In this document: one piece after another, positions 1 to 32,000 of the stretch
How positions within the stretch are numbered: the stretch's first letter is position 1
Layout: every line of letters starts with the position of its first letter
Assembly: GCA_030668875.1 (NCBI GenBank)
Contig: DAOVER010000020.1
Span: forward strand, 26,530 to 58,529
Source of the DNA: Candidatus Heimdallarchaeota archaeon
GTDB lineage: Archaea; Asgardarchaeota; Heimdallarchaeia; Heimdallarchaeales; Heimdallarchaeaceae
Reading direction: 5' to 3'
DNA length: 32,000 bases
The notes under the pieces: generated by a model
The model's input: the letters and a program-made list of their open reading frames with translations, nothing else
The model's database searches: none
What the model was told of the DNA's origin: nothing
Translations under genes and position numbers: made by a program

Positions 1-998
1 ATATCCAGTTCTGTTGCATAGGCACGGTTAGTCATATAACCTGTCATGATACCGTCTTTGATGATTTCAACCCTAACCCCCTTAACTCCTTCATCATCAT
101 AAGGCAACCAACCTGCACCCATCCAATTTGATCCTTTTTCAAAAGGTGTATCTGTAAGAGAAATTTGTTCTGAGCATACTTTTTGTCCTATTTTTCCTTT
201 TGTAAAGGAGCCCATTTGAACAAGATCAGCTTCAGCTGTATGCCCTACTGCTTCATGGGCTAAAACTCCGACGAGCATAGGGTCAAGAAGAACATTAGCT
301 AATCCACTGGGAATTAGCGGAGCATGTATAAGTTTGACAGCTTTTTCTAAGGCACCTCTAACAAGTTGATCAACAGGATGCAAGTCAAAGAATTCAGCTC
401 CACAAGTGTGAGACCATGAAGTGTAACCTGAACCCATTTTACCTTGTTCAATAGCAACTGCATAAGCCATCATGGTTGGTTTCATGTCTTCCCAACTCAA
501 CCTAGTTCCTTCGTTTGTTACAACAATTCGATGATCAACTACCTCATTAAAATTGATAGTCAAACTTTTAACTAAACTGAAATCTTCTTGTTGTTTAGCA
601 GCATCGATAATCATTTTGAGCTTTTCTTCTACAGAAAGATCTAACAGGTGTTTCTTTCTTGGGGATTGCAATTTTTCTTTTACTATTTCTACGTCTGCAA
701 GCTTAATCCTTTTCTCTTTATGTGACGAAGAAGTTTTTGAAAGAGAAACAGCTTTTACTACGGTTTCTAGTATCTGCTCTTTACTCGTGAAGTTAGTTGA
801 TGCTAAACCCCAACTACCATCAGTGAGAGCTCTAACGCAAACACCCTGACGAGAACCAGTAGTACTATTTAAGTCACCGTTTTTATATTGAAAATTCGCC
901 AGATACTTATCTTGATAACGAAGTTCAACATAATCAGCTCCGCTTTTCTCCCCCGCTTCTAAACCTTTTATTAATAAATCTTTATCAAATGAATTCAT
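1..998 (-). CDS. tldD: TldD/PmbA family metalloprotease, TldD subunit (runs off the left edge)
   Basis: Not in ORF track. Manual translation from ATG 998: MNSFDKDLLIKGLEAGEKSGADYVELRYQD...GVCVRALTDGSWGLAST...GVLAHEAVGHTAEAD...PYDDEGVKG. The HExxGH and DDEG motifs are typical of TldD; GGTGA lies upstream. Confidence 0.9.
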   Translation of the reverse strand, partial: MNSFDKDLLIKGLEAGEKSGADYVELRYQDKYLANFQYKNGDLNSTTGSRQGVCVRALTDGSWGLASTNFTSKEQILETVVKAVSLSKTSSSHKEKRIKLADVEIVKEKLQSPRKKHLLDLSVEEKLKMIIDAAKQQEDFSLVKSLTINFNEVVDHRIVVTNEGTRLSWEDMKPTMMAYAVAIEQGKMGSGYTSWSHTCGAEFFDLHPVDQLVRGALEKAVKLIHAPLIPSGLANVLLDPMLVGVLAHEAVGHTAEADLVQMGSFTKGKIGQKVCSEQISLTDTPFEKGSNWMGAGWLPYDDEGVKGVRVEIIKDGIMTGYMTNRAYATELD

Positions 999-1134
999 TC
1001 ATTCACCACATTTCTTACTGATTGGTTACTACTATTTAATATATTGGAAAAAAGTGACCATGTTCTTTCTCCAAATAAAATAATGATTGTACTAAAAAAA
1101 TGATGATTTTATTCTTTTCTAAAATAACTTGAAG

Positions 1135-3141
1135 TTAAATAAATAACATTCCAACATGTGCAATAATTGAAGCTAGTACAATGCCATAAATTAATGTACC
1201 TAGAAATATAAGTATAACCTCTTTGATTTTATATTCTTTTAACATCATACCTAGCGCGATTATACATGGTACTCCTGTGCAAGCTAAAATTCCAAAAGTA
1301 ACTAATTTGAGGTTTGTCAAAGCTTGAACACCAGTTTGTCCTAATACAGTTAATAACATTGCACTAGTGAGATCTTTTTGAATAAAACCAAATAATAATG
1401 GCACAATAAATTCTCCTTCAAGGTTGAATAAGAATCCCATTATATTGTCAAAAGGTTTGATAAAGAAACTTGTTACTCCTAATTGCTCAAGAATGGAAAA
1501 TAATATCCCACCTATTACTAGCATGGGAATGACCACTTTAACAAAGTCTTTCATTCGTAACCAACTTTTTGCGAATACATTTTTCAGCATTGGTTTTCTA
1601 TATGGTGGTAATTCTATTAATAGTGGTTCTGTATCTTCTCTTATTATATGCTTCAACACTACTGCCCACAATAGCAAAGAGATAATTTCAACAGCAAAAA
1701 CTAATAATGCTAACCAGAAGGAACCGTAAAATCCTACTATTCCTAAAATAATTCCTATTCTAGATGAACATGGTATAAATGAGAATAGAAATGCTGTTTT
1801 AAGTCTGTCTTTTCTACGATTTATTATCCTTGTTGATGAATGAGCAGGAACTGTACATCCTAAACCCAACATTATTGATATAAATGATTTAGATGGAAGA
1901 CCAATGGAATCAAAGAATCGTTGAATTATCACTACAAATCTTGGTAACAATCCAACATCTTCTGTGAATCCGAGTATTAAGTAGAATATTAGAACATATG
2001 GAAGAGCAATTGCAACACCTGCAAAAAGCCCTGCTATGCCATCTCTAAATAAATTCAAGAAGGAAAAACTTCCTACTTGCCAGTAATTTTCTGGAATTAA
2101 ATTGATAAACCAATTTCCTATCCATAAAAATAATTCTTGTATTGCTTGTCCAGCAAATATTAGTATTGAGAACAAACAAACAAAAAAAATAATTGTGAGA
2201 ATAGGTCCCCCTATTTTATGTAGAAGGAATTTGTCAGCAAATGAGACTTCATTTATTCTTGTTTTCTTAAGGGGTGTAATATGAGTTGTTTGCTCCGTGA
2301 TAAATGAAGCAGTTCCATAACGTATTTTTGAAATATCTTCCTTAATGTTTTGATGTTTGTCAGAGATTTCTTCTTTCCTCTCCTCTAACTCGTTCTTTAC
2401 ATGGTCATTTATTTGTCCAGTAAAATCATCATCCTCTTCTAGTATTCTTAAGGCAACAAATCTAGTCGGTAACTTGTCCTTAACATTTCTTTCAATAAAG
2501 GAAATAAGTTCTTCAATATGATCATCATATTCTGTGCAATAATTTTCAATGTTCGGATTACAAGCTTTTTCACTAGCTGTTATAATTAAATTGTCAATAT
2601 TTCCAGTTATTGGATTGAACGGAACTACTTCCACTTCAAGTACTTGTGAGAGTTTTTTTGTATTTACGCTTATACCCTTCTTATACGCTTCTTCAAAGAA
2701 ATTTAATCCAATTATGATATTTTTTCCCGCTTCCATTACTTGCAAAGCAAAATATAAACTCCTTTCAAGTGCCGCTGCATTTGCAATTAAGATTACAACA
2801 TCGCTTTTTTCTGTTAAAATAGCTTTCTTAGTTATAGTCTCCTCTACACTTCTATCAGAAATAGAATAAATTCCTGGTGTATCTTTAAAGATGTATTTTA
2901 CCTCTTTTATAGTATTATCTTTTTTGTTAAAAATAGTAAAAATCTTTTCTGCGGAAGTAATTTCAACTGAAGTTCCTGGGAAATTTGAAACTTCTATTTT
3001 TGTTCCAACAAAGGCGTTTAATAGCGAACTTTTCCCTACGTTTGGTTGACCAAGTAAGAAAACGATTATCTCATCTTTCAAATTATCTGTACAAACAGAA
3101 AAATCATAATCCATTTTCTTTACTTTTTTGTTTTTTCTCAT
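1135..3141 (-). CDS. feoB: Ferrous iron transporter FeoB
   Basis: GTPase motifs GQPNVGKS, NFPGTSVE, DTPG, followed by a polytopic membrane domain with GLGCTVP and ELPPY motifs. Confidence 0.95.
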   Translation of the reverse strand: MRKNKKVKKMDYDFSVCTDNLKDEIIVFLLGQPNVGKSSLLNAFVGTKIEVSNFPGTSVEITSAEKIFTIFNKKDNTIKEVKYIFKDTPGIYSISDRSVEETITKKAILTEKSDVVILIANAAALERSLYFALQVMEAGKNIIIGLNFFEEAYKKGISVNTKKLSQVLEVEVVPFNPITGNIDNLIITASEKACNPNIENYCTEYDDHIEELISFIERNVKDKLPTRFVALRILEEDDDFTGQINDHVKNELEERKEEISDKHQNIKEDISKIRYGTASFITEQTTHITPLKKTRINEVSFADKFLLHKIGGPILTIIFFVCLFSILIFAGQAIQELFLWIGNWFINLIPENYWQVGSFSFLNLFRDGIAGLFAGVAIALPYVLIFYLILGFTEDVGLLPRFVVIIQRFFDSIGLPSKSFISIMLGLGCTVPAHSSTRIINRRKDRLKTAFLFSFIPCSSRIGIILGIVGFYGSFWLALLVFAVEIISLLLWAVVLKHIIREDTEPLLIELPPYRKPMLKNVFAKSWLRMKDFVKVVIPMLVIGGILFSILEQLGVTSFFIKPFDNIMGFLFNLEGEFIVPLLFGFIQKDLTSAMLLTVLGQTGVQALTNLKLVTFGILACTGVPCIIALGMMLKEYKIKEVILIFLGTLIYGIVLASIIAHVGMLFI

Positions 3142-3770
3142 ATCATTGCCACCATTATGCCCTTACAAAGACTTTTATCGATTGCAAGATGAGTATGTCT
3201 CGATTTTACTATAAAACAATCACTTATTTTCGTTATAATCTTAAGACGTTGACCAGGACATAACCCCATACTAATAATTCTTTCTAACATCCTTTTATCA
3301 GTGAAATTTAGTCCAGTAATGATTCCTTCATCTGAAGTGTATTGTGTTAACGGTTCTCCTGAATCCTCAAATTCCATTATCCTTTTCAAATTTTTTTCTA
3401 CTTCAAAAGAGATAAGGTGTTCAAGAATATGTGCATATCGATGAGCTGTCACGTTATCTAAATCTTTCAAAAAATAGTTTTCAATTATTTGATGAAAAGA
3501 AAGAATAGTATTTGCTTCTTCAAATCCTTTTTCTGTCATGTAGATTAGATCTTTTTCAAGTTTTACATAACCTGATTCCGATAATTCCTGTAATCCTTCA
3601 GTAAAAAACTCATCAAGATCTGTACCAATATATTCTACGACTATAGGTTCCCTAGCTAAATTACGAATTTCTTCAAAAGAACCTTTATTGTCAAGTTTTT
3701 CTTCTTTCAAGACACGTAAAATATTTTCTTTTACCATTTTGACCCTTTTTTGCCTTGAACTAAATGCCAT
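3138..3770 (-). CDS. DtxR/IdeR/MntR-family metal-dependent regulator with C-terminal FeoA domain
   Basis: HQIIE...AHRYAHILEH metal-ligand helix, then FeoA-like ERIISMGLCPGQRLKII. Overlaps feoB start by 4 nt. ATG 3770 preferred (GAGG upstream); ORF track starts at 3803. Confidence 0.8.
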   Translation of the reverse strand: MAFSSRQKRVKMVKENILRVLKEEKLDNKGSFEEIRNLAREPIVVEYIGTDLDEFFTEGLQELSESGYVKLEKDLIYMTEKGFEEANTILSFHQIIENYFLKDLDNVTAHRYAHILEHLISFEVEKNLKRIMEFEDSGEPLTQYTSDEGIITGLNFTDKRMLERIISMGLCPGQRLKIITKISDCFIVKSRHTHLAIDKSLCKGIMVAMI

Positions 3771-3804
3771 CTTTATCCTCATCGAATAGTATCGTGTGAG
3801 CATT

Positions 3805-3830
3805 TAAAGTTTCGGGTAACCGAAACTTTA
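3805..3830. promoter_or_regulatory. Perfect palindrome over the dtxR-feoB promoter (likely metal-regulator operator)
   Basis: TAAAGTTTCGG-GTAA-CCGAAACTTTA, 11-bp arms, overlapping TTATAAA (minus-strand TATA-like). Confidence 0.7.
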
Positions 3831-3901
3831 TAATCTGCTCGATATCACAAATAATTTTTTAAATCTTTCATTTTTCATTTGTTTATTTTTATAAAAGCTT
3901 A

Positions 3902-3917
3902 ATGTATGAAGATATCT
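3902..3917. repeat. Direct repeat copy 1, just past the nreA stop
   Basis: ATGTATGAAGATATCT, identical to 5218-5233; both copies are preceded by AAAAGCT within 1-2 nt. Confidence 0.7.
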
Positions 3918-3929
3918 TTGACCTTAATA

Positions 3930-5177
3930 TTAGATATCAAAGAAATCATCAAGCTTTCTTTGAGTTTTTTTAAGTTCATATAGTCTAGACTTGTGTTTCC
4001 AGTAGTCAATAGGATATTTGAAGTAATTAGTAACAACTTCGAACGCTTTATCGATTGTATCTGCCTTGATGTATTTCTTCTTTAGAGCTGCCCTAGTGGC
4101 TACTCTAATAACCCAAACACCTAACGGGAATCTATACTCATCAGAGATTTCTCGTAGCACTATCACTTGAGCTTGTCGCTTAATTTTCAATAGATATTCT
4201 GTAGCTGCAAGTCTAGCTGAATAGTACGCTCCAGTAACATTAGAAGCATATGTGGTTCGACCAGAATAAGGTTCCCAATCGCCTAAACCAATGTCTTTAC
4301 TACTAGGATTCATGAAAGCACCTCTGAACCAGGTTTCAACCATCTCAAATGCCCAGGAATCAGGAACGAAAATTATCACAAATCTATTACCAAAGAAAGT
4401 ATTTGTAAAAATTCTATACTCACCCAGTTCTTGGAATTTTTTAATCAAATCAACTTTTAGTTTTGATAGAATGTCATCTGTAGCAGTGATTGACCATCTA
4501 GTTGGGACAAGTTTCCTATTTTTTTCTCTCCCTAACATTCCAGCTGAGAATATTCTGATAATGGTGCTAACATCAATCTTTTCTTTACCAAGATATTCTA
4601 AAGCATCAGCAGCTAATAAATCAGTATCATAATACGCTTTCTCTATCGAATTGATAGGAGATTGATTTTCAGTTATAACTAGTTTTCTAATCGGTGCTAT
4701 TGGACCATGAGGATCTGATCGTTCATTAAGAGTAATCCTTGGGATAATATTTTTCTCTAATTCCACCTCAACATCAACAGCTTTTCTTCCCAATAGAAGC
4801 TCCTGACTCTTTTGAATTATATCTGAATCCAGAGGGCGTTTAACATCGATCTTTGATCTTGTTCTAAGGAGAGAGATTCTCATCTTAACTATATCTTCTT
4901 GGGTTTTTGTTAGCCAATTATCGGAATTATCAATGACATTAGCTCCAATTCTATCTACTGTTAACATGGGTCCCGCATTAAGAGTTGGATATCCTGACCA
5001 ACCTACAAAGAAAGAAGGAGGAGAAAAAGTATCGTCCAAGTTTGTTATTTTTGGTTTATCAATTGTATATTCATTGGACCACTTGTTAAGTAATGGACAA
5101 GTCTTCCTACCACAAAGCATTCTAGATGTTTTACAAACAACACAAAGGTCAAATTCTGTGGTAGAACTTGTTTCCAT
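3930..5177 (-). CDS. nreA: Archaeal DNA repair protein Nre (NreA)
   Basis: N-terminal CxxC...LCG...CP Cys cluster, LVPTRWSITA motif, C-terminal PIP box QRKLDDFF. ATG 5177 preferred over TTG 5186. Confidence 0.9.
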   Translation of the reverse strand: METSSTTEFDLCVVCKTSRMLCGRKTCPLLNKWSNEYTIDKPKITNLDDTFSPPSFFVGWSGYPTLNAGPMLTVDRIGANVIDNSDNWLTKTQEDIVKMRISLLRTRSKIDVKRPLDSDIIQKSQELLLGRKAVDVEVELEKNIIPRITLNERSDPHGPIAPIRKLVITENQSPINSIEKAYYDTDLLAADALEYLGKEKIDVSTIIRIFSAGMLGREKNRKLVPTRWSITATDDILSKLKVDLIKKFQELGEYRIFTNTFFGNRFVIIFVPDSWAFEMVETWFRGAFMNPSSKDIGLGDWEPYSGRTTYASNVTGAYYSARLAATEYLLKIKRQAQVIVLREISDEYRFPLGVWVIRVATRAALKKKYIKADTIDKAFEVVTNYFKYPIDYWKHKSRLYELKKTQRKLDDFFDI

Positions 5178-5217
5178 TATAATCAAAAATAAAACAGTAT
5201 TTTATTATTAAAAGCTG

Positions 5218-5233
5218 ATGTATGAAGATATCT
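5218..5233. repeat. Direct repeat copy 2, upstream of nreA next to a TATA-like TTTTAATAA (minus strand)
   Basis: ATGTATGAAGATATCT, identical to 3902-3917. Confidence 0.7.
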
Positions 5234-5319
5234 ATTTTTGAAACACACTTCTTTTAGCAATTAATCTATTTTACCAATATTTTTTAGTCACTTGATAACA
5301 CTAAAAAGGTGGAAAATTA

Positions 5320-5733
5320 TTGTTTCTTATGAAAAGTCCACCCTTATACCCCATTACATTCTTGAGAACAAATAATATTAAGGAAACCAGACGTTTTTAT
5401 GAGAACATCATGAACTTTCCAATAGCTTTAGAACAAAGTGGATGTTTTGTCTACAGAGTTGGAAATTACGGCTATTGGGGTTTTTGTGAAAATACTAAAG
5501 AACTTGTAGAAAAAGCTGAGCAAGTTTGTTTAACTGTAGTTGTTAAAACAATGAAAGAAGTTGATAAATGGCACAAACACCTGGTAGATTCTGGTGTAAC
5601 TGTAGCAAGATCTCCACAAAAAACAGAAAAGTACAAAATTTATAATGGATTTTACGCAGACCCATCTGGTTATACAATCGAAATACAATACTTCTATGAA
5701 GAAGGAGAACCTGTAGGGCATAAAGAATTCTAA
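5320..5733 (+). CDS. VOC/glyoxalase family protein
   Basis: ITFLRT...RFYENIMNF...FYADPSGYTIEIQ pattern; GGTGG RBS upstream. Confidence 0.85.
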   Translation: MFLMKSPPLYPITFLRTNNIKETRRFYENIMNFPIALEQSGCFVYRVGNYGYWGFCENTKELVEKAEQVCLTVVVKTMKEVDKWHKHLVDSGVTVARSPQKTEKYKIYNGFYADPSGYTIEIQYFYEEGEPVGHKEF

Positions 5734-5745
5734 GAAAGTGATTGG

Positions 5746-6138
5746 ATGAAGAGAGTAACGGGGATAGGTGGGATATTTTACAAATCGGAAAATCCGAAGA
5801 AATTAATGGAATGGTACGACAGACACTTAGGTTTTAATATGCATGAATCTGATGAGGTTGCAGTAATCTTCAAAGACACTTGCAAATGTGAGACAGATCG
5901 TCAAGAATATACAGTATGGTCACCATTTGCTAAAGATACAGATTACTTTGAACCAAGTGAAAAGGATTTCATGATAAATTTTCGTGTAGCAGATTTAGAA
6001 AAGTTAATTGATCTCTTAAAAGAGGAAGAAGTAGAAGTACTCGGAGATATCAAAAACTATAAACAAGGAAAATTTGCATGGATTTTGGATATAGAGAGAA
6101 ACAAAATTGAACTCTGGGAACCATCTAAAGAAGAATAG
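5746..6138 (+). CDS. VOC/glyoxalase/bleomycin-resistance family protein
   Basis: MKRVTGIGGIFYK...WYDRHLG...INFRVADL...GKFAWILD..RNKIELWEP; 12 nt from the previous gene. Confidence 0.9.
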   Translation: MKRVTGIGGIFYKSENPKKLMEWYDRHLGFNMHESDEVAVIFKDTCKCETDRQEYTVWSPFAKDTDYFEPSEKDFMINFRVADLEKLIDLLKEEEVEVLGDIKNYKQGKFAWILDIERNKIELWEPSKEE

Positions 6139-6234
6139 AATTTGAAAGGATGAGCTTACTCTTAACTCTATTGTGTTTGGTTTTCATAGTTTTTGGAATA
6201 AACTTAAATTCATTCTAAAAATACTACTCAAAAG

Positions 6235-8439
6235 GTGAAATATGTGGTTTTAAAGGAATTCAAATACGATGTTCCTGAATTATCTAAAGGTTATGCGGGA
6301 AAAACTCTCTATATTAATCTAGATTCATTGGAAGTAAAGATAGAAGATGTAACAGAAGAGATGAAAGAGAAATTCATAGGAGGAAAAGGTTTTGACCTCT
6401 ACCTTATGTGGAAGTATCTCCCAAAGGATAAGAAAACAAAATGGGATGATAACGAGAATGTACTTGCTATTGCATCTGGCCCTCTAGCGGGAACATCAAA
6501 TTTTCCTGGTTCTGGAAAGAGTATTGTGACTGGAGTCTCTCCCTTAACAGGCATTATTATAGATTCTAACGCAGGTGGATATTTTGGACCGTTTTTGAAA
6601 TATGCAGGATTTGATGCTCTTGCAATTCAAGGTAAATCTACAAAAGAAGTATCAATTTTTGTCAACGGAGAAGAAGGGAAAATCATAATTGATGATGCAG
6701 AAGATTTACCTTCTGAGACTTATAAAATTGGAACCATTTTAACAGAAAAATATGCTGACGATGAAAGAGACAAAAGAGAGATATCTGTTGTGTCAGCTGG
6801 ACCTGGAGCTGAAAATGCTTATTTTGGTTGTTTGAACTTCAGTTGGTTTGATCTAAAACGAAAGTACGTTAGATATAAGCAAGCAGGAAGAGGAGGAACA
6901 GGTACAATTCTGAGAAATAAGAAAATTAAAGCAATTGTTGTTAAGAAAAGGAATGTCAGAACCCAAGGAAATAATCCTGCTGATTTAGAAGCGGTAAAGA
7001 AAGTAGGGAGAAAACATACGAGTGAAATGATAGAATTAGATCCAAAGCAAAATGAAATGCGAGCTATAGGAACGGTACATTTAGTTCCTATTATGAATGA
7101 ATTTGATTTGCTACCAACTAAGAATTTCAAGTATGGTAGATTTGATAATCATGAGAATATAGGCAAGGAAGTATACCGAGCAAAATTCAACAAAGGTCCA
7201 GATCCTTGCTGGAAAGGTTGTGCAGTAGGATGCAGTCATGGTGTCAGTAATTTTGAGTGTAAAACAGGTCCATACAAAGGACAAAAAGTCTCAATAGATG
7301 GTCCTGAATATGAAACTCTCGCTGGTGTGGGAAGTAATTGGTATGTAGATGATCCTGATGTTGTTTTGGAAGTTAACTTCTACTGTGATAATTATGGTTT
7401 GGATACGATAAGTATTGGAACTGGAATAGCTTTTCTAATGGAGCTTTATGAATATGGTATTCTTAACAAAGAAAGAACTGGCGGATTAGATCTCTCTTGG
7501 AGTAATTCTGATGCTGCTTTGGAACTCATTCACCAAATAGCTAGAGCTGAAGGTTTTGGTAAAGTAGTTGGAATGGGTGTTAAGAAACTCAAGAAGTATT
7601 TTGTGGAAGAATATAACCTCTCTGACGAAGAAGCACAACTAGTACACGACATTGGAATGGAGTCTAAGGGATTAGAATTCAGTGAATACATAACGAAGGA
7701 AAGTCTTGCTCAGCAAGGGGGTTATGGTTTTGCATTGAAAGGACCTCAACATGATGAAGCATGGTTGATTTTCGAAGATATGGTTAGAAACAACATGCCT
7801 ACTTTTGAACAAAAAGCTAATGCACTCTGGTGGTTCCCAATGTGGAGAACATCATTCGGACTTCTAGGACTATGTAAACTTCCATGGAATGATATTGTGC
7901 CAGAAGATAACAGAGAATTTGCCACAGGAGCAATAGAAAAAGAAGGTATGAAAGTACCTGATGATTTAGCTGATCCTGCAAAAATACCAGAACATGTTCT
8001 AAACTACGTGGAATACTATAATGCTGTCACTGGAAAAAATATTAATTCGGTTGACTATATCATTATGAGTGAAAGGGTTTACAACTTCCAAAGATCAATT
8101 AATTTACTTCTAATACCAGAAGGTGTAACATACCGCGATTTAGATTCTATCCCTTATCGAGCTATGGGACCCGTTACTGAAGAAGAATACTTATCCAGAG
8201 AAGAAGAATATTATCTGAAACAACTCAAAGAAGAAGCTGGAATTGATGTAACAAATCTTTCAACTGAAGAAAAAATGAAAGAATTAAGAAAACTCAGAGA
8301 AGCAAGATATGAGAAACTAAAGAACGCAGTCTATATGAGACGTGGTTGGACAGATAAAGGTGTCCCCACACCTGAAAAATTAAAAGAACTTGGAATGGAT
8401 TTACCAGACTTTATTGATTTAGTGAAGAAACACCAGTAA
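6235..8439 (+). CDS. aor: Tungsten-dependent aldehyde:ferredoxin oxidoreductase family protein
   Basis: SPLTG, AGRGG, CWKGCAVGC, GPEYETL, DNYGLDTIS and GLCK motifs; typical length of 734 aa. Confidence 0.92.
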   Translation: MKYVVLKEFKYDVPELSKGYAGKTLYINLDSLEVKIEDVTEEMKEKFIGGKGFDLYLMWKYLPKDKKTKWDDNENVLAIASGPLAGTSNFPGSGKSIVTGVSPLTGIIIDSNAGGYFGPFLKYAGFDALAIQGKSTKEVSIFVNGEEGKIIIDDAEDLPSETYKIGTILTEKYADDERDKREISVVSAGPGAENAYFGCLNFSWFDLKRKYVRYKQAGRGGTGTILRNKKIKAIVVKKRNVRTQGNNPADLEAVKKVGRKHTSEMIELDPKQNEMRAIGTVHLVPIMNEFDLLPTKNFKYGRFDNHENIGKEVYRAKFNKGPDPCWKGCAVGCSHGVSNFECKTGPYKGQKVSIDGPEYETLAGVGSNWYVDDPDVVLEVNFYCDNYGLDTISIGTGIAFLMELYEYGILNKERTGGLDLSWSNSDAALELIHQIARAEGFGKVVGMGVKKLKKYFVEEYNLSDEEAQLVHDIGMESKGLEFSEYITKESLAQQGGYGFALKGPQHDEAWLIFEDMVRNNMPTFEQKANALWWFPMWRTSFGLLGLCKLPWNDIVPEDNREFATGAIEKEGMKVPDDLADPAKIPEHVLNYVEYYNAVTGKNINSVDYIIMSERVYNFQRSINLLLIPEGVTYRDLDSIPYRAMGPVTEEEYLSREEEYYLKQLKEEAGIDVTNLSTEEKMKELRKLREARYEKLKNAVYMRRGWTDKGVPTPEKLKELGMDLPDFIDLVKKHQ

Positions 8440-8476
8440 TTTTATTTGCTTTCTTTTCTCTTTTTTTTACTTTTCT
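8440..8476 (+). terminator. T-rich archaeal terminator after aor
   Basis: TTTTATTTGCTTTCTTTTCTCTTTTTTTACTTTTCT directly after the stop. Confidence 0.6.
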
Positions 8477-8595
8477 AAAAGTATAGAATTATGTGGTATT
8501 GCCTTACTTAGGGGGCATTTTAGGTAGAAAAACAATTGCTGGTTAAATAATATTTTTAAACTGCTTAGAAACTACACAATATAGGGGTAAAAATC

Positions 8596-8661
8596 ATGTT
8601 GACAGTATATTGGATTATACTGATGATTTTTCAAACAAAATTCAGAAAGAAAAAGGGGTAA
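8596..8661 (+). CDS. Possible 21-aa single-TM micropeptide upstream of the Arf GTPase
   Basis: MLTVYWIILMIFQTKFRKKKG; GGGGT RBS 7 nt before the ATG; ends 7 nt before the Arf start. Not in ORF track. Confidence 0.35.
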   Translation: MLTVYWIILMIFQTKFRKKKG

Positions 8662-8668
8662 GAACAAG

Positions 8669-9217
8669 ATGAGTTTCTTAAGATTACGAAACAAAGTAAA
8701 AAGCGTTAATAAAGCAAAGATATTAATATTGGGCTTAGATGCTGCGGGAAAAACAACTTTATCGAGATATCTGAGATACGGGGAATTTCAAGATAACACC
8801 GTTCCAACAATTGGTCAAAATATAGATACTTTTAGTGTGGAAGGGTGGACGATTACAACAATCGATGTAGCAGGACAAAAAAATTTCCGATTCCTATGGG
8901 AATCTCACTATCAGGGAAGTTCTGCAATTATTTTTGTTATAGATGCAGCAGATTATGAGAGATTGCCTGAAGCAAGAGATATACTTAAACGACATGTTTT
9001 CGATAACGCTCACCTAGATGGAGTTCCTGTTCTTATAATGGCAAATAAGCAAGATTTACCCGGATCAATAGACGCACCATTACTTGTTCAAATGTTAGAT
9101 TTACATAATCAATTTCTAGGGAGAACCTTCTCAGTTTTTGATTGCAGTATCCTTTATGGTGGAGGGATAATGGAATCATTCGGTTGGTTAGTAAATCAAC
9201 TAGAAATGCAGAAGTAA
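8669..9217 (+). CDS. Arf/Sar-family small GTPase (eukaryotic signature protein)
   Basis: GLDAAGKTT (G1), VPTIG (G2), DVAGQ (G3), LWESHY, MANKQD (G4), DCS (G5); short N-terminal extension. Confidence 0.92.
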   Translation: MSFLRLRNKVKSVNKAKILILGLDAAGKTTLSRYLRYGEFQDNTVPTIGQNIDTFSVEGWTITTIDVAGQKNFRFLWESHYQGSSAIIFVIDAADYERLPEARDILKRHVFDNAHLDGVPVLIMANKQDLPGSIDAPLLVQMLDLHNQFLGRTFSVFDCSILYGGGIMESFGWLVNQLEMQK

Positions 9218-9239
9218 ATTAGTGCAAGGGAGAGAAATA

Positions 9240-10373
9240 CTATATTATTCTCGGTCTGAAAACTAAAGGCCATTTAGCTAGTTTTCGTTTTCTAATAATT
9301 CTTTTTATAACGAAGAAAGAAATGGTACAGATAACAACTATAGCTCCTATAGATGGTAGAGTCACAGATAAATAATACAATTCTGAAGGTTGATGGGTTA
9401 TGGTGAATTTCACAATAAACAATCCTCCATTCTGAACTACAAACACATTTTCATCATCAATGATTAAATCATGTGTATAGATTACATGTGAGTCATCGAA
9501 CACAATTATCCTATTGATGTCATAAGGATTTGTTACATTAAAAAGTTCAATAGAATATCTATCCGCTACATAAAGAAGTCCATCTTTTTCAAAGATCCCT
9601 GTAGCTTCTCCTCCATCTTTGTTAAAATATGAATCAGTAAGAATGGGAGAATATGGGTCAGAAATATCATAAATTGAAATTCCCCGATCAAACCTTGCTA
9701 AGTATAGAAAATCATCACTGATGAAGGCATCATATGCTTCTATAGAATCAGGTGCTAAGCATATTAGTGATGGATATCTCTTGTTAGAAATATCGATAAT
9801 CCTTAATCCATCTCTTGGAGTGCAGAAAAATAAGATATCATCTTGAATTTTCATGTCTCTACCATAACCTCTTGAATAATTAACTACATGAATCGGATTG
9901 AGAGGGTTACTTATATCTAAAATGTGCACTCCACTAACTAGAAAATTTACATATACAAAAGAACCACAAACCATCACTTTAAGTGCTATATCCCCTTCTA
10001 TCTGGTACTGACTAACAATATAAGGATCTATTGGATTGCTTACATCTGCAATTACTAGACCTCCATAATCAGCTGCAATATATGCGAAATTATTTTCCAC
10101 ATCAACACCATAAGAACCATTTGTTAGTTCTATTTGACTTACCATAACAGGTTCCTCTGGATTACTAATATCAATTACTAATAAACCATTAATAGAAGAA
10201 ACAAAGGCATAATCGTCTTGAAGGCAAATGTCATAACAATCGGTTGTTTCCCAATTAGAAACCTCTTCAGAGATATAATTTTGTGAAGATACATTTGTGG
10301 AGAATAACAAACTAAACACTGTCAAACAAAGTACAAATGCAGTCAAAGCTGGTTTCTCTACAATTTTGGTCAT
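9240..10373 (-). CDS. LVIVD-repeat beta-propeller surface protein with signal peptide and C-terminal TM anchor
   Basis: Repeats such as GLLVIDISNPEEP, GLVIADVSNPIDP, GVHILDISNPLNP; hydrophobic N-terminus; C-terminal TM followed by RIIRKRK. Confidence 0.88.
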   Translation of the reverse strand: MTKIVEKPALTAFVLCLTVFSLLFSTNVSSQNYISEEVSNWETTDCYDICLQDDYAFVSSINGLLVIDISNPEEPVMVSQIELTNGSYGVDVENNFAYIAADYGGLVIADVSNPIDPYIVSQYQIEGDIALKVMVCGSFVYVNFLVSGVHILDISNPLNPIHVVNYSRGYGRDMKIQDDILFFCTPRDGLRIIDISNKRYPSLICLAPDSIEAYDAFISDDFLYLARFDRGISIYDISDPYSPILTDSYFNKDGGEATGIFEKDGLLYVADRYSIELFNVTNPYDINRIIVFDDSHVIYTHDLIIDDENVFVVQNGGLFIVKFTITHQPSELYYLSVTLPSIGAIVVICTISFFVIKRIIRKRKLAKWPLVFRPRII

Positions 10374-10581
10374 TTCTATTTTTCCTTAAACTTGGTAAGT
10401 AGGTGAAATTTTATCTAGTGTTTTTAACGATATTTATTCAAAGCATGGTATGTCTTAAGCACTTATAAAGGAAATGTGTTACAAGGTTTAGTGGCAAAAT
10501 GTCTTCTTTCAGTTTTGTTTATATATGTCTAAGTCTAGAAAAGAATTAGTTTAAGAATGAAACTTTCTTTGGGGTAGAGAA

Positions 10582-12564
10582 ATGATAAATAAGTCAAGAA
10601 AATTCATTTTATTGTTAAGTGGTTTAGTGATTATCTCACTAACAGTGAATACATTAAACATTAGCGTAGTAAACAATACGTCAGTTTTAGCAAATTTAGA
10701 TGAGGAAATAAATAAAGATTCAGCTTTACATGATATTCCTATTTTAGCATATTTGGAAGATTATATTAATAGTGAAATTAGACAAGAAATTGAAGATTAT
10801 AACATAGCAGGAGTGACTGTTTCTGTTGTTCAGGATGGAGAAATGACCTTAGCTAAAGGATTTGGATACAAAGATTTTGGTTTTGCATCTCCTGTGGTAG
10901 TGGAAGAAACTCTTTTTCGATTAGGATCTATTTCCAAAACATTTACAGCTATTGCAACGATGCAACTTGTAGAGTTAGGACTATTGGATTTAGATGTAGA
11001 TGTTAATTCATATTTAACAGTTTTTAAAATTCCTGATACTTTTGCTGAGCCCATCACCTTACGACATCTGTTAACGCATACAGCTGGTTTTGATGTGTCA
11101 ACATCGTCCGTGTTATATGAATCATATGAGGATATGTTATCACTTGAAGAGGATTTGATTACAAATATACCTGATAGAGTAAGACCTCCAGGAAAATTGA
11201 CAGGATATTCTAATTATGGGAGTGCTCTAGTGGGCTACATTGTACAAGAAATTTCTGGAAAAACGTTCTTTAATTACATAGAGGACAATATTACTTTACC
11301 TCTTGGAATGAATAGCACAACATGTAGACAACAACTATCTCTAGAATTTCAAGAAGATATGTCATCAGCGTATTATGATACTGAACATCCTGGGTTCTAT
11401 GAATATTTCTCTCTTTATCCCGCTGGTGGTTTTACGTCTACAGCAACAGATATGGCAAAGTTCATGATGATGCTCCTCAATAATGGGACATATAACAATG
11501 TAACCATTTTGGAAGAAAATTCTGTTCAAGATATGTTTTCAGATCAATATTCTGTTCATCCTGATTTGCCTGGAGTTGGTTTAGGTTTATATGAAGCAGA
11601 TTATAGAAATGCTCATATTGTTGGACACGGGGGAGATACAATTTTCTTTCATAGTAGTATGATGCTTTTCCCAGAAGAAAACTGTGGCTTGTTTATCTCT
11701 TATAATAGTCGATCAGGCATTCTTGGGATGAGTAGATTTATCTCAGGTTTATTGGAAAGTTTTTACTATTTTAATAGAGTAGTAGAACCTGTAGAAAACT
11801 ATAAACAGAGAGCAAGTATGTTTTCAGGAACTTATGTTAGCACAAGAAGATATTATAGTGAAAAAAATGGGTTAGATGTCTTATTCTGGTCACAATACTA
11901 TTCTGTGAATATTAGTGTAGGTAAGGGATATCTGAAAATTGCTGGATTAGATGATATTAATTTTGTTGAAATCGCTCCTTATTTCTTTGTTGAACAAACG
12001 GGAACTATGGATTTATCCTTGTTCTTTAAAACAGATGAGAATGAACAAATAACTCACATGTATACAAACTGGAACACAGCTCTAACAACCTATGAAAAAA
12101 TCCATACTTCTTATGTTAATACGAATTTACAATTAGGGTTATTAATATTAATGGGAACTATATCCTTGATATCCCTGTCAATGTGGGGAATAGATTCTTT
12201 CTTTAGATGGAAAAAGGGTAAGAAAAGAGGTAAAATCATTCTTTCGATACCAAAAATATGGTATATCGGCATTTTAACTACTGCAATAGTAACTATCAGC
12301 TTATTGATGAAGATTAATCACGAGACTATAGTCTTAAGCACTGAAACAGCAACAGCTTTTCAAAGCATACTTTTCTTACCTTATTTATCAATTGCGTTCA
12401 TTATTGGCAATATAGTGCTCACATTCTTTGCTTGGTTTGGTGTATTTAACCTAGAAAAGAAACCTTATTGGAATCTAATGACAAGGATGCAATACTCTGT
12501 ATTGACAGTGTTTAGTATTTTATACATTATATTCCCGATTTATTGGAATTTACTTATATTTTAA
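10582..12564 (+). CDS. Membrane-anchored serine hydrolase (beta-lactamase class C/AmpC-like fold)
   Basis: SxxK (GSISKT), LLTHTAG, YSN and HGG motifs; N-terminal signal; about 3 C-terminal TM helices. Confidence 0.9.
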   Translation: MINKSRKFILLLSGLVIISLTVNTLNISVVNNTSVLANLDEEINKDSALHDIPILAYLEDYINSEIRQEIEDYNIAGVTVSVVQDGEMTLAKGFGYKDFGFASPVVVEETLFRLGSISKTFTAIATMQLVELGLLDLDVDVNSYLTVFKIPDTFAEPITLRHLLTHTAGFDVSTSSVLYESYEDMLSLEEDLITNIPDRVRPPGKLTGYSNYGSALVGYIVQEISGKTFFNYIEDNITLPLGMNSTTCRQQLSLEFQEDMSSAYYDTEHPGFYEYFSLYPAGGFTSTATDMAKFMMMLLNNGTYNNVTILEENSVQDMFSDQYSVHPDLPGVGLGLYEADYRNAHIVGHGGDTIFFHSSMMLFPEENCGLFISYNSRSGILGMSRFISGLLESFYYFNRVVEPVENYKQRASMFSGTYVSTRRYYSEKNGLDVLFWSQYYSVNISVGKGYLKIAGLDDINFVEIAPYFFVEQTGTMDLSLFFKTDENEQITHMYTNWNTALTTYEKIHTSYVNTNLQLGLLILMGTISLISLSMWGIDSFFRWKKGKKRGKIILSIPKIWYIGILTTAIVTISLLMKINHETIVLSTETATAFQSILFLPYLSIAFIIGNIVLTFFAWFGVFNLEKKPYWNLMTRMQYSVLTVFSILYIIFPIYWNLLIF

Positions 12565-13382
12565 TCGAGATGCAAAATCTCTTTCTTTTTCCTTTGATAA
12601 TACTCTAGCATCCGTTTTGCTTGTTCATCAGGATATAGGTCCAATATTCTGATTCTCTCTTTTAGATAAATGTCAAAATACTCCAATATAACATCAATTG
12701 TTCTGAAAAGTTCCTTTACAGACAAATCTTTAGGAATAGCTTTTTCGAGCAAATTTATTTTCTTCTTATCAAGTTTTTGCTCTAATCTGCGATAACTTTC
12801 CGGTTTTCTTTGAGCTAGCATATCTTCAAATTTGACCAAATATTTTCTGTAGTAGTCTACACAATCGTAAGCAGCCCATAATTCTCCTCTAGCTAGCTTC
12901 AAAACAGTATAACTGAGACCAATATGAAAATGTTTTATATAGTGTCCTAATTCCTCCTCATTGATATCCCAATCCATTTGCCAAGCTTTCTCTATCATAG
13001 CTGCTATGTGACCTTCAGGGTCGTAAAGATTAGTTATATATGCATGATCTGGTCTAATCTTCTTTGGTAAAACTTCCCAAGAGAAATCAAATTTTATCTC
13101 ATCAGATTCATAGAAAACAACATAAACTGAGGGGAAACCTGACATAGATTCAGCTTTGATTTCACCTATTTTCTTAGCAGTTTCTAATCTATCTTTTTTC
13201 AAAGAATCAAAGTCTTCTGCTGTGCAAAGTATACCACAATCTATATCTGAAAATTCATCTGCTTTTTTTGAACCAGAGATGTAAATACCTTTTACCCTAG
13301 AATCTTGTTTCAGAACCTCAACTGCTTTATCGATAAGAGCTTGATGTTTTGGTAAGTTGGTGAATTTTTCAACTGGATACAT
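12561..13382 (-). CDS. Pol-beta-superfamily nucleotidyltransferase (aminoglycoside 6-adenylyltransferase/lincosamide NTase-like)
   Basis: GIYISGS..ADEFSDID signature plus helical C-terminal domain (KLARGELW, YRRLE). Stop overlaps the convergent hydrolase stop at TTAA 12561-12564. Confidence 0.7.
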   Translation of the reverse strand: MYPVEKFTNLPKHQALIDKAVEVLKQDSRVKGIYISGSKKADEFSDIDCGILCTAEDFDSLKKDRLETAKKIGEIKAESMSGFPSVYVVFYESDEIKFDFSWEVLPKKIRPDHAYITNLYDPEGHIAAMIEKAWQMDWDINEEELGHYIKHFHIGLSYTVLKLARGELWAAYDCVDYYRKYLVKFEDMLAQRKPESYRRLEQKLDKKKINLLEKAIPKDLSVKELFRTIDVILEYFDIYLKERIRILDLYPDEQAKRMLEYYQRKKKEILHLD

Positions 13383-13480
13383 GAAGACAAACTCTTTTTA
13401 AACACTTTAAAGTTTTTTGAAACACTATTCTAGTTCTTTAGAAAACAATAGATTAGACAAAATTTAAGACTGAAGAAATA

Positions 13481-14608
13481 TTGGTAAAATTATTGGTAAA
13501 AATGACAGCAGAAGAGTATGTTCCTGTTGAAGCACTTCATAATTTTATGAAGGATGTTTTTGTAGGGTTAGGTTACCCTAATGAAGAAGCTCAAGTGAGT
13601 GCAGATATATTGATTGAATCTGATCTTAGAGGAATAAGGTCTCATGGAGTACAGCGTCTCAGATATTACTATGTGAGAGTTAAAGGAGGGCAACATAAAA
13701 TAAGCAAGTTTGAGATTGTCAAGGATCAGGATGCAGCTGTAGTCATAGATGGAAACCATGGAAATGGGCATTTTATATCATACAATGCTATGAAACTAGC
13801 TATAGAAAAAGCAAAGAAATATGGACTAGGAATGGCAGTTGTAAGAAATAGCACTCATTACGGTATAGCAGGATATTATCCCTTAATGGCAATAAAAGAA
13901 GGATGTATTGGAATAACTGGAACTAATGCTCGTCCAGCTGTTGCTCCAACTTTTGGTGTTGAACCTATGTTAGGCACTAACCCTCTGACTTTTGGTTTTC
14001 CAACAAATGAAGAATTTCCATTTGTTCTAGATTGTGCAACATCGATCATTCAAAGAGGGAAGGTAGAACTAAGTGCAAGAACAGGCGAGGCTCTAGCTGA
14101 TGGACTAGTAATAGGAAAAGATGGTAAATCTAAAACCGATGCAGAACAGCTGTTGAAAGATTTTGTTAGCCAAGAAGCGGCTTTACTACCGCTAGGGGGA
14201 GTTGGAGAATCGCTGTCTGGTCATAAAGGATATGGTTATTCTACAGTTGTAGAGATACTTTCTGCAGCACTACAAGATGGAAAATTCTTGAAAGAACTAT
14301 CAGGATTAGACAATGAGGGGAATAACACACACTTCCATGTAGGGCATTTCTTCATAGCAATAGATCCTGAACATTTTCTTGGTCTAGATGTTTTCAAAGC
14401 TGTTGCTGGAGCAATATGTAGAAAACTAAGAAAATCTGAGATTGCTCCTGGTGAAGAGAGGATATATACAGCAGGAGAAAAAGAATTCGAAGCTGAGAAA
14501 TTGGTCAGAGAAAAAGGTGTTCCCATCAACAAGAGTATTCAAGAGGATTTAATTTATATGAGAGATGATCTAAAACTTGAGAATTATATTTTTCCTTTTG
14601 AAAAGTAG
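13481..14608 (+). CDS. Ldh_2 family (malate/L-lactate/sulfolactate dehydrogenase, ComC-like) oxidoreductase
   Basis: DLRGIRSHG, RNSTHYGIAGYY, LGTNPL, LDCATS, GHKGYG and IYTAGEKE motifs. Start TTG 13481 or ATG 13502. Confidence 0.9.
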   Translation: MVKLLVKMTAEEYVPVEALHNFMKDVFVGLGYPNEEAQVSADILIESDLRGIRSHGVQRLRYYYVRVKGGQHKISKFEIVKDQDAAVVIDGNHGNGHFISYNAMKLAIEKAKKYGLGMAVVRNSTHYGIAGYYPLMAIKEGCIGITGTNARPAVAPTFGVEPMLGTNPLTFGFPTNEEFPFVLDCATSIIQRGKVELSARTGEALADGLVIGKDGKSKTDAEQLLKDFVSQEAALLPLGGVGESLSGHKGYGYSTVVEILSAALQDGKFLKELSGLDNEGNNTHFHVGHFFIAIDPEHFLGLDVFKAVAGAICRKLRKSEIAPGEERIYTAGEKEFEAEKLVREKGVPINKSIQEDLIYMRDDLKLENYIFPFEK

Positions 14609-14628
14609 ATTTAAGGAGATAATAGAGT

Positions 14629-14753
14629 GGAAGGGTATTTAACCCCTCCTAGTAAAGCTCTGCTGGTGGATTATCCTGACACAATGTGTCAGCAGTGTTA
14701 TGGGGGGACATATCACTATTTGATACTTCGAGAATTGGGTATAAAAACCCCAA
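14629..14753. other. Hairpin-dense intergenic element between convergent genes
   Basis: Four stems visible: 14629-14649, 14676-14692 (perfect 7 bp), 14694-14716 (GGGGGA loop), 14735-14753. Confidence 0.5.
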
Positions 14754-14775
14754 GAAAAAAGTAACCTCACTGAAA

Positions 14776-15891
14776 CTATTCTACAATAATCTCCTCTGGA
14801 GGGACGAAAGGAAACACTCTGCGAACTATGTCTGTTGCGTCAGAAAAAGAGCTAATTGAACCGTCGAAGTTTTCCAAAATAGAACCAAATTGTTTACAAA
14901 AATCTCTATTGAAATGTTTTACCGCTAATTGCAAAATATACGAATCACTGTCACTAATAACAATTGTTGACACTTTCTTTTTTAGATCTTCAACAACTAT
15001 CATCTTCTTGTCTCTAAAACTGATTTTTCGTAAATCTGTTCGAGCACCTGTTGTCTCAGCTAAGATTGTCCTAAGAGCGGAAACAGTTCCTGTTAGAAGT
15101 GTATCTTCAATTATCTTCGGTTCTCCTCTCTCTATTCGAACTGAATAGAGTAGAATGCCCGATTCATCTAAAACTATGAGTTTATTAAACTTTGTTGGTG
15201 TAATATAAACAAAAAACGGATTAGCTATGAAAGCAATAGCTGTAACTCCAAAAAGTATTCCAAGTGGTATTGCTCCGTAGAATTGCAAACTTGGGTTAAT
15301 CTGAATGGTCCATCTCTCAAAAATCTTTGCGACGGAGAATAGAAGAGCTACACCCATAGAAGATGCTATAACAATACTAATTCTTTTCAATCTCTTATAC
15401 TCAAGTTTTATCGCGTCCATCAAGAAGACAAAGAAAGCTTGAGCTAAAACAAAAGCTTGGAAAATATTGAAAATAACTCTGTAAATTCTGTATTCAGGCA
15501 GAAAATCGAGTTCTAGATTAAATCCAAGCTCAATGAAGTATAATGCTAAATAACCACCAAGAAGAAGACTAGCGATACTAAGATGCCAGGGATTAGGTCT
15601 GCTATTTTTGATGAGTTCAGTATAAAGAAATAGAAAGAACAATCCAATTGCATAAGGAATAATATGTATCTCTTGTATGGCACTATTACTATCCAAAGAA
15701 CCATATTCACTAGGGAAGAAAAGTGCAATCTCAATTAATGATTGTACTATAGCAAAAGAAAAAAGGCCTATAAACCAGTCAAACCCTCTGATCTTATCAT
15801 GGAATCGCCTGTAACCAAAATAGCTGAGTATGATTAAGATAATGACTATCTGTCCTATTTTGATCCAAAATTCCAGAAGGTTAGACGCCAT
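14776..15891 (-). CDS. Seven-TM membrane protein with C-terminal longin/roadblock-like domain
   Basis: Seven hydrophobic segments, then KLIVLDESGILLYS...LLTGTVSALRTILAE...FNRDFCKQF...FDGSISSF, resembling Asgard longin-like domains. ATG 15891 has GGAG RBS; ORF track starts at 15969. Confidence 0.65.
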   Translation of the reverse strand: MASNLLEFWIKIGQIVIILIILSYFGYRRFHDKIRGFDWFIGLFSFAIVQSLIEIALFFPSEYGSLDSNSAIQEIHIIPYAIGLFFLFLYTELIKNSRPNPWHLSIASLLLGGYLALYFIELGFNLELDFLPEYRIYRVIFNIFQAFVLAQAFFVFLMDAIKLEYKRLKRISIVIASSMGVALLFSVAKIFERWTIQINPSLQFYGAIPLGILFGVTAIAFIANPFFVYITPTKFNKLIVLDESGILLYSVRIERGEPKIIEDTLLTGTVSALRTILAETTGARTDLRKISFRDKKMIVVEDLKKKVSTIVISDSDSYILQLAVKHFNRDFCKQFGSILENFDGSISSFSDATDIVRRVFPFVPPEEIIVE

Positions 15892-16261
15892 TAAAACTCC
15901 CTTAAGTATAGTAAATTTTAAAGCTAACCCTTGTATCCTTTGAAGAAATGTGTGTATGTTAATACACAATAATGACTATAATCTAGTAAAAGAAGTTATG
16001 ACATGAATTTTGTACGAAATTCTTTAGAAGTGCCAGAAGCACATCATGGGAATGCCACATACCCCCCTACACCGCCCACATCTTCTACAAAGATGCTTAC
16101 GGTTCGCTTTGGATGGTTGTTGGATGTAACCGCGAGGATCACCATGGAACTGGTGCATAGCTACAATCCTTCAACGTACAATCTACATCACACTATATAA
16201 ACACAAAAAACATGCTTAATAAAAGGTTATAAGTGCGCTAGGAATAGCATCATTTACACAT

Positions 16262-16599
16262 ATGAATGCAGAGAAACATAACTATGATCTACTGCTTCTA
16301 CTGAGTACCCTTGGATCAAATAAGATTAGAGCAATCTTAGTATTAGCACATCAATACCCTAAAGCGGTAACAGCAACACAACTATCAATGCTGCTGGGTT
16401 ATTCTCTAAAAGCGCGAACGATATACAGAGGAATATTAGATGACCTTCAAGAAAGAGATTTGATATTCCTGGATAAACTCACACCAAAAGTAGCAAGTAT
16501 AAGATTAAATCACGAAAATCCTCTCCTAAAAAAATGATAGATTTGGCGCAAAAATATGGAGAGAAATATTTCGAAGTAATAGAAGATGTCTTGAGGTAA
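16262..16599 (+). CDS. Winged-HTH protein with a -1 frameshift at an A7 run
   Basis: wHTH-like (VTATQLSMLLGYS...ILDDLQERDLI). Frame 0 stops at TGA 16535-16537; the -1 frame continues MIDLAQKYGEKYFEVIEDVLR to TAA 16597-16599, which contains the GAGGT RBS of the next gene. Confidence 0.6.
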
Positions 16600-16604
16600 A
16601 AGAA

Positions 16605-17159
16605 TTGAATACTAGAAACATGTTTTCACAAAACAGAAATAATAAAATGTATTCTAGAAAGAAAGTGTTCATATCTGTGATGATTATATCAGCAATAATT
16701 TTTATCATGTCAGTATCAATAGCTGTTAAATCCGATGGAGGAGTAGTAACAATAACAACTGGAGATTCTAGTGGGACTAGAAGTTCAGCAAGAATAAGTT
16801 TTGAAATATGGAATTTTACCACATTTATAGTGTCTTCAGCAATATTGATCATCCTACCTCCAATCCACTTACTGTCAAAAACAATGATATTTAGTTCAGG
16901 AAAAAAAGTAAATGTTTGGAGAAAATATGGTGAAGTGAAATTCCATTCGTTTTACAGAAAAGCAAGCATTAATACTCTAAGGGGAACGATTACAATAAAG
17001 AAACGTTCTTACAATTATCTCCTGAGCCTACCTTTATTGAAGGGAAAGGAAATAGAAAATTACGGATTTTCTAAAGTTGAGAAAAGTTACAAAGTAACAG
17101 CTGAGAGAGAAGAAATATCAAGCATACTACATCTTTATCAAGCGTTTGTTCAGAAATAA
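16605..17159 (+). CDS. Hypothetical membrane protein (2 TM plus basic soluble C-terminus)
   Basis: ORF with two hydrophobic segments; GAGGT RBS 7 nt before the TTG. Confidence 0.65.
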   Translation: MNTRNMFSQNRNNKMYSRKKVFISVMIISAIIFIMSVSIAVKSDGGVVTITTGDSSGTRSSARISFEIWNFTTFIVSSAILIILPPIHLLSKTMIFSSGKKVNVWRKYGEVKFHSFYRKASINTLRGTITIKKRSYNYLLSLPLLKGKEIENYGFSKVEKSYKVTAEREEISSILHLYQAFVQK

Positions 17160-17165
17160 GTTTGT

Positions 17166-17528
17166 TCAAGCAAAACTGTTTATTTGGTTATAGCGACGAA
17201 TGACCTCTTTTTTCTCTTCAATTTCTTCCTCTCGATGGAGAAGATCCCAAACAGCTTTTTCTTTAAACTCTCCATCTTCAAAAACAGTAATAGTAGCAAG
17301 AGAAATTATTTTATCTTTCATGATGATTTTACCATCATTTATAAGATGATTAAGACCTTCCAAAATACCTTGAAAATTAGTAAGGAGATTATATCCACCC
17401 CACATTTTCTTAAGAAGATCATCAAGATGAATAGTTTCATGTTCTTTAAGTATTAACTCAACTCTATTTTCAAAAGAATCTTTCGAGGCTTCCCGTGCCT
17501 CTTCAGGATAATCCCAGAAGCTTGACAT
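17166..17528 (-). CDS. Hypothetical protein, possibly wHTH-like
   Basis: 120-aa ORF with natural charged composition; IHLDDLLKK...LEGLNHLINDGKI resembles a winged helix. Confidence 0.6.
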   Translation of the reverse strand: MSSFWDYPEEAREASKDSFENRVELILKEHETIHLDDLLKKMWGGYNLLTNFQGILEGLNHLINDGKIIMKDKIISLATITVFEDGEFKEKAVWDLLHREEEIEEKKEVIRRYNQINSFA

Positions 17529-17627
17529 ATTACTTTCAGTAGTGAGTGTTTAACGAAACTATTTAAGCACCACAAAATATTATAAAGAAGGGTTCGTTAA
17601 TATTATGTGATTTTATTGAAAGAGAAA

Positions 17628-18046
17628 TTGGACAAAGGAATCATATTTATCCGTTTTGCTTACTGGATTGGAGCAATACTGGATTTGTAAGTTGCAATAT
17701 CAATGACATTATATGTATTTTTAAATTAAACATAGGGATGGATTTCCCTGATGCTAATCTTGAAAACAGATACATGCTGGTTGCTGGAATGACTTTGATG
17801 TGGGGTTGGACAGCATTGTTGATATGGGGAGATAGAAAACCTGTGGAAAGAAGGATGTTACTGTTGCTTACTGCAATGCCAGTTGTTATATTATATTTTG
17901 TAGGAGAACTAGTCTTATTTCTTCAAGGAGCTGTAGATACTAGTATTACTCAATTTGTAATTTTTCAAAGTATACGGTTTGGTTTACTTAGTATATTCAT
18001 TGCAAGTTATTTCATAGCATGGAAAAAAGCAAGGAAGAAGATCTAA
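17628..18046 (+). pseudogene. Disrupted 4-TM membrane protein gene (in-frame TAA plus -1 frameshift)
   Basis: TTG 17628 reads MDKGIIFIRFAYWIGAILDL*VAISMTLYVFL; a -1 shift near 17720-17726 joins KLNIGMDFPDANLENRYMLVAG...WGDRKPVERR (ORF 17738-18046). Confidence 0.7.
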
Positions 18047-18109
18047 AAATTCATTGAACAATCAAATTCATTCCATAAATCTTAAAATAGGGAAAAACGA
18101 TGAATATTT

Positions 18110-18577
18110 ATGTTATCTAGAAAAAAAACTATCCCTATAATATTTTTATTTATTCTAACACTAAGTACATTGAATATTACTCCCCATACATCACAAGCAG
18201 ATGTAACTGACGGTCCTCAAATAACAGCAAGCACTGATCACTTAATAATGGAATTCAATACAACAGGAAATTGTATCTGGTGGCTATTAGTAGATGATGA
18301 TCCTTACAGATATCAAATTTATACAAATGGTTTGCTAGGCTCAGATACCTACTGGCAAGATGGAGATAATGTTTCATTAATTTGGGATTATCAATATGTT
18401 GGAGAGTACAACTGCACTCTTATTGCAAGTGATATGGCTGACAATACTGCAACAAGCACAATATTTGTAACTATAACTGATCCAGCTTCAACCAGCTATA
18501 CTTGGTCATTTTTGTTAGCAATTGTCATACTTCCTATCATCATATTTCAGAGAAGGAAACAGAGGGTAAATCATTAA
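18110..18577 (+). CDS. Secreted/surface protein with Ig-like beta domain and C-terminal TM anchor
   Basis: Signal peptide, beta-rich core (VGEYNCTLIASDMADNTATSTIFVTI), TM followed by RRKQR. Confidence 0.75.
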   Translation: MLSRKKTIPIIFLFILTLSTLNITPHTSQADVTDGPQITASTDHLIMEFNTTGNCIWWLLVDDDPYRYQIYTNGLLGSDTYWQDGDNVSLIWDYQYVGEYNCTLIASDMADNTATSTIFVTITDPASTSYTWSFLLAIVILPIIIFQRRKQRVNH

Positions 18578-18803
18578 TAAAAACAAGTGAGATACTTGTA
18601 TAATTTTTCTTCTTCTTATTTTTCCTTAATTACAAAGCTTCAAATCAAATATTACAAGACATAGGAGTAGTAAAAACCAAACCTATGGGAATGATTAATC
18701 TAGGAGAAAAAGTAGGTTTGTGGAAGAGATTATTTAGACGATATAAACACAATTAATTTTCCCTCTATAGAACATAAAAAGAAAAAAAAGATAATAGTAT
18801 TTT

Positions 18804-20162
18804 TTAATCTCTTTTCTCTTTATATCTTCTAGGCATGCTTGCTGCTGCTCCAGTCATATCATTACCTGGATCTCTGGGATAAGGAGATAGTCCTCCACCT
18901 CTACCTGATACAGAGCTTGAAAAATCTCTGCCATTGCCATCTTTTAGATTATCATGTTCAATTACTTGGTAAATATCTGCAGAACTCTTTAGTCGTGAAT
19001 AGATATATTTGAAATCTGACACAAAGATAGAAAGAAAGGAAAGCCAACTAGTATCCCCAAAATCATCATAAATCTGATAGGTTCTAATAAAAGGAACTTT
19101 TTTGTAAAATTCCACTAATTCAGATTTAGATACTATTACCACTTGAAGTAAATCGGGATTTTCTACAACCATGCAAGGTCGGATGATTTTATCTTCAACT
19201 AATCTGGATTTTAGCCTAAACAATGTTCTAGCTGAAACATCGTGTGATTCTGCAATGGTTTTGATGTCGGGTCGTTTGAAATCAAGTTCACAATTACGTA
19301 AGAGATGAGATAGATAAGGTTGTTTTTCTGAAGAAACAGTTCTTAGTCCAGTGACTCTAACAGAATCAGAGAGCTTCTTTTGCTTGATAAGGGGTTGTTT
19401 CTTCCAATTGTGAACTGATATTCCTTTGTTCAAGATGTCAGGGTTAAAGTACTTTTTCTTTTCTTTAACATAGTAGAAAGAAGGACCATGTTTTTTTCGC
19501 GTCATTATCCCATGAGTGATTTTCAACTCCGGAAAGAGCTGATAACTATCAATAGGTATGGTATTATCTCCAAAATCAATAGAGCGATTAAAAGCGAAAA
19601 ATTCATGTAAATTAAGTGACCTGTAGGAAATCAAACTACCTAGATAAATGCCACGAGAATTCAGGTGTTTTAATGTCAAACTAACCTTTTTCTCGGAGAT
19701 GCCCAAATCCTTAGCTAGTTGGTTATAAAAGAAAGAAGGAGTTTCCCCAAGAATTTCAATTATCTTTTTTTCTAAAAAGCTTAAATTTAATCCATAGCAT
19801 GTACTGTAAAACGTTTGCTCAAAATACTTGATAACGTTGCTTAAAGTCATATCTCGAGAATATATGACATCATGCAACTTTCTCAATTCCGCCCAGAAAT
19901 TCCTGTAATTCACAAATCGCCAAAATTCATTAGAGTTGATTTTATTATTGCTAAAAAAGTATCTATTAAAGGTGTCTGTAATCTTTGATTTCACTCCAGA
20001 AGAGAACTTGGGAAAACTGGAACCGAAGAGATCTGCAACTTTCGTTTTAGAGAAATGACCAATGGATAAACGAAAATCACTAGCTTCAATAGTTCCATCA
20101 AGTAAAGAGGAAATTAGTGTTGATTCTTTTTCATCGAATATGACGATTTTCTTGTTTTCCAT
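18804..20162 (-). CDS. Large Lrp/AsnC-like regulator with two winged-HTH modules and a low-complexity C-terminal tail
   Basis: HTH1 LEKKIIEILGETPSFFYNQLAKDLGISEKKVSLTLKHL; HTH2 RPDIKTIAESHDVSARTLFRLKSRLVEDKII; tail GRGGGLSPYPRDPGNDMTGAAAS. Confidence 0.65.
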   Translation of the reverse strand: MENKKIVIFDEKESTLISSLLDGTIEASDFRLSIGHFSKTKVADLFGSSFPKFSSGVKSKITDTFNRYFFSNNKINSNEFWRFVNYRNFWAELRKLHDVIYSRDMTLSNVIKYFEQTFYSTCYGLNLSFLEKKIIEILGETPSFFYNQLAKDLGISEKKVSLTLKHLNSRGIYLGSLISYRSLNLHEFFAFNRSIDFGDNTIPIDSYQLFPELKITHGIMTRKKHGPSFYYVKEKKKYFNPDILNKGISVHNWKKQPLIKQKKLSDSVRVTGLRTVSSEKQPYLSHLLRNCELDFKRPDIKTIAESHDVSARTLFRLKSRLVEDKIIRPCMVVENPDLLQVVIVSKSELVEFYKKVPFIRTYQIYDDFGDTSWLSFLSIFVSDFKYIYSRLKSSADIYQVIEHDNLKDGNGRDFSSSVSGRGGGLSPYPRDPGNDMTGAAASMPRRYKEKRD

Positions 20163-20441
20163 TAACTATCCTATATCTATTAGGTACTATGCTATTTAAT
20201 GATTATCATGGGAAAAATTAGCTACTATCATAAAATAATTTAAAAGAAGTATCCGTTATATTAAGTTTTCAAAAAATGTTACTAACAACTTTTGAAAGAA
20301 AGAAACATGAAGTATGATGAAAAACGAGTAAGATGGTAGACAATAATCCCAACAAATTATTTTCAACTGTTGAACCTTCTAACCATAGGTGTGTCTACTT
20401 ACCATAAAGTGGTTGTTCTGCTTGAACTGTTTTTTTAATAG

Positions 20442-20553
20442 AGAGCAAATTTGGGGATTTACTCTGCTTGTTATTTAGCTGGTGGAGCTGGTGGATGAAG
20501 CTCAACAGCTAAGCAGTTTTTCCAATGAAGTGTAAATTTGGGGAATTACACTT
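20442..20553. ncRNA. Putative structured RNA: three hairpins, two sharing a GGGG/CCCC loop motif
   Basis: Stems 20442-20465, 20475-20512, 20528-20553; AAATTTGGGGA(T/A)TTAC at 20447 and 20534 (15/16 identical). Confidence 0.4.
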
Positions 20554-20561
20554 TTCCCATC

Positions 20562-21914
20562 TTATGGTGTGGTTGCAGTTGTATTTCCATTACTAATGTG
20601 TTTATACAGATATGATCCGTTTCCGTTTCCGTTTCCATTGTTACTTCCATATTCAGAAGGAAGATGCTTATTTAGCTGAATCTCTCCAAAACTATTATTC
20701 TTTAGTTTCTTATCAATGCTAGCTAAAACGTTATTGTATAACCAATCTTCATCTATTTTCCAGTATTTGGTGTCCCAACTGAAGTTTTCCATATAGAAAG
20801 GCCACCACATACCGTGTTTGCCAAAGAAGTCGAGTGAGCTAATGGTATAGTCTTTGAAAGTATTCCAAATGATATAATTCAATTTTGTATCGTAATAAGG
20901 TGGAATAGTAAATCTCAAGAAAATGCCATCGTTTAGAAGCTCAAAGCCTGTTTGGAAGGGTGGATCTTCTTCATGCAGAAGTCTAAACAATTGCGCTTTT
21001 TCCTTATTAGGGACATTTCTTATGAGAAATGCTCGAGTAACATGTTGTTCAAAGAGTTTTCTACTGAAATTCCATCTGGGGTTGGTGATAAGATGGTTGC
21101 GAACAACATTGTAGTATTTACGACCAAAATCTACTTTCACATTATGTTCATTACGTGTATCAAAGAATTCGCTTAGATTATTGAAATAGTAACTTTCTGT
21201 ATCAGTTAGCTTTATCTTCTTTCCTAGGTGTTGATAATATTGTCTATAGTGATGTATGAGATCTGTTTGTTTAGTTCTTAAACCGATCTCGTGACCATTC
21301 TTAGTATAGGTAGTAAGATCTCGTAGAAGTAGTATGTGGAGTGGTTCCAGAGAGTCTAATTTTACAGGAGAGGGTAATCTAGGCAAGTCTTCACTCTTTT
21401 CTTCGCGTTTTTGCCAATATGCGACTAGATTGAATATTTCAGGATCTTTTGTATAGTTTGGTAATGGTTCAGGTTTGTTAACCCTATACCCAGTTGCTTT
21501 ATCGACTGTATAGGACTCACAATATTCTTGCTCAACTAAATAGTCTAGATATTTAATAAATAGACCTTTAGCTTCTTCTGGTAAATCAAATACAGCAACC
21601 ATGCCAAATTTTTCTCCATAAAAACGATTGTAGCTTCTAATGTAATCAAAAGAAGAAAGTGCCATCTGTAAGAGAGTAAACTGGTGGAGTTCTGAGATAT
21701 TCATTGTTACAAGATATCTTGTAAGATGTATTCTCTCAGGAACAAATGATGCGATGGGATGATATAGAATTCCTTTCTCTTTTAATGCATTGACGCGCCT
21801 TATCATTGTTTGTGGCGAAATGTTTAGCTTTTGTGCTAATGTGGAAAAAGTTTCGTCTGGATAGTGTTGCAAAACCAATAAGATTTTTCTGTCAAGTATG
21901 TTTAATTGATCCAT
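20562..21914 (-). CDS. Large Lrp/AsnC-family regulator (wHTH plus RAM-like domain, degenerate second module)
   Basis: LDRKILLVLQHYPDETFSTLAQKLNISPQTMIRRVNALKEKGIL is a classic AsnC HTH. The C-terminal (NG)n tail is encoded by (CCGTTT)3 at 20617-20634. Confidence 0.75.
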   Translation of the reverse strand: MDQLNILDRKILLVLQHYPDETFSTLAQKLNISPQTMIRRVNALKEKGILYHPIASFVPERIHLTRYLVTMNISELHQFTLLQMALSSFDYIRSYNRFYGEKFGMVAVFDLPEEAKGLFIKYLDYLVEQEYCESYTVDKATGYRVNKPEPLPNYTKDPEIFNLVAYWQKREEKSEDLPRLPSPVKLDSLEPLHILLLRDLTTYTKNGHEIGLRTKQTDLIHHYRQYYQHLGKKIKLTDTESYYFNNLSEFFDTRNEHNVKVDFGRKYYNVVRNHLITNPRWNFSRKLFEQHVTRAFLIRNVPNKEKAQLFRLLHEEDPPFQTGFELLNDGIFLRFTIPPYYDTKLNYIIWNTFKDYTISSLDFFGKHGMWWPFYMENFSWDTKYWKIDEDWLYNNVLASIDKKLKNNSFGEIQLNKHLPSEYGSNNGNGNGNGSYLYKHISNGNTTATTP

Positions 21915-21958
21915 TTTCTATTCTCCGATTTGTGTTCTTGGATTATTGATGAGAGGTG

Positions 21959-22273
21959 TTTCCAGAAGCAAACTGGAAATAGTAGGGAGATCTGATAAGA
22001 GACAAATGTTTAGAGACCTGGTGAGGAAACTTCGATTTGCCTCATTTTCAGAACTCTTACTAGACCTCGAATTTTGTTTTACGGATAATTGATATCCGCG
22101 GTTTGACCCCTTGCTTGTAAGTTCAATTTATGGTGGATGTACCACCTAACCTCAAATGAAAAACCGTTGCGGGTCTATGACCTCTCTAAGACCCAAGGTT
22201 TTCCTTTCTCGCCGAGAAATTGAGGAAAGGGGGTGGGGTTTTTCTGGCGATCGTGATTTTTTTTATTTTTTTT
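21959..22273. ncRNA. Putative large structured RNA/leader (at least six hairpins) ending in a T-tract on the + strand
   Basis: Stems at 21959-21979, 22022-22044, 22083-22097, 22132-22146, 22171-22194, 22201-22227; long-range pairing 22051-22060/22117-22124; T-run 22257-22273. Confidence 0.45.
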
Positions 22274-22532
22274 AATTAGATATTTGTCCGACAGGTTGAT
22301 CGATTTCTCCATTGACTGGATCTTTGTAGATTTGTCCGACAGGTTGATCGATTTCCCCATTGACTGGATCTCTAACCAGATCGATAGTGTATTCAGAAGT
22401 ATGAACTCCTTTACTATCAATGAATTGATATTCAATTTTATCAAAGTTGGATGTGTTTAGAGCAACTGTGCTCGCAATTACAGCAACTACGCTTAATACT
22501 ATTATAACACCAAATATTTTTTTCGCTTTCAT
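22272..22532 (-). CDS. Small secreted precursor with signal peptide and tandem 16-aa C-terminal repeat
   Basis: MKAKK plus hydrophobic h-region; ends RDPVNGEIDQPVGQIYKDPVNGEIDQPVGQISN; GGTGGA RBS 8 nt upstream and TATA-like TTAAATA. Confidence 0.8.
   Translation of the reverse strand: MKAKKIFGVIIVLSVVAVIASTVALNTSNFDKIEYQFIDSKGVHTSEYTIDLVRDPVNGEIDQPVGQIYKDPVNGEIDQPVGQISN
22282..22371. repeat. Tandem repeat, 2 x 42 bp with 48-bp period, inside the peptide gene
   Basis: 22282-22323 vs 22330-22371, 41/42 identical; the only difference is synonymous (GGA/GGG, Gly) in the 86-aa frame. Confidence 0.95.
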
Positions 22533-22564
22533 TTTGCTTATCCACCAGCTAAATTGAGCTTGTT

Positions 22565-22604
22565 TTACGATTTCTCACGTACTATTTAAGATTTGTTACG
22601 ATTT
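22565..22604 (-). promoter_or_regulatory. Promoter of the peptide gene with direct repeats flanking the TATA box
   Basis: TTACGATTT at 22565-22573 and 22596-22604 (31-bp period) around CTTAAATA (minus strand, 22590-22583). Confidence 0.45.
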
Positions 22605-22840
22605 TCCATTTTCTAGCATTTTTTGGAAAAAAGTAACAAACATATGCCTTACTAAAGGTTCGTTCCTCAATCTATGAATTTATGTCGGAAAATAGTATTA
22701 CTTAGATGATTGTCTAAGTGTAAGGCAACATATGCGTTGGTTTACTTATTTTATAAATAACGAGCTATATGACCGCAATATGTGGGCAATACTGATTACA
22801 CGAAAATTGAGTTTTCTAAAAGAATTGTAGATGATTCTTA

Positions 22841-24013
22841 TTAGGTTTTATAGTGTTTTTTCTTAAGAGCAAATACTAAAGCGCAAAAACTTAATGGAAA
22901 AATTATTGAAATTAATGTGATTGAAGTGCGATTAATATAACCTTCTTCTGACGCCTTAATTATATAATCAGCTGCTAATTCCCTAAATGGAAAATCGCTT
23001 TCATCTAAACTTGAAGTGAACACAGCAACAATATCGTGCTGTGGAATAACCATAATTATTTGTCCTGCCCAACCTAGAGCTAAGTAGGCATCAATTAGGG
23101 GAAATACCTACCATTGATATCCATAATCTGTTCTATCCGATAAATAGATTTTTCCTTCTGAAGCTTGACTGACCCACTCCTCTGAAACAATTTGAGTATC
23201 ATTCCATGTACCGTTATTTAGAAACAAATATCCGCGTTTAGCCATATCTTTTGGCAATAGCTGTAAGCCACTTCAACCGAAGCAAATATCTTGGGGATCT
23301 TCTTCCCAAAAATAACTAGAGAAACCAAGTTTTGAAAAGATATGAGTACTTGCATAACCAAGTGTGGAAATGCCTGTTGCATTTTCAATGATAGCAGATA
23401 AGAGATGTGATCCGCCCGAATTATATTTCCATGTATTTCCTGGTTCGTCTTCCATCGCTTGATTAAGTACGAATTCAACCCAATTAGAACTATCAACCAG
23501 TTGTCTGAAAGTATTTGCAGAATCATAATAAGATATATCTTCATTCCAAGAAATTCCTGAAGTCATGGTTAACAGATGTTCGATGGTTATGTTTTCCTTA
23601 TTTTCTATGTTTGGCACATCAATGTGTCTCAAGAAATCTAGAATTTTCTGATCTACGCTCTCAATATATCCTTCTTCTATAGCTCTACCTATCAGGGTTG
23701 AAGTGAAGCTCTTCGTAACTGAATATACTGGATGTAACGTTTCTGAACTAAATGTTAAATACTCCTCAACGACCAGATAACCGTCTTTTACTATGAGAAC
23801 ACTGTCTACCGCATAATTGTTCTCTTCAATATATTCAAACATTTCAACAATTCTTTCTTCATTCATTCCTGCTTCTTCAAAAGTGGAATGTTGCCATCCA
23901 TCAGTCGGCCAATAGTCTCTCTCAAGACTGCTCTCAGATAATATTATTTGAGTGTTTGATAAAGAAACAATAAACATCATAATTATACAGATAGTGAAAT
24001 ATCTTTTTTTCAA
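22841..24013 (-). pseudogene. Secreted serine hydrolase (beta-lactamase/6-aminohexanoate-dimer-hydrolase-like), disrupted
   Basis: SVTK (SxxK), LLTMTSG and YNS motifs. One 391-codon frame with internal TGA 23273-23275 (..CFG*SGL) and TAG 23108-23110 (GYQW*VF), continuing to LGWAGQ and a C-terminal TM. Confidence 0.9.
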
Positions 24014-24299
24014 ATCTTCACCCTTTATGTCTAAACTTATGCTTCAGACACTAATAAGAGTTAACTTCTCATTTCCAATGATAGAGATTTCAAATAAATA
24101 TTTTAGAATGTTTTCACAGAATATATTTTTACTACTGATTAACGACTAAATTATTACAAAGTAAAAAGAATTTAAGGAAAATTTCCCAACCTACTTCAAA
24201 GTAGTATAATACTAACTAAAATTGTTTTATTGTAATTTTCTTTAATTTTATCTGAACTCTCTCTTTTCTACAATATGGTTACTCATTCATCCTATTATT

Positions 24300-25160
24300 C
24301 TATTCAATTCTTTCTATTTTTCCTTTATTTAATTTTACTTTTACCATTTCAATTGAAGGGATTTTTGGAATTTTTCGCACATTATATGCCATAAATGGGC
24401 TAAAAATCTTCCAATCCATACATGATTTAATTGCTTCCTCGGGGCATTTCAATTCACAATTAAAACAAGAAATACAATTATTACCAAACTTTGGAAATTC
24501 ATTAGTTTCCATGCTTATGTTTTTTGTTGGACAAGAATCTACGCAAATTCCACATTTTGTGCACTTAGATTTATTTACCTTGAAAAAGCGATAATAAAAC
24601 TTTTGAACAAACCATTTTTGAGTTGTAAAACGCTCAATACGATAAATTAATCCAGGTTTTTCATCAAAATCTTCAGGTTTATAGCCTTCGTCATCTATGT
24701 TGGATTTAATGCTTTCACCAAAATTCTTTGCTTCTTCTAAATCTTCATCTTCGGGATGAGATGGGTACGTTTGAACGCCGCGTTTTATATATCCAAAGAA
24801 GTTTCCTTCACCATTGCATTTATAATAACCTACATCTTTTCCACCCCTTTTGTTAAGCTTCTTTCTTATCTGATTTCCAGCATCTCCTATAATAACTCCG
24901 TATACAACAAATGAAAAATATGGGATATTCAATTTCTGTAATGATTTAAGATAATCCGTTATAATAAACGGAGAAGCAAAAAAATACGCAGGTGCGCCTA
25001 TCCCCAAAAGATCATAATTATCAATAGGAGGAACTGATCCATCCTTGATATTATATGTATCCACTTCATAGCCCTTAGTTTCTAATCCTTCCGAGATTTT
25101 ATTTGCAATGCGCTCGGTTGTTCCACCAAGAGAATAATAAACTATTAAACATCTAGACAT
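24300..25160 (-). CDS. EFR1-family flavodoxin-ferredoxin fusion
   Basis: YYSLGGTT flavodoxin loop; C-terminal CTKCGICVDSCP and CISCFNCELKCP 4Fe-4S motifs. ATG 25160 preferred over 25193. Confidence 0.88.
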   Translation of the reverse strand: MSRCLIVYYSLGGTTERIANKISEGLETKGYEVDTYNIKDGSVPPIDNYDLLGIGAPAYFFASPFIITDYLKSLQKLNIPYFSFVVYGVIIGDAGNQIRKKLNKRGGKDVGYYKCNGEGNFFGYIKRGVQTYPSHPEDEDLEEAKNFGESIKSNIDDEGYKPEDFDEKPGLIYRIERFTTQKWFVQKFYYRFFKVNKSKCTKCGICVDSCPTKNISMETNEFPKFGNNCISCFNCELKCPEEAIKSCMDWKIFSPFMAYNVRKIPKIPSIEMVKVKLNKGKIERIE

Positions 25161-25574
25161 ATCTAATTTCACCAAATAGGATTGTTTTCTCATAAATATA
25201 TAAAGATTGTTCCGAAAAACATCCTCTTACAGTAGATTTGTCCGATATCTTGCAAAATTGACACGAATGAATCTTTTGACTGTTTTCTTGTCATTTGTTC
25301 TATCCTTTTTCACTGTTTAAACCCAACTATTCCTATGAAAAATAGATATTTACTATATCTTATTCAAAGAAGACGATCACATGTAATAAATCATCTGTAC
25401 TAAGATAACAGTAGAAAACCATTGCTTTGAGACATTTTCTAAACCTGAAGAGAAAAAGCATCAGAGAATTTCCCATTTAGATGTTATTCTGCTTAGTAGG
25501 TCCAGAATCTTATTTATTCCTTCTTTTCAATACATAATAACTTATTCAAAATAATTTTTTATATATTGGGAATT

Positions 25575-26144
25575 TTAGAATAGTTTCCACAGAACATATT
25601 GTTGACTTTCTAGTTCAAACAGAAACACTTGTTTTTCTTTAACTTTTTCTATCTCTTTTATCTCTTTTTGAGATGATCTCATGCCTAAGAAATACAGATG
25701 CTCATAAGGCCATTCTTTTTCAAACCAAGCAATTAGCTCCTTGAGTAATTTCTCATAAAGACCAATTTCCCATCCACTTGGTGTAATCCAGAATGAAATA
25801 CCTGGATCCGTTTCTGCAATTCCTAATTGTTCTATCACTCTTTCATTAAAGAATGCAAATTTTAAGAAAGGAGACAGTGGTTTGACAAATAAACAACCAT
25901 AACAAATGGTTTCATTTGCATCCAATATCGTAAAAGCAAATTCTTTTTTGTCATTATGATCTCGTTCATGTCTAGAGATTTGTTCAAGATTCTCTTCTTT
26001 AGGAAACCCTTCAGGTCTAAAGCCACTTTCAATTACTGCTTGATAGTCAAGCTCATTATCAGTACCTTTCAATTGTCTAATTTTGATATTATCAAAAATC
26101 AATTCCTCAGGGATTTCTTTGCCTTCTGGGAAAAATGATACCAT
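25575..26144 (-). CDS. GNAT/RimJ-like acetyltransferase-fold protein
   Basis: KIRQLKGTDNELDYQAV...FAFTILDANETICYGCLFVKP...ISFWI...LLKELIAWFEKEWPY pattern. Confidence 0.6.
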   Translation of the reverse strand: MVSFFPEGKEIPEELIFDNIKIRQLKGTDNELDYQAVIESGFRPEGFPKEENLEQISRHERDHNDKKEFAFTILDANETICYGCLFVKPLSPFLKFAFFNERVIEQLGIAETDPGISFWITPSGWEIGLYEKLLKELIAWFEKEWPYEHLYFLGMRSSQKEIKEIEKVKEKQVFLFELESQQYVLWKLF

Positions 26145-26213
26145 GATGGCAATAGCTAATTTTGGACACTTAATAGATTTTCTAAGGATGTTTGTATTAA
26201 TTAGTAAGAAAAA

Positions 26214-26248
26214 GAAGGGATAAAATGTCTGTTTAGTTTTATTCTTGT
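26214..26248. repeat. Direct repeat X1 (left boundary of TA cassette)
   Basis: GAAGGGATAAAATGTCTGTTTAGTTTTATTCTTGT vs 27580-27613: 2 substitutions and 1 indel. Confidence 0.8.
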
Positions 26249-26313
26249 ATAAATGAATTTTGTACTAATTTTAGAGCAGTGATTGGTTTTGCATCTGCAT
26301 CCATGTTAATCAT

Positions 26314-26547
26314 CTACAGTTTTTCTTGCAATTCTTGTAGTTTCTTCTGCTCTAAAACAAGTTGTCGAATATCAATTGCATCATTCTCAGCTTCCTCGAA
26401 AGTACCATTACGAGCTTTATCTATGAATTGATCTATAGAAGTTTCATTCCATTTATCTAGAATTTTCTGAATTTCTTTATGGAGATTTCTCAATTTATAG
26501 TTGATCAAATCTTCAACTTCAGATTTCTCAAGCTTAACAGTTGTCAT
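26314..26547 (-). CDS. Small helical hypothetical protein sharing its promoter and first codons with mntA
   Basis: MTTVKLEKSEVEDLINYKLRNLHKEIQKILDKW...; ATG 26547 preferred (ORF track 26556). Confidence 0.75.
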   Translation of the reverse strand: MTTVKLEKSEVEDLINYKLRNLHKEIQKILDKWNETSIDQFIDKARNGTFEEAENDAIDIRQLVLEQKKLQELQEKL

Positions 26548-26693
26548 TCTTCTCACTCTCTACATCGCATTTTGATATAAAAAGACTTTCGAATATTTAG
26601 ACATTCTAGTAGAGCTTGAGAATTGCAGTATCCTTTTCCTCCTTCACAAGTGTTTTACTGCACAAATAAACAGTAAAAGAAAGAATATAATAT
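26540..26693. repeat. Duplicated promoter/leader segment Y1
   Basis: About 154 bp, roughly 90% identical to 27442-27594; includes TATA-like TTTTTATATC (minus strand), GAGAGTGAG RBS and ATG-ACA-AC start codons. Confidence 0.92.
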
Positions 26694-26772
26694 TCCTTTT
26701 TATTTTCTCTTTCTTTTTAAAATTCTAAAACAAAAAGAAGTTACTATCTTGATTGATATTTTGAAAAAGTTT

Positions 26773-27135
26773 TTACTCCTGCTGATTTTCATCCATTCCC
26801 CTAATAATTTGTGTTATTATTGGCTTTAACTTCGGGATGTCTTCTTCTATGGTTTCCCATACAACCTCTAGATTAACTCCGAAATATACATGAATTAATT
26901 TATCTCTCAATCCAGCCATCTCTTTCCAAGGTAGTTCATGATGTTTTTCTTTTATCTTCTTAGGTATTGCTTTTGCTGCTTCTCCAATAATTTCAAGTGC
27001 TCTAATAACTGCGAATGAAGTTTTATCGTCAGTTTCAAATTGACTATAATTCATCCCTGTTGTGAACTGTTCAATCTTTTTAATAGATTCTAGTATATCA
27101 TTAAAAAAATCAAAATATTGACGTTTGGGGTTCAT
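26773..27135 (-). CDS. hepT: HEPN/DUF86 (HepT-like) RNase toxin
   Basis: AVIRALEIIGEAAK...PWKEMAGLRDKLIHVYF (RX4HXY catalytic motif). Confidence 0.92.
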   Translation of the reverse strand: MNPKRQYFDFFNDILESIKKIEQFTTGMNYSQFETDDKTSFAVIRALEIIGEAAKAIPKKIKEKHHELPWKEMAGLRDKLIHVYFGVNLEVVWETIEEDIPKLKPIITQIIRGMDENQQE

Positions 27136-27449
27136 ACTTCCACAACCTCCTCAAGAATTTGTTTTCCTATAGTGGGTTTTAGGGCTTCTTTCATAACTAA
27201 ATCTACTTTGACTTGTAATAATTCACTTAGATAGTTTTCTAAACGAATATATTGAAACAGGCTTGGAGTTTTATAGAAAGCGACCAACACATCAAGATCA
27301 CTGTTATCTTTTTGCTCATTTCTGATGTATGAACCAAAAATACCCAGATATTTGACTTTGTACAAATCAGTTATTTCCTGAAAATGATCCTTCAAAATCT
27401 TCAGGAAGAAAGATGCTTCCTCATTTTCTGTTGACTTAATGGTTGTCAT
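27132..27449 (-). CDS. mntA: Minimal nucleotidyltransferase (MNT) antitoxin
   Basis: GIFGSYIRNEQKDNSDLDVLV and VDLV motifs; 4-nt overlap with the HEPN gene. ATG 27449 preferred. Confidence 0.92.
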   Translation of the reverse strand: MTTIKSTENEEASFFLKILKDHFQEITDLYKVKYLGIFGSYIRNEQKDNSDLDVLVAFYKTPSLFQYIRLENYLSELLQVKVDLVMKEALKPTIGKQILEEVVEV

Positions 27450-27594
27450 TCTTCTCACTCTCTACATAGCTTTTTGATATAAAAAGACTTTCGAATATTT
27501 AGACATTCTAGTACAGCTTAAGAATTACAGTATTCTTTTCCTCCTTCTCAAGTGTTTTACTACAAAATAAACAATAAAAGAAAGGATAAAATAT
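27442..27594. repeat. Duplicated promoter/leader segment Y2
   Basis: Copy of 26540-26693 in front of mntA. Confidence 0.92.
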
Positions 27595-27613
27595 CTGTTA
27601 GTTTTATTCTTGT
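27580..27613. repeat. Direct repeat X2 (right boundary of TA cassette)
   Basis: GAAAGGATAAAATATCTGTTAGTTTTATTCTTGT, matching 26214-26248. Confidence 0.8.
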
Positions 27614-27638
27614 TTGAGATATTTCTTCAGATGTTCGA

Positions 27639-28121
27639 TTAGAATAAGCATGTCACTTTCTGGTTTCCCGTCATCTTACTCTCTGTAGCTTCTTTTTTTC
27701 CTACCATTTGTTTTGTGAAATCTACTAGTTTCCTCTTTTCTTCCGTGTAGATATTGTAAAATAATTCTGCTCTCTCCACCCACTTTGAGAGTTCATCTTC
27801 AGATCTCTTTTCTTTTGATATTAACAGAAACAAGACTTGATATGGGATGATGTTACTATTTGTTAAGCTATTCTTTCCCAACTTCCACGCTAGTTCATAA
27901 TTCTTCAATGCTTCTACTTTTTGATCCTTAATTGTATGCAGATTTGCTAAATAAAAATAAGCTTGAGGTTCTTCGGGATAGAGCTCTTTTATCTCCTTAA
28001 ATATTTTAATTGCTGGGTCAATCTGATATTCAGTTATCGTACTGACTCCCGCTTCTAATAGTGTGCTAAATTGTTTTTCTTCCTCCCCCATATTTTCCTC
28101 TTCAAACTTAATCCATGGCAT
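27639..28121 (-). CDS. TPR-repeat protein
   Basis: AIKIFKEIKELYPEEPQAYFYLANLHTIKDQKVEALKNYELAWKL is a TPR consensus. Confidence 0.75.
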   Translation of the reverse strand: MPWIKFEEENMGEEEKQFSTLLEAGVSTITEYQIDPAIKIFKEIKELYPEEPQAYFYLANLHTIKDQKVEALKNYELAWKLGKNSLTNSNIIPYQVLFLLISKEKRSEDELSKWVERAELFYNIYTEEKRKLVDFTKQMVGKKEATESKMTGNQKVTCLF

Positions 28122-28305
28122 TTACTTTCAGTTATCTCTCTTAACTATAATATAAAAACTCCACAAAAGGAAGCTTGAGATTTCAAAGGATATTTATTGA
28201 ATTTCAAACAGAAAAATGAGCCTATCTTCAATTCTAGTTACAATAATTAGTCAGATCCTATCTTTCTTCTGAAAAAATTAATAAAATGAAGAAAAACTTA
28301 GTTTC

Positions 28306-28965
28306 CTAATTAGTTTGTTTTTCTCCACAATTAACACAGAAATTTTTCTCTCCAATTAGCTTTGCACCACAATGAATGCAAAAACTATTTCCTTGTTGAT
28401 TTGGTTTAGCAACAGGAATATCGGCAGGAATTTGTTGTTGTGTATTGATGTGCCCAGTGTGAATATTAGTGCCTTGATTAGTTACAGGTTGATATCCAAC
28501 AGCTGGTCGATGTACTGTTGCAAATGAGCTGAAATCTTCCACATTTTTCAAAGTTGTAAAAACTCCTAGAACAGTGAATAGAGTTAGAAGAATATCACAT
28601 ACAAGAGTTGTCCAATAGAAGGCTGTCAAGTAATATCCAGTTGATGTAGCAACGATCGCATATATTATATCAGCAACTATTGTTGATGAAGCAAAAACAA
28701 TAAACAATGTCTTAGCTAATTGTACAGGATTTTTCGAATTTGATTTTGTAGCGATTGTAGGCACAAAAAGATAGCAGACTAAAGCAGCTACAACTAAAAT
28801 GTCCATTAGTCCAGTTAAGATTTCCCCAGATGCAAGAACTATTAGCATATCAAAAACATCAATGAAGCCTGCTATAATCCAGAAAACTATTGCAACAATT
28901 CCCAGAGGATGTTTTTTGAAGATGTGTATTGCAGTAATTCTTTGTGTAGGTTGATTTGATTGCAT
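28306..28965 (-). CDS. 4-TM membrane protein with Q/P/N-rich linker and C-terminal zinc ribbon
   Basis: Four hydrophobic helices; FCIHCGAKL...FCVNCG. Confidence 0.85.
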   Translation of the reverse strand: MQSNQPTQRITAIHIFKKHPLGIVAIVFWIIAGFIDVFDMLIVLASGEILTGLMDILVVAALVCYLFVPTIATKSNSKNPVQLAKTLFIVFASSTIVADIIYAIVATSTGYYLTAFYWTTLVCDILLTLFTVLGVFTTLKNVEDFSSFATVHRPAVGYQPVTNQGTNIHTGHINTQQQIPADIPVAKPNQQGNSFCIHCGAKLIGEKNFCVNCGEKQTN

Positions 28966-29281
28966 TATAACCTCTTAACAAAAAACATAAGCTAATTTAA
29001 AGTTTGTGAATTAAATATGAACTTTCTTATATTACTATGTCAAAATGTTAATCTATCAACGACATATTTTCTTTGTTTGTATTGTTCTATTGTCTCGTTA
29101 GATGCTCAAGCTCTGTTTGGCAAAATAGTAAGTTTGCTTAATTAGAATGGATTTTACACCAATAGTTTCAGTTCACAAAAAAGTTATAAAATTAGTTTCT
29201 CTTTCTTATCCATTTGTACCCAGAAAAAGTAATGAAGCTAACTTGACAGAATAATTAATAAAGCAGAGGTTTTACAAGTGT

Positions 29282-29620
29282 TTGAATACTATGGTTGACA
29301 AGTGCGTCGTTTGTGGTAAACCAGAAGTTAATACACACTGGAGCACCAAGCAGACATTCTTTTGCTCATTCAAATGCTATGCTATGAAATCCGCCAAATT
29401 ACTTTTACTTTTATCGTTTATTTTTTCTGTTATATTTGTTGGTTTTGGAACATGTTTAGTCATCTTAGATGCAAAATTAGTCCTTCTAATCCCTTTTATT
29501 ACCGCTGAAGTTTTAGTGCCTTTACCAAGTTTTGTAATTTCGATAATTGGCTTTAATTTAAATAGAAAAGCTAGAAAAGAAAAAGCTAGTTTTGAAGTTT
29601 CTGATAAACTGAAAGAATAA
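29282..29620 (+). CDS. Small membrane protein with N-terminal CxxC...CxxxC zinc finger
   Basis: KCVVCGKP...FFCSFKC followed by two TM helices. Confidence 0.7.
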   Translation: MNTMVDKCVVCGKPEVNTHWSTKQTFFCSFKCYAMKSAKLLLLLSFIFSVIFVGFGTCLVILDAKLVLLIPFITAEVLVPLPSFVISIIGFNLNRKARKEKASFEVSDKLKE

Positions 29621-29888
29621 TATTAAACACAAGATTTTTTGCATTTTTTTGCAGTGTATATTTGCACATTTGATAATTTTCGGGTTTAAATAGTGTTTTG
29701 AAGATATACTTCTGAAGCTAGCTTATTTATCAGGAACGATCCCCTTCGTAATATCTACCTGAAACCTATTTTCCATAGAGCTAGCTTCCCCTTCTTCCTT
29801 TTTTTCTTTAGTTTTTTAATTGAAACACTTTAAATAATCTCATAGCTTCCTCAAATATAGAAGTGTTCAATCATTTAGTAATGGGGTA

Positions 29889-30176
29889 ATGGTCTTGAAA
29901 CTAGAAAAAAGAAAGCCTAGATATATTAATGAAGATGGGTACGAGGTCTATCAAAACGAAGATGGCAAGGATTACATCATCGTTACTTATGATGAGTTCG
30001 AACTTCAATCTAAAGGGTCTGAAGCTAAATCTGGTGATGAGTGGAAAAAACATTATACAGAATGGAAAGATAACTATCCTGAAAACCAACAAGGAAGTTA
30101 TGAGTACATACGCATCTGTCAACTATTTGAAAAGTTCATCACAAAAGCAGAAGCAAAAGAGAAGAATGCTCTGTAG
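29889..30176 (+). CDS. Hypothetical acidic protein
   Basis: 95-aa ORF with GGGGT RBS and natural composition; ends 1 nt from the convergent MoaD-like stop. Confidence 0.55.
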   Translation: MVLKLEKRKPRYINEDGYEVYQNEDGKDYIIVTYDEFELQSKGSEAKSGDEWKKHYTEWKDNYPENQQGSYEYIRICQLFEKFITKAEAKEKNAL

Positions 30177-30177
30177 T

Positions 30178-30459
30178 TCATCCTCCAGCGATGAAAGGAA
30201 TTATAGCTATCGTTTGACCATCTTGTAGAATATAGTCTTCAAAATCTTCGTTTTTAACATGTTTCTTATCAACTTGTATAGAATAGAAACTACGTAATTT
30301 TCCTTCATTATAAAGTAACTTCTCCATTACATCATCATACATCTTTGCAAACTCATCTAGTGCTTTTGGAATGGTTGCTTGATCACTAGTTATTACCTCT
30401 ACCATCCTCTCTTTAGTCAGGGTACGGATTTGGCCAAAACAGTGAATGAAGATAATCAT
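30178..30459 (-). CDS. MoaD/ThiS/SAMP ubiquitin-like sulfur carrier
   Basis: Beta-grasp pattern (IHCFGQIR...LQDGQTIAIIPFIAGG) with C-terminal GG. Confidence 0.9.
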   Translation of the reverse strand: MIIFIHCFGQIRTLTKERMVEVITSDQATIPKALDEFAKMYDDVMEKLLYNEGKLRSFYSIQVDKKHVKNEDFEDYILQDGQTIAIIPFIAGG

Positions 30460-30581
30460 TAGTTTGACAATTTTAAGAAATTATTTAAGTGCTACTTTTT
30501 ACCTTATTTCTATTCTGATAGTGAGATTAGCAAATAAACAATCTAGAGTTAGCCCTAACAGGTTAAAATGTGAAAGTTAAA

Positions 30582-31142
30582 TTACAACCTTTTCACAAAA
30601 TTGTCTTTAATCACAGTGGGATGCTGAGGGATATCATCCACCTTAATAGTGTCATCTTCAACCTTAAGGTGAAGGATTTTCAATCCTGGTTTATGTATAG
30701 TGTCTTTGAGCATTTCTGTGATTAGATTCTCATCGTCTCTCATATCAAAAGATTTGACAGAATCAATGCCCATCCCAATAATCATAATACTAAAGTCAAT
30801 AGCAGATGACACCGTTTCTTGACCTCCTGTTGTTGAGTAGAGTTCATTATCTAGAATGATGATTTTGAGATTATCAGGTTTAATATATGCTACAGTAGTC
30901 ATAGCGCTCAACCCCATGAGAAAATTACCATCTCCTGTGATAACTAACACAGTTCTTCTTGGTTGAGCAAGAGCTAGTCCTAATCCTATAGGAACGGGAA
31001 GACCCATGCTACCTCGAATATAAAACTGGTCACCTTGCAAGAGATGATATGCTTGCCGACTAACATTGCCATTAGAGCTGACTACTAATTCTTCTCCATC
31101 GAGAATAGTACTTAATTTGGAAATAACTTCTGCACCCTTCAT
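30582..31142 (-). CDS. comE: Sulfopyruvate (or phosphonopyruvate) decarboxylase beta subunit, TPP-binding
   Basis: GSMGL, GDGNFLM...IILDNELYSTTGGQ TPP-binding motif. Confidence 0.75.
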   Translation of the reverse strand: MKGAEVISKLSTILDGEELVVSSNGNVSRQAYHLLQGDQFYIRGSMGLPVPIGLGLALAQPRRTVLVITGDGNFLMGLSAMTTVAYIKPDNLKIIILDNELYSTTGGQETVSSAIDFSIMIIGMGIDSVKSFDMRDDENLITEMLKDTIHKPGLKILHLKVEDDTIKVDDIPQHPTVIKDNFVKRL

Positions 31143-31645
31143 TCACCTAATACCCCCTTCTTAACAAGAATACAGATAGGTTTCTTTATCTCTTCCATAA
31201 CCTCAAGGGCATTATCAAGAACATCTTTCCAGTTATGTTCTTGAATAGTCCAATAAGGAATTTGGTAAGCATCTAAAACAGGTTTCGTAACATCACCCAT
31301 AACTACATGTTCAGGAGAGTCTTTATCTGATTCAAGACCTCTATAACTCACAAAAACCAAGAGAGGGATTTGGTAGAGTTGAGCAAGGGAAGTGAGAGCA
31401 TCACCAATATTAGCTAAACCAGAATTTTGTATAATAAGAAAAGCTCTACCCCCACCAAGAAAATAACCAGAAGCAAGACCTATTGCTTCATCCTCACGAG
31501 TAGCTGGGATATAGGTGAAACGATTGTCCTTTTCAAGAGCTAATAGTAGATCTTTGAAATAGGAGCAAGGAACACCTGTGGACAAAGTAAAGCCATTATC
31601 CGTGAGATAAGAGAGAAAATTATCAGAATCAATCATGAACATCAC
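31139..31645 (-). CDS. comD: Sulfopyruvate (or phosphonopyruvate) decarboxylase alpha subunit
   Basis: GVPCS, ATREDEAIGLASG, QNSGLAN, VSYRG and PEH motifs; 4-nt overlap with the beta subunit. Confidence 0.75.
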   Translation of the reverse strand: MMFMIDSDNFLSYLTDNGFTLSTGVPCSYFKDLLLALEKDNRFTYIPATREDEAIGLASGYFLGGGRAFLIIQNSGLANIGDALTSLAQLYQIPLLVFVSYRGLESDKDSPEHVVMGDVTKPVLDAYQIPYWTIQEHNWKDVLDNALEVMEEIKKPICILVKKGVLGE

Positions 31646-31733
31646 ATAATGCTTGAAAAGCTATAAGAAGAGAAGTATAAATCCTTTGTGCGAATAAAAC
31701 AAAAAAATAGTAGAAAAAGTGTAATAATCCAAA

Positions 31734-32000
31734 TTATTTCAGATTTTCTAAAGTCAAACTTTTAAAGTAACTAGAGATATTTTCAGTAAGAATACTAAAA
31801 ACTTTATCAACGTTAAGACCTGTCTTAGCCGAGGTTTCAATGTAGGGAACGTAAAAACCAGACCATTCAGAAAGTTGGTCTGCGTACTCCTGAGCATATT
31901 CTTTAGGAACAGAATAAGGAGTGGAATCGCGTAAATCAGCTTTATTACCGATTAAGACTATAGGTACGATACGATTTTTGTTGTTGCGAATAAGTTCATG
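31734..32000 (-). CDS. Rab/Ras-like small GTPase, C-terminal part (runs off the right edge)
   Basis: Not in ORF track. Manual translation HELIRNNKNRIVPIVLIGNKADLR...YIETSAKTGLNVDKVFSIL...LK*: G4 NKAD and G5 ETSAK. Confidence 0.88.
   Translation of the reverse strand, partial: HELIRNNKNRIVPIVLIGNKADLRDSTPYSVPKEYAQEYADQLSEWSGFYVPYIETSAKTGLNVDKVFSILTENISSYFKSLTLENLK

Follow-up and report, generated by a model that had tools for sequence, protein, structure and literature searches.

Does the small exported peptide encoded at this archaeal locus form a regulatory unit with the gene beside it? To our knowledge, cell-to-cell signalling by peptides is undescribed in archaea, and the host belongs to the Heimdallarchaeia, the closest known relatives of eukaryotes. 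The window is the whole stretch of DNA that was analysed, 32,000 nucleotides from a Candidatus Heimdallarchaeota archaeon. A preliminary description of it had proposed three co-oriented genes, encoding an 86-aa precursor and 450-aa and 452-aa regulators, with two spacers between them. The ORF calls recover the complete arrangement on one strand (Table 1), with spacers of 357 nt (86-aa ORF to 450-aa gene) and 399 nt (450-aa to 452-aa gene). The conserved module consists of the signal-peptide repeat ORF, a structured RNA and the 450-aa protein with a double-Lrp fold; the 452-aa gene and a broken hydrolase gene are bystanders outside it. A full-text literature search returned nothing on this module. 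For archaeal gene control linked to a peptide, it is a promising candidate, though an unproven one.

Table 1. Features of the locus, numbered from the first nucleotide of the window.
Feature	Positions	Strand	Basis or remark
Serine hydrolase pseudogene, beta-lactamase fold	22853-24004	minus	Pfam Beta-lactamase, E 1.7e-26
Operator-like inverted repeat, GTTACnnTTTTCCA - 15 nt - TGGAAAAnnGTAAC	22592-22640	minus	peptide promoter
TATA-like box, TTAAATA	22583-22589	minus	conserved column block in promoter alignment; presumed promoter function
AGCTGGTGGA	22541-22550	minus	ribosome-binding region of peptide gene; invariant
86-aa peptide ORF	22272-22532	minus	ORF call
16-aa repeats of the precursor	22323-22370 and 22275-22322	minus	
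Conserved structured RNA	22061-22252	minus	covariance model R1, 233 bits
Main covarying hairpin	22158-22204	minus	GAGGUCA-containing loop, then U-run
450-aa gene	20562-21914	minus	ORF call
Conserved 3' region of regulator gene	20376-20561	minus	
Twin hairpins with CCCCAA loops	20429-20465 and 20516-20552	minus	repeat search
Two tandem TCCACCAGCT copies	20477-20495	minus	
Lineage-specific 1.6-kb insertion with 452-aa gene	18762-20375	minus	
452-aa gene	18804-20162	minus	ORF call

The 86-aa precursor has a basic start (MKAKK), a hydrophobic segment of ~20 residues, a spacer of ~25 aa and two 16-aa repeats, whose DNA shows a single synonymous difference up to the final codons. It matches no family in Pfam or NCBIfam. 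Orthologous precursors are found at every related locus and carry two to seven tandem repeats with the core D-x-P-[ILV]-G. The repeats are near-identical within one precursor and diverge fast between species. Regarding processing, cleavage at basic residues had been suggested. This is possible in the clade of the window, where basic residues flank the repeats; it does not extend to the other clades, which have no basic residues between the repeats and mostly lack any other obvious cleavage site.

The peptide ORF, the RNA and the 450-aa regulator co-occur in the same 17 of the 46 genomes of the order, all from one Heimdallarchaeaceae genus; the genomes with the RNA and those with the orthologous regulator are an identical set. 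In all 17, the RNA lies between the peptide and regulator genes and on the gene strand. Regulator paralogues (29-44% identity) are present in four other genera and in the window's own genome. In these paralogue modules, the position of the peptide is occupied by a signal-peptide protein of ~150 aa with a single terminal copy of the motif, FDPPGG..DEPIGGG. The neighbouring signal-peptide ORF with variable C-terminal repeats that had been predicted for this regulator family is present and co-oriented at every assessable locus, that is, every locus with enough upstream sequence, including all assessable orthologous loci, with one motif copy in the paralogues. The motif carried by the exported proteins is acidic and Pro/Gly-rich (PGG..D-E-P-I-G), and in the window's genus only the signal peptide and the tandem motif copies are left of the exported protein. 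The module illustrates how a secreted protein can be whittled down to repeats of its C-terminal motif. The 17 genomes also offer a natural series of peptide variants with their own regulators, alongside the older paralogue pairs.

The N-terminus of the 450-aa protein (residues 4-50) matches the Pfam models HTH_24 (E 2e-10, 40.3 bits against a cut-off of 21.9) and HTH_AsnC-type (32.4 bits against a cut-off of 27), giving it the AsnC-type winged helix-turn-helix of Lrp/AsnC regulators. The RAM domain (AsnC_trans_reg) has no Pfam match at E up to 1 in either the 450-aa or the 452-aa protein. The AlphaFold2 models of both proteins do show a strand-helix pattern. In the model of the 450-aa protein (mean pLDDT 82), the predicted helix-turn-helix plus beta-alpha-beta-beta-alpha-beta unit matches many solved Lrp/AsnC regulators, and whole Lrp/AsnC chains align with a TM-score by target of 0.6-0.7 (Foldseek). 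The best Foldseek match is NirDL (4ch7; E 7e-9, 409 columns), followed by many Lrp/AsnC regulators. The label 'double-Lrp', given earlier to both large proteins, holds for the predicted fold, since 4ch7 is also the best match of the AlphaFold2 model of the 452-aa protein (E 2.6e-7), again ahead of many Lrp/AsnC regulators. Lrp/AsnC regulators are ~150 aa long, with a single helix-turn-helix and RAM unit, and form dimers or octamers, whereas the two large proteins contain two units per chain. The 450-aa protein also differs from them in a disordered, Asn/Gly-rich tail, which ends in a conserved motif, and in its lack of a sequence match to the RAM model. Its 25 homologues, as far as they have a source name, all come from Heimdallarchaeaceae, and the type stands for a fused double-Lrp family to which a candidate DNA site can be assigned. 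The fold alone is no proof of DNA binding, because the best match, NirDL, has an enzymatic and not a regulatory role. As in the Lrp/AsnC family, the gene adjoins its likely target gene, with an inverted repeat in the promoter, and the protein is likely to be a local transcription factor.

The operator-like repeats that had been noticed at the peptide promoter are real. The arms of the inverted repeat are 17 nt long and 88% complementary (repeat search), the repeat is kept in all 15 aligned orthologous promoters, and it is the sole such site in the 3.2-Mb genome. Promoters of the secreted proteins share the conserved form TTCCA-N15-17-TGGAA, and in the paralogue modules a related repeat lies on both sides of the TATA box. 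This conservation in sequence fits the double-Lrp protein as a local transcription factor, and the site provides a precise candidate operator for testing. Downstream, GCTGGTGGA in the ribosome-binding region of the peptide gene is unchanged in 15 of 15 orthologues.

The structured RNA is 192 nt long. Covariance model R1 finds a sole copy in the window's genome and one copy per genome in 17 genomes; no genome has it outside the site between the peptide and regulator genes. The whole window gives no Rfam match at gathering scores, and positions 20100-22900 give chance-level matches only (E 3.8 and 6.2) under relaxed filters. Its invariant blocks are CGCCAGAAA, CCCCACCCC, CAAGGGGTCAAACC and GAGGTCTA; the blocks of 9-14 nt that flank the hairpin are invariant even where the regulators are only 55% identical. 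In the main hairpin, both sides are changed in 12 of 14 pairs and 93-94% of cells are paired, the whole-structure covariation score is reached by none of 500 shuffles, and the paired fraction falls from 89% to 37-62% in slid controls. Because the sequences were aligned to fit the model and come from closely related genomes, these statistics overstate independence. The same hairpin is built from different sequence in each lineage, and its many G-U pairs are compatible with the gene strand only. Covariation is confined to this hairpin; the long-range pairings rest on invariant bases. Invariant C-rich blocks and GAGGUC blocks surround the hairpin and its U-run, and an A/T-rich stretch precedes the element. 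Paralogue spacers in other genera are again structured, with a shared 5' motif and a hairpin with a U-run after it. The gene pairing does not depend on the RNA, because in three paralogue modules the genes are only ~50 nt apart, which leaves no room for it.

Conservatively read, the RNA is a previously undescribed structured element, a new RNA class in Asgard archaea, for which we know of few regulatory RNAs. It resembles cis-acting leader RNAs (attenuators and riboswitch-like elements) in its position upstream of a gene and in having a U-run behind a covarying hairpin; its C-rich tracts could pair with segments rich in purines (GAGG). It differs from them in matching no Rfam family and in sitting between two archaeal genes. 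The attenuator idea rests on analogy, because oligo-T alone suffices for termination in archaea.

We favour, at a probability of about 0.55, a three-part regulatory module of Heimdallarchaeaceae in which the double-Lrp protein controls the peptide gene and the RNA acts in cis. Both helix-turn-helix units of the protein would recognize TTCCA-N15-17-TGGAA at the peptide promoter and thereby control the adjacent exported-peptide gene; the RNA would be a cis leader or attenuator that sets the flow of transcription or translation from the peptide gene to the regulator gene. The observations cover the order of the genes and how it is conserved, the fold prediction, the operator-like repeat, and an RNA that is conserved and covaries in its base pairs; from them we infer that the protein binds DNA, which way control runs and how the RNA acts. 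What had been a guess from a single genome is now a defined, testable unit with a candidate operator, an RNA with a supported hairpin and peptide-regulator pairs. The RNA could instead be an independent small RNA gene, or the terminator or 3' end of the peptide mRNA, with no regulatory link to the double-Lrp gene and an adjacency that reflects synteny in one genus. The A/T-rich stretch before the element and the hairpin and U-run within it agree with this, the C-rich loops may be comparable to the seeds of small RNAs that act in trans, and shared ancestry alone can keep the order in 17 of 17 genomes of one genus. However, a terminator needs far less constraint than the invariant flanking blocks show, paralogue modules in other genera again have structured spacers with a 5' motif in common, and the element is absent elsewhere in every genome; we consider this account improbable. 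It is very improbable that the double-Lrp protein is an enzyme or chaperone, similar to NirDL or AhbA-AhbB, acting on an unexported precursor whose repeats are substrate cores as in RiPPs. The siroheme decarboxylase NirDL is the only solved protein with two fused Lrp-like units in one chain and the best structural match of both large proteins, and the tandem near-identical units recall multi-core RiPP precursors. Yet the sequence identity is 11-14%, the NCBIfam model Siroheme_Dcarb_AhbA gives 16.7 bits where its cut-off is 140, and neither the window nor the related loci contain genes of the haem pathway (haem d1 or alternative) or RiPP tailoring enzyme families. Moreover, the N-terminus of the precursor, basic and hydrophobic, is of the secretion type and not a leader peptide, and the conserved operator-like repeat at the neighbouring promoter suggests DNA binding.

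Peptide signalling extends the favoured three-part module and does not exclude it. In such an autoinducer loop, the exported precursor would be cut, and the peptides would be re-imported, bind the double-Lrp protein between its RAM-like domains and alter its DNA binding. We regard this as unlikely, despite the strict and deep pairing of a motif-bearing exported protein with a double-Lrp gene, the repeats that, like those of multi-copy pheromone precursors, are near-identical within one precursor but change quickly from species to species, and the basic residues around them in the window's clade. Amino acids are known ligands of Lrp RAM domains, which bind them at subunit interfaces, and a family-5 solute-binding gene of the oligopeptide type adjoins the module in two contexts. 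Those contexts are the only two, however, and neither transporters nor proteases are conserved as neighbours; most clades lack basic or other obvious cleavage sites between the repeats, and the paralogue motif is the tail of a folded protein of ~150 aa and not a free peptide. The wider proposal, a self-signalling system of Heimdallarchaeia in which the double-Lrp receptor senses the processed motif peptide between its RAM-like domains and the RNA adjusts the signal-to-receptor ratio, is slightly less likely still. If true, it would be the first archaeal peptide autoinducer circuit and would add a new ligand class to the Lrp fold. The RRNPP systems of Bacillota (Rap-Phr, NprR-NprX, PlcR-PapR and Rgg-SHP) likewise place a gene for a small exported precursor beside that of a cytoplasmic regulator, and their signal region also evolves fast. 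Their receptors are TPR proteins, whereas the module protein is Lrp-like, with no TPR found, and the module differs further in its tandem-repeat precursor, archaeal host, intergenic structured RNA and lack of a conserved Opp neighbour. Yeast alpha-factor and other fungal Kex2-processed peptides share the signal peptide followed by tandem near-identical units, bounded by basic residues in the window's clade; in contrast, the module precursors have no dibasic sites, most clades have no basic residues there, and in the paralogues a single motif ends a folded domain.

Regarding the bystanders, the hydrolase was correctly described as broken: aligned to an intact 390-aa homologue, it has two in-frame stop codons and, because a single reading frame spans the pseudogene, no frameshift. 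It encodes a signal peptide and a C-terminal membrane anchor. Its proposed part in the system falls away, as it is not a conserved neighbour of the module and decays independently in two genomes, the orthologue at locus L009 having a different stop. The 452-aa gene had been taken for a second regulator of the system. Its insertion is missing between matching flanks at L009, and the gene occurs at no other orthologous locus. The coding sequence is 81% identical in DNA to a canonical copy on contig C9, which sits in an operon of 354-aa, 440-aa and RPA-like genes. Judged by sequence, the 452-aa gene is a lineage-specific duplicate of a gene normally found in the RPA-like operon, and because it was copied in as such an insertion it is not a member of the module. 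Its protein has only sub-threshold helix-turn-helix matches in Pfam (residues 131-172 and 300-323) and is not a close relative of the 450-aa protein; 60 helix-turn-helix residues align, with 27% identity. The 3' region of the regulator gene that borders the insertion is kept in the window's clade and is homologous to the sequence downstream at L009, and the exact reverse complement of GCTGGTGGA occurs in it twice.

The regulator, a 450-aa protein with a predicted double-Lrp fold, has 25 homologues, and all of those with a source name belong to the Heimdallarchaeaceae. When the order's 46 genomes were all searched, regulator orthologues (at least 53% identity) were found in 17 genomes of one genus, and a search of all GTDB species for related loci returned the same 17 Heimdall loci and no others. 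A small co-oriented ORF lies about 350–390 nt upstream of the regulator in all contexts retrieved. The preliminary description had anticipated a small signal-peptide ORF with repeats beside regulator homologues, and we found one at every orthologous locus with enough upstream sequence; at one locus the contig ends within the repeats, and assembly gaps fall there in two others. Lrp/AsnC regulators that adjoin their targets are ordinary; what is new here is the strict grouping of peptide gene, structured RNA and regulator as a three-part module, together with the class of RNA, the exported partner with its multiplied motif and the candidate operator. Full-text literature searches yielded no description of the module. 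In the window genome (3.2 Mb in 99 contigs, Heimdallarchaeaceae), the three co-oriented genes with long spacers are present as described, with products of 86, 450 and 452 aa and spacers of 357 and 399 nt; no tRNA or tmRNA was found in the window. The sequencing runs listed for it are of marine-sediment DNA, probably the origin of the assembly, with no RNA runs among them.

Features of the module and its surroundings (window positions)
Feature	Position	Strand	Remark
452-aa ORF	18804-20162	minus	double-Lrp-fold paralogue
Two tandem TCCACCAGCT copies	20477-20495	plus	regulator 3' region; exact reverse complement of the invariant ribosome-binding-site 10-mer
450-aa ORF	20562-21914	minus	double-Lrp-fold regulator
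Structured RNA	22061-22252	minus	
86-aa ORF	22272-22532	minus	exported repeat-peptide precursor
Invariant GCTGGTGGA	22541-22550	minus	ribosome-binding region of the peptide gene
Inverted repeat, 17-nt arms	22592-22640	minus	just upstream of the TTAAATA box; sole such site in the genome
Beta-lactamase-fold hydrolase gene	22853-24004	minus	signal peptide and C-terminal anchor; upstream of the peptide gene

In the 86-aa product, an initial MKAKK leads into a hydrophobic segment of about 20 residues, and two 16-aa repeats stand at the C-terminal end; the DNA of these repeats shows one synonymous difference ahead of the last codons. This two-copy 48-nt repeat was read straight from the sequence and was not reported by Tandem Repeats Finder. 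The small upstream ORFs in related loci all have a basic and hydrophobic start followed by tandem repeats, and example units of the orthologous peptides are GPVTDEPIGNSMLPGGA (5 copies), GPVEDVPIGYSPGGA (2.6 copies) and KGPDDGQTDTPLQGITD (3 copies). Among orthologous loci with enough upstream sequence, each peptide gene has 2 to 7 copies, which are near-identical inside one gene and strongly different between species, with the core D-x-P-[ILV]-G kept. Runs of N cut the repeats in two public assemblies (L006:4254-4508 and the upstream ORF of locus L036), and at locus L026 the contig end falls within them; thus, the repeat numbers in MAGs may be underestimates.

The first spacer, between the peptide gene and the regulator, contains the invariant blocks CGCCAGAAA, CCCCACCCC, CAAGGGGTCAAACC and GAGGTCTA, which are kept where the regulators are only about 55% identical, and between them a long hairpin that each lineage forms from different sequence. 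Plain MAFFT misaligns this variable hairpin, so RNAalifold on that alignment gave little. A covariance model, for which the four closest sequences served as the seed before realignment, matched each orthologous locus once, at full length and on the gene strand. Its genome-wide matches fall in the very 17 genomes that carry the orthologous regulator, exactly one in each; it had no match in the paralogue loci, and Rfam gave no family at gathering or relaxed thresholds. In the main hairpin, 12 of 14 pairs change on both sides and 93–94% of cells are paired, the covariation score was reached by none of 500 shuffles, and the paired share drops from 89% to 37–62% in slid controls, all for an alignment fitted to the model and genomes that are kin. 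Many G-U pairs fit the gene strand only, the putative long-range pairings involve invariant bases, and a U-run comes after the hairpin. Overlapping ORFs do translate the invariant block, but a coding first spacer was rejected, since the hairpin covaries and orthologues differ by indels whose lengths do not preserve a reading frame of three; a short MGSL-starting ORF after GAGGTCTA was also rejected as a coding gene, as it lacks sequence conservation and is missing from the window's clade. By analogy, the RNA is best read as a putative leader or attenuator that would act in cis between the peptide and regulator genes. Paralogue spacers in other genera contain hairpin-plus-U-run elements and share the 5' motif TYACGMT..CAGAA..ACCC, and three paralogue modules have only about 50 nt between the genes.

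Other spacer elements were observed in related loci. In another genus, the spacers from the secreted-protein gene to the regulator gene (L033, L034 and L043) are about 340 nt long, fold at about -103 kcal/mol and contain a unit repeated three times, in which a short hairpin (TTAGAC..GTCTAA) precedes ACACCCAC and then a long hairpin; these spacers may be a triplicated relative of the window's RNA. In many orthologues outside the window's clade (e.g. L023, L025 and L022), a long hairpin or inverted repeat whose arms resemble CTTGTACAAG lies about 60–130 nt upstream of the regulator start, with a compensatory change of CAGGA with TCCTG in one lineage; the window's clade lacks this element.

Conservation is unusually high over the 260 nt ahead of the peptide gene, and the operator-like repeats claimed for this promoter are indeed there, as the genome-unique inverted repeat listed in the table. 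In paralogue modules, a related TTCCA-N15-17-TGGAA repeat brackets the TATA box. Operator-like symmetry kept across paralogous modules would be expected from binding of these promoters by their neighbouring double-Lrp proteins, as we infer. The conserved 3' region of the regulator forms twin hairpins with CCCCAA loops. Of the 14 occurrences of the TCCACCAGCT 10-mer across the genome, three fall in this locus (3 in the window versus 0.03 expected); same-clade relatives have 2–3 copies, and in other clades UUCCACCA is read in hairpin loops. The complementarity of the 10-mer to the ribosome-binding region could mean that the two messages pair as RNAs or that both carry a site for the same protein.

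At 29–44% identity, the regulator has more distant relatives in four other genera, and one such relative forms a second copy in the window genome. In ten paralogue loci and at this second copy, the upstream co-oriented partner is a signal-peptide protein that belongs to no Pfam family and is mostly about 150 aa long; a word-based search with one such partner returned two near-identical proteins only. At its C-terminal end stands a single motif, e.g. FDPPGGSGDEPIGGGVSP or FDPPGGDPDYPIGGGVDPGP, which is recognizably the repeat unit of the small peptides. Since a motif protein and a double-Lrp gene are paired across the paralogues, the pairing is old within the family, and in the window's genus the exported partner has shrunk to a signal peptide and the multiplied motif. 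The second module of the window genome (L050, G000:C94, 1494-3715) comprises a 152-aa motif-ending secreted protein, 40 nt and a 414-aa double-Lrp paralogue, followed by an overlapping 133-aa gene with the look of a CheY-type receiver from sequence reading alone. At L051 (G002:C39, 1727-5166), two double-Lrp paralogues flank one secreted motif protein, all co-oriented.

We favour, at a probability of roughly 55%, the conservative reading that the regulator is a local transcription factor which, with the cis RNA, controls the exported motif protein. The preliminary description had instead proposed that the exported peptide is sensed by the double-Lrp protein. The genomic association predicted by that proposal is found, and a family-5 solute-binding gene adjoins the module in two contexts; however, basic residues between the repeats are missing in most clades, the paralogues bear the motif on a folded protein, and the conserved neighbours include no transporter or protease. 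We regard peptide sensing as unlikely. Complex prediction with the regulator alignment and peptide residues 50–86 gave no verdict, with a score of 0.01 that counts neither for nor against binding.

Both large proteins had been described as double-Lrp regulators; by sequence, neither matches the RAM model. An N-terminal AsnC-type HTH is the sole feature of the 450-aa protein above Pfam cut-offs, the 452-aa protein has weak HTH matches only, and the two have 60 residues of HTH in common at 27% identity. AlphaFold2 models from homologue alignments (mean pLDDT of 82 and 75, respectively) each show two HTH-plus-strand/helix units, with an additional helical N-terminus of about 120 residues in the 452-aa protein. 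The top Foldseek match for both is NirDL, the fused double-Lrp siroheme decarboxylase (E values of 7e-9 for the 450-aa and 2.6e-7 for the 452-aa protein), followed by dozens of Lrp/AsnC regulators; thus, the predicted folds bear out the double-Lrp description. The family model for siroheme decarboxylase scores far under its cut-off, and no haem-pathway genes lie near. The C-terminus of the 450-aa protein (20562-20690, minus strand) is a disordered Asn/Gly-rich linker followed by a tail, S-Y-L-x-K-H-I-x-N-G-N, conserved in all orthologues, with pLDDT below 50 across both. Atlas look-alikes suggest, as leads only, 350–415-aa AsnC-HTH proteins in other archaeal phyla.

The upstream serine hydrolase gene is broken, as had been noted: aligned to an intact 390-aa homologue, it runs in one frame from 24004 to 22853 with two in-frame stops, TGA after ..ICFG and TAG after ..GYQW. 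The nearest relative has an orthologue (L009:541-1683) with one stop at another position, which would indicate either independent decay in the two genomes or recoding of the stops.

The 452-aa gene, previously counted as part of the system, drops out of it. Window positions 18762-20375 are an insertion compared with the nearest relative, no other orthologous locus has a gene of this type, and the gene is a bystander. The second spacer thus combines some of this insertion with the conserved 3' region that belongs to the regulator itself. Members of the 452-aa family (about 428 aa) otherwise lie in a conserved three-gene operon, flanked by a 354-aa gene and an RPA-like OB-fold gene; the canonical copy in the window genome lies on another contig, with 78% protein identity and 81% DNA likeness that is confined to the coding region. 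In this operon (L017, G000:C9, 4499-9043 in the window genome, and L011-L014), a 354-aa protein without a Pfam family, the double-Lrp-fold protein and an RPA-like protein of about 706 aa with several OB folds are encoded together, which hints at a function connected with DNA replication or repair.

Follow-up and report, generated by a model that had tools for sequence, protein, structure and literature searches.

Bacteria and eukaryotes are well known to communicate by means of peptides, and we know of no such system that has been established in archaea. In the RRNPP cassettes of Bacillota and their phages (Rap-Phr, PlcR-PapR, NprR-NprX, AimR-AimP) a small gene for an exported pro-peptide lies beside the gene for a cytoplasmic HTH protein, which has a TPR fold in its receptor part. 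Plant CLE and CEP precursors carry Pro/Gly-rich 12-15-mers at the C-terminus, sometimes in tandem, and repeat peptides processed by Kex2, such as alpha-factor and the dikaritin precursors, are known from fungi. In cyanobactin-type precursors (PatE) a conserved leader is combined with repeated cores and short conserved linkers. Regulatory nascent peptides of the SecM, MifM and VemP type are followed by a gene for a Sec or YidC component, with its Shine-Dalgarno (SD) sequence sequestered directly after the peptide ORF.

Here we analysed a stretch of 32,000 nt from Candidatus Heimdallarchaeota archaeon (referred to as the window), which contains an 86-codon ORF predicted earlier to encode a secreted precursor of two short peptides. 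The ORF is compared with its short and long relatives, with the gene next to it and with the systems named above. Our literature searches retrieved no description of a module made up of such an exported protein and a double-Lrp protein.

A small gene with two near-identical tandem units

The ORF (86 codons plus stop) is located at 22272..22532 on the minus strand. Its N-terminal segment (codons 1-25, 22458..22532, minus strand) consists of MKAKK and an apolar stretch of 20 residues and resembles a Sec signal or signal-anchor. It is followed by a variable stretch of about 28 residues (codons 26-53, 22374..22457, minus strand) and by two units, R-DPVNGEIDQPVGQIY (unit 1, 22326..22373, minus strand) and K-DPVNGEIDQPVGQISN (unit 2, 22275..22325, minus strand), the second of which forms the C-terminus. 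A repeat search of the window revealed two 42-nt copies (22282-22323 and 22330-22371), which are offset by 48 nt and differ by one mismatch. Translation showed an 86-aa protein with two near-identical tandem cores, preceded by R and then by K, exactly as described in the original prediction, and the statement that the 48-bp duplication differs only synonymously was confirmed by one synonymous and no nonsynonymous difference in the 14-codon core. The ends of the full 16/17-residue units differ (R versus K at the start, IY versus ISN at the end). Tandem Repeats Finder did not list the 48-nt array, and searches of Pfam and NCBIfam gave no match to the peptide or to its longer relatives described below.

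Since about 40 homologues share the same build, with 2-7 units each, the repeat is not a product of chance. Translation, these homologues and the purifying selection acting on the units identify the ORF as a real small translated gene with two near-identical tandem cores. The original prediction had also raised the question of read support. The flanks and repeat words were found in four DNA runs of one marine-sediment study, probably the source of the sequence, and the unitig of the shared core has a depth of 41.8 in Logan versus 18-22 in the flanks, which fits two copies. In contrast, the Logan contigs stop within the repeat (the first record runs up to 22311, and record 8 begins at 22342) and none of them bridges the array, so that the copy number of two rests on the assembly and on unitig depth.

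Besides this locus the window contains genes for archaeal Nre and for an Arf-family GTPase. Together with the labels of the homologues, these genes mark the host as an Asgard archaeon. A gene for a serine hydrolase of the beta-lactamase fold upstream of the peptide gene (22841-24013, minus strand) is split over at least three frames (ORFs of 246, 49 and 70 aa), and relatives have one intact gene of 342-390 aa; the split represents either a pseudogene or sequencing errors. A toxin-antitoxin pair of MNT (nucleotidyltransferase) and HepT is encoded at 26773-27458 (minus strand), and in one relative (L004) the MNT/HepT pair lies directly upstream of the peptide gene.

Short relatives carry two to seven units under purifying selection

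Seven small relatives were retrieved by protein query and 33 by profile, and more were found in the fetched loci. These short-form proteins are all unnamed, comprise 49-142 aa and have very similar N-termini; one of them is labelled Heimdallarchaeota, and Heimdallarchaeaceae also occurs among the labels of homologues. Four sequences that looked like fused or longer relatives (P0009-P0012) were rejected as unrelated repeat proteins whose scores were inflated by many stretches. The units are spaced by 14-19 residues and have the core [GD]PxxG[YF]PDEPIG or GPV[ET]DEPIG. DEPIG is almost universal, and the DQPVG of the window is among the most divergent versions.

Three sub-groups can be distinguished. 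In the clade of the window protein a stretch of about 25 residues lies ahead of the units, and K or R precedes each of the 39 units; these basic sites are single K or R and not dibasic. In the second and third sub-groups the units start right after the apolar segment and are joined by PGGAG and GGG linkers, respectively; pooled over both, a basic residue is present at 9 of the 57 units. The processing after R/K that had been suggested for the window protein is therefore compatible with its own clade, but in view of the sister-clade linkers it is not the general way in which the units work.

To quantify selection, adjacent units were compared and pooled over 14 genes, yielding pS 0.32 and pN 0.065 (ratio 0.20). 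Examples of synonymous to nonsynonymous differences between neighbouring units are 10 to 1, 6 to 0 and 22 to 5. This ratio implies that the units are translated and that the sequence of each is maintained by selection.

The expected variation in repeat number among relatives was also observed, ranging from 2 to 7 units. Two assemblies match a third locus exactly except for the deletion of one unit (51 nt), which is either natural copy-number variation or an assembly collapse. Four congener contigs (L017, L023, L024, L025) have their first nucleotide about 470-510 nt ahead of the regulator gene that follows the short form. This is the expected site of the repeat gene, so the arrays probably break short-read assemblies and copy numbers may be underestimated. 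In the peptide gene of another relative (L005:2287-2571) a 22-nt gap in the repeats shifts the frame after unit 1, and the remaining units are readable in another frame; it is either a broken allele or a mis-assembly.

The unit corresponds to the tail of an exported beta-sandwich family

Database searches also yielded 86 matches to a long form, Thor- and Lokiarchaeia among them. Long-form proteins comprise 102-216 aa (typically about 152 aa) and consist of a classical cleavable signal, a domain in which a DLDxDGxEDD loop occurs, and an FDPPGG-xD-[EY]P-[IP]GGGV-type tail. Of 300 genomes sampled from the phylum, 94 encode such proteins, each in 1-9 copies; examples are NEF87_002510 of Lokiarchaeum ossiferum and K9W45_02030 of Heimdallarchaeum aukensis, annotated as 'exported protein of unknown function'. 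In other genera and at paralogous loci the long form stands where the short form does, upstream of the regulator gene. A closed genome of the Loki lineage encodes a membrane or secreted protein of 105 aa with a GGGGGTPG tail upstream of another regulator homologue.

An AF2 model of the long form (pLDDT 87) showed an Ig-like sandwich, and Foldseek and VIA searches with this model returned generic Ig-like sandwiches only. Residues 145-149 of the tail are docked as an edge strand in the model (pLDDT of the block 84-89), which suggests a structural role of the tail in the ancestor rather than a free peptide. In the window protein the sandwich of about 110 residues with its DxDxDG..DD..E loop is absent. 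A multiple alignment placed KGVHTSEYTIDL of the variable stretch opposite ESGxYxFDL of the long forms; codons 26-53 thus seem to be what is left of the final strands of the sandwich.

A paralogous module is present in the same genome (G000, contig C94, 30993-33214; L044:1569-3715). It encodes a 152-aa exported beta-sandwich protein with the tail FDPPGGDPDYPIGGGVDPGP, a double-Lrp homologue of 414 aa and a stand-alone CheY-like receiver (PF00072, 5e-15). For a comparison of the tail with the units, 72 units of other species were turned into a position-specific scoring matrix, with which every six-frame ORF of this genome was then searched. The tail of the long-form paralogue scored best (24.5 bits), unit 2 of the window protein was second (17.1 bits) and unit 1 third (16.8 bits), while the background reached at most 15.4 bits. 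This plain scan replaced a 14-column HMM, which had failed to match anything including the window's own units. An alignment of the short-form and long-form profiles by hhalign covered five columns only.

Because a long form stands in the same position and its tail is the best match to the unit in the whole genome, we regard the window gene as a derived, domain-less form with an amplified tail. As judged by sequence comparison, homology between window gene and long form is shown at the level of motif and position. The possibility that the ORF is a truncated version of a longer surface protein had been considered in the original prediction; distant homologues and the paralogue are indeed longer and carry the motif as their tail, but the short form is derived and under selection and is not a truncation caused by the assembly.

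A double Lrp/AsnC-fold protein is encoded next to the exported protein

The next gene downstream on the same strand went unmentioned in the original prediction. It is separated from the ORF by a spacer of 357 nt and encodes a protein of 450 aa (20562..21914, minus strand) for which the Pfam matches (HTH_24 and HTH_AsnC), AF2 and Foldseek suggest a fused double Lrp/AsnC fold with the order wHTH-RAM-HTH-RAM. The AF2 model (pLDDT 70) comprises a wHTH, a beta-alpha-beta-beta-alpha-beta part, a second helical HTH-like part and a second beta-alpha-beta-beta-alpha-beta part. Foldseek gave the fused double-Lrp protein NirDL as top match (4.8e-9), together with many Lrp/AsnC regulators; matches to LrpA at the sequence level were weak. 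The Lrp fold also serves enzymes. For this reason, and with NirDL as top structural match, the designation 'regulator' denotes a presumed role.

On every contig with enough context the short form is followed by a same-strand gene for a protein of about 445-480 aa, which has an AsnC-type wHTH at its N-terminus. The partner has orthologues and paralogues in 25 of the 30 genomes of the short-form family. For the long form, a regulator homologue is the next same-strand gene in 29 of 30 loci from several families of the phylum, and the remaining locus is cut by a contig end; the pairing is also found in Lokiarchaeum ossiferum and in a Thorarchaeote. Gene order thus shows a near-obligate pairing of the exported protein with the double-Lrp gene, across the phylum and among paralogues. 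The link between the two may consist in control of the exported protein's gene, in feedback or in sensing, and the adjacency may mean merely that the regulator controls the exported gene. A prediction of a complex between the regulator and peptide residues 53-86 gave a score of 0.00, which carries no weight either way.

Some neighbouring genes deserve mention. Directly downstream of the regulator the window encodes a second protein of about 452 aa with weak HTH matches (18804-20162, minus strand); it was not retrieved as a regulator homologue at E 1e-20 and is missing at this position in congeners. In Lokiarchaeum ossiferum (L050, 7068-10498) and in the Thorarchaeote (L051, 6755-9031) a large secreted subtilisin with Peptidase_S8 and Big_7 domains adjoins the pair. 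It is a possible candidate for a processing enzyme, and none such is linked to the pair in the window.

The N-terminal segment is of transmembrane length

The N-terminus of the window protein combines a basic n-region with an apolar stretch of transmembrane length. In short forms the apolar stretch comprises 20-22 residues (median 21), compared to 13-16 residues (median 14) in the long relatives, where clear AxA cleavage sites are present. The signal peptide of the original prediction was supported as far as the export-type N-terminus is concerned; given its length, the segment could equally be a membrane anchor instead of a long cleavable signal. By inspection, the domain-less clades have a small residue at position -1 and a small or aliphatic residue at position -3 before the first unit. 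Export topology and signal cleavage of the window protein are predictions from these features. About 16 subtilisin-type S8 genes are present in this genome, none of them linked to the ORF, and their products could serve as processors of exported peptides.

Two other ways of export and sorting were considered and dropped. A type IV pilin-like class III signal would have a [KR][GA] cleavage motif ahead of the apolar stretch, and none was seen on inspection. Sorting of the PGF/PEP-CTERM type was rejected since neither a transmembrane helix nor a basic cluster follows the motif.

Non-coding regions around the gene are strongly conserved

Codons 1-25 are near-invariant among relatives, synonymous sites included. 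In the 84 nt coding for the leader pS was 0.14-0.42, compared to about 0.8 in the adjacent regulator gene. This suggests that the RNA or DNA itself is constrained, or else that recombination has occurred across conserved regions flanking a variable core. The leader of one relative was found in a contig of a sediment metatranscriptome.

Conservation extends to both sides of the ORF. In a comparison of six species with synonymous saturation of the regulator gene (pS about 0.8), three stretches proved near-invariant, namely about 130 nt upstream of the ATG, the leader-coding 84 nt and about 200 nt after the stop codon; only the remnant and the units vary. The upstream region (22533..22660, minus strand) comprises the conserved promoter and 5' UTR; by inspection it has a TATA-like TTAAATA (22583-22589) and the SD sequence GGTGGA (22541-22546).

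Directly after the stop codon follows a conserved non-coding element of about 200 nt (22053..22252, minus strand), as indicated by conservation and folds. Across 14 loci of the genus it has kept the invariant blocks ATCGCCAGAAA-CCCCACCCC-TTTCCTC, CAAGGGGTCAAACC and TTAGAGGTCTA. The inner stem of a nested hairpin varies with compensatory changes around a GAGGUCA loop; this hairpin was seen in single-sequence folds, and RNAalifold on a MAFFT alignment missed this variable structure. Contigs from RNA libraries of relatives, obtained in two studies, cover 22062-22259. The element had no Rfam match, whether gathering or E-value thresholds were applied, and a tRNA search was negative as well. Within the element AUCCACCA (22131-22138, mRNA strand) is perfectly complementary to UGGUGGAU at the SD sequence of the peptide gene (22540-22547), and the 3' copy of this 8-nt stretch is kept in five of the six close species.

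Discussion

Our analysis points to the following function of the window gene. A Sec-type signal or anchor would take two acidic Pro/Gly motifs of about 15 residues (DPxxGxxDxPxG) outside the cell. The motif probably derives from the C-terminal tail of an exported Ig-like beta-sandwich protein of about 152 aa that occurs Asgard-wide, and one orthologous copy in this genus would have lost the sandwich and multiplied the tail to 2-7 units. As the sandwich was lost while the tail was kept, multiplied and selected, the unit itself is likely to be the working part. The units would then have an extracellular role, as a ligand or a signal, and their production would be coupled to the regulator encoded next to them. 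We assign a probability of about 0.5 to this reading, which relies on comparative sequence evidence. In the clade of the window protein the most likely mode of action would be a release of the 15-mers by cutting at the single K or R in front of each unit, and the alternative is a multi-copy display of the units on a membrane anchor. Amplification of the terminal motif fits both uses: a released peptide would be produced in larger numbers, and a displayed ligand would become multivalent. For the window clade we somewhat favour release, which is deduced from the position of the basic residues.

The competing explanations differ in what the exported units are good for. A multivalent protein that is tethered to the surface by a type II anchor and has no signalling role is a possible, though rather doubtful, alternative. 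Here the repeated motif, and in some clades also a terminal hydrophobic strand, would bind a partner, e.g. the sandwich of long-form paralogues by edge-strand complementation, or would be a spacer or adhesive, and the double-Lrp protein would merely control expression. Several observations agree with such a role: the apolar segment is highly conserved and has the length of an anchor (median 21 residues, compared to 14 for long forms with their cleavable signal), the long-form model shows the tail as a docked edge strand, most linkers of the sister clades have no basic residue, and amplification fits avidity. However, small residues at -1 and small or aliphatic residues at -3 are present right before the first unit, K or R stands ahead of all units in the window clade, and the long forms have tails of their own. 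The idea that a long-form gene is decaying here and has left a remnant with no function can appeal to the loss of most of the beta-sandwich and to the frameshift in the repeats of L005. We consider it barely tenable given the pN/pS of 0.20 between units, the same build with intact frames in about 40 sequences from many species, and the conserved promoter and SD sequence.

The conserved nucleotide sequence of the locus raises the question whether the peptide acts during its own synthesis. As in SecM, MifM and VemP, translation and export of the ORF, with its stall-prone units rich in Pro and Asp, would remodel the conserved RNA downstream and thereby set the expression of the regulator. An N-terminal export segment followed by C-terminal units rich in Pro, Gly and Asp would suit this mechanism, as would the extreme conservation of 5' UTR, leader and structured 3' element and the 8-nt complementarity between 22131-22138 and the SD sequence of the ORF itself. 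Nevertheless it is improbable: the regulator gene begins only after the 357-nt spacer and does not encode a Sec or YidC component, the units fill the whole mature part and not just its end, and the ancestor is a well-folded exported domain conserved throughout the phylum, for which a leader peptide would have no need. Even less probable is a multi-core RiPP precursor, cyanobactin-like or other, with cores that are enzymatically modified before or after release. The conserved leader and the repeated, near-identical cores are reminiscent of such precursors, and a generic radical SAM gene was found 1.7-5.3 kb upstream in two congeners. The window has no counterpart of this gene, which is located on the opposite strand, stays below the NCBIfam cut-offs and is nearest to MoaA-type enzymes. 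Pfam searches of the window ORFs gave no YcaO, LanM, PatA/G-type or SPASM enzyme, in line with the original prediction, which had noticed no RiPP enzyme. Moreover, neither Cys nor modification motifs of the Ser/Thr-rich or aromatic kind occur in the cores. A Sec-type N-terminus is unusual for the leader of a RiPP and argues against maturation in the cytoplasm.

If the window product is an extracellular ligand or signal, a more far-reaching scheme can be envisaged, in which sandwich carriers and domain-less precursors of Asgard archaea release DEPIG-type peptides that are sensed, directly or indirectly, by the cognate double-Lrp protein, with the paralogous pairs as separate channels. We put this forward as a speculative and, on present evidence, unlikely extension; sensing by the regulator and any role between cells are conjectures drawn from the gene pairing. 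The module is of interest because the archaeal group closest to eukaryotes has here a gene pair that is spread over the phylum in multiple copies. Moreover, the reduction of the exported protein to a multiplied tail motif in one lineage suggests that the short peptide unit is the working element. With defined 15-mers, a promoter and a regulator, reagents are at hand for testing peptide signalling or cell-cell contact in Asgard archaea, both of which are relevant to their syntrophic lifestyle. The locus has in addition a previously undescribed, strongly conserved structured RNA element.

By descent and position the window gene belongs, according to our comparisons, to an unnamed Asgard family with FDPP-type tails, without having its domain. 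The position upstream of the double-Lrp gene, the type of export signal and the tail motif are shared with this family. The family has the sandwich, whereas the window protein keeps about 28 residues in its place, carries two copies of the tail and has a longer apolar segment.

Among described systems, the RRNPP cassettes show the same arrangement of a small gene for an exported peptide beside a gene for a cytoplasmic HTH protein, and they likewise occur as several paralogous pairs per genome (1-9 copies for the long form) with a fast-diverging peptide part. They differ from the Asgard pair, in which the partner is of the Lrp/AsnC (RAM) fold, the peptide gene precedes that of the partner and no import system is linked; since the partner lacks a TPR domain, the pair is not of the RRNPP type. 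The best hit of a feature search ('Phr family', 0.77) carries no weight, as shuffled sequences attain a level above this score in a third of cases. Plant CLE/CEP and fungal precursors resemble the window protein in build, with a signal peptide (putative in the window protein), a variable region and a Pro/Gly-rich C-terminal motif that is single or in tandem and varies in copy number, but there is no sequence relationship. The similarity to fungal KEP peptides that had been pointed out earlier does not extend to the cleavage sites, which are single K or R and confined to one clade; without dibasic KR sites the window protein is not of the Kex2 type. With PatE the family has in common the conserved leader and the repeated cores with short conserved linkers. 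Maturation enzymes are not linked, however, and the N-terminus is of the Sec type, so the window protein is not a RiPP, and the comparison with cyanobactin-type RiPPs in the original prediction does not extend to these features. In comparison with SecM, MifM and VemP the downstream gene is an Lrp-fold gene and lies at a distance instead of having its SD sequence directly after the ORF. By analogy, then, the window module would work most like the multi-copy precursors of secreted peptides on the one hand and the peptide-regulator cassettes on the other.
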